Positions 1 through 64,000 of a stretch of DNA of 64,000 bases are shown here, piece after piece (within the stretch, counting starts at the first letter, position 1; each line of letters starts with the position of its first letter). The notes beneath the pieces are model-generated. The model had not been told where the DNA came from and searched no databases. It saw nothing but the letters and a program-made list of their open reading frames with translations. The DNA comes from Candidatus Bathyarchaeota archaeon (GTDB lineage: Archaea; Thermoproteota; Bathyarchaeia; Bathyarchaeales; Bathycorpusculaceae): positions 2,208,001-2,272,000 of the forward strand of contig CAVZJV010000014.1 in NCBI GenBank assembly GCA_963775685.1, in the 5' to 3' direction. The translations under genes and the position numbers were made by a program.

Positions 1-368
1 ACCAAAAAGGAGAGGTGCAAGCTATCGGCGGTGTAAACGAGAAAATCGAAGGCTTCTTTGAAGTCTGCAAAGCCAAAGGATTAACTGGCGAGCAAGGCGT
101 AGTGATTCCTGAAAGCAACGTGCAGAACCTAATGCTTAAAGAAGAAGTCGTTGACGCGGTTAAAGCCGGAAAGTTCAACGTTTACTCGATTAAAACAATC
201 AACGAAGGTATCGAAGTTCTTACTGGAGCAAAGGCTGGCGAGCGCAGGGCAGATGGAACCTACGAAGAAGGCACAGTTAATTACCTAGTGGACAAGCAGC
301 TTCGCGAGATGGCGGAAAAACTAAAAGAATACCCCCCTTCGACAGGACAGACTAAAAAGATTGAGTAA
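1..368 (+). CDS. Lon-like ATP-dependent protease (S16), C-terminal proteolytic domain, 5'-truncated by window edge
   Basis: GEVQAIGGVNEKIEGFF and QGVVIPESNVQNLML are typical Lon protease C-domain motifs; followed by a T-rich tract. Confidence 0.88.
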   Translation, partial: QKGEVQAIGGVNEKIEGFFEVCKAKGLTGEQGVVIPESNVQNLMLKEEVVDAVKAGKFNVYSIKTINEGIEVLTGAKAGERRADGTYEEGTVNYLVDKQLREMAEKLKEYPPSTGQTKKIE

Positions 369-810
369 GCAAAAAATTTTAGACCCCTTCCTTTTTTATT
401 GATTTTCAATCTTTATTCTAATAAATCAAACCTTATTGTCAATCAGCATGGTAATAAATGGTTACAAATTTGTACAAAAAACGCCTCGCAAACGTAGCAA
501 AGGATAGTCATTACTTCTACCTGTGCTCATTTTCATTGGCTTAATTGGGTGGCTAATGTACACTTAGGTAACCCCGAAAAGCCACAAGCATCCCGAAAAA
601 CACCCAAAAATGACAACGTGCCCCTGTTGCCCATTTTCGGTGAACAACAAGAAATAAATGTACATAACATAACACAACAAGGAACCACTAATTCTTATCA
701 TTCGCCAATTTTAAAGGCAGACTCGGATTCAGAGCTCGCATGCTTGTTGCTACACGAGCACACCCACAACTTCATTTATAGTCGGAAAATAATTGTTATC
801 TTGCGAGAAA

Positions 811-958
811 TAGCCATCCAAGAGGTACACCCATGCTTGACGGGTCAGCTGTTAACCACGACGCGAGTCGTTTCTGCCCCTAAAGAAGGATTAGGGAGCT
901 ATTTTTGATTCGCGCCTTAGGGTAACATTGGCGATCCGTCAAGCCTACTTTTGGTTAC
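811..958 (+). ncRNA. Candidate rod-shaped non-coding RNA (~145 nt)
   Basis: Five nested helices: 818-827/946-954, 835-846/933-944, 850-857/921-927, 862-869/907-914, 878-883/891-896; G-U wobbles work on the + strand; TTTATA box at 775-780. Confidence 0.5.
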
Positions 959-1036
959 AACGTTCAAACATAATATAGTCGGTTTCGGGTATATAATTTA
1001 TTAAGGAAGATGCTCTGCTGTCTTGCGTGAGCATCT

Positions 1037-1390
1037 TTGAGTTATAAAGAACGTATGCATCCTAAAGTCAGTAGAGCAGAAATCGAAGTTTTCAAATCTT
1101 TAAGCATGTTAGGATTAACCAGTGGTATGGTTACACAGCAACACATTATCTTAAAATCCACAATTCCTGACTTTTGCTGGATGGAAAAACGCAAAATCGT
1201 CTACTTAGATGGTAACCCAGTGCATAGAAAAGACAAACAAATTGAACGCGACGAAGAAATCGACAACCTCCTAACCTCACAAGGCTGGGATGTACTCAGA
1301 ATTCCATATGACCCGCCTTTAACAGATAAAGGGTTGCAAGAAATTATGGTAACCATAAAACGGTTTTTGAATGTTGACGAGGAAGAATGA
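1037..1390 (+). CDS. DUF559/Vsr-like PD-(D/E)XK endonuclease domain protein
   Basis: SRAE...PDF...YLDG..H...ERD...L..QGWDVLRI pattern typical of DUF559. Confidence 0.75.
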   Translation: MSYKERMHPKVSRAEIEVFKSLSMLGLTSGMVTQQHIILKSTIPDFCWMEKRKIVYLDGNPVHRKDKQIERDEEIDNLLTSQGWDVLRIPYDPPLTDKGLQEIMVTIKRFLNVDEEE

Positions 1391-1883
1391 GCAGAATTAT
1401 TTCCTCTAAACATGAAACTCGCAAGGCGAACGGTAAAATTAATTCCTGACTTTCACCTATTCCGTGCGCTTTTGAAACGCTGCCAAGAAAGAATCTCAAA
1501 ACAGAAAAAGGAAAGAATATCTTGAAAATATTGCAAACTTATTGAAAAGATCTACAACCAAAAACTACTTCAACTTTCTTTCGGGTTATGCTGTTAACAT
1601 ATTGTCCAAAAACCCCACGGGCTTCATTAATCAAGATTTAAGCAATAGCTCATAAATTCCCAGAAAAACCCCGAACTTTAAAAGGCGCCGGGTGGGTTCA
1701 TTTCAATTGCAAAAGTGGTCCACGGCTCAAAAGGGCAAGTAAAGCTCGACATAAATGGAGTCCAAAAATAATCTCCTCCTCTGACAAGTTTAACCAAAAA
1801 ACAGTTTTTGGTTACGCTTAAACTCGCAGCTGTCATTTTGTTATAGGAACGACAAGTTTTAAATCCTAAATGGAATGGTTACA

Positions 1884-2085
1884 TCAGTAATCTTCTTAGG
1901 GGAACAATTGTCGAAATTACCTTTTGATGAAATCAATTGCCCAAGTCATTGTTGATGTGGGATTTCCAATAAAATCTAAGCTACCGTCAAGTTCGCTTGG
2001 CGATTTGGGTGTTGCTGAGGGAGAAGTTGTTTATGTGCAATTCAAGGGTAGGCACTTTGAATGTATCTCTTTAAAACAATTTTGA
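1884..2085 (+). pseudogene. TOBE-domain fragment (molybdate/tungstate-type ABC ATPase C-terminus)
   Basis: Manual translation NLLRGTIVEIT / MKSIAQVIVDVGFPIKSKLPSSSLGDLGVAEGEVVYVQFKG; frame break near 1925; no ATPase domain upstream. Confidence 0.55.
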
Positions 2086-2901
2086 GTTGTAATAGTAAAA
2101 CAATCTTGTATTGCCTGCTTTTTGAAATTAATAATCAATAGCGTGATTCGGGGTGTGTTCTTTTTAATTTAGGCTGTTCTAATTAGTAGAAGAAGAAGGT
2201 TGATGGGGGCGCTTCTTCTTCTTTCAGTTAACTGGTTGCTTCTGATTTGGTCAGGAGAACAATAATGTGCTACCGACTGTTGTTGTTATTTTGTAAGTTC
2301 TGAAATAGATTGAAAGAAGAAAGGGGTATGTTGCAGGAATTTAGCTGTTTTTTTCTTCTATTATTTTATTGCCTTGCTATAGATAATGAGTGATCGGCAT
2401 TCTGGGTTTACAACTCCAATTTATGGTCTATTTCTCCCCTTCGCAAAAGTAGTTATTTCCAAGAGACATTCTTGCTTCTTGACTAAGGCTCATTTTCTTC
2501 CACGTACAATAGTTAGAGTAGCAATCAGTTCATAGCACACATCGCTACTTTTCCTCAGAGGCTAAATAAATCAGCACCGAATGGAGATTACACGCGTTGC
2601 AGTGAGATTGTTTAAAATTTTGGGAATATCGCCCCTAAGTGTTTTTATGAATCACAGATTTTACAACAGTTGTGCAGTAGCAATGTTTGCATTGTGAATA
2701 TGCGTCACATATTTCACAATTTGTATGAACAATTCTCAACTACCTTCTTATCCTCTCGCGTCCATTCAGCGGTTAGGAACGTGTGCAAATGAAAAAAACC
2801 TTCGGAAAGGAAACCAACTTTAAAAAAATTTGCCAAAAAAATAGCGAATCGCTAACAAACAGAAAAAACTAAAAGGATACTTGTTTGCTTACTTCTTTAA
2901 T

Positions 2902-3679
2902 TCAACCCTTTCTCTTCTTCCCTTTGCTTGTCATTGCTTTTATTCCAATCGCAATAGTTTTGGTCTTTCCAATTAGACCACCTTTTAAACTGGCATTAGT
3001 CATATTCCTGTAATCGTTTTTAGATATTGGGACATCACTGATAGTTTGCATTATTTCAGGAGATACAACTCCAATCGTGAGCTCGGCACCAGCTTGTCTA
3101 ACTGCCTCAATATTGTGATCAAATAAATAGGGAACATTCGCTGCTCCAGCAGAGGGTATCAGAATTTCGCCAGCCCACGGTAATCCCATATTCATCATAA
3201 TTTTCTTGAAATGTTGACTCATTAACGTAAAATTCTCCATATCTGGGAAACCACAGGAGGAAACTAACACACCTTTTGCCTTAGGTGTAAACCCGATGGG
3301 GGTGATTAGTAATTCCGTTATCCATTAAAAACTGTGAAGATTCCAAGTTTATGAAGAACCGATCTATGACGTTTTTCACTGTGGCTGGAAAACCAAAAAC
3401 ATACACAGGTGCCGCAATTATGAAGTAATCACACCTTTTGTAAATGTCATAAATTAGTTGAAAATCGTCTTTCTGGATACATTCCCCTTTGTTTTTTCCT
3501 TGCCAGCACCTCCCACAGCTTGTGCAGGGTCCAATTTTCATCTTATGCGGATAAAACTTGTGAACTTCCATTTCACCCATTCCTTCAAGCAAGGTGTCTA
3601 ATATTTTCTCGGTAAAAGATTGGCTTCTCAGAGAGCCTGAAATTACCAAAACTGTCGGTTTCTTTTTGTTAGACATCAT
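2902..3679 (-). CDS. Flavodoxin family / NADPH-dependent FMN reductase (iron-sulfur flavoprotein-like), split by one frameshift near 3290
   Basis: ISGSLR, CTSCGRCW, C...DD, APVYVFGFPATVKNVIDR; continues as VLVSSCGFPD in another frame. Confidence 0.8.
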
Positions 3680-4049
3680 TGATCACAACTCCATTTTAGG
3701 TCAATTTGTCTTTTCAAACGTCTTTAGCCATTAGCAAAGTACCTTTTCTTCAATAAATAAGAGTTACATCTTAAATGGAGCCCCATAAGGGAACCAAACC
3801 CTATCCACCATGTCAAAAATTGAACTGGGGATGGCTTTTGAGTTGAAGTACGTTATCTAACCTGTTAGGGCTCGAACAGGTTGTCAGCTTTTTCCAAGAT
3901 TCTGCAGGTTGCAAATCACAAATTTGAAATAACGTCAAATATATCACTTTAGACAAATAATCTCAAAAACAACCCTAACTGGTAATTGTCGCCGGGGAGT
4001 GGGATCCCAGCACCCTTTTTACCAGTAAAATTAATTTCAAGAAAGTCTA

Positions 4050-4110
4050 CTGGGATTAGCTTAATATTTTAAGCGAATCTTGTTCAAAACAGACACAAAA
4101 TTAATGTTGA
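4050..4110 (+). repeat. Imperfect direct repeat, copy 1 (copy 2 at 6004-6060)
   Basis: CTGGGAT..GCTTAA..TTAAGCGAATC..TTCAA..AGACACAAAATT shared by both copies. Confidence 0.6.
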
Positions 4111-4298
4111 GGCCACAGGGGGCATACCAAAACGGGGCTCAGCTCTATCGCCAATTTATCAGAGCTTCGCAAGCCCAACTGCTACAAAAAATAGATAAAT
4201 CCAGCTTCAAAACAAAAAAAGTTAGGAAACGAACATGTAGAACTGCATTTCGGAATGCTTTTTTCAGAAAGTTTGCACAGAGTGTGTCCAGCACGGAA

Positions 4299-4586
4299 TC
4301 AGCTGAATTTGGGAAATCTGACTTTTCCAACATACTGGAGAATCCATTTTACAAGCTCATCGTAGGTGTCAACTCCAAGCTTTGTAAGGGAGGCGTCATC
4401 GTTTGAATCGAACTGAATTAATCCCTTATCTGACATCCAAGTCAGATACTTTATCAGCCGGTCATAGGACAAACCTGTAGCTGTGGCAAGAGCAGTTTTG
4501 TTTGTTTTGCTCTGTTCTTTTAGGGTTTTAATTACCCTTGCCAGGACATAGAGGTCAGGCTTTGAAATCGACTCTCCTGAATTCAC
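4299..4586 (-). CDS. Winged helix-turn-helix DNA-binding protein
   Basis: KTALATATGLSYDRLIKYLTWMSDKGLI...LTKLG is an archaeal wHTH pattern; overlaps the upstream gene; start uncertain. Confidence 0.75.
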   Translation of the reverse strand: MNSGESISKPDLYVLARVIKTLKEQSKTNKTALATATGLSYDRLIKYLTWMSDKGLIQFDSNDDASLTKLGVDTYDELVKWILQYVGKVRFPKFS

Positions 4587-5223
4587 TGTCAAACCACCGA
4601 AGCTCCCACAGAAGCGAGTCAAGACGCCCAACCTGTGCATAACGATAACGAAGGTCTTTCATGCTTAGAATCAAAACAAGAACCAGAGGAATCACAACCA
4701 TCGAAATTGGGTCGAAACTCAAATGAACTGTATTTTGAATCACCCCTACCAAAACACCGAAGAAAAAGAAGACCAATACCCAGTAAGCAAGTATCTTCAC
4801 GGCTCCATAAATTACGAACCCAAGTTTTGCAAACCTTATATCGCTAAAGGTTTTTTCCCAGTTTGTTTCTTGCAGAAGCTTTATTGCACCCGGCGTTCCG
4901 TCATCCAATGTGCTTTTCCACTGCATAATTATTACGGAACTCAATTTCCGTCGAACCCATAAAACTCCAAAAATCACTCCAAAAAAAAGAACTACTGCAC
5001 TGTAAGAAGGAAGCACAAGTGAAATTCCCGGATAAACAATGCTTTGCCCATAAAAAACATCCAGTAAGTTAACGATGATGTATCCTGCCTCTAAAGCAAT
5101 TATCGAAGCTAAAACTATTATTACAAAATCCGACATGGCACTAGAGAGTTTTCGGTAGGCTTTAACCTGATCCAACACGGTCATGAACTCAGTCATTTTG
5201 GCTGTAAGGTTCTCTTCTGTCAA
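4555..5223 (-). CDS. Hypothetical integral membrane protein (about 4 TM)
   Basis: 222-aa ORF with hydrophobic segments; start overlaps upstream stop. Confidence 0.7.
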   Translation of the reverse strand: MTEENLTAKMTEFMTVLDQVKAYRKLSSAMSDFVIIVLASIIALEAGYIIVNLLDVFYGQSIVYPGISLVLPSYSAVVLFFGVIFGVLWVRRKLSSVIIMQWKSTLDDGTPGAIKLLQETNWEKTFSDIRFAKLGFVIYGAVKILAYWVLVFFFFGVLVGVIQNTVHLSFDPISMVVIPLVLVLILSMKDLRYRYAQVGRLDSLLWELRWFDSEFRRVDFKA

Positions 5224-5720
5224 AGTTCCACACCGTACCCTTGAATGCTAACTTGAGCGTTTCCTTGAACAAGAAACCAGTAGACTGAAATTCCTACCGA
5301 GGATCCCGTGTAAGTTTGATATTGAGAAAGGACCTGTTGGAAGGTGGTGCTGCTGTTTGATACGAACTCTACATCTATTGGATGATTATTTGAAATGTTA
5401 ATGCCTTCAGTTTGAAGAGCAAAGCTTCCTGTATTTGACCCAGTCCTTGGTAGGATAACGGAGAATTTATAGTGCGTCATTGCAGGTACATTAGTTGAGG
5501 TTCCGTTTGGAAATATCAGCGTCGTATTAGATTGTCTATTGATGACTTGGGCGAATATGTCAATTTCAACCCTAAGATGAGCGTTGGCTGCCTTTGAAAT
5601 CACCACGGTAGTTGAGTCACCTGCCCAAGTGTTAACATCAAGAGAGTGAAAGGAAGATAGAACGGCTACTTGGCTAGACACAATAATAATTAATGCCAAG
5701 AGCAGCCAGAGTTTTTTCAT
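5220..5720 (-). CDS. Hypothetical secreted/membrane-anchored beta-rich protein
   Basis: N-terminal MKK plus hydrophobic signal; first gene of a 3-gene unit. Confidence 0.65.
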   Translation of the reverse strand: MKKLWLLLALIIIVSSQVAVLSSFHSLDVNTWAGDSTTVVISKAANAHLRVEIDIFAQVINRQSNTTLIFPNGTSTNVPAMTHYKFSVILPRTGSNTGSFALQTEGINISNNHPIDVEFVSNSSTTFQQVLSQYQTYTGSSVGISVYWFLVQGNAQVSIQGYGVEL

Positions 5721-6003
5721 GAATCCTATTAATGGGGCTGTGAATATAAGGGAAACTCACCCTCGAAGAGTATGTTAACCGCGTTTTGCCCAAGCACTGT
5801 TCAGGAGTATTTTCATACGGAGGCTGCTGTAGTGAGTTAATCTTAAAAATAGTGTGGTTATTAAGCTCAAGATTTGGACAACCATATTATGCTCATAACA
5901 TGACTCCTGAAAATGGTCTAACTCTTGGGCACACTATCAAAAAGCGAGAACAAGCATGCGCTATGTAGGATGCGCCTAATGGAAAAGAAATAGAACGGAC
6001 CCG

Positions 6004-6060
6004 CTGGGATGCGCTTAAATTATTAAGCGAATCCTTTCAAAGACACAAAATTGCTGGTGA
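6004..6060 (+). repeat. Imperfect direct repeat, copy 2 (copy 1 at 4050-4110)
   Basis: Shares TTAAGCGAATC and AGACACAAAATT blocks with copy 1. Confidence 0.6.
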
Positions 6061-6609
6061 AGCAGAAGGACCGAATAACAAAACGAGCCTATCATGCGTT
6101 ATGTTATCAATAGATAATATCTGTTAAAGGCGAGAGTTCGAACCAAAGATCTGTCTCGCTTTAGGTTTTAATACTGTTAAATAAGCACATTAAAGATAGT
6201 TGTTTTCAGATGAAGCCAAAGAATCCCGAGAATTAACAAGCATTTGGAAAAAGAGTTTGGCGAACATGTTGCGGAGCAGAGAGGCTGTCTCTGGGCTAAG
6301 GGCAAGCTTTGGCGTAGCGGTTTACAAGGTATCCGAGAAGGATTTGATGGTTGAAGGTATTGCTCTGAATAGAACTTCTGAGGAGGAGTTCTAGCTGAGT
6401 GTGAGCGACAGATTCTACGGTTGCACGCTGAGGGCTTAAGTATTATCGGATTGCGCGTAAATTGAATATGGAAATGCCTAATGTCAAGCGTTCTAGAAAG
6501 AATGCTTTAAAGAAACTTGAACTCGCAAGGGCTGATTTAGAGTTTTTCGACTGCACCAAATCAAAGCGGTTTCGAACGTAAGCCATTTAATGGTTTCCTA
6601 TAGCCGCGG

Positions 6610-7043
6610 TTACTGATGTTTTGTCTTAGCTACAGATCCCCAAATAAGCAATAGAGTGGCTGCAATGAGCACTAAGCCTGACAAACCTGCCATCACTCCA
6701 TCCGCGATGGGGCTTTTGCCTGCATATTGATGTGCCAACCCTGCGATGGTGGCGCCGAGGGTAGATCCGAATGCCACTGTGGCTGCGGCTCCATTTCCCA
6801 AACTTGGTAATCGAAATGAAATAATTACCGCTAATACCGTGATTGTAAGCAACAGTATCTTTGCAAGGGCATGGAAAACCAAGAATCCAAAGTCATAGGG
6901 GATGCCTGCAACCCTTTGATCCGCTAGCAGTGATCCTGATGCAATCTCCATTGCTAAGAAAACGATGATTGGAATTGATAAGATTCGAAGACTTTTACTT
7001 TTCGGTTGATCTCCCTTAAGCTCTTTTGAATGTCCTCATTCAT
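6610..7043 (-). CDS. Hypothetical membrane protein divergent from TetR (N-terminal frame break)
   Basis: Several hydrophobic helices; upstream ATG at 7043 in another frame. Confidence 0.55.
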
Positions 7044-7063
7044 AACGATTACCCTAATTTTCA

Positions 7064-7100
7064 TATTAACCTTGATTTACTATATTAACCTTAGTTTAAT
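7064..7100. promoter_or_regulatory. Putative TetR operator between divergent genes
   Basis: TATTAACCTT occurs twice; ATTAACCTTAGTTTAAT is near-palindromic. Confidence 0.4.
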
Positions 7101-7191
7101 TAGTTGGGCGTGAAGGGAAGACATATAGAAGAAGAAATGTTTGTATTTGTCAACATAGGAAGAATCGCCTTTCTTAGTCTAAGAGAGATTA

Positions 7192-7775
7192 ATGATGCCT
7201 CGAATAATTGCTAATTATAAGAGTCAAGCAAAAGCACTATTATTGAAGCAGGACTAGCTGAATTCTCAAAGCGAGGTTATCGGAATACAACGATGGAGGA
7301 AATCGCAAACAAGGTAGGAGTAACAAAGGGGAACCTATATCACTATTTTCCTAGCAAGCTAGCTCTTCTTCGCGAAATATTCTTAACACTGCAGCAAGGT
7401 TTTCTCCAATCTCTTCTTGAAGGCTTAGTTAAAGCTGACTCTTTGGAGGCACTGATAGGTGCTGTCGAGCGAATTCTGGACAAGCAGAATCCTAGTGCCG
7501 AAGTCAATCTTTGGTTCGACCTGTTGGCTGAATCTACAGACGATTCGGAGGTAGAAACCCTCTTGAGAACGTTAAATGATGAATATCTGCAAGCGGTGAA
7601 GATGGCACTATCTCGTTTTCCTAAATCATCCAATTCTGGTTCGAACTCCTACGACTTTGCAATGTCAATTATGTTTCTACTTCATGGCGTGCTAGTAAAC
7701 ATTAAATTGGGCACACCTCGCGAGGCGATTCGAGGCACCCTTCGGGAAGGGATAAGGTCCATTCTGAGCTGCTGA
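7192..7775 (+). CDS. TetR/AcrR family transcriptional regulator (frameshift near 7235)
   Basis: MPRII...F...GY.NTTMEEIANKVGVTKGNLYHYFPSK is a TetR HTH. Confidence 0.85.
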
Positions 7776-8171
7776 GTTTACCCATATTCGCACTTCAGCC
7801 CCCACGAATTCTGGCAACCTTCAGTATCGTTGTATGTCGTGTTTGCGATAGAATCGTGTTTAGGCTCTCAAGCCATTAATGCTTAGTTTTGGATAATTTT
7901 TGCGATTTAGGGCTATATAATTGTGTGGCTGAGGTTGTAAGTAATATTCCTGGATGCATAGCCAGGAGTCGGCTTAGACAAACGGCAATTAAATAAACCT
8001 TACTGAAAAAGAGTAAGCTTTAATCTTAACTTTAGCATAAATCAATTCCTGCTCATTTTAAGGTGGTTTGCTTTTTCGAAGATTTTATATGTAATAAATC
8101 GCCGATCGGAAATAACTTCAAATATGTCAATTTTAGGCAGAATAAAATCAAAATAGCCATTGCTGGTAAAT

Positions 8172-8285
8172 TGGCGCCGGGAGGGGGATTTGAACCCCCG
8201 TGGCCCCGAGAGGCCACAAGCTGATTGGTGTCCTTTCAAAAGGACATCTCCAGGCTTGCTCCCTGCCTGGCTAGGAGACCCCGGC
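8172..8285 (-). tRNA. tRNA-Ser(GGA) with ~25-nt intron at canonical position 37/38, CCA encoded
   Basis: GCCGGGG acceptor stem, anticodon stem CAAGC/GCTTG around CT-GGA-G, intron ATGTCCTTTTGAAAGGACACCAATC, long variable arm, GGTTCAAATCC T-loop. Confidence 0.92.
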
Positions 8286-8440
8286 ACAAAGATGAATATG
8301 CTTGGTTTGCACCTTTTCTCTGACCTTAGCACAATTTAAAGTTTTATCGTAAATGCTTTCGTTCTGTGCAGTTTATTGTCTTAGCGTTTAAACAAGCAGT
8401 TGGGGAATAAATTACATTTTGTTTACTAACAAACTAACCG

Positions 8441-10225
8441 CTAAACTCCGCCCCAGAACAGTGTCTTCTTCCGCATGAGCGCAATGTACTCTTTGAGGAC
8501 ATCCTGCTCTTCAATTGTCAAATCATCCAAATGCGCAGTCAATAATTTTTTCGCATCAGCCTCAGGCACCTTCACAAACAAAACATCTCGTTCAAAAACG
8601 TGCCTTCCGGCAACGGGTTTATCCATAGAAACCGCTACTTGCGCCCCAACTTTGGCTTCACCAACAGCCTTGCCTTTGTCTTGGACCTGCTGGACCTCCC
8701 CTAAATCGCTACTATCCTCAGCGCGCAATAGCCCAACGCGCGGTTTAATGCGGCCGCCCAAAACTTCTACACCAAAGATTGCTGGTTTAGCTCGACGGAA
8801 TATGCAGTTTGGCAGCACCATAAGTTTTCCCGGTTTGACGAGTGCTTCGAATTCTTGTTCGCTTTTTGTTTCACGTTTGTTCTTAACCCATTCAAGGTAC
8901 TTGTCGATTAGGTTGTAGATGATGGGTTCTTTAAAGATTGGAACGTTGCTCGCGGCCGCTTCTGTTTCTGCATCGGGCAAGGTTTTTACGCCAAAGGCCA
9001 AAATTGCACCAACCAAAGGTTCCCGCGTTTTTACCACCGAAGCCTCAATAACGTCGCGTTTGCTGATGTCACCGATGTCCGCGATTCGTACTTGTACATT
9101 GTTGGCTTTTAGGATTTCAGCCATAGCCTCTAAAGAACCCAGCGTGTCAGCTTTAACGATGACGCCTTCAATTTCTTTGGCAATTCTGATTCTGCCAATT
9201 TCTTCGGTGATGAGATTGCAGTACTTTGCGGGGTCTTCGCCTGAGGGCACAGCAAACAAGGGTGCACCAGCCAGCGCTCCTTCTAAACCTGGAGCAACAA
9301 TTTTCACACCCGCTGACGCATATACGCACTCGACGCTGGTGAATTTGTCGCGAGGGTCACGCATTTCATCGAGCGGTTTTGGCACTAAAATTGTTCTAAT
9401 GCGGGCGGAAATGGGGCCTTCTCGTCCACCAATGACGATTAAATCGTCTTTGTGTAATGTACCATCGTAAACGATGGCGTTTAGGGTTAAGCCTAAACCT
9501 GGCTCTTCCTTTACTTCTAAAATTGAGCCTTTCGCTGCACCCTCAGTGGTTTGCAGACGCTTCTTGAGGAACTGCTGGGTTAACCCAACCAAAACCATGA
9601 CCAACTCGGACAATCCTTCACCCGTTTTCGCACTGGTTGGAACCAAGGCAATGTTGACAGTGAAGTCTCGGATATGGTCAAAGCGGTCGGTTTTGAAGTT
9701 TAAGCGGCTGAATTCACCCATGACTTGGTAGAGTCGGTTGTTGAAGTCTTCCTGAACAAAACTATTCTGCATCGAATACGACTGCAAGAAAGGCGTCGAT
9801 TGCTGAGGCTTCCAACCTGGGATGCGGTCGATTTTGTTGACTGCAACAATGAAGGGTGTCTTGCGCGCCTTGAGGATTTCTATGCACTCAAAAGTTTGTG
9901 CTTCAAAACCTTTGAGAATGTCTACGACGAGGATGGCTATGTCGGCGACGCTTCCGCCTCTGCGCCTCAAATTCGTGAACGCTTCATGCCCTGGTGTGTC
10001 AACGATGAGCAAACCTGGGATTTCAATGCCTGTTTTAAAATTAGACATGTATGGACCGATGAGTTGTTTGAGAGTTTCTATGGGGAAAAAGCTTGCGCCG
10101 ATATGCTGTGTCATTCCCCCGGCTTCACGTGCTTGAACACTGGTTTTTCTGAGTTCATCTAGAAGCGAAGTTTTGCCTGTATCTACATGTCCAAGAACAC
10201 AGACTATAGGTTGGCGCGTGGGCAT
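8441..10225 (-). CDS. infB: Translation initiation factor aIF5B (IF-2)
   Basis: RQPIVCVLGHVDTGKT, DTPGHEAFTNLRRRGGS, NKID, KADTLGSLEA. Confidence 0.97.
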   Translation of the reverse strand: MPTRQPIVCVLGHVDTGKTSLLDELRKTSVQAREAGGMTQHIGASFFPIETLKQLIGPYMSNFKTGIEIPGLLIVDTPGHEAFTNLRRRGGSVADIAILVVDILKGFEAQTFECIEILKARKTPFIVAVNKIDRIPGWKPQQSTPFLQSYSMQNSFVQEDFNNRLYQVMGEFSRLNFKTDRFDHIRDFTVNIALVPTSAKTGEGLSELVMVLVGLTQQFLKKRLQTTEGAAKGSILEVKEEPGLGLTLNAIVYDGTLHKDDLIVIGGREGPISARIRTILVPKPLDEMRDPRDKFTSVECVYASAGVKIVAPGLEGALAGAPLFAVPSGEDPAKYCNLITEEIGRIRIAKEIEGVIVKADTLGSLEAMAEILKANNVQVRIADIGDISKRDVIEASVVKTREPLVGAILAFGVKTLPDAETEAAASNVPIFKEPIIYNLIDKYLEWVKNKRETKSEQEFEALVKPGKLMVLPNCIFRRAKPAIFGVEVLGGRIKPRVGLLRAEDSSDLGEVQQVQDKGKAVGEAKVGAQVAVSMDKPVAGRHVFERDVLFVKVPEADAKKLLTAHLDDLTIEEQDVLKEYIALMRKKTLFWGGV

Positions 10226-10381
10226 CTGGTTTTTCTCCTTAATAATCGATGATTGGTTGAATTGTTATGAGTGTGGATTAATAAATACTCTTTTTATCTG
10301 CATTGTGCCTTTGTTTGTATAGTTTTAGCTCTGTCAGGTAAGGTTTTTATTTTGTCAGGTGTTTTCTGGTTTGGAGATTGG

Positions 10382-10699
10382 TTGCCTTATTGCGTCAAGT
10401 GTGGATCTTTACTGATTGACGGGGACAAGTTTTGTACGATTTGCGGTGCAACGGTTCCCCAGTTTTCGCATGAGGAATACACGGTTTCTGGCAGCAACCT
10501 GATTGAACGCGTAAGGGAGTTGTTGCGTGAGGGAAATGTGACGCGTGTAATCGTTAAAAACGAGGGAGATAAAACTTTGCTTCAGATCCCTGCAACGGTG
10601 GGTATGGTTGGGGTAGTTTTGGCTCCTTGGTTGACCGCTTTAGGAGTTATTGCAGCTTTACTTGCAAACTGCAGAATTATAGTTGAAAGAAGAGAATAG
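10382..10699 (+). CDS. Zinc-ribbon plus DUF4342 domain protein
   Basis: YCVKCG...FCTICG; LIERVRELLREGNVTRVIVK...CRIIVER is DUF4342-like; TTG start with GGAG upstream. Confidence 0.8.
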   Translation: MPYCVKCGSLLIDGDKFCTICGATVPQFSHEEYTVSGSNLIERVRELLREGNVTRVIVKNEGDKTLLQIPATVGMVGVVLAPWLTALGVIAALLANCRIIVERRE

Positions 10700-10704
10700 G
10701 GAGT

Positions 10705-10920
10705 TTATTCGGGCGGTTTAACCAGAAGCAGGAAAATGCCCAAAAGCATTAGGATAACACTCAGGGCACCAAAGAGCACGCTAAACGGACCTAAAGAGTC
10801 AGTGGTTGAGTTAACGCTTGTCGCAGTGAAATAAAGCAAAACTGCACCAATTATAATCAGAAATACTCCAAATAGTCTTTCAGCTAAGGTTACCCAGAAT
10901 GTGTCGCCTTCTTCGCTCAT
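10705..10920 (-). CDS. Small two-TM membrane protein
   Basis: 71 aa with two hydrophobic helices. Confidence 0.7.
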   Translation of the reverse strand: MSEEGDTFWVTLAERLFGVFLIIIGAVLLYFTATSVNSTTDSLGPFSVLFGALSVILMLLGIFLLLVKPPE

Positions 10921-11466
10921 GTATTTTTTCTTCCCTTGCGTGTTTCTTATGTGTTTCTTTCATATAAACAAGAAGAGTTATTTTAAATTATTCCATAATT
11001 ATAGAAATTAAAGGTTTCTTGCCGTGGCTTTTTATTACCTTTGATATAAAGTGGATTTATGCCTGTTGGAATCTCACAGCCTCTCTCTTTGCGACCTAAT
11101 CGCTCTATCTAAGGGGAACAGGATTAGGTGTTGGTTTTTCTTTGCACTCTTCTATTTGAAAATTGCAGTTGCCCTGCAGTTTTTTGGGTCAGTGTTGATT
11201 GACGTTTTCTCACAGCTTTAGGCTCGAAGCCGTCGCCTTACATCATTCCCACTTTAATGTTGTTTATGCGGATTTATCTATTTTGATAATGAAGGCATTC
11301 TTGCTTATTTCTTGAGAAACGAAATTTTTAGTAGGAAAAATAGTGCATAAATCATTTTTTCCTTGGTGCCTTGAGTGAATTTAACGTCAGTTGACGAATC
11401 TAAACGCTTAAACCACTCTGAGAGTAGGGTAGCCTATACGGCTTATCCGTGGAGGTGAAAAAAGAA

Positions 11467-11535
11467 ATGATATTCGAAGAAGAAGATGAATGGGAAGAAG
11501 GCGAAGACGAAGAATGGGAAGAAGAAGAATGGTAA
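11467..11535 (+). CDS. 22-aa acidic Trp-containing micro-protein MIFEEEDEWEEGEDEEWEEEEW
   Basis: Strong SD GGAGGTGA just upstream, TTAAA box near 11408, T-rich tract downstream; not in ORF track (too short). Confidence 0.6.
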   Translation: MIFEEEDEWEEGEDEEWEEEEW

Positions 11536-11711
11536 ACTAAACCCGTAATGCAACACTTTGTATATTTTCTTTTAAGTTTATGTTTTTCCTCGATGTTTTG
11601 AGGTTATTTTTTTGGACCGATTAAAAAAGCCAATTAGCTTCTTTGTTTTTCTTTTTTCTTCAAGGTTTACATTTATAACTATCTTGTTTGCATCATTTAA
11701 CGACGCCACCC

Positions 11712-13553
11712 ATGACGCGAATTGCTGTATTAAACGAAGACAAATGCAAAGTCAAAAAATGCAACTCACTATGCGTTAGCTTCTGCCCTATGGTTCGCAG
11801 TCGAGTGGAAGCCATACGCGTCGAAGGAAGCAAAGCCATAATAGCGGAAACACTTTGCAGCGGCTGTGGAATATGCGTCAAAAAATGTCCCTTCAAAGCC
11901 ATCAGCATCGTTAATTTACCTGATGCGCTTGAGAAGGATTGCAGTCACCGCTTCAGCGCTAACAGCTTCAAACTCTTCCGCCTGCCCATGCCCTCGCCTG
12001 GAACAGTTTTGGGGTTGCTGGGGCAAAACGGCATAGGCAAAAGCACCACGCTTAAGGTTTTTTCAGGCGAAATCAAACCTAACCTTGGCAAGTTCGATGA
12101 CCCCCCCGACTGGCCTGAAATTATCCAGTATTATCGGGGTTCAAGCCTTCAGGATTACTTTTCGAAGATAAGTGAGAAAAAACTCAAAATCAGCAGCAAA
12201 CCCCAATACGTCGACAAAATCCCCAAAGCAGTATCTGGCAAAGCTGGCGAGCTCTTAGAAAAAGTCGACGAACGTAAACAACTTGATGCAATCGCCGAGG
12301 AGTTGGAGCTCAAGAAGATTTGGGATAGACCGCTTGATGTACTTAGTGGAGGGGAACTTCAACGTGTCGCAGTTGCGGCAGCGCTTAGTCGTGAAGCAGA
12401 CGTATACCTTTTTGATGAACCATCCAGCTACTTAGATGTTAAGCAGCGGCTTGTAGTAGCCAGAGCCATCCGTAACCTCAAAGAACAACAGAAAACCATT
12501 GTTGTGGCCGAGCACGACTTAGCCATAATCGACTACTTATCCGATCAAATCTGTGTCTTCTATGGCGAACCAAGTGTCTACGGCGTTGTCTCACACACTC
12601 ATGGAGTTCGAACAGGCATTAACATTTACCTTCAAGGCTACATCCCAGACGAGAACATAATGTTCCGCAAAGAAGCCATAGTCTTCCACGAAAAACCGCC
12701 AGGTGCGGGCGAAATGGTTGGCGAACCTCTTCTTAAATGGAACAAGATGGAGAAAACCTTCAAAGGTTTCAAACTTGCCATTGAACCAGGCGAATTACGA
12801 ACTGGCGAAATCATAGGAATTTTGGGACCCAACGGTATTGGGAAAACCACGTTTGTGAAGATGTTAGCAGGCTTAGAGGAAACAGATGATAAACGTCAAC
12901 TGAGCAAGTTAACTGTAAGCTACAAGCCACAGTACATCGCGCCTGATTACGAGGGTTCAGTTCAAGAGCTGCTCATGAGCGTGGCGAAGGAAAACTTTAC
13001 TTCCAGCTGGTACAAAACCGAAATCGCTCAGCCGCTTCGGCTTCAAATTCTTATGGACAAAAACGTCATGGAACTCAGCGGTGGAGAACTACAGAAAGTC
13101 GCCATTGCCGCATGCCTTAGCCGCAAGACAGACCTATTCTTGCTCGACGAGCCAAGCGCATATCTGGACGTTGAAGAACGACTAAACGTGGCTAAAACTC
13201 TGCGGCGAGTTGTCGAAGCCCACGGTATTCCCGCCTTCGTGGTTGAACACGATGTAGTTACGCAGGACTTTATTGCTGACCGATTGATGGTTTTCAACGG
13301 TGAACCAGGCGTATCTGGCTTAGCACATCCCCCAACCAGCCTAAGGCAAGGCATGAACACTTTCCTTAAAGAAATGGATATAACCTTCCGACGGGACTCA
13401 GTTACTTTCCGCCCCAGAGTTAACAAGGAGGCTTCACAGATGGATAAGTTCCAAAAGGGCATCGGCGAATACTACTACACCAAAACAGTGAAACCCGAAA
13501 AACTAGAAACCAAGCCAGAGAAGCAAGACGCACCTAAAACGCCCAAAAGGTAA
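11712..13553 (+). CDS. rli1: Ribosome recycling ATPase ABCE1/Rli1
   Basis: N-terminal Fe-S cysteines (CSGCGICVKKCP), two ABC domains (GQNGIGKS, GPNGIGKT, LSGGELQ twice). Confidence 0.97.
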   Translation: MTRIAVLNEDKCKVKKCNSLCVSFCPMVRSRVEAIRVEGSKAIIAETLCSGCGICVKKCPFKAISIVNLPDALEKDCSHRFSANSFKLFRLPMPSPGTVLGLLGQNGIGKSTTLKVFSGEIKPNLGKFDDPPDWPEIIQYYRGSSLQDYFSKISEKKLKISSKPQYVDKIPKAVSGKAGELLEKVDERKQLDAIAEELELKKIWDRPLDVLSGGELQRVAVAAALSREADVYLFDEPSSYLDVKQRLVVARAIRNLKEQQKTIVVAEHDLAIIDYLSDQICVFYGEPSVYGVVSHTHGVRTGINIYLQGYIPDENIMFRKEAIVFHEKPPGAGEMVGEPLLKWNKMEKTFKGFKLAIEPGELRTGEIIGILGPNGIGKTTFVKMLAGLEETDDKRQLSKLTVSYKPQYIAPDYEGSVQELLMSVAKENFTSSWYKTEIAQPLRLQILMDKNVMELSGGELQKVAIAACLSRKTDLFLLDEPSAYLDVEERLNVAKTLRRVVEAHGIPAFVVEHDVVTQDFIADRLMVFNGEPGVSGLAHPPTSLRQGMNTFLKEMDITFRRDSVTFRPRVNKEASQMDKFQKGIGEYYYTKTVKPEKLETKPEKQDAPKTPKR

Positions 13554-13664
13554 CTTGCCCTGTGGAATGTTTCTTCCACTTTTTCCTTCATAGACGCCTG
13601 TTTCGCTAATTACCCAACTGCGACCTTGCCCGAGTCAGACGGATAAACATCAAATAGCTTGCCT

Positions 13665-13932
13665 CTAACTCGTTGAAGTGCGTTCGACTGCAAATAGTTT
13701 CTTCTCTAATCGCAAAATCTTCTTCCGTTGGAAAAAAGTAGAATGGAAATTATCATCGGTTCAAACAGTTTGGGCTGCGTTGCGTTGCTTCCTGCTGAGG
13801 CATAGTTTCGGCAAGCATACATTATCTCTTCAAAGGCTTTGCGGTCTTCGGTTCTGAGTGCCTTCTCAAAGCCCTTCCATCTGTGTATCTCTTCTTCTAA
13901 CGCTATGCGATTCGACTCAACAGTTTGCCCAT
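13665..13932 (-). pseudogene. Conserved archaeal hypothetical protein, two frame breaks
   Basis: Joined reading MGKTVESNRIALEEEIHRWKGFEKALRTEDRKAFEEIMYACRNYASAGSNATQPKLFEPMIISILL; breaks lie in homopolymer runs. Confidence 0.5.
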
Positions 13933-14352
13933 CAGACAGCTCTCCTTGTTTTTTCTCATATTTTTCTCCAGATGTTGAAGTGACAGAGAGTGTTTTTTGG
14001 GTTTTAAAGCATCAGGTAAAAAGACATTACTCGAGAGCAGAGGGCATAGTGTAAGTGAAGTCTGCAAACATCAAGTTTGCAAGTGGCAAGAAGAGCGAGT
14101 GAATCAAACGGCAAAAGTCGAATTCAAAAAACATAAACCATTAAAGTCGCCGAAGACTAATTGTTAAACAGGCAAAAGCAACCAGACTTTTTCCTCCGCA
14201 CCGAGGCTCTCGCTGAAGCTCAATGCCGTTAAGTACAAGCTCCAAGTGAAGTCAAGGATAATTCTCTTCCTGGCTCTCGATAAACCACCACCTTACTGCT
14301 ATTATATGCATCTTGAAATTTGCTTTTGCTCAAAATAGATGGTGGCGAAAAA

Positions 14353-14727
14353 ATGGCGAAAAAATCAAAGGTTCATCAAATTTTTAAAAGAACAACGTCG
14401 CACTTATTTACCAAGCCAGCGACAACAATGTACCCCTATATTAAACCTAAATTAACAGACAATTTTCGCGGTCAACCAGTATTCGATATTGGGCTTTGTG
14501 TTGGTTGTAGCATATGCAGCAAAGATTGCCCTTCAAGCGCTATTGAAATGGTTGATGTTAATGGCAAAACACGTCCTCAATTTAGACTTGACAAATGTAT
14601 CTTCTGTTATCAATGTGCGGATGCTTGCCCCAAAAAAGCCATAACGAACTCGATTATCTATGAGTTAGCCACAACTGACAAGTCCTCTTTAATTATGAAG
14701 CCGCAGACAATCCTTCAGGAGAATTGA
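14353..14727 (+). CDS. 2x[4Fe-4S] protein, NuoI/HycF-like
   Basis: KPATTMYPY...FRG, CVGCSICSKDCP, CIFCYQCADACP; no neighbouring complex subunits. Confidence 0.85.
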   Translation: MAKKSKVHQIFKRTTSHLFTKPATTMYPYIKPKLTDNFRGQPVFDIGLCVGCSICSKDCPSSAIEMVDVNGKTRPQFRLDKCIFCYQCADACPKKAITNSIIYELATTDKSSLIMKPQTILQEN

Positions 14728-15052
14728 GAGCAACCGACGACTATTGAAGCACGACTAAATATTCCACTTTTCTTGAATTTTTTGGTTAACGAGAACGTTT
14801 TTGCTTAGAAATTTTTGTGAGTTTTCCGTTTTTGGATAAATGAATTTTTAGTGGTTTAAATTGGGGTGTGTGGCTTCTTTTCACTGGAATAGTGTTTAAT
14901 TTACATGTTTAAAGCAAAATTCACCATTCAACTCTGCTTCAGCCCGCTTTTGGAACAAAGGGTTTATTCTCAAAGTGTAGTTAACTTAAAGAACAAGAAC
15001 AAATATACTAAGCACTCGCAAACTAAAAACGGGAAAGTGGTGTAAGCAGAAA

Positions 15053-16579
15053 GTGGCTCAAGCAACATTTGAAGAAATCAGTGCATCTGACTTTTTCTAC
15101 CGAAACCGAGACATCGCAGGCTTAACCAACCCCTCACGTAGCATCTTTGTTGCCATCCGTGAAGTCGTAGAAAATTCGCTAGATGCAGCGGAAAGCCAAA
15201 GAATCCCTCCAGACGTTTACGTGCGCCTATCCTTCGAAGCCGAAGCGACCAAAGATACCCAGATTTACAAACTTCGCGTCGAAGACAATGGCTCAGGGAT
15301 CCCACCACGATTCATTCCGTCTGCTTTTGGCCAAGTCCTCTACGGGAGCAAATACAAGCTAAAACAAGCCCGAGGCACCTTTGGCTTAGGCGGAAAAATG
15401 GCGGTCCTCTACGGGCAGATCACAACTCATCAACCCGTATTTGTCACCTCAAGTACAGGTCAAGAAAAAATTTACAGTTTTAAATTGATGATTGACATCC
15501 AGCGAAACAAACCTATAATACTTGACCGCAAAGTTCAGATTAACAAAGATCAATGGCGAGGAACAATAATCGAGTTCACTCTTGAAGGCGACTACCTACG
15601 TGCCATGCCAAAAATTATCGAATACTTCAAGCAAACCGCTATGGTTAACCCATACGCAAACCTGACATTTGTCGATCCGAAGGGAAGGCTCTACAAGTTC
15701 ATAAGGGCAACCACTATTATGCCCGAACCACCCAAAGAAACCATGCCTCACCCATACGGTGTGGATGTTGAACTTTTGCAGCGGCTTATTCAAATCACCG
15801 AAACCAATAACATGCAAAGTTTTCTAAGAGGGCATTTCCACCGTGTCGGAGAAATTACTGCACAGAAATTCCTCGAGTTCGCTGGTATCCCGCCTACCAA
15901 AAACCCCAAAAAGCTCTCTCACGAAGAAATCGTGCGGTTGATGCAAAACCTAAAAAAATACAAGGATTTTCTGCCTCCAGACGCAAGCTGCCTCTCTCCA
16001 TTAGGTGAGGAGCTTCTAAAAGCAGGTGTGATGAAAGAGTTAAACCCTGAGTACCTTGTGGTGCATCAACGAAGGCCTTCAACTTATGCGGGTCACCCGT
16101 TCATTGTGGAGATGGCTATGGCTTACGGTGGCAACATTCCTAAACGAGGCAACTTTGTAGTTTACCGTTTCGCAAACAAAATCCCGCTACTTTATGACGA
16201 AGCGAGCGACGTTTCGTACCGTGTAATTTCAGCTATGAACTGGCGACGTTACAAAGTCGCCCCTGAGATGCCTATTGCCATTGTCGTGCACATCTGCAGC
16301 ACCAAGGTCCCCTACAAAACTGTTGGCAAAGAATTCATCTCGGATCGTCCAGAAGTACGCAGAGAAGTTGCAAACTCACTCCGAGAAGTCGCACGGCAAA
16401 TGCAGCATTTCTTGGCAAGGCAGGAGCACGTACACATGGAGAAGAAACGCTTGGGAATTTTCAGCAAGTACCTGCCTAAAATCGCCGAGTTCTCAACCAC
16501 TCTGGCGGAGGAAACGAAGAAGCCTGACATAGAAAAATTACTAAAGAGTGTACAAAAGTATGGCACAGAAGAAAGCTAG
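15053..16579 (+). CDS. top6B: DNA topoisomerase VI subunit B
   Basis: REVVENSLDA, VEDNGSGI, RGTFGLGG, RFANKIPL GHKL motifs. Confidence 0.97.
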   Translation: MAQATFEEISASDFFYRNRDIAGLTNPSRSIFVAIREVVENSLDAAESQRIPPDVYVRLSFEAEATKDTQIYKLRVEDNGSGIPPRFIPSAFGQVLYGSKYKLKQARGTFGLGGKMAVLYGQITTHQPVFVTSSTGQEKIYSFKLMIDIQRNKPIILDRKVQINKDQWRGTIIEFTLEGDYLRAMPKIIEYFKQTAMVNPYANLTFVDPKGRLYKFIRATTIMPEPPKETMPHPYGVDVELLQRLIQITETNNMQSFLRGHFHRVGEITAQKFLEFAGIPPTKNPKKLSHEEIVRLMQNLKKYKDFLPPDASCLSPLGEELLKAGVMKELNPEYLVVHQRRPSTYAGHPFIVEMAMAYGGNIPKRGNFVVYRFANKIPLLYDEASDVSYRVISAMNWRRYKVAPEMPIAIVVHICSTKVPYKTVGKEFISDRPEVRREVANSLREVARQMQHFLARQEHVHMEKKRLGIFSKYLPKIAEFSTTLAEETKKPDIEKLLKSVQKYGTEES

Positions 16580-17660
16580 GATAGCAAAAAGGCAACAAGA
16601 GGTCCTAACGGGGCTAAAGAACTTCGGTACCCAAATCTATGATCAACTTGAACAGGGCGTCTTCCCAACTATCAATATGCCTAGCCGTTCAACTGAAAAC
16701 ATCGCCTACGACCCAACTCTACGCCAATACATACTTGGTGAGAAAAGCGTCGTTAGAAGCGCCCGCAACATCCGCCACATAAAACCCTTCACACAACTCG
16801 CATGGTGCGCTATGTTTAGTAACGAACTGACTAGTCAACGTAAAACCTCAACCTTAAGAGATGTCTACTATTCGGCGCAAGCTTATGAGATGACTTTTAC
16901 TGACCAGCAAGAATCAAACAACATAATCACTGACCTTGAAACCCTGACGGGCTTTGCTCGCGAAGATTTCCACATTTTTCCCGAAGAACGTAGCGCAATT
17001 TTCGGCGACTTAGACATTGGCTACACCGTTCCTGGCTACGAAGGAAAAACACTCAACTTAACAAGCCACCCAGACGGCGTACTTATCGGTCCAGCCCTGA
17101 CTTCAGCAGAATTCATAAACACCAGAGCCGACAAAGTCATAGCTATTGAGAAAGGTGCTCTCTTCACAAGGTTTATCGAAGAAAACGTCCACAACAAACA
17201 CAAGTCGTTGTTGATTTCATGCGGTGGTCAGGCTCCTAGACAGACACGTAGCTTCATTAGGCGTTTGCATGATGAGTTAAATTTGCCTGTCTTTATTTTA
17301 ACCGATGGTGACCCCTGGGGAATGCACATTGCCCAAGTCATCATATCAGGTTCAGCCAACGCGGCACATCTTCGGGACCTAAACACCCCAGACGCAGTAT
17401 GGAGCGGTGTTTGGGCATCCGATATCGTCGAATACAAGCTACCCACTGACCCATTAGATGAAGTAGATATAAAGCGTCTCTACGAGTTGCAGAGGGACCC
17501 ACGATACCAAAATGACCCACTATGGCAAAGAGAAATCAAGTTGTTTCTTAAAATCAAACGCAAGGCGGAACAGGAAGCTTTCAGTCGCTACGGATTAACT
17601 TACATTGTTGATGAGTATTTGCCTACAAAACTTGAGCAGGCAAATGACAAGAAAAAGTAG
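16560..17660 (+). CDS. top6A: DNA topoisomerase VI subunit A
   Basis: TLRDVYY catalytic Tyr, IEK, GGQAPR, TDGDPWG toprim. Confidence 0.97.
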   Translation: MAQKKARIAKRQQEVLTGLKNFGTQIYDQLEQGVFPTINMPSRSTENIAYDPTLRQYILGEKSVVRSARNIRHIKPFTQLAWCAMFSNELTSQRKTSTLRDVYYSAQAYEMTFTDQQESNNIITDLETLTGFAREDFHIFPEERSAIFGDLDIGYTVPGYEGKTLNLTSHPDGVLIGPALTSAEFINTRADKVIAIEKGALFTRFIEENVHNKHKSLLISCGGQAPRQTRSFIRRLHDELNLPVFILTDGDPWGMHIAQVIISGSANAAHLRDLNTPDAVWSGVWASDIVEYKLPTDPLDEVDIKRLYELQRDPRYQNDPLWQREIKLFLKIKRKAEQEAFSRYGLTYIVDEYLPTKLEQANDKKK

Positions 17661-17921
17661 CAGCTGCACATAGTAGAATTGTCTCTTGAAAGTAAATGAT
17701 TTTGGCGCAACCGGGTTAACGGCACTTACCTAATGGAGGTGAAGTTTCACGCTAACAAGGGAAGCGCTTTTCAACAATAGCTACTGTAGAAAAATGAAAT
17801 ACAAATTGTCCTGAAGCCTATTTTAATGCTATAGAAAGAAATCCTTTTTTTTGCTTAGATAAAGTTTTTATGCGCGTTTGGAACTCTTACAATTCCTCGT
17901 TAAGATAAAGGATGATTCAAG

Positions 17922-18749
17922 ATGACCCTACAAAAAGGAGATTTCATACTAATCGATTATGTAGCTAAAGTTAAGGAAACAAACGAAGTTTTCGACACTA
18001 CAAAAGATGATGTTGCAAAGAAAGAACATCTTCACAAAGAAGGGCAAATCCACGAGCCTGAACTCGTCGTTGTAGGCGAAAGCTGGGTCTTAAAAGCTCT
18101 AGACGACGCTTTAGCGACAATGGAAGTTAACAAGCCTGAAACAGTAGAGATTTCGCCTGACAAGGGCTTTGGACAACGTGACCCAGAAAAAATCAAACGT
18201 GTCCCAATTAAGCAACTCTACGCAAAAGAAATCAACCCAGTTGTCGGCGCACGCATCGAATACCAAGGCAAAAACGCAACCATACGCTCCGTTGGCGCAG
18301 GAAGAGTTCTCTTAGATTTCAACGCTCCCTTGGCAGGAAGAACCCTTGTCTACGACGTCACAATCACAAGCAAACTAGACAAGGTGCCAGAGAAAATCGG
18401 TGCATTGATCCACCGCAGAGTACCTGTCGTCGAACAAGACAAATTCAAACTAACTATGAAAGGGACAGACTTAATTATCGATATGCCTGAAGAAACCTTC
18501 TATGTCGAAGGCATACAAATCGCCAAGCGCGGCATCGCCATGGACATCCAAAAATTCTTACCTGTCCTGACTGAGACAAAGTTCGTTGAAACCTTCAAAG
18601 CTGAGCCAAAACCAGTTCCCACACCAGCCGCTCCCGCAATACCTGCACCTGAAGCAACTGCAGAAGCGAAGCCCGTGGAAGAAGAAAAACCTGTAGCGGA
18701 ACCGAAACCGGCAAAAGCCCCCAAAGCTGCAAAAGCTTCCAAGGATTAA
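17922..18749 (+). CDS. Long-type archaeal FKBP peptidyl-prolyl isomerase (SlyD-like)
   Basis: GDFILIDY...VFDTT, GFGQRDP, DFNAPLAGRTL; Pro/Ala/Lys tail. Confidence 0.92.
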   Translation: MTLQKGDFILIDYVAKVKETNEVFDTTKDDVAKKEHLHKEGQIHEPELVVVGESWVLKALDDALATMEVNKPETVEISPDKGFGQRDPEKIKRVPIKQLYAKEINPVVGARIEYQGKNATIRSVGAGRVLLDFNAPLAGRTLVYDVTITSKLDKVPEKIGALIHRRVPVVEQDKFKLTMKGTDLIIDMPEETFYVEGIQIAKRGIAMDIQKFLPVLTETKFVETFKAEPKPVPTPAAPAIPAPEATAEAKPVEEEKPVAEPKPAKAPKAAKASKD

Positions 18750-18918
18750 AAACGCTAAACCCGATTATCTTTCCTTTTAATTTTCCATTTTAGTACTTTC
18801 CCAGATGGAATTATGCTCTTTGTTAAATTAATAATAAGAGTTAAATTCTTTCTTGCCCTATAGTAATTGAGCACTTAATTCCCTCCTTATTTATTCCAGA
18901 TGGAGGTGTAAAACAATA

Positions 18919-19302
18919 ATGGACCACACCTTAATTCATTTTGAAATCCCAGCAAACGACGTAGAGAACCTCAAGCGTTTTTATGAGGAAGTTTTCGGTT
19001 GGAAAATTACTCAAACTTCAGGACCAATCGAGTACTGGTCAATCCAAACGGTTCCTGCTGATCCAAACGGCAAGCTATTGCGACCAGGAGTTAACGGTGG
19101 TATGTACAAAAAACAGGTTCCTGAAAGCAAACCTGTAAACTACTTCGCTGTCGAATCTATTAGCAATTTTCTGGCAAAGATTGAAAAATTGGGCGGAAAA
19201 GTTACTCAGCCCAAACAAGAAGTTCCGGAAATCGGTTGGATTGCAGCGGCGGAAGACCCAGAAGGAAACGTTTTTGCGCTTATTCAGCAGATACATGTTT
19301 AA
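18919..19302 (+). CDS. VOC/glyoxalase family protein
   Basis: IHFEIPA...FYEEVFGW...GVNGG...GGKV...DPEGN; SD GGAGGTG. Confidence 0.9.
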   Translation: MDHTLIHFEIPANDVENLKRFYEEVFGWKITQTSGPIEYWSIQTVPADPNGKLLRPGVNGGMYKKQVPESKPVNYFAVESISNFLAKIEKLGGKVTQPKQEVPEIGWIAAAEDPEGNVFALIQQIHV

Positions 19303-20367
19303 GCGATTATTCCTGTTGCCTTGGCTGTTTTTTCGCAGGCTTCAACTCCCAGGTTTAGTTTGTGCAGGATGGTGTAACGTTCAGGTCGTATCTTAGCTGC
19401 CATTTCCAAGGCTTTGACTACGTCGGTGTCTTGGATTCCCAGTTCGGCGGCTGTTGTGGGTGCGCCGAGTTGTTTTAGAGTGGTTTTTATGCGTTGCCAG
19501 TTGCCTTTTTGTAGATAAGCAGTTAAAATCGAGCCAATGCCGCATTGTTCACCGTGCATAGCGTGTTTTGTGTTTATTATGTCTAAGGCATGGCTAAAGA
19601 GGTGCTCGGAGCCGCTGCATGGACGGCTGCTTCCCGCGATGCTCATGGCAACCCCGCAGCTGATTAGGGCTTCAAGCAAAACTCGTAAACCTTCATCTTG
19701 ACGATAAACGATTAACTCTGCGTTCTCCGTTACCAGCTTCGCGCTCATCAACGCCAAGCTTGCTGCATAGCCGCCATAATACTCGCCGTTTTCTATGTGC
19801 GCCAGTTGCCAGTCTTTAACGGCTGTGTACTTGGAAATGATGTCTCCGCATCCGCTCACTACGAATCGCCAAGGTCCTTTAGCAATAACTTGTGTATCGG
19901 CAATTATGGCAAGGGGTGCCTGCGCCATAATCGAGAAGGGCTTGTCGGAACCTTTGATTGAAGCAAGGGGACTGGCGATGCCGTCATGGGATACGGTCGT
20001 TGGAACGCTTATGAAGGGGATTTTTAGTTTCCCTGAGCTTACTTTGGCAGAGTCGATGATTGTTCCGCCGCCAACTCCAAAGAGCACCTGCGGCTTTAGG
20101 GTTTTAATCTGATCCTCAATGGCCAATACGTCAGTCATTGTCATGGTTTTGACTTGAAGAAAGTCCACGGTTAAGCCTGATTGTTCCAGAAAACCCGCAG
20201 ACTGTTTTGCCGGCGATTTCGTAACATTGTTGGTCAGACATCACTAAAGCTTTGTCTTTGAGACCTAGGCGTTTGGCTACGTCGGGAATGCTGCTTAGTG
20301 TGCCTTTGCCAACGATGACTTCGCGTGGTAGCTGCATGTAATGGTATTTTAAACTCAACTCAACCAC
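19299..20367 (-). CDS. egsA: sn-glycerol-1-phosphate dehydrogenase (frameshift near 20190, probably a sequencing error)
   Basis: MQLPREVIVG N-terminus; GVGGGTIID, PTTVSHDGIAS, SRPCSGSEHLFSHALD, HGEQCG. Confidence 0.93.
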
Positions 20368-20734
20368 TGTTAACTTGCAGAGGTATAGTTCGGGATGGAT
20401 GCTTTAAAACTTTGGGAATTGGTACCCAGTTTAACCCTCTACAATTAACCAAAAAGGCTCAAAAGCGATTAGAGTCCCGATGCAAATGGGCTATCTGTCT
20501 TGGTTACTCCCACATCATCATGGGCATTCCAAGGCATGATGAATTGGTGTTTTCCAGATGTTCCCTCTTGATTTTCCTAAAAGATGCTTACAGCATAAAC
20601 TGCTTATTTGGAAGCGTAATGCCGTATTGTCCAGACTGCACTGGCACAGTGAATGTTTGAACGATTACGTTTGTAGCTGTAAGTCGCTCAAGTATTATCT
20701 GGGTGGGAACAACTCCCGAGCTTACTTTTACAGT

Positions 20735-21267
20735 GCCTTACACTGAAACCTTAGCGTTTATTACTGAGCGGGTGTAGGGCAAGGAGATTGTAATTCCATT
20801 GTCTGTTGTAGCATTGAAGGTGAGGTTGTAGGTGTTTGTTGGGGTTGTTTCTGAAACATGAAGTGTTAAGGTACTTTTAAAGAACCTGTTGTTTGTCGGC
20901 ATCCTTATTGTTGGCTAAAACTGAGGATTTTGCCGTCTGGAGAATCCAATATTGCCTAATCTGACGTTTTCAGGCGACCCCTTAAAGTTCCTTACAATCA
21001 CGTTAACCTCACGCTGCGTCCCCGTATAATGATACCATGCGAAGTGGAAATTTCTAGATGATAATTGAAAGGGACGAGACTTATGGTTGCCGCTATTTGG
21101 GGCGTCTTGGTCGGTGAATTTCCAAAAAAGTAGATGCTGCTAACCAAGAAAACAGTTAGCAAAATAACTGCTAAAACGATTCCTATAGTCCTTTTTCGGT
21201 AACGGATAATTCGAGGTTCTTGGTCTATTAAACACATAACCTCAAAATACCTACACCTTAAGGGCAA
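20735..21267 (-). pseudogene. Membrane-anchored Ig-like/surface protein, fragmented
   Basis: N-terminal TM; downstream frame reads STLTLHVSETTPTNTYNLTFNATT; several frame breaks. Confidence 0.4.
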
Positions 21268-21389
21268 TTTAGTTCTACCTATAGAACAAACCGTTCAATA
21301 ACAGGAACAACCAAAAAAAGAGCAACTCCACAATGTTATGCTTATATTCTCGGATGGTTGTTATTGGTTTTTTAGGAGACATAGAAAAC

Positions 21390-21668
21390 ATGCCCGCTAT
21401 TGAAGTCGGAAGATTATGCGTAAAACATCTCGGTCGAGAGAACGGCAAAAAATGCGTCATCATTGACGTTATGGACAAAAGCTTCGTGTTAGTTACGGGA
21501 CCCAAAAAAGTTACCGGCGTCAAACGCAGGCGAGTCAACATAAACCATGTTATGCCTCTGCAAGAAAAAATCGAAATTAAACGAGGCGCCTCAGACGAGG
21601 AAGTTGCCCAAGCGTTGGAAGCTGCTGGCAAACTCAAAGACATGACCCAACCTGCAAAAACCGCATAA
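21390..21668 (+). CDS. rpl14e: 50S ribosomal protein L14e
   Basis: [23 protein letters not shown]...[19 protein letters not shown]. Confidence 0.95.
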
Positions 21669-21733
21669 TTTTAACCTTTAATTACCTCACATATCCTTTT
21701 TCTTACACCTAACCTAGGAGAAAGAAACCAGTC

Positions 21734-22765
21734 ATGCCCAGAACAACCCCGCCGTGGGAAACCCAACGCCAATTGCTAACAAAAAAAGAAGACTACACCG
21801 ACCCAAAATACGGTTGCAAACCCTCTGAGCGACCAGCAAAAGAATACATCAAATATGGTACCATAAACCTCGATAAGCCTGCCGGTCCGACAAGCCACGA
21901 AGTTGCGGCATGGGTCAAAAAAATCATGCATTTAGAAACGATTGGGCACGGAGGAACCCTCGACCCCAAAGTCACAGGTGTTTTACCAATCACACTTGAG
22001 GACGCGACCAAAATGGTTCAGGCGCTGCTTCACAGCGGCAAAGAATATGTCTGCGTCATGAAACTGCACGGCGACGTAGGCGAGGACCAGGTTAAGAGTG
22101 TTTTGGCTGAATTTGAGGATGAAATCTATCAACGTCCACCTTTACGTTCATCAGTCAAACGGCAAATCCGTACTAGGCGCATATACTATAACAATTACAT
22201 GGAGATGGATGGACGAAATGTTCTCTTCAAAGTCGGCTGCGAAGGCGGAACATACATCCGTAAACTCTGCTTTGACATCGGCGAAATCCTAGGCGTTGGC
22301 GCTCACATGCAGGAGCTCCGTCGAACCCGCGCAGGGCCATTCCTTGAAACCAGCGCCAAAAAAGTTACGTTGCATGATGTTGCTTACTGGTTTGGTGAAT
22401 ACGAAGCGAAAAAAGAGCAGTCATTCTTGTGCAAGTTCATTGAGCCCATGGAAGTTGCTCTAATGCAGGTCCCCAAAATCATCGTTCGCGATTCAGCCGT
22501 TGATGCTCTTTGCCACGGCGCCAACTTGACCGCGCCAGGTGTGTTGCAGGTTGATACGGGTATCATGAAGGATTCAGTGGTTGCGATTTTCACGTTAAAG
22601 GGCGAAGCAGTTGCGTTAGCTAAAGCGCTTGTTTCAACCCAAGAGATAATGGAGCTAAACCATGGCGCAGTTGCTGCTCTTGCACGTGTGCTTATGCCAC
22701 GGGGCACTTACCCAAAAGTTTGGAAAAGTAGGGGCGCCAATGAGCAAAGACCCAAAGAACGTTGA
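21734..22765 (+). CDS. cbf5: H/ACA pseudouridine synthase Cbf5
   Basis: NLDKPAGPTSHEV, GHGGTLDPKVTGVLP, GTYIRKLC, PUA domain. Confidence 0.96.
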   Translation: MPRTTPPWETQRQLLTKKEDYTDPKYGCKPSERPAKEYIKYGTINLDKPAGPTSHEVAAWVKKIMHLETIGHGGTLDPKVTGVLPITLEDATKMVQALLHSGKEYVCVMKLHGDVGEDQVKSVLAEFEDEIYQRPPLRSSVKRQIRTRRIYYNNYMEMDGRNVLFKVGCEGGTYIRKLCFDIGEILGVGAHMQELRRTRAGPFLETSAKKVTLHDVAYWFGEYEAKKEQSFLCKFIEPMEVALMQVPKIIVRDSAVDALCHGANLTAPGVLQVDTGIMKDSVVAIFTLKGEAVALAKALVSTQEIMELNHGAVAALARVLMPRGTYPKVWKSRGANEQRPKER

Positions 22766-23354
22766 GCACTATTTTGCCTGTGCACCCAGATCTCAGGAAC
22801 GCTTCGGACTTGTTCGAACTATCCTTTGCGGTAAATCCTTCGAGTTTTTGACTGCCTCGAGTGTTTTTTCGAAGCGAAAGATTGATTCTGGCACCAGGCT
22901 GCTCATCGAAGCCATGGTGCTGCCTCAAACAGGCTGCGTTCTTGACATCGGCTGCGGATACGGTGCTGTCGGAATATCCATCGCTAAACTCAACCCCAAA
23001 CTGCACGTAGTCATGACGGATGTGAACGCCCGAGCAGTGCGCTTAGCCAAGAAAAACGTGGAGTTAAACAGAGTAACAAACACCGAGGTACGTTACGGCT
23101 TCTTCTATGAGCCTGTGGAGAATTTGAAGTTCAATTGCATTCTGTCGAATCCTCCTGTAAGTGCCGGCATGGAAACAGTGAAAGCAATAGTGACGGGTGC
23201 TCCTATAGAAATGTCGACCGACGCGAGTTTTCAAATGGTTATCCGCTCCAAAATTGGCGCAAAATTATTGCCTTCTCTTTTTACTGAAACTTTTGGCAAT
23301 TGTACAGTTCTTGCTCGTGAGAGTGGTTTTAGGGTACTCGTAGGCAAGATTTAG
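22740..23354 (+). CDS. Class I SAM-dependent methyltransferase (RsmC/MTS family)
   Basis: SVFS...IDSGTRLL, VLDIGCGYG, ILSNPP. Confidence 0.9.
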   Translation: MSKDPKNVEHYFACAPRSQERFGLVRTILCGKSFEFLTASSVFSKRKIDSGTRLLIEAMVLPQTGCVLDIGCGYGAVGISIAKLNPKLHVVMTDVNARAVRLAKKNVELNRVTNTEVRYGFFYEPVENLKFNCILSNPPVSAGMETVKAIVTGAPIEMSTDASFQMVIRSKIGAKLLPSLFTETFGNCTVLARESGFRVLVGKI

Positions 23355-23693
23355 CGTCGGTGCTGAGCTTATCGAGTTTTTTTAGGTTTCTTAATTTCGC
23401 GAGTTTTGGTAGACGACAAGTGAACATTTATCAGATATGACCTTTTTCGGTGAGTTTTCTTCTTAACTTGAGCTTTCAACAGTTTCTGCAAAGGTCAATT
23501 TAGCTTTAGATGAAGGGAAGTCTACTATCTGTTGGTGAAAAGAGAGTGTCTCTAAAAGTTCAACACAGCAATTCGCATTGAGTACGAGAATCTTTAGAGC
23601 ACACGAGCAAGGACTATTTCTGCCAAAGTACCGCAAACTTGAAAAAGCCACCCCAACATAACAAAAGAAAACATTACAAGGCAGTGGACTGGG

Positions 23694-23924
23694 ATGAAAC
23701 TAAACAAGATCGACGAAAAAGTCTACCAAACCCTCAAAACAGAAGGAAAGGAATTAACCCTGCAGGAACTAACTGACAAAACAGGTGAACCCTCAAAAAA
23801 AGTCTTCAAATCACTAAAAAAGTTTTTCGAGCAAGAAATCATAGAGACCAAAGCTCGAAAATACTCTTTGACTGGAAAAGACCCCAAAACCGCGAAAGAA
23901 GAAGAACCCAAACCAAAAGAATAA
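23694..23924 (+). CDS. Small winged-helix DNA-binding protein
   Basis: LTLQELTDKTGEPSKKVFKSLKKFFEQEII HTH pattern. Confidence 0.7.
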   Translation: MKLNKIDEKVYQTLKTEGKELTLQELTDKTGEPSKKVFKSLKKFFEQEIIETKARKYSLTGKDPKTAKEEEPKPKE

Positions 23925-23934
23925 AAATTTCTTG

Positions 23935-24011
23935 TGGAGCCTCGAGCGGGCCTTGCTCCCGCGGCCTGCTGCTTACAAGGCAGCCGCTCTACTGGGCTGA
24001 GCTATCGAGGC
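23935..24011 (-). tRNA. tRNA-Thr(TGT) with non-canonical D- and T-loops, CCA encoded
   Basis: GCCTCGA/TCGAGGC acceptor, GCTC/GAGC D-stem, GCTGC-CTTGTAA-GCAGC anticodon arm, GCGGG/CCCGC T-stem with loop AGCAAGG. Confidence 0.85.
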
Positions 24012-24180
24012 ACATGCAGATTCATTTTTGCATCAACACATAAAAACCTACCCAAATAAAAGTTGTTGCTAACGGTACTGAAGGCGATTTATCGCCAAAG
24101 TCCTTAAGAGGACAAATTGGGTAGTGCCTCTTACATAAATGGGATAAAAATTACTATTCTCGCATAGTTAGGTCAAGCTA

Positions 24181-25383
24181 ATGAAGCTCGTGAAAAAGAG
24201 GTCAATGATGGTCTTTGCAGGTTTACTTTTTAGTTGTTTTAGCAAGTATATTACTGTTTGAAAAAGTATCGATTAATGATCCCAAAGGAAGAATGAATTG
24301 TTATGTTGGGGTTGCTTTTGGCGGCAACACCATTGAGGAAGCAAAACTTTTGGATTGACCGAACAAAAGAATACTCAAACCTCTTCATTCTTTAGTCGGG
24401 TCCAATAAGCATGAACGAAACTGCATAAATGAAATTTGTAACTATGCCGTTACATCAGGGCTAAATATTATCGTTTACTTCGGCGAGCTATACCCGAGAA
24501 TACTATCGCAGAAGGATTTGACGTGGCGAACGTCGTGGATTGGCAATGCCAGAAAACTTTATGGTGACCCTTTTTTGGGTGTATATTACTATGATGAAAG
24601 CGGCGGAATTTACCTTGACTCTGACAAAAATGTACAAATTGGCGTTTGACTCCTAACTCGATCTATGATTCAGTCGCGTAAATATTTGAGACCGGCTTCT
24701 TGAAAGACCCTGGAACTATCTCATTAAAGAATAGAAACATCCCGATTTTTTGCTCTGATTATTTGCTCTATTGATTTGATTATCTTTCTGGCTACGATAG
24801 AGTTCTAGCGAGGTCGGGTGGAATCATACTTTGGTAAGAGATATTGCGTTGATTAGAGTGGCAGCAAATTTCCAGCATAAGGACTGAGGAGTTATAATCA
24901 CTTGGAAATATACAAATCCTCCCTATTTCCTTGATACGGGAGCAGCAATTTATGAAAAAAATGTGTTCCGCCTATGTAGTTGGTGCCAAATACATAGTCA
25001 TCTTCAATTATCCCTACACGAACGATACTTATGGAATAATGGGCGATGAACACTTTGCAGCTCTTGAAAAGTTCTGGAACGAAGTAGCACAGAACAAAAT
25101 AATGAAGTGCAATTCTGCTGAAGCTGCGTTAGTTTTGCGCAAAAACTGCGGTTATGGATTGCGTTATCCTGAGGATAAGATTTGGGGATTTTGGGGTCCA
25201 GATGAAAAGTCGTCAATAATATGGGAGATGATCCAGGGATTGTTGAGTCATTATGGTTATTCCCTTGACATTGTATACGACGATTGTTGCTTAACTTTCC
25301 TAAATAGCTATAAAACGGTATATTCTGGAATTCAACCCTTGCCTAAAAGTTACCCATTGGCAACGGGCCGAATAGTCATTTGA
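24181..25383 (+). pseudogene. Degraded paralog of the secreted protein at 50107-51309
   Basis: Shared motifs VGVAFGGNT.EEAKLLIDR.K.YSNLF, YGIM.DEHF.ALEKFW, IWGFWGPD; in-frame TAG/TGA at 24393, 24772, 24885 plus indels. Confidence 0.8.
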
Positions 25384-25567
25384 TATTTTTGTGATATTAA
25401 CATTGCAGTATTGTGGTTTTGATTCTATATATATTGGGCGGGGTCAGCTGTGAGAAGTCGCGACGTTTAACTTGACGTTATTTTGCTATAAATACGGGTT
25501 TTTTCAAGTTACTTTGAGCGTGAGGTCTTTTGGCTTATAGCGTCGCTTTTAAGTCTTCATATTGCTT

Positions 25568-25620
25568 CATGCATAGGCCAAACAACAACGACGCAACACA
25601 CTATACAATGAAATATGTGT
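25568..25620 (+). repeat. Exact 53-bp direct repeat, copy 1 (copy 2 at 25977-26029)
   Basis: CATGCATAGGCCAAACAACAACGACGCAACACACTATACAATGAAATATGTGT occurs twice, 409 bp apart. Confidence 0.92.
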
Positions 25621-25840
25621 GGCATCTGAACGCTGTTTTTTCCTACGGGTGTTAAACGGGACAAAAAATGTTTCTGTTGTTCTATATTTAACGACAATCT
25701 TATATGTTGGAAAGTTGCTAGTATGGTTCCCCACGTATGCAACTCGGCAACGAAACATTTGCTTGAGTGAAGAACCCAAAGGAAGCCAGAGACGCACACC
25801 AAAACATCGATAACAAACCATGCTGCTGTTCAACGATACA

Positions 25841-25858
25841 CTTATATTAACGAAATCT
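25841..25858 (+). promoter_or_regulatory. Putative rRNA promoter TATA element
   Basis: CTTATATTAACGAAATCT; a similar TATATTTAACGACAATCT lies near 25683. Confidence 0.4.
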
Positions 25859-25975
25859 GCTTCTATTGCAGTTCAGCAATTATGGGTTATACCATAAAAA
25901 AGATGCAACTCCCCACTTAACCGTGTGGAGTGAAGGGTGAGATGAGTTCCTGATCACTGGGAATTCACAATGACA

Positions 25976-26056
25976 CCATGCATAGGCCAAACAACAACGA
26001 CGCAACACACTATACAATGAAATATGTGTTTCACCAAACGCCAAACAGACACTACC
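25976..26056 (+). other. 5' strand of the 23S pre-rRNA processing stem with bulge-helix-bulge
   Basis: CCATGCATAGGCCAAACA pairs with TGTTTGGCCTATGCATGG (~29151-29168); CAGACACTAC pairs with GTAGTGTCTG (~29094-29103); 3-nt bulges AAA and ATA flank a 4-nt helix. Confidence 0.8.
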
Positions 26057-26059
26057 ATT

Positions 26060-29092
<3,033 letters not shown>

Positions 29093-29387
29093 TGTAGTGT
29101 CTGAGCGATATTTGGTTGAAACGCATCTTTCGGTACGGTGTGAAGTGAAGTGTTTGGCCTATGCATGGCGTAACTGTCATATTGCTGAAAGAATTTTTAT
29201 TTTTTTGGATATTTTATTTTGTTTTCTTTTGTCCATTTTCTCTTTAACTAATGGGATTAGCCTTTGTGGAGTTTAGTTGTTTGAGGGTGCACGTTATGGC
29301 TTAGAGATGATTTATTTGGTGTGTTTGTGGGAATTCTGGGATTTTTCTGGGCAAAAGTTATATCGGCAAACTACGGCTAAACCTTTT

Positions 29388-29528
29388 ATGCCAGATAAAA
29401 CAAAAGTGCCCCTGTGTCCCACTTGTTTTATAGAAATGACGCCCAAATGCAACAGCCAAAACGTAGTAATCTACCACCAATGTCCCCAATGCGGAACCCT
29501 GATCTTATTTACTCACTCAGGACACTAA
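29388..29528 (+). CDS. 46-aa zinc-finger micro-protein
   Basis: CPTC...CPQCG pairs; TTATAT box upstream suggests a leaderless transcript. Confidence 0.55.
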   Translation: MPDKTKVPLCPTCFIEMTPKCNSQNVVIYHQCPQCGTLILFTHSGH

Positions 29529-29589
29529 CTGATTAACGAATTAAGAAAAGTTGAGTAGTTTGCCAAGTCTTGGTCACTGAGGGGTTTAG

Positions 29590-30258
29590 CCAGCGCTCTT
29601 TCATACTCGGGATAAATTACAAATAAATTATACATAGTTCATTATTGAGTTGTCCGTTAAATCGAGTACAAATTTGGTGAATTCTGCATCATTTAGGCTG
29701 TATTTTTACGATCACTCCTGTTTTTTAGGGTTAATTAAGTACGCTTTTTGAGTTTGGTCATCTGGCAAGACCAAGCCTGTGAAGATACACCCAAACTTTG
29801 TGCGATTTCACTGTGTAGCCGGAAGGGGTTGAGAAAAAATCGTTAGGATTTTGGCACCGGTTTCGTGCCTTACTCCGAGAAATCAGCTTCAAATCTGACT
29901 GTAAAACTTCTAACTATGCCGTATGTTCAAGCGCAGTTAGGTAATGTTGTGCCACGCAGCCACAAATAAACCCAAGCTATCGTAGATAACTCTGAAATGT
30001 ACTCTGGATTGCTTGTGAAAAATTCGTCAATTTCCAGTCTTGTCGGGTGGTCAAGAGGCAATGCCGAGTTGGTGTGCGCGCCTATCCAATAACGATGGGA
30101 ACCGAAGCTTTCAGTTGCTGTAGGTTGTCACCACGTTGGTCACTGCCTAAACCATAAAGTACGTCAGGCGTGTTAGTTGCCACTGCAAAACAAACAGAAA
30201 TTGCAAGCATAGTTAAGCAGATTGCTAGAGCGACTTTCGGTTCAAAGATCTTTAACAT
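29590..30258 (-). pseudogene. Degraded membrane-anchored winged-helix regulator
   Basis: Joined frames read PLDHPTRLEI..F..SNP.VHFRVIYDSLGL...AQHYLTALE; many stops and indels. Confidence 0.5.
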
Positions 30259-30351
30259 GAAAGTTTGTTGTATTTCGCTATTTATCGCCACAAATGGATG
30301 ACGGTTCGGGAAGTCAGGATAATCGCGAGGCTATGGACCAAAAATATGCCT

Positions 30352-30371
30352 GGTTCAAATATGTTTGAACC
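30352..30371. promoter_or_regulatory. Inverted repeat GGTTCAAA-TATG-TTTGAACC, putative operator
   Basis: Perfect 8-bp arms just upstream of a TTTATA box. Confidence 0.45.
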
Positions 30372-30429
30372 TGAATTTCAAATTCATAAAAGCTATTTAT
30401 ATCCTCAGCAAACGTGTTTCTGATTCAAA

Positions 30430-30567
30430 ATGAAGTGTAAACAAAAACTTGAAACCTCCGTTTTAGATTTCCCGATTACCATTGACTATTTAGACTTAGA
30501 CCTAGCTGAGCAAGTGGTCGAGGAAGCCTTCATTAGAGAACCAAAGAAACGAAGAAGAAAAGCATAA
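30430..30567 (+). CDS. 45-aa hypothetical protein with basic C-terminus
   Basis: MKCKQKLETSVLDFPITIDYLDLDLAEQVVEEAFIREPKKRRRKA; TTTATAT box ~30 bp upstream. Confidence 0.45.
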   Translation: MKCKQKLETSVLDFPITIDYLDLDLAEQVVEEAFIREPKKRRRKA

Positions 30568-30690
30568 TACCTTTACTTCGTGTTGCCTGCTCGCGAACAT
30601 TATTTCTGTTTACTTCTTTGTTGATTGTTCAAATCATTACTTGAATAAAGACTTAGAAAAAAGTTGAAGACTGTTGAGTTTGCGAATGTC

Positions 30691-30909
30691 TTATTCGCCC
30701 CAGTCTTCGCCTTCAATGGTTAACTCTTGAAGATCTATGCATCCACCTCCATCTGGTATTTTTTTAACTTCGAGTTCAAGTCCGCAGCCTGGGCAGCTTA
30801 GGATTTCTCCTTTTTCTGTGTCGCTGGGAATGGTTAGTTCGAATTCGCATTCTGGACATTTGGTTTTGTTATCCAAATTTTGAATTTTTGAGTTTGTTGG
30901 TTTTATCAT
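30691..30909 (-). CDS. lysW: Amino-group carrier protein LysW
   Basis: CPEC...GEILSCPGCG.ELEV and C-terminal EDWGE. Confidence 0.92.
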   Translation of the reverse strand: MIKPTNSKIQNLDNKTKCPECEFELTIPSDTEKGEILSCPGCGLELEVKKIPDGGGCIDLQELTIEGEDWGE

Positions 30910-30962
30910 TTTTTTCTCTCTTTTGGGTTGGTTCTTTTATAGTTTTGGAGGTCTTTTAAGTA

Positions 30963-31011
30963 TTGTGACTTTTATGTCACAAATTGCACTATTTGTGTTC
31001 CATTTGGAACA
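30963..31011. promoter_or_regulatory. Two palindromes upstream of lysW
   Basis: TTGTGAC-TTTTAT-GTCACAA and TGTTCCA-TT-TGGAACA. Confidence 0.45.
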
Positions 31012-31062
31012 ATTGCCTTTTTTCTATGGAAAAAACATTTATTTTGGAAAAAAAATTCTTGA

Positions 31063-32014
31063 TTGCTAACGGTGGAATTTGGAGAACATAGAAATGGGGA
31101 GTTGGATGAGGTATCATTGCTAAGAAAGGCCCTGTTGATTGTTGCCTTCTCGTTTCTGTTCTACAACATCTATCTGGTCATAACTGCAACAGTCTTTGTT
31201 TCCCACTTCCCTTCCATAGTTGCCCAATTACCCCATGTCATAAAAAGCACCCAGCCGAACCTGCAACTGGGCCTTTTCTTATTCCAAGAGCTTTCTGGAT
31301 TAGTTGGTAGCTGCCTACGTTTTGCAGGTTCAATACTTGCCTTGATTAGTGCCCTGCTCTTTTTGCGAAAAGACCCTGAATATCTTGGAAAACTTAGATT
31401 CGCTTTCCTTTTTGATTCGCTTTACTTTTTGCTGCTTTTACCAGCTGCAATCAACCACTTAGCAGGTTCAGTGATCTCGAATAGTCCATTTTTGAATTTT
31501 TACACGGGGGTTTCATTCTTGCTTCAGGTGATGCTGATTTTTCCTCCGATGTTTATGCTTAGCCGCAAAGCTAAGGAATCCCCAAGCTGTCCACCCGATT
31601 CTAAAATGGGTTAGTATAGCTGTTCCTTTTTATGTTTTGGGCTTGTGGATTAAACATAGCTTAATGTGGGTGTATGCTATTTCGCCTTCAGAAACCCAGA
31701 AGAACAGCTTGGTTGGAACATTTGGTTTTGTTAATTCGTGGTTAACTCTGCTGGTTGCCGCTATTGTTTGCACAATTGTTTTCTTAACTTTTAGGGAAAA
31801 GTGCAAACTTAACATCAAGTTTGTTGGGATAGCGTTAATTTTGATGAGTGGTTACTTTTTGATTTATGATTTGGTCTCGATTTGGGACCCGATTTACCGT
31901 GCTTTCCTGCCTCTGACCGATTTTTGGATGATAACGCTGATAGTTGTGGGGATTGCAGTATTGCTGAACTTAAACCCGCGTGAAAAGTCTGTTACACTTT
32001 TCCAAAGTTATTAA
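31063..32014 (+). CDS. Multi-pass membrane protein, frameshift near 31575
   Basis: Two consecutive hydrophobic ORFs that join by a single indel. Confidence 0.6.
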
Positions 32015-32073
32015 ATCTTGCATCTGCCAGTTATTTGGTTGCTCGAAAAAGATGTCTATTGCAGGTGGTTTAC

Positions 32074-33135
32074 ATGAGGGTTATCTTCCATTTAGATATG
32101 GATCACTTCTACACAGCGGTTGAGGAGCGGGAACGCCCCGAAATCAAAGGTAAACCCGTCATAGTTGGTGCTGATCCCAAAGAAGGCAAAGGCAGAGGCG
32201 TCGTTAGTACAAGCAATTATGAAGCTAGAAAATCAGGCGTGCGCTCGGGAATGCCCATTTCTATAGCTTGGCGGCTTTGTCCAAGGGCGGTTTATTTGCT
32301 CCCTAGCTTTCCATTGTACATTCAGGTTTCAAGCGAAATCATGGCGTTAGCTCGTAAGTACGCTGGGAAGTTTGAGCAGTGGGGGATTGATGAAGCTTTT
32401 TTAGATGTCTCGGAAAAGGTTGGGACTTGGGCTGAGGCTGAGGTGTTGGCGCAGAGAATTAAGCAGGAGATTAAGGAGAAAGTGGGACTCACCGCCTCAA
32501 TGGGCGTGGGACCCAACAAGCTCGTTGCTAAAGTTGCCAGCGACTTTCAGAAACCCGACGGCTTAACTATCGTTAAAGAAGAGGAAGTTGAAAAATTTCT
32601 TGCTCCTCTTCCCGTTTGCAAGCTGCTTTGGGTGGGACGTAAAACTGAAGCAAAACTAAAAGAACTGGGTATAAACACCATTTGTGATCTGGCACACTAC
32701 AATCCGCCAGCGTTGACTTCAATGTTTGGAGTGATGGGTTTGCAGATGCATCTGATGGCTAAGGGAATCGACAAAAGTGAAGTGGAAGAACGCATTGGCG
32801 TAAAAAGTGTAAGCCATGAGACTACTTTTGAGGAAGACACCGCTGAATCAACCCTCATTTTTCAAGCTTTGGATGCGCTCTGCGAGGATGTTTTGAAGGA
32901 AACCGTTGACCAGCACCTGCTGTTTAAAACGGTGACAATTAAGATTCGCTATCAGGGCTTTGAAACTCACACAAGAAGCAAAACCTTGCCGTTTTTAACT
33001 AACCGTCTCCATGACCTGCAAAAAACCGCTAACGAGTTACTTTTTGCTAATTTGCAGAAAGACCGTAAAGTCAGGTTGATTGGGGTGCGGGTTTCAAGTT
33101 TAGTTTCGGGCGAAAAACAGATGCGGCTCCTTTAG
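32074..33135 (+). CDS. dinB: Y-family DNA polymerase IV
   Basis: IFHLDMDHFY, STSNYEAR.SGV.SGM, GIDEAFLD, NKLVAKVASD..KPDG. Confidence 0.96.
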   Translation: MRVIFHLDMDHFYTAVEERERPEIKGKPVIVGADPKEGKGRGVVSTSNYEARKSGVRSGMPISIAWRLCPRAVYLLPSFPLYIQVSSEIMALARKYAGKFEQWGIDEAFLDVSEKVGTWAEAEVLAQRIKQEIKEKVGLTASMGVGPNKLVAKVASDFQKPDGLTIVKEEEVEKFLAPLPVCKLLWVGRKTEAKLKELGINTICDLAHYNPPALTSMFGVMGLQMHLMAKGIDKSEVEERIGVKSVSHETTFEEDTAESTLIFQALDALCEDVLKETVDQHLLFKTVTIKIRYQGFETHTRSKTLPFLTNRLHDLQKTANELLFANLQKDRKVRLIGVRVSSLVSGEKQMRLL

Positions 33136-33683
33136 AGTTCTGTGATTTTCTTTAGCACGAGAGGTTTTCCGAACTCTTCTTCGCTGGTAACTTCGCTGAT
33201 GTTTTTTCTTGTGCGCACCAGGTTTAGGAGTTTGTTTGATAAATCTACTTTTTCGCCTGGGTAGCCGACGGCTAACATGACGAGGACCTCAAAGTTGTCG
33301 GGGACTTTTAGAACTTTGGCGACTTCTTTTTCGTTGAAGCTGCCTACGCAGCAGGTTCCTAACCCTTCACTTACTGCGGTTAAAACCATGTTTTCCACAG
33401 CTAAGGCAACGTCGATGGCGTACCAGTCTGGTGAGGCTTTCTTGTCGCCGCATGCAACAATCACAAGCGGTGATTGTGTTAAGAACTTAGCCCATGTGCC
33501 TCCTGACAACGCTTTGCGTTTCTGGGCGTTGGTTACTGTGATGAAGTGCCAGGGTTCGATGTTCTTTGCTGAAGGCGATAGTCGTCCAGCCTCCAAAATC
33601 TTCTCGATCTTTTCTCTCTCAACTGATTTGTCTTGGTAGCTGCGGATTGAACGCCGTTCCTGTATTGCTTCAAAAACATCCAT
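33132..33683 (-). CDS. Nitroreductase family protein
   Basis: AIQERRSIRSY, SPSAKNIEPW, LTAVSEGLGTC. Confidence 0.92.
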   Translation of the reverse strand: MDVFEAIQERRSIRSYQDKSVEREKIEKILEAGRLSPSAKNIEPWHFITVTNAQKRKALSGGTWAKFLTQSPLVIVACGDKKASPDWYAIDVALAVENMVLTAVSEGLGTCCVGSFNEKEVAKVLKVPDNFEVLVMLAVGYPGEKVDLSNKLLNLVRTRKNISEVTSEEEFGKPLVLKKITEL

Positions 33684-33920
33684 TTGGGTCTCTTCCTATA
33701 CAGCAAATAACTTTGTAGACTAATATTGGTTTTTAGCCGTTTAGCTCTCAGTTTTATTTATTCAAGTAGCTGCTGCTTTAAGTTGAATTATGAGAAAGAA
33801 TAGTTGTTCAAAGTTTTTTCTCAATTGAAGAACAACACCAATTGTGTTTGCATTTTTCGGTGGGCTTGTTTTGGGGTGCCTTTTTACTTTAGACTTGTGG
33901 CGTCTGCAGGTTGCGTCTGG

Positions 33921-33957
33921 AAAAGTCACAAAACGTCACAAAAAGTCAAAAGCGTCA
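33921..33957 (+). repeat. 10-bp phased tandem repeat (AAAAGTCACA-like, 3-4 copies)
   Basis: AAAAGTCACA AAACGTCACA AAAAGTCAAA AGCGTCA. Confidence 0.55.
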
Positions 33958-34210
33958 TGTGGGAAGAACAACAAACTTGTTTTTGCGGAGTTCTAAGTCA
34001 AAGTCACATCAGGAATAATTGTTAGATTTAACATTATGCAAGTCTTGGTTCAAATTATGTTTTAGTGCAATATTGCTGAAAAATTTTGGTATTTGTTAGT
34101 TTTGGAAAGCTATGGAAGTTGAAGATTCGATGCAGGGTAAACATAGTTGATCTGAAAGATTATGCAGTGCAAAAACGCTGTTAATCATCTTCTCTGGCTT
34201 TGTTTACTGA

Positions 34211-34868
34211 TTAGTTTTCGTATTTTGTTGGGTCAGCGACGCCTGTTTCCTGAAAGGCTTTTTTGCGGTTTCGCAAGATTCGCATATGCCACAGTGTTTC
34301 TGGCGCCGACGGTAGCAGGACCATGTGAGTTCGAAAGGCACGCTTAATTCTGCGCCTCTATTGAACAAGTCGGATTTGTGTTTACCGCTGAAGGGTGCTT
34401 GGATGCTGATTTCTTGACATGTGCCCAATTTTGCAGTCTTTTCAAATGCTTCGTAGAATTCTCTTCGGCAATCAGGGTAGAACGGTTCATCTGAGCCTTG
34501 TGCGCCGTAAAAGATCTATGTCCGCACCAACTGCGACGGCGTAGGCAACTGCTGCTGAAAGGAAGATAGCGTTGCGGAACGGGACAATGATGGGCTGGCA
34601 CTGAACTCGGAGGTCAACGGGATGTTGCTGTTGCAAAGTGAGGTTACATTGCTGAAGATTTCCTTTAGAGCAGAGAGATCGACAATTTTTGTTTTGGTGC
34701 CGAGTTTATAGGCGATTTTTTGTGCGCATTGGGTTTCTTTCATTGCGATTTGTCCGTAGTTGAAGGTTATGGGGTAAATTTGGTAGCCTTGTTTTTTTGC
34801 CCAGTACGCGACTGTTGCGGAGTCAGGTCCGCCGCTGAGAACGATTACGCATTTTTTTTAGGGTTCAT
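34211..34868 (-). CDS. queC: 7-cyano-7-deazaguanine (preQ0) synthase, multiple frameshifts
   Basis: Joined frames: VIVLSGGPDSAT, FNYGQ, VPFRNAIF, YPDCREEF, TWSCY...HCGICESC. Confidence 0.9.
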
Positions 34869-34884
34869 TTATTGTTCCTCTCTT

Positions 34885-35405
34885 TTAATGGAGGTTTTTG
34901 ATAGCTCCGAACCATCTTTGGAATATGCCTGTTCTTTTCAGTAACTTGAAAATTGGCCATCCGACTGAGTACGTCATGCAATAGTGTTTCCAATGGAGAC
35001 GTAAGCGATAGTCAGGGAAGAAGTGGCAGTACCGTACAGGGTCAGACAGCATCCATCCGACTGTTGTGCCTAAGACAGCGGAGTAAGCGACGCATGTTCC
35101 AATCACTGTATAGTCGTTTTTAGTGCGTTTGTAAATGTAGTAGACTACAAAGGACATGCAAATGAAGGAATAGTGTTGAGAAGTCGATGGACCAAATGGC
35201 GAAGAAATGTTTCCAACAAATACTCCTATTGTGTGACCTAAAACCCCTGGCGATGCCCAGCAATGGGAACTGCTCCCAGCAAGGATCGGCTATTCGAAGT
35301 TGAATTGGTCCATAAGAGAATAGTCCGAGGTATACGACAACTAATAGCTGCATAAAGTGAGCATAAATTGCTATAAGGGCTATATCTTTAGATGTGTATT
35401 TTCAA
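34885..35405 (-). CDS. queT: QueT-family queuosine-precursor transporter (ECF S-component type), multiple frameshifts
   Basis: Joined frames: YTSKDIALIAIYA.LYAA...FSYGPIQLRIAD matches the QueT signature; lies directly upstream of queC. Confidence 0.8.
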
Positions 35406-35410
35406 TGCAT

Positions 35411-35481
35411 TTCTCCCTACTCCCGGGTTTTATTTTTGGTTGGCGGAACGGGTAGGAGAATCCACTCACCCGCCAATTGCC
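35411..35481 (-). ncRNA. Candidate cis-regulatory RNA (riboswitch-like pseudoknot) in the queT-queC leader
   Basis: TTGGCGG/CCGCCAA stem; loop TTCTCCTACCCG complementary to CGGGAGTAGGGAGAA (SD region); A-rich linker; TATA-like TTTTTAGG ~27 nt upstream. Confidence 0.65.
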
Positions 35482-35589
35482 TATAAAAGTTCCAATGTCC
35501 CCTAAAAAGCTTTAGTTAAACAATTTAATTTTGAAAAGGTTCTTGCAAACATCTTAGATTCAAAAACTAAGTTGATGAAGAGTAAGACT

Positions 35590-35960
35590 CTCAATTTGAC
35601 CAAACATTTTCAAAGTAGGCAACCAACACTTTTACGAACTCAGGATTGTCTGATCATAAACTTGGCGCAATTTCATTATCATACACCGTTCTTACACACA
35701 TGTTCGCATTCTTTCCATCATAGATCGCTGCCTTAATTGGGACAGCGTTAATTACACATCGAACCTCGAACAATGGATTAATTTGTCTCTTTATCATCTT
35801 GATAAATTTCTCGTCACTGCATCTCTGTGTTATGATCCGAATTTTCACCCCTTTCTTCAGAGTCTGCTGATATATTTGAAAGTGACTAAAAAACAACGGT
35901 CTGATAGTAAACCAGTCACCCATAACGTCAATGTTGGTTTTTGCATTTGAATCCTCAAAT
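35590..35960 (-). pseudogene. TrmB-type regulator C-terminal domain remnant
   Basis: LKKGVKIRIIT...PLFEVR...AIYDGK...PSL*SDNPEFVKVLVAYFENV; premature stop, N-terminal HTH absent. Confidence 0.6.
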
Positions 35961-36208
35961 TCAAATTGAGTTGCTTATGGTGGCTCTTTTTAGATAAAAA
36001 AATTGCAATTTTTCTTTTTTTGTTATGTCTTTAACAATTATACTATGTTGCGCTCGGTCAGCTAAAAGATACTTTTTCATTACATTTATTCAATAGTTAC
36101 ATAATGTTTGATCGATTACTTGGTGCTGATAAGATAGTTTGATTGCGACTTTTTATGCTTTGATGACCAAAAATAATCTTTCCACACACGTCTGGCCATG
36201 GCAATTTG

Positions 36209-36254
36209 TTAGTCAAGAAAGTTTGACTAAATTTAGTCAAGGAAATTTGACGAA
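36209..36254. promoter_or_regulatory. Tandem operator array TTAGTCAA-N6-TTGAC(T/G)AA x2
   Basis: Contains the perfect 18-bp palindrome TTGACTAAATTTAGTCAA at 36223-36240. Confidence 0.6.
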
Positions 36255-36308
36255 AATGCATTTTAAAGGTGGATGAAAATAGGGAGTCAATGGAGAGATG
36301 AGCAGGAT

Positions 36309-36479
36309 ATGGCGTTAAACCACTATATAATAAACCATAGACTTCTGATACAAATGCAGAAGAACGGATGCATTTTCTGTGCAATATGTCATCAACCCAT
36401 CGTTGAAGGGCAGCGAGTAGCTTCCAGAAAAAGCACATCTGTGCGGCATGAAGAATGTTATCAATGGTCATTTGTTTAA
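36309..36479 (+). CDS. Small zinc-finger protein (CxxC...HxxC)
   Basis: FCAICHQPIVEGQRV...RHEECY; AGGA SD upstream. Confidence 0.6.
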   Translation: MALNHYIINHRLLIQMQKNGCIFCAICHQPIVEGQRVASRKSTSVRHEECYQWSFV

Positions 36480-36680
36480 CGCAAAGCCTCGCAAACTTTG
36501 AAATAAGCAAGAAGGGATGCAAGTTAGATAAGGCGTCTCGGTTCGTTAACATAGCAAATAAACGTGCACAGCTAACAGCACCTTTTGCGAAATATTAATA
36601 AATCTCTCGGAAAGATTAGATGATGCTACTTCCTAGTGGATGGCATTCCGATTAAACGGAGTTTTAGGGAGCACAAAACT

Positions 36681-37325
36681 ATGTCACAAAACAATTCAGC
36701 TAGCCAGCTAGTCCTTAAAGGCACAACAACAATAGGCGTCGTCTGCAAAGATGGCGTAATCTTGGCTTCAGATACAAGAGTGACCATGGGTTACTACGTT
36801 GCACACAAGTTCGGCAAAAAAGTCTACAAAATCGACGACCATATGGGTATGACCATCGCAGGAACCGTTGCTGACGCGCAAAGAGTGGTTGATATATTAA
36901 CCGCCAACGCGCATCTCTATAAAATTAACCTGAACCGACCCATGCCAATCAGCTCTGCGGCAAGGCTTGTAGCAAACCTGCTGTTCTCAGCTAGGTATGT
37001 GCCCCTGTCAACACAGGTATTGGTCGGTGGCATAGATGAAACTGGTCCCCACGTTTTTAACTTGGATCCTTACGGAAGCTTAACCGAGGAGAAATCTGTC
37101 TCCACTGGATCCGGTTCACCCGTCGCTTACGGTATTCTTGAAGACAAGTTCCGTGAAGGTATGACTATTGCTGAGGTTTTGCCTACCATCGCTAAGGCCG
37201 TCAATGCAGCTATGAAGCGTGATGTTGCAAGCGGCAACAACTACAATATCATTGTAATCGACGAGTTCGGTTACAAGGAATTATCAGACGAGGAGAAAAG
37301 CAAACTCCTCAAAGCAGGAAGCTAA
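36681..37325 (+). CDS. psmB: Proteasome beta subunit
   Basis: Propeptide then KG/TTTIG, ASDTRVT, GSGS. Confidence 0.96.
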   Translation: MSQNNSASQLVLKGTTTIGVVCKDGVILASDTRVTMGYYVAHKFGKKVYKIDDHMGMTIAGTVADAQRVVDILTANAHLYKINLNRPMPISSAARLVANLLFSARYVPLSTQVLVGGIDETGPHVFNLDPYGSLTEEKSVSTGSGSPVAYGILEDKFREGMTIAEVLPTIAKAVNAAMKRDVASGNNYNIIVIDEFGYKELSDEEKSKLLKAGS

Positions 37326-37330
37326 ATACA

Positions 37331-39271
37331 TTGGCTCGAACCCAAGAAAGACGGACCCAAGAAAAAGACAAAGAAAAGATAGAAATAAGCCAATACATTT
37401 TGCAGAAAGTTCCTCGTGAAGCAGAAGTTACTCGAATCGAATATGAAGGTCCCATGCTGGCGGTTTACACTAAAAAACCAGAAATCTTAGTTGACCAAAG
37501 TAGTATTGTGGCTGAAATCGTCGGAGTCATACGAAAAAGAATAGTCATCCGACCTGACCCGTCCGTGCGAATTCCTGAGGTAGAAGCAGAAAAAATCGCA
37601 CGTGAACTTATTCCTGCGGAAGCAGAAGTAACAGACATTAATTTTGATCCAAGCCTTGGCGAAATCATCATTGAAACTAAAAAGCCAGGTCTAGTCATTG
37701 GTAGAAACGGAGCGGTCCTGCAGGAGATTATAAAGAAAACTAAGTGGCGCCCTCATGTGCTTCGGAGCCCACCGATTAAATCCAAGATTGTTACTCACAT
37801 GCGCCATTACCTTCACTCTGAGAGTAAAGAGCGCGAACGCATCTTGCGTACAGTGGGAGAACGTATCTTTAGACCCAAAACATTTGATGTGGGCGACATA
37901 CGCATGACCGTTTTAGGTGGCGCTCAGGAAGTCGGACGCAGCGCATTTCTGATAAAAACACGCGAAAGTGCCGTACTTTTGGATTGCGGCATTCACCCGG
38001 GTTCCCAGAGACCTTTTGAGTCATTTCCACGTTTTGATTGCCCAGAGTTCCAGCTTGACTCTTTGGATGCGGTTGTTATAAGTCATGCTCATCTTGATCA
38101 TTGCGGCTTAGCTCCCTTCCTCTACAAATACGGCTATGATGGTCCAGTTTACTGTACCGCGCCGACATCAAATTTGATGACTATGCTGCAACTCGATTAT
38201 TTGGATGTTGCAAGTAAACAGGGTGTTACCCCCTTCTATGACCAAAAAGACGTTCGTGAATGTGTCTTGCACACGATTCCCCTCCGGTACGGTGTTGTCA
38301 CGGACATTGCACCCGACATCCGTTTAACCCTGCACAATTCAGGCCACATATTGGGTGGCGCTATGGTTCACCTTCACATCGGTGAAGGTTTACATAATAT
38401 TGTTTACACCAGCGATTACAAGTTCGCACGGACAATGCTTCTTGAGGCGGCCGCTACGGAGTTCCCGCGAATCGAAACAGTAATCACCGAGAGCACTTAT
38501 GGTGGCACCGAAGACTTTGCGCCATCCCGAATTGAAGCAGAAGAAGCCCTGACCAGAGTCATCAACCAAACCTTGGAGCGTAAGGGTAAAGTTCTCATAC
38601 CAGTTCCCGCTGTTGGCAGAGCCCAAGAAATCATGCTCATCATCAATGGCTACATGAAGCGTGGTTTAATGAAGGAGGCGCCAGTGTTCATTGAAGGTAT
38701 GATTAGCGAAGCCACAGCAATTCACACAGCCTACCCCGAATACTTGGGCAGGGAAGTCCGCCACAGCATCCTGCATGAAGAAGTCAATCCATTCCAATCA
38801 GACTACTTCACCATTGTTGAGCACCCAAGCATCCGCCAAAGCATAATTGATGGCGAACCATGCGTTGTCTTGGCTACTTCAGGCATGCTTGAGGGCGGTC
38901 CAGTTATCGAGTACTTTAAAAACTGGGCAAGCAACGAGCGGAACACAATCATATTTGTCAGTTACCAAATCGAAGGCACCATGGGGAAACGTGTCCAGAA
39001 GGGCGTGAGCGAAGTCACCATGATGGATAACGAAGGCAAAATGGCAGCTTTGTCAGTTAAAATGCAGACAGAGTCAATTGAGGGGTTCTCAGGTCACTCG
39101 GACAGACGCCAACTCGTAAACTACCTGACTCATCTAAGCCCAAAGCCTGAACGCATATTCGTTGTCCATGGTGAAAAACAGAAAACTATGTCATTTGCTA
39201 ACTTTATGGATAACAAAGCGGGCATAAACACGGTTGTTCCAGCTATTCTGGAAACTTATAGGCTACTGTAA
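37331..39271 (+). CDS. fttA: aCPSF1/FttA beta-CASP ribonuclease (transcription termination factor)
   Basis: N-terminal KH domains, GGAQEVGRS, SHAHLDHCG, FSGHSD; adjacent to psmB as usual. Confidence 0.96.
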   Translation: MARTQERRTQEKDKEKIEISQYILQKVPREAEVTRIEYEGPMLAVYTKKPEILVDQSSIVAEIVGVIRKRIVIRPDPSVRIPEVEAEKIARELIPAEAEVTDINFDPSLGEIIIETKKPGLVIGRNGAVLQEIIKKTKWRPHVLRSPPIKSKIVTHMRHYLHSESKERERILRTVGERIFRPKTFDVGDIRMTVLGGAQEVGRSAFLIKTRESAVLLDCGIHPGSQRPFESFPRFDCPEFQLDSLDAVVISHAHLDHCGLAPFLYKYGYDGPVYCTAPTSNLMTMLQLDYLDVASKQGVTPFYDQKDVRECVLHTIPLRYGVVTDIAPDIRLTLHNSGHILGGAMVHLHIGEGLHNIVYTSDYKFARTMLLEAAATEFPRIETVITESTYGGTEDFAPSRIEAEEALTRVINQTLERKGKVLIPVPAVGRAQEIMLIINGYMKRGLMKEAPVFIEGMISEATAIHTAYPEYLGREVRHSILHEEVNPFQSDYFTIVEHPSIRQSIIDGEPCVVLATSGMLEGGPVIEYFKNWASNERNTIIFVSYQIEGTMGKRVQKGVSEVTMMDNEGKMAALSVKMQTESIEGFSGHSDRRQLVNYLTHLSPKPERIFVVHGEKQKTMSFANFMDNKAGINTVVPAILETYRLL

Positions 39272-39298
39272 GGATAAGAAAAGTGAAATTTAGAAAAT

Positions 39299-39865
39299 TT
39301 AAGCCGCTGTTGGTAAAGGCTCATTGCTGCTTGAAACTGGCGCAGGCGTTTTTTCTCTCCAAATCCTTACTGTTTTTGGAGTTATGACCACTCTTTCTTC
39401 GCCGAGACGTGCAATGTCGCCGCCTATTGAATCAGCGAACTGGAAGAGATCGTTAACTGCAGTTTTAACGTCTTCTATACTTTTGCCCGCAAGAGGCGTA
39501 ACACGTAAAATTATGATGTTACCTTTTTTTACCTCTGTTTTGATGTTATCAAGATCCGATAGTTCACGAAGTGGCATGGCTTTAAGGTAAGTTTTGCTTG
39601 GAGTTTCGGTGGTCGTAGGCATCTGCTCGAAAGGCTCTGGAGCAGGTTCTTCTGGTTGTTCCTGGGCGGGAGCATCGATTTCTGGGGGTTGCTCCTGGGT
39701 TGCCGTGAGAGGTTGCTCTGCTGCCTCCTGTGTTGTGGTCGTAGGCGTCTCTTGAGGTGCTTCTTGGGGTTGAGCTGGTGTTTCTGATTGGGCTTGTTCT
39801 TGAGGAGGCACGTTTGGTGTTTCCTGTTCAGGTTGCTTCTTTTTGTGGAATAGATTGAAGGGCAT
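39299..39865 (-). CDS. sepF: Cell division protein SepF with long acidic Pro/Gln/Thr linker
   Basis: IKTEVKKGNIIILRVTPL...IGGDIARLGEERVVITP. Confidence 0.85.
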   Translation of the reverse strand: MPFNLFHKKKQPEQETPNVPPQEQAQSETPAQPQEAPQETPTTTTQEAAEQPLTATQEQPPEIDAPAQEQPEEPAPEPFEQMPTTTETPSKTYLKAMPLRELSDLDNIKTEVKKGNIIILRVTPLAGKSIEDVKTAVNDLFQFADSIGGDIARLGEERVVITPKTVRIWREKTPAPVSSSNEPLPTAA

Positions 39866-40067
39866 TTTTTTCTCCTCTAAACCCATTAATATCAAAGCTT
39901 TAACAGTTAAGCGTTTCTTTACTTCATCACTGGCAAGGAGCTATATTTTACATTTGGTGGCACCTAAATATTTGATTTGTGTTTTTTTAGTTTCGTATTT
40001 CCAGGGTTTCAGAAAAGTCTAGCGTGATTAGGTGAATTTATCTTAGAGATAGGGAAAAAGCTCTTAT

Positions 40068-41390
40068 TCAATTTTTATGTTTAGTAAAATAAACTATTGC
40101 ACCTAAAGCCAGTGCAGCTAAGCCAAACAGGATTGCTAATTGAGTATAGTTGTTGGTTTTGTCTTGCACTTGTGGGTTTGTATTTTTTACTGGTTGTTGA
40201 GTGGGGTTATTTTGTAGCGATGTGCTTGTCGATTCTGAGTCAGGGATAGTGGACATAGTTGAGGGGTTTAAGGTTGTGTCTGAAGGGTTTGGGTTTGTTG
40301 GATCAGCTGTCAAATTGGTGGGCGAGGCGGGTGGTATTGGTGTGGCGGCAGTTGTTGATGAAGCAGGGGCTGTTGAGGGGTCAGGGTTGGTTGTGGGTGC
40401 AAGTGGGGTTTCTGTGGGGGCAGGCGGTGGTGTTGGGGAGGGAGTGGGAGTCGGCGCATCTGGGACATTGGGGTCAGGGGAGTCGAGGATAGGTAAATAG
40501 TTGATGTAGCTGGAGCATGAAGCATCATCATTTTTATCGTAAATCATAGAGTCGATTAATGTTGTGTTGGTTGTTCCCCAGAAGTTTTGAGAAGCATCCA
40601 TATCTGCGGTTGTTGAGGTTTTTTCTACTTCCAGAACTATGCTTGCCGTGTCGGTGAAGGAATTGTCGTTGACGCAGATTTTGCTTAGCCCATAACTTGC
40701 GTAGTTGTTGATGACGTAGCCTTGGTTTTTGGCGAATAAGTTGTATCTTACATAGACCATTCCTGAAGAGTTGGAGTAGTAGTCATCTGTTCCTATTTTG
40801 ATGCCTGCGGTATTTGTGAAGGTGTTATATTCTATGTATGAATCTTGGGAAGGATACCATAGGTACGAGTTTTCTGAGAGGTTGCTTAGGTCTGAATTGG
40901 TGAGGTTTAGATAAGCCGTGTTGTCAAGCCAAAAAGCACTGAAGCCATCTCTTATAATGCAGTAATCGAGTTCAACGAAACCCTTGGCAACGGGGTGATT
41001 TGTTTTAAAGAAATAAGAATTGCCGTTGCCATCAAAGACTATTTTGTTTGTTGCGTTGCCTTGTGCCTGGATGATTCCGTTTATCAGAAACATTGTATTG
41101 CTGGAGGATTGACTGGTGACTGTGACGCCAGGTTCGATTGTTAACATCACATTTTCTGGGATTTGTATAGTGTTTGTTATTATGTAGGGGCTATTTGCCT
41201 CTGTCCAGGTTGTGTTGCTGGTTATTGTTCCACCGACTTGTGTACCTGAATTGCCGGAGGCAACAATATTGTTGCTTGGAAGGCTAATTTGGAGAACCAG
41301 GAGTATGCTTGCTATTAGCAATGATGTCAGGAGGGTTTCTTTTTTGTGCTGTTTGTGATTTTCCAAGGGATAACCGGTTTGGTTAGACAT
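40068..41390 (-). CDS. Secreted beta-helix (pectin-lyase-like) surface protein with Pro/Thr linker and C-terminal TM anchor
   Basis: GGTITSNTTWT..NSPY...LTIEPGV, NFWGTT...IYD, PTPTP repeats. Confidence 0.75.
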   Translation of the reverse strand: MSNQTGYPLENHKQHKKETLLTSLLIASILLVLQISLPSNNIVASGNSGTQVGGTITSNTTWTEANSPYIITNTIQIPENVMLTIEPGVTVTSQSSSNTMFLINGIIQAQGNATNKIVFDGNGNSYFFKTNHPVAKGFVELDYCIIRDGFSAFWLDNTAYLNLTNSDLSNLSENSYLWYPSQDSYIEYNTFTNTAGIKIGTDDYYSNSSGMVYVRYNLFAKNQGYVINNYASYGLSKICVNDNSFTDTASIVLEVEKTSTTADMDASQNFWGTTNTTLIDSMIYDKNDDASCSSYINYLPILDSPDPNVPDAPTPTPSPTPPPAPTETPLAPTTNPDPSTAPASSTTAATPIPPASPTNLTADPTNPNPSDTTLNPSTMSTIPDSESTSTSLQNNPTQQPVKNTNPQVQDKTNNYTQLAILFGLAALALGAIVYFTKHKN

Positions 41391-41481
41391 TGCTGCCTTT
41401 TATTGTTTATTGAGATTGACTACAGATATTTAATTGTTCAACAATCCAACACAACAACAACAAAAGAAATAGAAAATTCTG

Positions 41482-41832
41482 TTAAATTAAAAGAACTGCA
41501 AAGTTGTTTATTACGGTGATTAATAGAAAAACCATTAAGCCCGCATAAGCTGTCTTCATGAGCTTGTTTGAGTACCTAAAGGCGCGAGTTTCTTTGTTAA
41601 GGGACTTGTTCAGGGTGCGTTTAGCTAAAATGTAGGTAAACCCAATTAAGAAAGTCGCTGAAACCTTAAGGACCAAAAAAGCCATTATATTTGTGTTAAC
41701 GATGCCAGTCATTAAGGGGTTAAGCTCGGAAGCTCCAAAATATATGACTCCTACAACAGTAGTTACAGCGTCGATGGAACCCAACAGTATAAGAAGCAAG
41801 CTAGGAAACAACTCTGCTTTTAAAGCATACAT
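41482..41832 (-). CDS. DUF5658-like membrane protein
   Basis: D..TT..G...GASELNPLM...FLVLK...NN pattern. Confidence 0.7.
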   Translation of the reverse strand: MYALKAELFPSLLLILLGSIDAVTTVVGVIYFGASELNPLMTGIVNTNIMAFLVLKVSATFLIGFTYILAKRTLNKSLNKETRAFRYSNKLMKTAYAGLMVFLLITVINNFAVLLI

Positions 41833-42142
41833 GAAGCCTTCTCCTTCTCCTCTGCTTCTCCTTCCTTCTCAAAACACAGTTATCCGACAGGGCTTAAGAA
41901 CCAGGTTGCCAAACTCGATATATTCCAAACATAAAACAGCAAAAAAGCTCTTCAAAGAGCCCTAACTAACTGCTAAATATTAATATCGCACGCATCCAAT
42001 TAAACATTCGCCGAATTTATGTGTAAATGATAGATAGTTTTTCAAACGATAGTTCACATGGGTGTTGATGTTTGAAAGGAACAGCTTTTTCCGCATAAGC
42101 CTTATATTTTAATGCTCGACTCTCTTGCTGAAGGCTTTATGC

Positions 42143-43219
42143 ATGCACAAGAAACTCTTAATTCCCGGTCCAACCGAAGTAAGCAAAGAAATCCTAGATG
42201 AACAGACCCATTTCCTAATTGGTCACAGAGAAAAAGAGTTCTCCGACCTCTACGGCGGAATAACCGACAAAATAGCCAAGTTTTTCCAACTAACCGCCGA
42301 TTATAAACCCACCGTAACCACCTCTTCAGGTACATTGTGGTTTGATATAATCGGTCGAAGTATCGTAAAACAGAACGCTTTAGCATGCGTTAATGGTGCT
42401 TTCTCACAACGGGCTGCGCAAACCCTTGCTGCATGTGGCAAAGAAACAGATGTTTTAGAAGTTGAAATGGGGAAGGCAATCAAACCTGAAATGGTTGCTG
42501 AAAAACTTGCTAGTAGAAAATACGACACACTGTCTGTTTGCCACAACGAAACCTCCACAGGCGTAAGAAACCCGATTGCTGAAATCGGCAAAATGGTTCG
42601 CAAAGAATATCCGGATATAATATTTGCCGTGGATGCTGTCTCTTCGATGGCTGGCGACAAAACTTTGCCCTCAGAATTTAATTGTGATATCCTGTTTGGT
42701 TCAACCCAAAAATGTTTCGCGCTCCCACCTGGCTTAGCAGTTGCACTCGTAAACGACAAAGCAATTGAGCGCGCCAAACAGGTCCCCAGCAGAGGAGCAT
42801 ACACCGACTTGGTGGACATCATTGAATTTGAAAAAAAACACCAAACTCCCTTCACCCCAAACATCCCGTTGCTCTATGCGTTAAACAAACGCATGGACCT
42901 CTTACTGGAGGAAAGCTACGACAAAGTTTACCAACGCCACAAAGACATGGCAACTTATACCCAGCAATGGGCGAAGAAGCATTTTACGATGTTTCCTGAA
43001 GAAGGATACGAATCAATAACCGTTAGTTGCATAAGCAACACCTTGGGCAAAAACGTCAAAGAACTCAATCAGAAACTCGCCGAAAAAGGCTACATGATTT
43101 CCGGAGGTTATGGCAAAATGGCTGAGAAAACCTTCCGCATCGGACATATGGGCGAGTGGAACCTTGCAGGAATCAAGGAAGTCATAGGGTTAATTGATCA
43201 GATTTGGGGATTAAAGTGA
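42143..43219 (+). CDS. Class V PLP aminotransferase (SerC-like / alanine-glyoxylate family)
   Basis: LLIPGPT, HNETSTG, VDAVSS, GSTQKCFALPPG, FRIGHMG. Confidence 0.9.
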   Translation: MHKKLLIPGPTEVSKEILDEQTHFLIGHREKEFSDLYGGITDKIAKFFQLTADYKPTVTTSSGTLWFDIIGRSIVKQNALACVNGAFSQRAAQTLAACGKETDVLEVEMGKAIKPEMVAEKLASRKYDTLSVCHNETSTGVRNPIAEIGKMVRKEYPDIIFAVDAVSSMAGDKTLPSEFNCDILFGSTQKCFALPPGLAVALVNDKAIERAKQVPSRGAYTDLVDIIEFEKKHQTPFTPNIPLLYALNKRMDLLLEESYDKVYQRHKDMATYTQQWAKKHFTMFPEEGYESITVSCISNTLGKNVKELNQKLAEKGYMISGGYGKMAEKTFRIGHMGEWNLAGIKEVIGLIDQIWGLK

Positions 43220-44112
43220 CCATTAAAATCCTCGTAAGCGACAAAATATTTGTCGAAGGCATCAGGCTTCTAGAAAAAAAAGGTTATAAAGTTACCTGCG
43301 CATGGGACAGCCCAAAAGCTGAGCTTCCAAAAATTATCGCAGACTATGACGTGTTAATCGTTCGTTCAGCAACCAAAGTCAAAGGCGAATTGCTTGACAA
43401 CGCCAAAAAACTCCGCATTATCGGTCGTGCAGGTGAAGGATTAGACAACATTGATTATGAGCGAGCCAATAAAATGGGCATCCAACTTGTGAATACACCC
43501 CACGTTTCATACGCGAGCGTTGCTGAGTTAACCATTGGTCACTTGTTGGCGCTGGCAAGAAACATCGTTCAGGGCACAACAAGTTTGCGTGAGGGCAAGT
43601 GGGAAAAAGAAGAATTAATGGGCAACGAGGTAAATGGCAAAACTTTGGGCGTTATCGGCTGCGGATACATAGGCAAAACCGTTGAGCGATTAGCTTTGGC
43701 TTTGGGCATGAAGGTTTTGCCCGTAGAGGAATGTGTCTATGATCGATTTGTTCCTCTTGGCGAGATGTTGCCCCAAGCAGACTTCATAACAATACATGTT
43801 CCATTAACCCCGCATACAAAACACATGATTTCCACAAAAGAATTTAATCTCATGAAAAAAGGCGCTATGTTGATTGACTGTTCGCGCGGAGGTGTAGTGG
43901 ATCAAGAAGCCCTCTACCAAGCCATCGTTTCAGGCAAAGTTGCTGGCGCTGCACTAGACGTTTTTGAAGAGGAACCCCCCAAAAACAGCAAACTCCTTAC
44001 TCTAAACAACGTGATTGCCACGCCACATATGGGTGCCCAGACTAATGAAGCACAGCTGAAGGCAAGCATACAAATAGCTAACGCAGTTATTGAAGCTCTG
44101 GAAAAAAAGTGA
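43216..44112 (+). CDS. serA: D-3-phosphoglycerate dehydrogenase (short form)
   Basis: LIVRSATKV, GRAGEGLDNID, GCGYIG, ALDVFEEEP, TPHMGAQT.EAQ. Confidence 0.85.
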   Translation: MTIKILVSDKIFVEGIRLLEKKGYKVTCAWDSPKAELPKIIADYDVLIVRSATKVKGELLDNAKKLRIIGRAGEGLDNIDYERANKMGIQLVNTPHVSYASVAELTIGHLLALARNIVQGTTSLREGKWEKEELMGNEVNGKTLGVIGCGYIGKTVERLALALGMKVLPVEECVYDRFVPLGEMLPQADFITIHVPLTPHTKHMISTKEFNLMKKGAMLIDCSRGGVVDQEALYQAIVSGKVAGAALDVFEEEPPKNSKLLTLNNVIATPHMGAQTNEAQLKASIQIANAVIEALEKK

Positions 44113-44122
44113 GTTGAGCGGT

Positions 44123-45400
44123 TTGGTAGAAATTAGACCCTTCAAAGCCTTGCGCTACACTCAAAAAGCTGGCGAAGCAGAGAGCCTTATCACGCAACCA
44201 TATGACAAAATTGATTCTCAGATGCAAAAAGAGTACTATGAGAAGTCGCCTTACAATTATTGCCGTTTAATTTTGCCTATAGAAGAAGATAAGTATGAAG
44301 TCGCAAACAAACGCATCATGGGGTGGTTAAAAGAAGGCATAATAGCTAAAGAAAACCAACCAGTAATCTTTGTATCGCGTCAAGAATTCGCTCTTGACGG
44401 CAAGAAGTTTCAGCGGACAGGCATAATTGCTGCTCTGAAACTTTACCCTTACAGCGAAAACAAGGTGTTCCCGCATGAAGCGACCTACAGGGCGCCAAAG
44501 GCTGACCGCTTAAACATGCTGCGCACAGTTCAAAAAGATCTAGAATCCGTGTTTTTGATGTATCAGGACCCAGAGGGTGACACCAAAACTTTTCTGGATG
44601 AAGCAAAGAAAACTGAACCCCTAATTCAAGTTACTGATGCTTTGAATGTTAGGCACACCGTTTGGAAGATAACTGAGATAGAGAAAATCAAGCAGTTGCA
44701 AAAGGTCTTGAGCTCCAAAACCATGGTGATAAACGACGGGCATCACCGTTACGAGAGTGCTTTGGCTTATCGAAACGAAATGCGCAACAAAGGCAGCTGG
44801 ACAGAGGATTCAGCCTTCAACTTCCAAATGAGCTACTTCGTGCCTGTTCAAGAAGAAGGACTGGTTGTCTTGCCAACTCACAGGTTACTGAAAAACTACA
44901 CGCTTACTGATGATTTGGTACATGCTTTCAAGTTTTTCTTCGACATGGAAGACGTTGAACCCAAAGTTGAGTCATTAGAGAATTTTCTTAAGACCCATAT
45001 TGACGAGCACGCTTTCTGCGTTTATGACGGTTCAAAGGCATATGGTTTATTGTTAAAGCATGATAAAGCAGTGTACGAGTTCGTTGATGCTAATGTTTCG
45101 AAGGAGACAAAAATCTTTGATGTAGTTATACTAAGAGACCTAGTTTTTAGGTTTATTCTTAAAACTGGCGAGTTAAGCATGGATGAGAACATCCTCTATG
45201 TACGCTGGACTAAGGCAGCTGTGGAGAAAATTAACCGTGGCGAAGCAAGTATCGCATTCCTGGTTAACCCGATTAGTGCGAAAACAGTTGCAGAAATAGC
45301 GCAACAACACGAACTCTTGCCTGAGAAAAGCACGGATTTTTATCCAAAGCTGGCGTCTGGCTTTATGATGATGGATATTTCTGCTAGCGAAAACCTCTAA
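44123..45400 (+). CDS. DUF1015 family protein
   Basis: IRPFKALRY, PYD.I, FPHE.T, DGHHRY, KSTDFYPKL. Confidence 0.9.
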   Translation: MVEIRPFKALRYTQKAGEAESLITQPYDKIDSQMQKEYYEKSPYNYCRLILPIEEDKYEVANKRIMGWLKEGIIAKENQPVIFVSRQEFALDGKKFQRTGIIAALKLYPYSENKVFPHEATYRAPKADRLNMLRTVQKDLESVFLMYQDPEGDTKTFLDEAKKTEPLIQVTDALNVRHTVWKITEIEKIKQLQKVLSSKTMVINDGHHRYESALAYRNEMRNKGSWTEDSAFNFQMSYFVPVQEEGLVVLPTHRLLKNYTLTDDLVHAFKFFFDMEDVEPKVESLENFLKTHIDEHAFCVYDGSKAYGLLLKHDKAVYEFVDANVSKETKIFDVVILRDLVFRFILKTGELSMDENILYVRWTKAAVEKINRGEASIAFLVNPISAKTVAEIAQQHELLPEKSTDFYPKLASGFMMMDISASENL

Positions 45401-45491
45401 ACGCATTTTTGGTTTTAGCTCTTTCTTGTTAAAAACAATTATTAAGTGATTGATAGAAACTGAAAGCCAATCATAAAAAAGAGGAGAAAAA

Positions 45492-46206
45492 ATGATTGAA
45501 ACAGAACAAATTTCATTACCTATTTCACCCACAAAAAAATACGTTGCTGAATTGATTGAAACAATGGTGCTGGTGCTGATTGGCTGCGGTAGCGCGGTGA
45601 TTGCAGGTTACGCCATTGGATTCTCTGGTATAGCTTTTGCTTTCGGACTTGCTGTGTTAGCTATGGTTTACGCAATAGGCGCAATTTCCGGTTGTCACAT
45701 TAACCCGGCAATTTCAATATCAATGTTGGTTGCAGGAAAACTAACTGCAAAAGATACGGCGTTCTACATCGTTTCTCAATGTGCAGGCGCTATCATCGGT
45801 GCAGGCATACTCTACGCAATAGCTGTTGGAAACCCATCGTTTAATTTAGCGATAAGTGGTTTAGGTCAAAACGGTTATGACCTAGCATCTCCTGCCCGTT
45901 ACTCTTTGGCATCTGGCATTAATTGCTGAAATTGTCTTAACGTTCATATTCGTTTTCGTTGTCCATGGCTCCACCAGCGAACGCGCACCTAAAGGATTTG
46001 CAGGCTTAGCAATCGGCTTAACCCTTGTGCTGATCCACCTTGTTGCGATACCTATTGATGGTACATCCGTTAACCCTGCAAGAAGCTTGGGACCAGCACT
46101 CTTTGCGGGCACCACAGCGTTAAGTCAACTTTGGCTGTTTATTGTGGCACCAATAATAGGTGGAATTCTAGCGGCGGTCGTCTGGAAATTCTTCAAGCAA
46201 AATTAA
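45492..46206 (+). CDS. Aquaporin (MIP family, AqpZ-like), frameshift near 45915
   Basis: [11 protein letters not shown] and second NPA ([13 protein letters not shown]) in the downstream frame. Confidence 0.88.
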
Positions 46207-46243
46207 AAAAATGTATTTTCTTTTTTTATTTTTTTTAGAAAGA

Positions 46244-46390
46244 TTATTTTACAAATTTGGTTGCGTGCCGTTTGAACCGTTTTTTGCAAACTAGGCTGCA
46301 AAAATAGTATGTTTCGCCGTCATAAGAAATTTTGAATTTAGCTGTGTTCTCATCTAGCACCGTTCCGCAAACTGGATCTCTCATTGACAT
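46244..46390 (-). CDS. YHS/TRASH domain micro-protein (48 aa)
   Basis: MSMRDPVCGTVLDENTAKFKISYDGETYYFCSLVCKKRF; not in ORF track. Confidence 0.8.
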   Translation of the reverse strand: MSMRDPVCGTVLDENTAKFKISYDGETYYFCSLVCKKRFKRHATKFVK

Positions 46391-46762
46391 TACTTGTAAG
46401 TAACCCTCAGAGACAAGATTCTCGTTTCTGCCTATTATGGTTAGTGGTGGTGCAAACAGAAAGCAACGGGGCTCTATCTTCTGTTGCTCTTTTTTTTCTT
46501 TAGAACTCTTATATACCTGGGGATTTGTGCCATGTTGGAAGAGTTACGTCCTCTCTTAGGTGACCCTTTCCGTTATGATGGGGAATTCATTCCGACAGAG
46601 TACTGATCGAAAAAATGGCAAAAGTAATTTTAACTTTTTTGTTGAGTCAAACGAGCAGTAAATATTGTCTTTCTCATCGACTACTTATGAATTGTAGAAC
46701 AAATTATTCAATACGTTGCAAAAGGTCGATACATATTAAATAGCTATAAAAAAAAATTCGGA

Positions 46763-47023
46763 TTAGTCATCTTCTGCGTCTGCTTTAGCTAACTCGACTG
46801 AAACTGAGTCGTCGTGGCTAACAGCGTTTTTGCGTGTTTGTTTTTTGCTTGGTGGTTCATCTTCTCTTCCCCTCATGAAGCCTTCTTCAGCAACGGTTAT
46901 CTCGTCGTCGTCCAGCATTTCTTCTCTTTCTTTTGAGTTGTATATGTCGTCAGTTTCTTCTGTTCTGTCAGCCGCTTCTCCAGAAAAGAAGTGCGGCTTG
47001 GGTTTTTTTTTGGCTTGACTCAT
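46763..47023 (-). CDS. Small acidic hypothetical protein
   Basis: DIY..KEREEMLDDDEITVAEEGFMRG; GGAG SD upstream. Confidence 0.65.
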   Translation of the reverse strand: MSQAKKKPKPHFFSGEAADRTEETDDIYNSKEREEMLDDDEITVAEEGFMRGREDEPPSKKQTRKNAVSHDDSVSVELAKADAEDD

Positions 47024-47373
47024 TCTTTATTCTCTCCTTTGTAAGCTTTCAAGCTAATGTTTTACGACTCAACTTGTGCTTTCAACTGCTTTTATGAGTA
47101 TGTGATTGCGGCTTGACAGTCACAATAGTTTCTCTTATCCTGTTAACTTACTTCATAGTTTTTATGTTTTTAATTCTGTTCATCGCAAAAAAAATTTAAT
47201 TAGCCGAAAATTCTGTATTTTTTGGTGGCAAACTGCATGTTTTTATGATAAAACACTAATTTCAATGTGTCTTTGCTTGAAATCTTGCTAAACCTTTTTA
47301 TACGCGCCAACCCATTTTTGGGCTGTCACATTAATCATGCTATCACCAAAGCTTTGAAGCTTTTAGAGACATC

Positions 47374-48561
47374 ATGAAAAATCCTGTGGCAGAAGAAACA
47401 AAAAGTATGCAAATTCAATCATTTAAGGACTTGCCATTATCAGGAGAAGTCCTAAAAAGTATAGAAGAACTCGGGTTTGATAGTCTTTTTCCAATTCAAG
47501 CTCAAGCAATAATTCCCTTGCTCGAAGGCAAAGATGTTGTCGGGCAAGCACAAACTGGAACAGGGAAGACAGCCGCATTCGGCATACCCATGGTTCAACG
47601 TTTAAACCGTGAAATCCGCGGCGTTCAAGGACTAATTTTGGTTCCAACCCGCGAGTTAGCCGTGCAAGTAGCTGAACAAATGGGGCTTTTTGCAAAATAC
47701 GCAAAACTGAAGGTTTTAGCCGTTTACGGTGGGGAATCAATCAACAAGCAAATCCACTCACTATCCAGTGGAGTCCACATAGTTGTAGGCACACCGGGAA
47801 GGTTAATCGACCTTATGGAAAGGCGCGTTCTGAATCTTTCGTCCGTGAGGATAGCGGTTCTTGACGAAGCTGATCGAATGCTTGACATGGGCTTCACTGA
47901 AGATGTTGAGTTTATTCTCTCAAAAACCCCTAGAGACCGCCAAACCAGCTTATTCTCCGCCACCATCGATGAATCAGTCATGCGCGTCTGCAACAAATAC
48001 ATGAAAAATCCGCAGAAGATTCTTGTTAGCAAAGATGAAATCGCTCTCACCCAGATGAAACAACTCTACACCGTTGTCAACCAAAATGGCAAATTTGGTA
48101 CATTATGCGACATCCTTCATGATGACCGAGTGGATAAAGCTATAATTTTCTGTCGGACTCGAAGAGAAACCAGTAGACTCTCAGACCAGCTCTACCGCAA
48201 AGGCTGCCGTGTGCAAGCACTCCATGCAGGTTTCACGCAAGCCCAAAGGGACCGTGCAATCAACGATTTCCGATGTGGCCGAACAAACTTGCTCGTAGCA
48301 ACCGATGTTGCTGCAAGGGGTTTAGACATCGAAGGCATAACTCACATAATCAACTATGACGTACCCAATGACCCACCAGTATATTTCCATCGCATTGGCA
48401 GAACCGCACGCAAAGGCGAAGAAGGAACAGCAATTACACTTGTAAGCTACGGTGAAATGTCAAACTTTAACAACATCAAATGTTTGACTAAGACCAGAAT
48501 CGAAGAAGTCAAATCCGCAACCGCCACAAAAGACGAATCGCCAATCCAAAGCTTCTATTAA
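47374..48561 (+). CDS. DEAD-box RNA helicase
   Basis: AQTGTGKT, PTRELA, TPGR, DEAD, SAT, ARGLD, HRIGRTAR. Confidence 0.95.
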   Translation: MKNPVAEETKSMQIQSFKDLPLSGEVLKSIEELGFDSLFPIQAQAIIPLLEGKDVVGQAQTGTGKTAAFGIPMVQRLNREIRGVQGLILVPTRELAVQVAEQMGLFAKYAKLKVLAVYGGESINKQIHSLSSGVHIVVGTPGRLIDLMERRVLNLSSVRIAVLDEADRMLDMGFTEDVEFILSKTPRDRQTSLFSATIDESVMRVCNKYMKNPQKILVSKDEIALTQMKQLYTVVNQNGKFGTLCDILHDDRVDKAIIFCRTRRETSRLSDQLYRKGCRVQALHAGFTQAQRDRAINDFRCGRTNLLVATDVAARGLDIEGITHIINYDVPNDPPVYFHRIGRTARKGEEGTAITLVSYGEMSNFNNIKCLTKTRIEEVKSATATKDESPIQSFY

Positions 48562-48646
48562 GGAGCTTTTTTCACTTTTCTTATTTTTTTCTTTTTGATT
48601 GTTATTTCATTAAACTTAAAAGTCCATCACCCCTTATTGTTGAGTT

Positions 48647-49576
48647 ATGAGCAAACTCTTAGGGCGCCTGTTTCAGGGCTTAGTTGGGTTTACAAATAAG
48701 AGTTTGATAAAAAACCTCATTGTAACTACCCTTGTTATCCTTTTGATATTTGTCCAAATCTTCTTTCCTTATCAGTATTATGCGTCAGCAGACAAAAACG
48801 GGAGTTCCCCCTTCCAAGTCGGAATTCACTATGTGTATGAGCAGGATGAGCTTGACCAGATATATAGCCAAGTTAGCCGTATCCACGACTTAGGTTTCAA
48901 AGCCATTCGGATAACGCTTGAATGTGATCCGGCCGATTACAATCACATCCAAAACCAGAAAACCGACATGTTCTTTTCCGCCACTGATAATTACGGTATC
49001 GCTGTGGCGCTTGTGGTCAAAAACCTTGAGTTAACCGACAAGGTGGACTATTACCTTAATCGTTGGGGGAGTCATCTCAAATACATCCAAGTTATGAATG
49101 AGCCAGAATCGTCCTCAACATGGTCTGTTGGTTCAATATTTACTGATGACGAAATAATCACCAACTTTGAAACACTATACAAAACTGTTGAGGCGCATAA
49201 TCTTCCAGCCCAACTCTACACAAACTTCGGAATCGGATACCTTATACGAAGCAATGTGCCAATCGAGATAAGTAAAAAACTTGATTTCGTCGGTTTAGAT
49301 GTCTTTATGGATTCATTTCTCGTGGTGTCACCGCATATAATTCAGAATTTGCATAAAATAACTAATAGAGATGTGCTGATAACGGAGTTTGGCATGTCAA
49401 CAGGCAACAGCCAAGCTCAAAGCGACTTCATCATAAAAGGGCTCAACCTCTTTAAGAGTATGGGGCTTAAGGGCTGCTGGTTGGTTTATTGGAATAGCGC
49501 ATTTGACAGTTATGGAATTCGAGATAGGCCCTCGGAACAAGCGGTAGGCGACTGGATTGCTAAAAATGCTAACTGA
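48647..49576 (+). CDS. Membrane-anchored putative glycoside hydrolase (clan GH-A-like TIM barrel)
   Basis: LGFKAIR, QVMNEPE (acid/base-like), ITEFG (nucleophile-like). Confidence 0.6.
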   Translation: MSKLLGRLFQGLVGFTNKSLIKNLIVTTLVILLIFVQIFFPYQYYASADKNGSSPFQVGIHYVYEQDELDQIYSQVSRIHDLGFKAIRITLECDPADYNHIQNQKTDMFFSATDNYGIAVALVVKNLELTDKVDYYLNRWGSHLKYIQVMNEPESSSTWSVGSIFTDDEIITNFETLYKTVEAHNLPAQLYTNFGIGYLIRSNVPIEISKKLDFVGLDVFMDSFLVVSPHIIQNLHKITNRDVLITEFGMSTGNSQAQSDFIIKGLNLFKSMGLKGCWLVYWNSAFDSYGIRDRPSEQAVGDWIAKNAN

Positions 49577-50009
49577 AAATAAACTGCTTAGCTACGTTCG
49601 GAGTTTGCGGTTAGTGGTAAAACTGCTCATTCAAGGCTTAGCTTTAGCCATCGTGTTACTCGTTGTCCAGACACAATTAGATGGTGCACGGCAGTCTTTT
49701 ATGTCCTATATGCCGCCGATTGGGCTTGCTCTTCTACTATTCACTACATACCTAGTTCAGCCAATACTTCTGGGCGTATTAAACATCGTACTCATAAACA
49801 TGTTCTATGGCACCAAGGGTTGGCAAGTGGGCTTTTGGTTAAACGGCATCTTTCTGCTGCTTGTGTTCTCAACCGTTAACCTTTTGCTACAAACCGTGCT
49901 AAATATCTCCTTTACCGCAACAGCCATTGTTGACGTTGTTTTGCTGGCGTTTCCGTTTGGATGCATAGCAAGGTTCAGCAACGGCGGATGGAAAAAACCT
50001 ATAGACTAA
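49557..50009 (+). CDS. Hypothetical membrane protein
   Basis: Four hydrophobic segments; overlaps the upstream gene. Confidence 0.6.
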   Translation: MLKMLTENKLLSYVRSLRLVVKLLIQGLALAIVLLVVQTQLDGARQSFMSYMPPIGLALLLFTTYLVQPILLGVLNIVLINMFYGTKGWQVGFWLNGIFLLLVFSTVNLLLQTVLNISFTATAIVDVVLLAFPFGCIARFSNGGWKKPID

Positions 50010-50106
50010 AGATATATTGACTTGATTGGGAACCTATTTTTATTTGAAATTGCTATTGGGGTAGTGAAAGCAGCTTTCAAACGCTTAATGGTTTGGTGGG
50101 TCTTAT

Positions 50107-51309
50107 TTGAGGAGATTGATTGGTTTGGTCCTGGCAGTTATCCTTATCGTATCCTCAGTTTTTGCCACTATACACTTTCTAAACATTAACCAGCCCCCAG
50201 CATATCAGAAAGCAGGTTTTCATGTGGGCGTCTCTTTTTGTGGTAACACAACTGCAGAAGCCAAACTTCTCATAGACAGAGTGAAAACTTATACCAACCT
50301 CTTTGTTGTGCAGTCTGGTCCGGTTAGCGTCAACGAAACCGCTATGAACGAAATAGTCAATTATGCTGTTGATTCCAAGTTGGATGTTATTGTTTTCTTT
50401 GGTTATTTCTACCCTAACATAACCTGGCAAATACCTTGGCTTGACTATGCTAAGCAGCAGTGGGGGAACAAGTTTTTGGGTATTTATCTTAATGACGAAC
50501 CTGCGGGACAAACAATTGACGCAAACTGGAACAGCTACTTTATTCAACAGAAAATTCGCAATTCCTCAGCTTACTACACGCATGTGCCAGAAATTGACCT
50601 TCAACTCAACGGCACCCTGCCTCCTGATAATAATGAGGCTACCCTTCATTTTCTCGATGCTGTCGAAACAAGTTTAGGACTAAACCAGTTGGAAAGCCGC
50701 GAAATCCCCTCTTTCACCTCTGACTATGTCCTCTACTGGTTTGATTTCAAAGGCGGCTACGACACCTTATTTGCCGAGTTTGGTTCGAACGCAAGCATAG
50801 TCCAAAACATAGCGTTGAACAGAGGTGCGGCGCGGCTGCAGAACAAAACTTGGGGAACCATAATAACTTGGACCTACAACCAACCACCCTACATAGTGGA
50901 CGGCACAGAAATGTACAACCAACTCATAACCGCCTACAAGTCGGGTTCAAAATATGCCGTAATCTTTGACTACCCACAAATAGAAGGCAACCCTTACGGA
51001 ATCCTAACCGACCAACATTTTATTGCGTTGGAGACTTTCTGGAACAAAATACAGACTCTCCCCGTCAACGACCCGCCCAAGGCAGTTTTGGTTTTGCCAC
51101 ATGATTACGGCTGGGGCATGAGAATGCCACAGGAACCTGTTTGGGGACTGTGGGCTCCAGACAATACTTCGGCGCAAATATGGAACATAACCCAGAACCT
51201 CTTAGCTCAATACCGTACAGGAGTGGACATAATCTATGAAGATGCACAGTTTCCGGTAGAAGGAAAAGGATACCAACAGGTTTACTACTGGAACCAAACC
51301 CTGTCATAG
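50107..51309 (+). CDS. Membrane-anchored hypothetical protein (possible TIM-barrel hydrolase), paralog of the 24181-25383 pseudogene
   Basis: N-terminal TM; FLGIYLNDEP, TSDYVLYWFD, RGAA..QNK.WG motifs. Confidence 0.7.
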   Translation: MRRLIGLVLAVILIVSSVFATIHFLNINQPPAYQKAGFHVGVSFCGNTTAEAKLLIDRVKTYTNLFVVQSGPVSVNETAMNEIVNYAVDSKLDVIVFFGYFYPNITWQIPWLDYAKQQWGNKFLGIYLNDEPAGQTIDANWNSYFIQQKIRNSSAYYTHVPEIDLQLNGTLPPDNNEATLHFLDAVETSLGLNQLESREIPSFTSDYVLYWFDFKGGYDTLFAEFGSNASIVQNIALNRGAARLQNKTWGTIITWTYNQPPYIVDGTEMYNQLITAYKSGSKYAVIFDYPQIEGNPYGILTDQHFIALETFWNKIQTLPVNDPPKAVLVLPHDYGWGMRMPQEPVWGLWAPDNTSAQIWNITQNLLAQYRTGVDIIYEDAQFPVEGKGYQQVYYWNQTLS

Positions 51310-51413
51310 GTAGTCTAGGGCTTTGCCTTCAACTAGAATTGATTATGTTCTAAACTGGCAGGGTTCTAATCTGAGAAGCGTCTGTAAATGGAACCAAGCG
51401 TTAACAGGAATAT

Positions 51414-52662
51414 TCAATACGAATCAACAAGGTAGGGTTTTAGTTTTGCGAAGACCTTGATTTCTTCTCTTATTTTTTCTTCAGCTTGGTCTCGTTCCAT
51501 ATCCCATGTTTCTTTCATGAAAACAGCAACTCTACCGATCCAAAGTATTCTTAGTGCATCCAACAATATTACTGCGGCTCTGGGTTCTTTGTGTTCTCTG
51601 TGGAATGCTTGCGATAAACGTGTAGACTGTTTTTGCCCAGATCTCTGAAGGAAAGTCAACTTTAGATAATTCAAGTTTTTTTAACTCTTCAAATTTGGTT
51701 TGAATGTCTTTACTTAATAGTGACCTATAAGTAGGAGCATAATTGTCATAGTTGGATTTAAACGCATTAATCGTGTTCGACAAAGAAACGTTAACTGGTT
51801 TGGGAACACTATCATATTTGTCTTCACCGATCTTTTCTGTCTCGGCGATGCCGCTGATTTTTTTCCAAACTGGCTCGTAATTCTCTATGCATGTGAACAT
51901 GGTACCCGTTACTTGCCTGAACATGCCAGCTAGTTGGCTAGATGGGTCTTTGGGGTCATGTTCTTTTATCCCTAAAGATGCCTCCGTAATTTTGAATCCT
52001 TTTGCCAATGCGGTATGAGTTTCAAAGATGTCTATCCCAAAGCGGCTTACATAAGGATAATCCCACATGGGCGAATCTAAAATCTCTTCTATTAGTCTCC
52101 TTGATAGGCCAAAGTCTCCTCCTATTGGTTGTCTAACGTTTTTGCCAAAAAGAGATGCCGTTAGTGGGTAACAAAGGAAATTCGTAATAGTTCCGTCGTA
52201 TTTGCTTCGATTATATAAGGGAGCTACAAAATCAGTTCCTGTCATTGTAGGCGCAATTAGTAACTTTATCCACTCGGGTGTTATGCTCCGCAGATCGGAA
52301 TCAACAAGCGCTACACTTTTTACCTGAAGGTAGCGAGCTGCCTCGAAAATTGCTTGTACTGCTGTTCCTTTTCCCGAGGCTCCAATGTAAATAGTTGGAA
52401 TTAACTTGATATTGGCTGATTGTATATCGATTTTTTTAACTGAGGTCAATGTTTCATCGCCAGACCCGCCGTCTGAAACAAAAATCACGGACTTATAGTC
52501 TGGAAAATGTTTATCCAACCCCTCAACGATCTGAGATACCACATAGTTTGCGGTAACTACGTTGTTGTAGGAAGGCATGCCCACAAGAATATCTGCGGTG
52601 CTTATTTCCTGCAAATACTTGGAGGCTTTATTGGAAGAAATTAAGCTTACATCTTTGTTCAT
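51414..52662 (-). CDS. Glycosyltransferase, glucosylglycerate/mannosylglycerate synthase-like (frameshift near 51600)
   Basis: DILVGMPSYNN, SDGGSGDET, GKGTA, VDSDLRSITPEW, YDGTITN, RQPIGGDF, FGIDI. Confidence 0.8.
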
Positions 52663-52897
52663 TGTTACCACCCGCCTAAAAATCCTCATTAATAGTTCAT
52701 AAAATTTGCTCTAAAATGTATACTTGAACTATGTGCGCGCTTGAATGACTCATCATTAATGCAGACAACTCTTTTTTTACATTTGTATGCAGATATTTGA
52801 AACCAGTATCAAATTACTATAACGCGGGTTTTTTATGATACAAACTCTCCGAAACTTTTATACATAATTTTTCCCATTTAACTATTGGTGCCAGATT

Positions 52898-53737
52898 TTG
52901 GTAGATATTATAGGACTTTTGAACAATATTGCTGCCGATATCGTCAATGCAATTCCAGCTATAATCGCCGCAGTCATCATTATTGCGATTGGTTATGGCG
53001 TCGGAACTTTAGTGGGAAGAGCGGTAAATACAATTGTCGAAAAACTAGGCATGGAAAAAAGCTTTGACCAAACGGTTACGGGGAAATCTTTCAGATCCGC
53101 AGGTCTTGACCTGTCTAATTTTATTGGAGCAGTCACCAAAGCGTTCATAATAATATTGTCGATAATTCTAGCGATTCAGGTATTGAATGTTGGAGGAACA
53201 TTCGGATCGTATCTTGCAACAATAGCCGATTATTTGCCAAGGCTACTTGGAGGTATACTTATAATAGTCTTTGGCACGGTGTTCGTGGATTTTCTGGCGA
53301 CATTTATAGGCAAAATGCTACGGCCTATGTTTCCTGAAGCTAAAGTGGAAATAGCTGATATGCTCAAGAACTTGTTGCTAATTGGACTAATTGCATTCAT
53401 AATTCTGCTTGCCCTCGATACTATGCTTCTCTCAGGAAACACAATCTATCCGCTAATTCTTGGCTTTGTAATAATAGGCGCCGGAATAGCCTTAACTGAT
53501 ACATTGATAAAGTCAATCACAGATGATCATTCCGAGTTCAAAACAGTCGCAGGCTACGCGAAATTCGTCTTATACAGCATATTCTTAATTATCGGTGCTG
53601 GTGCAATCTTCGCTACTTTTCCTGGTGTCACAGATGTCATCGCAAATATTTCTTGGGCTTTTGCTATTGCACTTGCAATAATGCTCATTCCAGTTGGATA
53701 TGCAATGGCTAAAAAAATATCTAAAGAAATAATCTAA
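52898..53737 (+). CDS. TM_helix-repeat membrane protein (MscS/CmpX-associated type)
   Basis: Repeated IPAIIAAVIIIAIG / YLPRLLGGILII units. Confidence 0.7.
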   Translation: MVDIIGLLNNIAADIVNAIPAIIAAVIIIAIGYGVGTLVGRAVNTIVEKLGMEKSFDQTVTGKSFRSAGLDLSNFIGAVTKAFIIILSIILAIQVLNVGGTFGSYLATIADYLPRLLGGILIIVFGTVFVDFLATFIGKMLRPMFPEAKVEIADMLKNLLLIGLIAFIILLALDTMLLSGNTIYPLILGFVIIGAGIALTDTLIKSITDDHSEFKTVAGYAKFVLYSIFLIIGAGAIFATFPGVTDVIANISWAFAIALAIMLIPVGYAMAKKISKEII

Positions 53738-53827
53738 ACCCCCGACTTTTTTTTTAAAAAAAATGCCGAAGGTATTTTAAAATTATTTGGTTGAGACTTA
53801 GTATCTATAAGTTGTAGTTTTTAGCAG

Positions 53828-54796
53828 TTAGCTACTTTGGTCGTTTTTTTCTTGTTTGACATGAATTGGTGGGAACCCCGTTATGTTAATTGTTGAGGAT
53901 GCTATTTTGATTTTTTCAGATTTTTCAATTTCGCTAAGAATTATTCGGCTAAGCCGATCATGCAGGTTTCTTCGACTCCTAACTTCAGTTACGTACCTAA
54001 TTCCCAGTGTTATCCAGTTATCTGTTAGAGTTACGAAAATAGTGGGTTCTAAGGATCTTTTTGTGAAATAGTACTTGCCTTCTAATTTCTCCATTATTCT
54101 TTGTGCGTTAGCGCATATTTGTTCAGTTTCTATCTTTACAATGTCAAGAATCTTGGTGGTTGCTTCTTTCCAGTCGCTATCATATGTTATGGGGATTGTT
54201 AGTTCATCCCACATGAAATCAAAGTCTCGAGTATAGTTCTGAACTGTGCCTGTTAAGACGGTTCCGTTTGGAATAATTGTTAATCTCCCGGTGTTTTGGT
54301 CTCCTACAACCCATTCCCGAGTTTCCATTAAAGTTGTATAGAAAAGGCCAACGTCGATTACGTCTCCAAATTTGTTGTTAAGTTCAATTCTGTCGCCAAC
54401 TCGGTAAATCCCATTCAAAAATACCATTACTCCTCCGATAAAATTTTTAAAAATGTCCTGTAATGCAAAGGCGATTGCAGCTCCAATTAATCCTAAAGCG
54501 ATAAGGATACTTTGTGTCTCAACTATCCATACACTAATGAAGGCAATTAAAAAAACAGCTATGCTCAAGATTGAAATTACTTTTCTTAAAGAGTATCTTG
54601 TTTTTGAATCTTTGATTTTGTTAGTTATTAGCTCTTCGAACAAAATTTCAAAAAGAAAGTAGATTATTGCCAAAGCAATAATGCTGTAGCTTATTTTTAG
54701 TAAATACTGGTCAGGATACTTGAAGTTGACAAACCATGATAGAACGCTTAGAAGTATAAGAGACAACAAAATGAGTAGTCTGGAGCGTCTAACCAA
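53828..54796 (-). CDS. mscS: Small-conductance mechanosensitive channel
   Basis: GAAIAFALQD..NF.GG, YRVGDRIE, GDVIDVG, IIPN. Confidence 0.9.
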   Translation of the reverse strand: MVRRSRLLILLSLILLSVLSWFVNFKYPDQYLLKISYSIIALAIIYFLFEILFEELITNKIKDSKTRYSLRKVISILSIAVFLIAFISVWIVETQSILIALGLIGAAIAFALQDIFKNFIGGVMVFLNGIYRVGDRIELNNKFGDVIDVGLFYTTLMETREWVVGDQNTGRLTIIPNGTVLTGTVQNYTRDFDFMWDELTIPITYDSDWKEATTKILDIVKIETEQICANAQRIMEKLEGKYYFTKRSLEPTIFVTLTDNWITLGIRYVTEVRSRRNLHDRLSRIILSEIEKSEKIKIASSTINITGFPPIHVKQEKNDQSS

Positions 54797-55042
54797 GCTA
54801 TTTTCCCTAAATTATATTCCGTGGAGGCTGTATTTATATTGTGTTTTCTTTTTTTTGGTCAATTTCAAAAATAGTCTTTTTAGAAATTCTCGAGGACAAG
54901 CATACTTGAAGATGGACCCTTGCCGAATTGAAGAATTTTTCCACAATTATCCCTGATTACCGCTATGCTAAAATACGATTCAGTCATAAAGCACTCTGTT
55001 GCTTGACCTGCCTACGGGTCGCAATTAATTTACTGGGGACCT

Positions 55043-56182
55043 TTGAAAATGACAGAGACATCAGAGCGTATTGTTACTCGCGGACTACGAAATGTCCATG
55101 CTGCTGAAACTAAAATCAGCTTTGTAGACCCAAACGGCGCCCTTTACTATTTAGGCTACAACATTGACGACCTCATAGAATACGTTTCCTATGAAGAAGT
55201 CGCATTTCTATTAATTAACAAAAAACTACCTACAAAAAAAGAATTGAGTGACTTCAAGTTGCTTCTTGAGTCAGAGATGAATCTGCCGGAGGCATCGATT
55301 AGAAGCCTCGAATCCAACTCAAAGTTCTGCCATCCCATGGAAGTTTTACGTACAGAAGTTTCACGCTTCAGCCAATTTGACCCTGACTGCAACGATAATT
55401 CGATAACTGCAAACAAAAGACGGGCTATTCAGTTAGTGGCTAAGGTTCCCACGTTGGTGGCTGCCCTTCATAGGGTACGCAACAACCAAAAACCGCTCGC
55501 TGCAGTGAAGGAATTTGGTTTTGCGGAAAATTTTCTCTACATGGTACGCGGAATTCACGCAGACGCTGAAGAGAAAAGAGCTATTGACCGATTCATGACG
55601 CTGCATGCTGACCATGATTTTAACGCTTCAACCTTTGCGGCCCGGGTAACAGCAAGTACCAACTCAGACGTTTATTCCGCAGTCACTTCCGCTATTGGCA
55701 CTCTCAAAGGTCCTCTGCATGGAGGTGCCAGTGAGAAAGTAATGCACATGTTAGACAACATAAATACTGAAGAAGAAGTGGACGCTTACATCCAAGGCAT
55801 GCTAGATGACCAAAAAAAGATAATGGGTTTTGGTCACAGAATATATAAAACAGAAGACCCACGAACAAAGCATCTGAGAGGTATGGCTGAACAGTTGTGC
55901 CACCACAAGAATTCCTTAAAAATCTATAATTTGTCTCTTAAAATTGAGAATGTTGTTCATGAGAAAAAGAAGATTTTTCCCAACGTAGATTTCTATGCTG
56001 CTGTGACGTTAAATACCCTTGGGGTTTCATCAGAATTCTTTACCCCGTTTTTTGCTTCGAGCAGAATCTCTGGGTGGGCGGCTCATATATTGGAGCAGTA
56101 TGAAGATGCGGTTCTTCTGCGTCCTTCTTCAAAATATGTTGGCGAATTCGACAGACTGTTTCTTCCAATCGAACAAAGGTGA
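55043..56182 (+). CDS. Citrate (Si)-synthase / methylcitrate synthase family
   Basis: HADHDFNASTF, LKGPLHGGA, MGFGHRIYKTEDPR, PNVDFY. Confidence 0.92.
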   Translation: MKMTETSERIVTRGLRNVHAAETKISFVDPNGALYYLGYNIDDLIEYVSYEEVAFLLINKKLPTKKELSDFKLLLESEMNLPEASIRSLESNSKFCHPMEVLRTEVSRFSQFDPDCNDNSITANKRRAIQLVAKVPTLVAALHRVRNNQKPLAAVKEFGFAENFLYMVRGIHADAEEKRAIDRFMTLHADHDFNASTFAARVTASTNSDVYSAVTSAIGTLKGPLHGGASEKVMHMLDNINTEEEVDAYIQGMLDDQKKIMGFGHRIYKTEDPRTKHLRGMAEQLCHHKNSLKIYNLSLKIENVVHEKKKIFPNVDFYAAVTLNTLGVSSEFFTPFFASSRISGWAAHILEQYEDAVLLRPSSKYVGEFDRLFLPIEQR

Positions 56183-56360
56183 GGTAAACATTCTAGATTC
56201 TTTTTATTGTCATGGGTATTAGACTTTTAGCCTATTTTTCGACTTTTATGCTGTTAATTGTTCGGATAGCACCATTATCTGTAAGAGGAGTGCGTCCTCT
56301 AATTCTCTTGTCAGTGGCCAAGGTGTTGAGTGGAAGGGGTTTGAACCCTTGAATCCCAAC

Positions 56361-57119
56361 TTAGGAAGCTGTACGCGTTATTTCTTGGTAAATCAGTATG
56401 ACGACCCATAGCATTGACAGTGTAGCTATAAAGAAGATTGGGTAGAGAATGAGGTCTGAGATTTCAAGCGATGTCAGTCGTGCCAAATCGTAGAAAATAT
56501 AGATGATGAAAGTTAGGAATATGCCGAAACCAAGAGTTCTTTTCTTGCGAACCGCTATTAACAGCCCAACCGCAGCGATTGCGCCCTCTATGATTATTGC
56601 AATGTATTGCAGCGGTGATACAACATCCCCGAATGTTTGAACGTAGAGTCCTGACCCGACGAGCAAAACCTCTTCACCGCTTTGGACACCTTTGATGAAG
56701 GTTTGTTTGGTTGATGGCTCTGTTTCTCCAGGTTTAGGCCATTGGTAGTTTATCCAGCCTTCTCCTTTTCCACTCAAGGCGATATCTATAAACAGTTTCC
56801 CAATCGGTTTTCCTGTCACATCTACCAGTGTGCTCATGTTTTGGCCTTCTCCGGTCCTGTCGGGAGGATAAACAAGGCGGAGACCATCCATCTTCCAGAC
56901 AAAGATGTACGTGTCGTCTTGGAACCATTTGGTTCCGTTCTGTCTGAACTCAGAAAATGCAGCTTCACCTTTAACTGTGATAAGATTGGCGGCGTCTAAA
57001 ACAAGCGATTTGATTGCTTCTTTTCTGTTAGTCTGCTCAGTTTGATTAATGAGGCCTATTATTAAAAATACAGACAGAATCACAAGCAAGGCTGCAAATA
57101 CTACATGTTTCTTTTCCAT
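56361..57119 (-). CDS. Cache-domain membrane protein lacking a cytoplasmic signalling domain
   Basis: N-terminal TM; YIFVW..DG...P...G.N...D..GK, GEGWINYQWPKPG...K..F, VGSG.Y; about three C-terminal TMs. Confidence 0.85.
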   Translation of the reverse strand: MEKKHVVFAALLVILSVFLIIGLINQTEQTNRKEAIKSLVLDAANLITVKGEAAFSEFRQNGTKWFQDDTYIFVWKMDGLRLVYPPDRTGEGQNMSTLVDVTGKPIGKLFIDIALSGKGEGWINYQWPKPGETEPSTKQTFIKGVQSGEEVLLVGSGLYVQTFGDVVSPLQYIAIIIEGAIAAVGLLIAVRKKRTLGFGIFLTFIIYIFYDLARLTSLEISDLILYPIFFIATLSMLWVVILIYQEITRTAS

Positions 57120-57250
57120 TTTATATCGCTTACCTTTTTTGATTTGACAATTTAGTCAATCTCGCTTAATATTATCAACTTAATAGGTTTTTTCTGTATT
57201 TCATGTGTTAAAGGCGGGCGCGTTTATCCGTGGCAGGCGGGGATATCTAT

Positions 57251-57371
57251 GAGACCTCGTTTGAACCTTCGGGTTAGCGCCTTTGATACGGCTAATAGAC
57301 TCGACCTCGCTTAGGTTCAGCGACCCACCACAAAAAATACCGAAACAAATGAGCCGCTTCAACGGGGTCTA
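57251..57371. ncRNA. Candidate structured RNA element
   Basis: AGACCTCG-TTGAA/TTCAA-CGGGGTCT closing stem, CTTCGG tetraloop, TTAGC/GCTAA, TGAACCT/AGGTTCA. Confidence 0.35.
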
Positions 57372-57381
57372 CCCTTTGTGT

Positions 57382-58281
57382 CTATCGGCAAAGTATCACA
57401 ATCAAGTATCCAAGAATAAGCAGATTGATTGTGAAAAGAGAAACAACGTTAATAGCACTGAACATCTGGGCGTTTTTTCCTTTACGTACTTGCAGTAAAC
57501 CTATGAGCCCTGCAACTAAGGGTATGCTTGAAAACGTTGTGATTACAAAAAGATTCACCTGTAAAATAGCTGGCTGCAAAGCAAAGTAAAGAAGCACCAA
57601 GAAAGCAATAAAGGCCGAGGAGAACGTTAAAGTAAAGACTGCCCCTACCCCTTTAGTTACACCCAAGGTTTTCTTATCGCCTAAACGATCGTCTTCTACA
57701 TCGGATGCTTCAAGACTCAGTGCAAGCATAAAACCGTAAAGTATGAAGGATACCACAAATAATCCGTACCAGTTATCTATGGCGCCTTTATTTGACAAAT
57801 AACCCGCGGCAGGAATCGCAAAGCCAAAAGCTAACGCTATTGCGAATTCCCCAAATCCCCTTGAAACCAGACGTAATGGTGGCGAAGAGTAGAACCCAAA
57901 AAATTGGCTCCAATCATTATCAACACCAACACCAAAGGGGCAATATTGAAAATAACCGCAAAAGACGAAATCAGAAGCGATATCACAAGAAGAACAACCG
58001 CTATTTTTAGCCAATGGCAGCATTTCTGGGTTGTCTGTCAGAACATTGTTGCTTGAAAACAACAGTTTCTTGTGTCTTGCTTTGTCTTGTTTAACATCGA
58101 AATAATCATTACTAAAATGGGTTGAAAGATCTCCAAAGAATACTGTTGCGTAGCAGACAACAAAATAGAGGGGGTTAAAAATTCCACCATTTGCTAATCC
58201 TAACAAAGCTCCTACTGCAAAAGCCAATAGACCTCCGACAACAATGTGGAGTCTTATGATCTTTAGGTACTGCTCGACCAC
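57382..58281 (-). CDS. UbiA/MenA-family prenyltransferase (apparent short compensated frameshift mid-gene)
   Basis: NDYFD...D, YSSPPLRL..RGFGE, DVEDD..GDKKTL. Confidence 0.85.
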   Translation of the reverse strand: MVEQYLKIIRLHIVVGGLLAFAVGALLGLANGGIFNPLYFVVCYATVFFGDLSTHFSNDYFDVKQDKARHKKLLFSSNNVLTDNPEMLPLAKNSGCSSCDIASDFVFCGYFQYCPFGVGVDNDWSQFFGFYSSPPLRLVSRGFGEFAIALAFGFAIPAAGYLSNKGAIDNWYGLFVVSFILYGFMLALSLEASDVEDDRLGDKKTLGVTKGVGAVFTLTFSSAFIAFLVLLYFALQPAILQVNLFVITTFSSIPLVAGLIGLLQVRKGKNAQMFSAINVVSLFTINLLILGYLIVILCR

Positions 58282-58360
58282 GACTAAACCTTCAGAGAGG
58301 TATTCTACTGTTTCTATGATAAAACAACTTATATGTAAATTAGTTTAATAAAAAAGTTAA

Positions 58361-59272
58361 GTGAAAAGAACATTGATGAAAGTTAAAAAGTATATGGATC
58401 TGCTGCGTCTGCACTTCTTTTTTGTTTGGCCAACGCTATTCTGTGCGGGATTGTTTTTAAGTTTCATTTTCTATGGCAGCTTTTCCTTAATTACAGTTTT
58501 GAAAGCCGTTTTAATTGGGTTTCTGGGTTTTGAAGCTGGACTTGTACTCAATGATATAGTAGATGCAAACATCGATAAAAGAGAGTTACCATCTGATGAC
58601 AAATTAACCAAGTATTGGCGGCCATTCGGAAACCGACCTATCTCCCAAGCCTTGATTTCACGTAATCATGCTGTCGTAATTTTTGTTGTTTTTGTTGCGT
58701 TGACGTCGGCAGTTATTCTCTCTCTTCCTTATCCTCATTCGTTGTGTGTCTTTGTTATTATGATTACGTGCTATTGCTTGGAGGCGTTCTATCAGCTTAA
58801 AAAGCGACACGAAAGTTTTCCAGTTGCACAAGTAATTGGAAGAATGGATTTTGCCCTGTTTCTTGTTGCAGGATACCTCATTATCGGTCAACCGGATTTG
58901 AATGCGCTTTTTCTTTTTCTCTTCTTCTATCCTCTCGCACTTGCGCATTTGGGTGTAAATGATTTGATAGATGTATCAAACGATGTTGCTAAAGAAATGA
59001 AAACAATAGCGACACTTTACGGGTTAAATTTTACCGCTTTTTGGGTACTTTCGCTCAGCATATGGCATTTTGTAATGGCTATTGTGTTTTTAACTATGCT
59101 TGGGACGATTTTGTCTATTGCAGGGTTTGCAGTAAGCTTGACTATTTTAGCTGTTGGAAATTTCAGGATAATGAGAAAAAAGAACTCTGAGTCGGCTCTC
59201 AGTGCTTTGCCGCTCTTTCATATAGCTATGCTATTTTATGCAATAACAATAATTCTAGACTTCTTCATTTAG
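58361..59272 (+). CDS. UbiA-family prenyltransferase
   Basis: LNDIVDANID...NRPI, NDLIDVSND..KTIA..YG. Confidence 0.85.
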   Translation: MKRTLMKVKKYMDLLRLHFFFVWPTLFCAGLFLSFIFYGSFSLITVLKAVLIGFLGFEAGLVLNDIVDANIDKRELPSDDKLTKYWRPFGNRPISQALISRNHAVVIFVVFVALTSAVILSLPYPHSLCVFVIMITCYCLEAFYQLKKRHESFPVAQVIGRMDFALFLVAGYLIIGQPDLNALFLFLFFYPLALAHLGVNDLIDVSNDVAKEMKTIATLYGLNFTAFWVLSLSIWHFVMAIVFLTMLGTILSIAGFAVSLTILAVGNFRIMRKKNSESALSALPLFHIAMLFYAITIILDFFI

Positions 59273-59411
59273 TACTATCTTGTGCTTTTTGTTTAGGTTT
59301 AAAATGGGGACAAGCTGATTCTTCAGGGTTTAGATTAGTGAAATGAAAGAACTTGCAGGTTCCATAATCACAGTTGCTGCAGTCTCCATGTTTATGCTTG
59401 TAGAAATCCAT
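59265..59411 (-). CDS. 48-aa Cys-rich micro-protein
   Basis: MDFYKHKHGDCSNCDYGTCKFF...SACPHFKPK. Confidence 0.5.
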   Translation of the reverse strand: MDFYKHKHGDCSNCDYGTCKFFHFTNLNPEESACPHFKPKQKAQDSTK

Positions 59412-59609
59412 TCGTGGGATTCCACTTCGAAGTTGCCGAAGAGCATTTCCTAGCACACTGATCAGCCTTGGAGTAACTATGCCCCTTAAGTAACAATTTA
59501 ATTTTTCTGAGTTATTAAACAAAAATCAGGGTCTACACGAATCAAACTCAAAGGAAAATTTTGCCTGTGATTTCTTCATTGTGGGGGATTGTCTTGCCGA
59601 TTTCTGTTG

Positions 59610-60379
59610 TCAGTAGCTTGACTTTTCGATCTCAAAACTAGCAACATATTCCAGATTCTTGGGTGGCTTCTTATCTTTTGAACTGTCGAAGACGAATTTA
59701 GTTTTCCAACTATTGTATTCTGCAGCAACATGTAAATGGCAAAGGGCAATACCCATGTTGATCGGATAGTGGCTCCCGCCTACAATTGTTCTAAGGAAGT
59801 TAGACTTGTGGAGGAATAGGCTTGAATTGCATTCATGTTGCCGGTAAAATACCAGTTTTGTAAGTTTACAGCTGATGGAGCAAGACGCGCTGGCTCTAAA
59901 ATTTCATCGGTGCCCTGTGTGTTTGTTATTTCCGTAATAGATTTTCTTTTGAACTCTGAAGTACTGTTCCTGTATACTGGTTCCTTTGAATTTCCAAACG
60001 ACATCAAAATAATGAATTTGAGATTTGAAGCGTTTGTTAAGTCTTTGGTTGGTTGAGGAATACCCAACCAGCAACTGCCTAAACCGGAAGCTGAAAAATA
60101 AAGGTCCATTTGCTGAAGCATAAAACCAATGTTGACTTTGTAGGCGTCCTTGGCTTCGGAGAATGCTGCGATAAAGTGGGGCGCTTTATTCCCAAGTTTT
60201 CTGGTTACCTGGTTGGGCGAAATAATTTTGAACTCAGTCTTTATCCCTGATAACAAAGGCTGTAATGACTGCAAATTTGTTGAAATCTCTTCGAGAAGAT
60301 TTGAGTCAATCGGCGCGGAGTCATAATCCCTGATTGGTTTTCTTTTAAAAATTGCTTCGTAAAGACCATTCTTATCCAT
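59610..60379 (-). CDS. Nitroreductase family protein (tandem-domain type), frameshift near 59800
   Basis: LYEAIFKRK.IR.Y, GLGSCWLG, ARLAPSAVNLQNW; continues INMGIALCHL in another frame. Confidence 0.82.
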
Positions 60380-60688
60380 TTTCTTGCAGATCCAACGAAA
60401 TTCTTATTATTACTTCTGACCTCAGACCTTAAAACTTACTGTGTGAGATATAGACGCATAAATCCGATTAAGAGACGAAATCGAAAATTTGGTAACCGAG
60501 TATTACACCACCCGCAGACATTGGCAACAACAAGCTGTTCTATGTTGGCTGGTGTTGAATTGTTCGTTTGCACCCTAATAACTGCTGTAGAATCTGAAGG
60601 TTCAAACGCTCATTGGAATAATAATGACAATAGTGGTTGAAGTCAAAGAATAGCATTCTTTTGGGTTTGAATTGATAAAATTGGCTTC

Positions 60689-60713
60689 TGGCGGGCGAGG
60701 AGGGATTTGATCC
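60689..60713 (-). other. tRNA 3'-end fragment (possible att scar)
   Basis: Reverse complement GGATCAAATCCCTCCTCGCCCGCCA; no 5' half. Confidence 0.45.
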
Positions 60714-60886
60714 TGCGCCCTAAAAGGGATATCACCCGCAAATCCTCTTTTTTTCCAACATTTTGATTACTGTTTAGTTTCACAATCGACGTATTCGAAA
60801 AGCTATATCTAAAACAACTCAGAACTTTTGAACAAACGACAAGTTCAGGTTAAAATAATATTTAAATAGATTTTAACAGGCAAGTT

Positions 60887-62821
60887 ATGATAAAGGCGCT
60901 AACTATGGAATTTGAATTAATTCTAGTTGCATTGGCTTCATCGTTAATAGTAGTAGACATAACCTTGCCATTAATGTCCAAGGCAATTTTCAAGCGGCTG
61001 AGCAAATACACAGTTGCTCTAAGTTCACTTGCTTTTGTCCTTATACTATGGTCTTACATTCAGCTACTCTTCGCTTTCGTTAGCAACGATTTTTCTTACT
61101 CGAGCGTCTACTTTTTTTGTTCCTCAAGCCTGCCGTTACTATCGAAAATTTATGCGAGTTGGGCCGGGGCAGGAGGCTCAATGCTACTACTATCCATAAT
61201 CCTTAGCCTTATCTACTTTGGTTCAAAATTAGCAGCCTATAAAAAGCCTGAAAGGTTCCAAATCGTTTCCAGCCAGATCTTAGGCTTTGTTGTTCTGATA
61301 TTTCTTAGTGTTACTCTGTTAAGAAATCCATTTGAACGTTTGCCTGCCGCTATGGTGGAAGGTTTAGGGCTCAATCCCCAACTTCAAAGCTTCTGGATGG
61401 CAATCCACCCGCCGATTGTTTTTTCGGCTTACGCTTTTGTTGTCTTAACGTTTGCCTTGACTCTTGCCAGCTTACGCACTAACCAAGAGTTAGAAAAAAA
61501 CATTGTTTTCAAAATCTCCATTTATGCATCGTGGATTCTGCTAACCATCGGAATAACTTTAGGAGGCGTTTGGGCGTACGCGGTTTTAGGCTGGGGCGGA
61601 TACTGGGCATGGGACCCAGTGGAAACCGCTTCCCTCTTGCCTTGGCTTATACTTACCGCTTACTTCCTAACCCGAAGCCTATCAAAGCTCAAAAAAAGCT
61701 TAACCCAAGAATCAATGATTATGATGACTTTTGCCAGTCTCGTTTTCCTCAGCGCCTTAACCCGCGGCGGTTTAACACCATCAGTCCACTCCTACGCTAC
61801 CTCAGCAATTGGTCCAATCATGCTTTCTTTCGCCGTCGCCATGATGGGGTTTTTCTTTTTCTTTGCTAAGGGCAAAAAGAAGCCTTTCTTTAAACTCGAA
61901 GTTGATCGCGCCTCGCTGATTTCTCGGTCGACATTTGTTGCCTTTTGGGCGTTAATCCTCATTTCAATCGTTTGCCTCGCGGGGTTGGCTTTCAAAGATT
62001 TCCCTTACAGCCTCTTCACCTACCCCTTTGTGTTGTTGTTCATCATTTCGCTTGTTGGATTTAGTTTAGATGATAAAATCCATTATGCCCGCCAGCTTTT
62101 AATCGTAGTTTTTTCTTTAGTCGCGGGTGGTGTGCTCACAGCGGTCGGGGTTTTTCCGGTGAATGTTCTGCTCACTCTGACTGTCCCCATGTTTGCCGTA
62201 GTGTTTGTTTTGCTGCTTTACCAGCTTATCAAGTCTGCAAGAAGGAAAACGTTGCTTTGGCAGCGCCTCTTTGGCTTAGCTGTTGTTGTAATGTTGCTGG
62301 GCGTGTTTATCAGTGCAGGCGCAAAAACCTCCACAACCCTAAACGACCTAAAACCCAATGTTCCCACAGAAGCTCTGGATACAACAGTTGAAGTAAGTAA
62401 CCTTAACATCGTCAACGCAACCTCCGAAGTTTACAACACCCAAGCCGGAAACGTTCTGCCGCAGTACTCTGCTGTCACTGCAGATATAACCATCCGCCAA
62501 GCAGATGCAACATATAGCGGCGAAGTTTCAGCGAGTTTCTACCCCAACTACGGCTTAGCCCTGACACCGCTAATAGTCAACACCCCCTCAGGCGACATTT
62601 ATGTGCACATGGAAATCGATGAAGAACTCTATAGCATATTGTCTGCTCAGCTTACTGGCAACAGCACCACCCCCGCCGCCGTAACATTAACTGTTCAGCA
62701 TGTCCCTATGGTTTACCTCGTTTGGGCGGGCGTCACGTTGATGGTTGTTTCAATGGCTGCGGAATGCTTCATTGACCTGCATCGAACAAGGCAGCAACAA
62801 AAATTGGTCATCCGAAGCTGA
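60887..62821 (+). CDS. ccmF: Cytochrome c biogenesis heme lyase CcmF
   Basis: GLGLNPQLQ, IHPP, GGVWAY.VLGWGGYWAWDPVETASLLPW, SVHSYA. Confidence 0.92.
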   Translation: MIKALTMEFELILVALASSLIVVDITLPLMSKAIFKRLSKYTVALSSLAFVLILWSYIQLLFAFVSNDFSYSSVYFFCSSSLPLLSKIYASWAGAGGSMLLLSIILSLIYFGSKLAAYKKPERFQIVSSQILGFVVLIFLSVTLLRNPFERLPAAMVEGLGLNPQLQSFWMAIHPPIVFSAYAFVVLTFALTLASLRTNQELEKNIVFKISIYASWILLTIGITLGGVWAYAVLGWGGYWAWDPVETASLLPWLILTAYFLTRSLSKLKKSLTQESMIMMTFASLVFLSALTRGGLTPSVHSYATSAIGPIMLSFAVAMMGFFFFFAKGKKKPFFKLEVDRASLISRSTFVAFWALILISIVCLAGLAFKDFPYSLFTYPFVLLFIISLVGFSLDDKIHYARQLLIVVFSLVAGGVLTAVGVFPVNVLLTLTVPMFAVVFVLLLYQLIKSARRKTLLWQRLFGLAVVVMLLGVFISAGAKTSTTLNDLKPNVPTEALDTTVEVSNLNIVNATSEVYNTQAGNVLPQYSAVTADITIRQADATYSGEVSASFYPNYGLALTPLIVNTPSGDIYVHMEIDEELYSILSAQLTGNSTTPAAVTLTVQHVPMVYLVWAGVTLMVVSMAAECFIDLHRTRQQQKLVIRS

Positions 62822-63248
62822 TGTGCAGGATATAGTATAAAGTGCCTAACCCTAAAGAGAGAAGCCAAAGCGCAAGGATTTTCCACATAAGCTTCTTTCG
62901 GGGGGCGCAGAACTTGGTGCTGCTAGACTCGTTTATGGCCCAAACCCAAAGAAGCCAAACGCCCAAAACCACCGCAAATGCTCCAATGATGCCGTGGATG
63001 ACACCTGATAAAGCTACAAAGTAAAAGTCAGCTAAAGTTTCAGCGGCCGCGGATACAAACGAGGGTCCCATATGCGAAATTAAGAGTAAAACGGTGATTA
63101 ACATGACTACCATCATGGCGTTTCCATGCCAAACCCATTTGCGCTTCTTTTCCAGGTATAGACTTAAACCGATTATGCCCAGCGCAGCCACAAATATGAC
63201 GATGTTTGCCTGTGCCATCCATTCATGAACTACCTCGAAGGTAACCAT
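62808..63248 (-). CDS. DUF420-like His-containing four-TM membrane protein
   Basis: KWVWHG..M, IHGIIG, LWLLSL.LG..YY. Confidence 0.65.
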   Translation of the reverse strand: MVTFEVVHEWMAQANIVIFVAALGIIGLSLYLEKKRKWVWHGNAMMVVMLITVLLLISHMGPSFVSAAAETLADFYFVALSGVIHGIIGAFAVVLGVWLLWVWAINESSSTKFCAPRKKLMWKILALWLLSLGLGTLYYILHISFG

Positions 63249-63385
63249 ATACTCTCTCCAAAGTTTAGTTATAGTCTTTATGTTAAAAAATTTTCATAAA
63301 TTTAAAATAACCTGGATTATATAAAATTAGAAACCTTAATAAAGACTGGGTTTGAGACCTTAAGTGGCAGTAAGGGGTTTGTTTT

Positions 63386-64000
63386 ATGGCGGCAGAGCAA
63401 GAAGCTGTTAAAGCGGATGCTGAAGATTCTACTCCAGTTGATTTAAAATCAGCTGATTCAGTGGCAAAATACTGGTGGTATGGGGCGCTGTTGTGGTTCC
63501 CGATTTTCACCACCTTCGGAATGATTATGGCTATAAAATTTTTCTACCCAACTTTCCTGATTGACTCCGCCTGGGACACATTTGGACGTATAAGACCCGC
63601 CCACGTCAACGGATTACTATTCGGCTTTTTATCTTCGGGCTTAATCGGCTCAATGTATTATATAACCCCTCGGCTCAGCCACAAATCACTCTTCCAACCC
63701 CTAATCGCTAAAGCTTCCGCAGTTTTATGGAACGTAGCCGTTTTAGCAGGTGTACTTCTCATTCTAAGCGGCGACACCCAAGCACGTGAATACGCTGAAA
63801 TGCCTTGGGTCGTAGATATTGCAATTGTAATAACTTTGATTTTAATTGGGATAACAATTATAGGTACAATAATCAAACGCAGAGAACGAAAACTCTACGT
63901 AAGCCTCTGGTTCTTCGCTGCCATTTTCCTCTGGTTCCCCATAGTTTATTCCATAGGAAACGTAATTTGGAACCCGCCTTCGGGAGCACTTTACGGTTTA
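63386..64000 (+). CDS. ccoN: cbb3-type (family C) heme-copper oxidase subunit I-like, 3'-truncated by window edge
   Basis: Manual translation: TFGRIRPAHVNGLLFGF, YYITPRL, TQAREYAEMPW..D, RRERKLYVSLWF; open to window end and absent from the ORF track. Confidence 0.85.
   Translation, partial: MAAEQEAVKADAEDSTPVDLKSADSVAKYWWYGALLWFPIFTTFGMIMAIKFFYPTFLIDSAWDTFGRIRPAHVNGLLFGFLSSGLIGSMYYITPRLSHKSLFQPLIAKASAVLWNVAVLAGVLLILSGDTQAREYAEMPWVVDIAIVITLILIGITIIGTIIKRRERKLYVSLWFFAAIFLWFPIVYSIGNVIWNPPSGALYGL

Follow-up and report, generated by a model that had tools for sequence, protein, structure and literature searches.

A conserved Shine-Dalgarno-sequestering leader RNA upstream of queT in Bathyarchaeia: a candidate riboswitch sensing preQ0 or a closely related compound

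Introduction

Does the short leader of the queT-queC operon of a Candidatus Bathyarchaeota archaeon harbour a riboswitch and, if so, does it belong to a class already known? The locus lies on the minus strand of a 64,000-nucleotide stretch of contig CAVZJV010000014.1, which was analysed as a whole and is called the window here. A preliminary description of this DNA had proposed a pseudoknot that hides the Shine-Dalgarno (SD) sequence, had interpreted it as a 7-deazaguanine-sensing translational switch unlike the three preQ1 classes, and had known of no validated archaeal example. Known riboswitches are rare in archaea, where TPP and fluoride are the classes most seen according to the consulted part of a 2017 survey (PMC5473149). 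The 2024 review from which the definitions of the preQ1 classes are taken names, in the portion of its text consulted, only bacterial phyla, and the word 'archaea' is absent from its text (PMC11625349). The limited library of literature searched on archaeal preQ-type or queT riboswitches likewise yielded no archaeal example.

Results

Layout of the leader and its promoter

The elements of the leader and the two genes behind it are listed below by window position, together with what each assignment is based on.

35501-35513, minus strand: BRE/TATA-like promoter element AAAGCTTTTTAGG, conserved in homologous leaders
35477-35481, minus strand: putative transcription start region, from the TATA position and the usual archaeal spacing
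35470-35476, minus strand: 5' strand of helix P1, TTGGCGG, with conserved core GGCGG (core pairs 99.8% paired in 85 distinct sequences)
35461-35469, minus strand: 5' part of loop L1, invariant GUGAG followed by UGG(A/G) (22 leaders)
35449-35460, minus strand: 5' strand of helix P2, comprising anti-SD-like TTCTCC, TAC and CCG (pairing statistics, duplex energies)
35447-35448, minus strand: L2, invariant UU linking P2 to the 3' strand of P1 (alignments A2 and A3)
35440-35446, minus strand: 3' strand of P1, CCGCCAA (P1 covariation)
35426-35439, minus strand: L3, A-rich linker ending in invariant AAA-(A/C)CC (A45, A47-49 and C51-53 invariant)
35411-35425, minus strand: 3' strand of P2, comprising CGG, G-A-GUA and the SD sequence GGGAG(AA) (duplex energies, covariation)
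35403-35410, minus strand: start codons ATG (35410-35408, followed by CAT TGA) and TTG (35405-35403), from reading the sequence
34885-35405, minus strand: queT, frameshifted as assembled, 18 non-triplet indels against the orthologue L138
34204-34868, minus strand: queC, frameshifted as assembled, PF06508 at 160.5 bits, one internal TAG

Re-reading of the sequence bore out the arrangement that had been proposed. TTGGCGG (35476-35470) and CCGCCAA (35446-35440) form a 7-bp stem around a loop of 23 nt (35469-35447), and within this loop TTCTCCTACCCG (35460-35449) can pair with CGGGAGTAGGGAGAA (35425-35411) if two bulges are allowed. The A-rich linker occupies 35439-35426, and the SD sequence GGGAG sits 7 nt ahead of the TTG. 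The TTG frame reaches TAA after 5 codons; this stop and the ATG, with the CAT TGA behind it, had gone unnoticed earlier. In relatives, queT starts at the aligned ATG in L138, L028 and L034 and at the aligned TTG in L026, L030 and L041. By alignment with relatives, the queT starts of L088, L118 (CTG), L119 (ATA), L146 (ACG) and L013 (ATT) seem to be non-canonical, at sites where the relatives carry ATG, GTG or TTG.

The 3' end of this genome's own 16S rRNA reads GGATCACCTCCT, which identifies the GGAGG-type tails of these leaders as SD sequences and the loop as a mimic of the rRNA tail. Folded as a single sequence, the leader has a minimum free energy of -20.9 kcal/mol (z = -0.14), and 82 of 200 shuffled sequences were equally stable; since this energy is unexceptional, structure beyond chance becomes visible only through comparison.

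The BRE/TATA-like element described earlier was found at 35513-35501, and its TATA is kept at a fixed distance in 84 leaders. Counted from the first G of GGCGG, these leaders have 90-95% A/T at positions -32 to -29, an A-rich stretch at -40 to -36 lies ahead of this A/T block, and the TATA box spans -34 to -28. The distance from TATA box to start in archaea is usually about 26 nt. From this spacing and the position of the TATA box, the transcript would begin 3-6 nt ahead of P1.

The queT promoter is separated from the proteasome beta gene by an ORF-poor spacer of about 1.1 kb (window 35514-36635), which is syntenic with L028; within it, 36205-36485 shares about 78% identity with L028, L033 and L034. 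No Pfam family matched the ORFs tested in this spacer.

A conserved RNA family upstream of queT

We searched for queT loci with the Pfam QueT model and read the upstream regions of the best 30. A conserved RNA of about 65 nt, named motif A here, lay directly upstream of queT in 21 of these, a second leader (motif B, see below) in 6 and neither in 3; two of the last three are the second queT of an operon whose first queT carries motif A. Twenty-two leaders, gathered through the QueT protein and not through the RNA, made up alignment A2. Across it 23 positions never vary; most of these lie outside the variable helices, and they include GCG, GTG, CCGTT, CGC, A-AAA and CCCGG. G9, T10 and G11 belong to the invariant set, and A12 and G13 come close to it.

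A covariance model built from the same 22 queT leaders (R1) gave a single match in the 3.06-Mb genome, at 35408-35477 (80.9 bits, E = 1.2e-20). R1 matched 115 of the 151 genomes of an order-level sample, three of them with two copies and the others with one. Matches were present in 88/151 genomes of a class-level sample (E <= 1e-6) and in 27/151 of a phylum-level sample (E <= 1e-5), 15 of the latter lying outside the class, in four families. In addition, sequence collections were scanned with a pattern that fixes GTGAG, CCGTT(C/G)CGC and AA(A/C)CCCGG. Among species genomes, R1 confirmed at least 46 loci (46 of the 80 among the matches listed). By title, 40 of the confirmed loci among the matches listed belong to Bathyarchaeota or Bathyarchaeia, 2 to Methanomethylicota, 2 to Nitrososphaeria/-ota, 1 to an 'archaeon' and 1 to Promethearchaeota. 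The remaining 34 of the 80, with bacterial titles and one of Thermoplasmata, were not confirmed by R1 and were discarded as chance matches. The same pattern in metagenome contigs gave at least 67 loci confirmed by R1 (67 of the 80 among the matches listed), and the other 13 of these 80 were likewise set aside as unconfirmed chance matches. Motif A is thus found in Bathyarchaeia, in metagenome-assembled genomes (MAGs) labelled Methanomethylicota and in a few other archaeal MAGs, and the leader is kept ahead of queT orthologues within Bathyarchaeia and outside them, a conservation on which the preliminary description had made its own proposal depend. That motif A is a real, widespread and structured cis-regulatory RNA we regard as very nearly certain.

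Covariation in both helices of a predicted pseudoknot

Pairing was evaluated in alignment A3, which has 89 rows (85 distinct sequences) and was aligned to a model that knew only P1. As 46 of the 89 rows were selected by the pattern that fixes GTGAG, CCGTT(C/G)CGC and AA(A/C)CCCGG, invariance in A3 at these positions arises partly by construction, and the invariance counts cited here come from A2. Compensatory changes occur in both P1 and P2 among the 85 distinct sequences. The outer pair of P1 is GC in 72, AU in 5, GU in 5 and CG in 2 of them, and the inner pair is GC in 77 and CG in 8; in these 8, C38, the partner of G8, is swapped to G together with C8. The junction pairs CCG/CGG of P2 are invariant and, as they never vary, are supported by their position only. 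The other seven pairs of P2 are paired in 86% of cases and five of the seven change on both sides, for example UA 48, CG 19 and UG 8 at one pair, or CG 58, UA 18 and UG 7 at another.

Over the whole structure, 66 cells were changed on both sides, whereas shuffling gave 21.2 ± 3.5, with none of 500 reaching the observed value, and sliding the partners gave 5-32; because the sequences are related, shuffle tests overstate significance and these figures are not probabilities. Duplexes between loop and tail were more stable for cognate combinations (mean -12.6 kcal/mol) than for non-cognate ones (-10.9 kcal/mol), a value as low being reached in 0 of 5000 permutations. Similarly, loop and tail types were matched, TCCC with GGGAG in 38/40, CCTCC with GGAGG in 20/24 and CCCACC with GGTGG in 4/4. 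Among the extra copies of the two-copy genomes, even combinations that are not SD-like co-vary, TCCGAC with GTCGGA and CTTCCA with TGGAAG, which indicates that P2 is selected as an RNA-RNA pairing and is not a mere by-product of likeness or complementarity of its strands to the rRNA tail.

The predicted fold is therefore an H-type pseudoknot, made up of P1 (5-7 bp), an L1 of 15-25 nt, P2 (10-12 bp), the 2-nt UU of L2 and an A-rich L3 ending in CC. UU precedes the 3' strand of P1 in all 85 distinct A3 sequences, and T30 and T31 are invariant in A2. The length of L3 ranges from 7 to about 20 nt across homologues.

An alternative pairing that would free the SD had also been suggested. The helix CGGGUG/(C/U)ACCCG, which takes in most of that pairing, can be paired in 97% of sequences, but none of its pairs changes on both sides and the 8 sequences with C8 disrupt it; we regard it as no more than a possible conformer. 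A second SD-free conformer would contain a hairpin within L1, in which GUGG pairs with CCAC, where the anti-SD strand ends in (C/U)AC; it is paired in 90.5% of sequences with weak covariation and is also predicted by RNAalifold. Neither of the two SD-free conformers displays convincing covariation. For the copy in the window, rough energies were -20.8 kcal/mol for the SD-free fold, -9.3 kcal/mol for P1 alone and -14.2 kcal/mol for the loop-tail duplex, so that the SD-free and SD-buried states could plausibly lie near enough in energy to let a ligand tip the balance.

Genes behind motif A and the 7-deazaguanine pathway

Of the first complete ORFs after motif A, 66 of 69 at genome loci and 52 of 59 at metagenome loci encode QueT. 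The 128 complete cases taken together comprise 118 QueT, 2 QueE-like proteins and 8 members of an unassigned membrane family. In the two QueE-like cases (L083 and L238) the ORF encodes a radical-SAM protein. Its top NCBIfam matches are without exception to QueE models, full-length but below the equivalog cut-offs, and in L238 a QueC-like gene follows. QueC accounts for 10 of 30 second or third ORFs after motif A, and queC adjoins queT in this genus. No conserved regulator gene adjoins motif A in the loci read.

In L140, L127, L239, L240, L253, L268, L276 and L298 a membrane protein of about 230-245 aa takes the place of QueT behind motif A. This family has no Pfam or NCBIfam match and shows weak profile similarity to QueT (73% probability, hhalign); it may be a new deazapurine transporter.

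In this genome (G000) and 60 relatives, QueT was found in 50/61, QueC in 31/61 and QueD in 12/61. As QueT is common and QueD is present in only 12 of the 61, most of these archaea appear to depend on salvage. The presence of queC without queD suggests salvage of a compound such as 7-carboxy-7-deazaguanine, which would then be converted to preQ0. In the genome studied here the archaeosine tRNA-guanine transglycosylase (ArcTGT) is intact, and profile searches found no other QueT and no QueD or YhhQ. The established substrate of ArcTGT is preQ0. For this reason, and because motif A is tied to genes of import and synthesis in organisms that mostly salvage, preQ0 is the favoured ligand.

Motif B, a second leader of queT

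Motif B is a leader of about 40 nt just upstream of queT in L009, L010, L016, L019, L029, L032 and L209-L214. It begins with a 5-bp P1, UU and CCG; an 8-nt loop whose last bases are AC comes next, followed by an A-rich linker, (C)CCGG and finally the SD sequence. It precedes the same gene as motif A, has the same placement relative to the promoter and a 5-bp P1, and in both leaders a loop CCG pairs with CGG of the tail, the A-rich linker ends in CC and the SD overlaps P2. Unlike motif A, it has UU after the 5' strand of P1 and AC before the 3' strand, and it lacks the anti-SD mimic. The UU and AC are among the marks of preQ1 class I named in the consulted part of the review (PMC11625349); no match of motif B to RF00522 exceeded the cut-off. 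The six strong motif B matches in the order-level sample all fall in genomes without an R1 match, which suggests that the two leaders are interchangeable.

Comparison with known riboswitch classes

At the gathering thresholds of Rfam, the whole window yielded only the LSU rRNA and one tRNA. About 194 kb separate the LSU rRNA gene (window 26059-29091) from the nearest SSU gene, which means that the rRNA genes are unlinked; the two SSU copies lie at C14:2431328-2432822 and C13:15805-17300 of G000. Over the leader (35300-35620, 321 bases), preQ1-I, -II and -III remained unmatched even at E <= 10, which agrees with the earlier impression that none of the three fits. Permissive Rfam scans of the leader, of 20 related loci and of two motif B leaders gave chance matches only. 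In five genomes, RF00522 produced nothing over its cut-off and sub-threshold matches elsewhere, while one control genome passed; RF01054 gave nothing over the cut-off in the five genomes, again with one control genome passing. RF02680 also gave nothing over the cut-off in the five genomes, where the control is weak as the control genomes failed too. Motif A thus lies outside the Rfam families, including those of preQ1-I, -II and -III.

For the structural comparison, the classes are taken as the consulted part of the review defines them (PMC11625349). With preQ1-I (RF00522), and with its type III especially, motif A has in common an H-type pseudoknot, an A-rich third loop and an SD sequence buried in P2, and both stand upstream of queuosine-precursor genes and act on translation, a mode that we infer for motif A. 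In class I, UC or AC precedes the 3' strand of P1 and the cytosine reads the ligand, whereas motif A has UU there and the next base belongs to a covarying P1 pair. The aptamer of motif A is also about twice as long, with its L1 of 15-25 nt and a P2 of 10-12 bp made from the mimic of the rRNA tail, and it is archaeal, whereas preQ1-I is reported, in that part of the review, from bacterial phyla. The preQ1-II class (RF01054, the COG4708 or queT motif) likewise precedes queT, measures about 70-100 nt and holds the SD wholly within the pseudoknot helix under translation-only control, and the SD of motif A similarly lies in the pseudoknot helix. However, preQ1-II is an HLout pseudoknot with four helices (P1-P4) described only from Bacillota, whereas in motif A two covarying helices are supported, together with an optional, weakly supported hairpin in L1. 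Both preQ1-III (RF02680) and motif A contain, inside the aptamer region, an anti-SD element that pairs with an SD located downstream; the two differ in helix count and topology, and the SD adjoins the aptamer in motif A but is distant in preQ1-III.

State of the operon and alternative explanations

Both genes of the operon that had been proposed do lie behind the leader, but as assembled they are frameshifted, with indels relative to the intact orthologue L138 (83% identity), which served as reference. Against it, queT has 18 non-triplet and queC 4 frame-disrupting indels; no intact queT ORF stands behind the leader, and a PF06177 profile search of the whole genome gave no match. The leader could accordingly be thought a relic in front of an operon that has decayed in this genome, a reading to which the indels, the missing PF06177 match and a TGA at codon 3 lend weight, as does the fact that none of the 27 full-length QueC matches in relatives contains an internal stop. 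The substitutions argue otherwise. At codon positions 1/2/3 they number 19/5/55 in queT (70% at the third) and 20/12/64 in queC (67%), as between two intact orthologues (32/17/76 in queT and 13/14/84 in queC), and this bias should fade in a long-dead gene while that many indels gather. The leader itself is intact, unlike the genes behind it, the ArcTGT gene is intact in a genome with no other QueT, QueD or YhhQ detected, and an aquaporin (MIP) gene of the window is also split, pointing to local assembly errors. This gene occupies two overlapping frames of the plus strand (window 45492-45929 and 45886-46203), the second of which matches Pfam MIP positions 132-221. Owing to the third-position bias, the undamaged leader and the split aquaporin, the indels in queT and queC are probably errors of assembly and not decay, and a relic is unlikely. 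Among the public sequencing runs searched, the best covers 0.05 of the sampled words of the stretch, and none is an RNA run.

If the leader is functional, it may still work without a metabolite, as an SD-sequestering element under the control of a protein or a tRNA, as a constitutive attenuator or as a stability element. P2, long at 10-12 bp, might form without any ligand and, judged by the loop-tail duplex energy, could be stable alone; an anti-SD mimic would lower translation by itself. A plain hairpin, however, needs neither 23 invariant positions nor an A-rich L3 nor a pseudoknot, the association is specific to genes of 7-deazaguanine transport and synthesis in several operon layouts, and no conserved regulator gene was found beside the motif in the loci read. 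We consider a leader of this kind rather unlikely. Still less probable is that motif A is no new class but a preQ1-I riboswitch that has diverged very far and enlarged its L1. Motif A and class I both have the H-type topology, an A-rich third loop and an occluded SD, and motif B, which bears class I marks, resembles motif A in its loop CCG and its tail AAAA(C)CCGG. Against this stand the missing RF00522 match in the 321 bases around the leader at E <= 10, the whole genomes that stay below a cut-off which a control genome exceeds, the UU in place of UC/AC in 85 of 85 distinct sequences, and the sizes of L1 and P2. Chance complementarity devoid of function, for which the single-sequence z of -0.14 might speak, is refuted by hundreds of homologous copies, by covariation and by the fixed genomic context, and we give it practically no credence.

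Discussion

The reading that we favour, and consider likely, is that motif A represents a new structural class of SD-sequestering riboswitch responding to preQ0 or a close relative. Sensing of a ligand is suggested by the gene context, and the nature of that ligand, its pocket and the switching are proposed on the same footing. The leader would form the 5' untranslated part of the queT(-queC) mRNA, with an L1 that carries the invariant GUGAG and the mimic of the 16S rRNA 3' end, and with a P2 in which CCG, AC and the anti-SD of the loop would pair with CGG, GU and the SD sequence. A translational OFF switch is the most likely mode of action. A 7-deazaguanine, most probably preQ0, would bind at the junction of P1 and P2 and stabilise the pseudoknot, so that the SD is buried and both import (QueT) and synthesis (QueC, QueE) are shut down. 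When the ligand is absent, GUGG of L1 would hold the anti-SD strand and leave the SD free.

A more far-reaching interpretation, put forward tentatively and rated a little short of an even chance, takes motif A as the fourth structural class of 7-deazaguanine riboswitches and the first in Archaea, tuned to preQ0 rather than preQ1. It would be old, being common to Bathyarchaeia and Methanomethylicota-labelled genomes; motif B would be a smaller, class-I-like sister that replaces it in some lineages, and the membrane family of about 230 aa would be a likely new deazapurine transporter.

If the assignment of motif A is right, the known reach of RNA-based metabolite sensing in Archaea would grow, and a new fold would be added for a ligand family that features widely in studies of RNA structure and in drug design. 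Being short, motif A is directly testable in vitro, and it flags candidate new transporters. It would also provide a handle on the salvage of archaeosine precursors in Bathyarchaeia, where most of the genomes sampled possess QueT and lack QueD.
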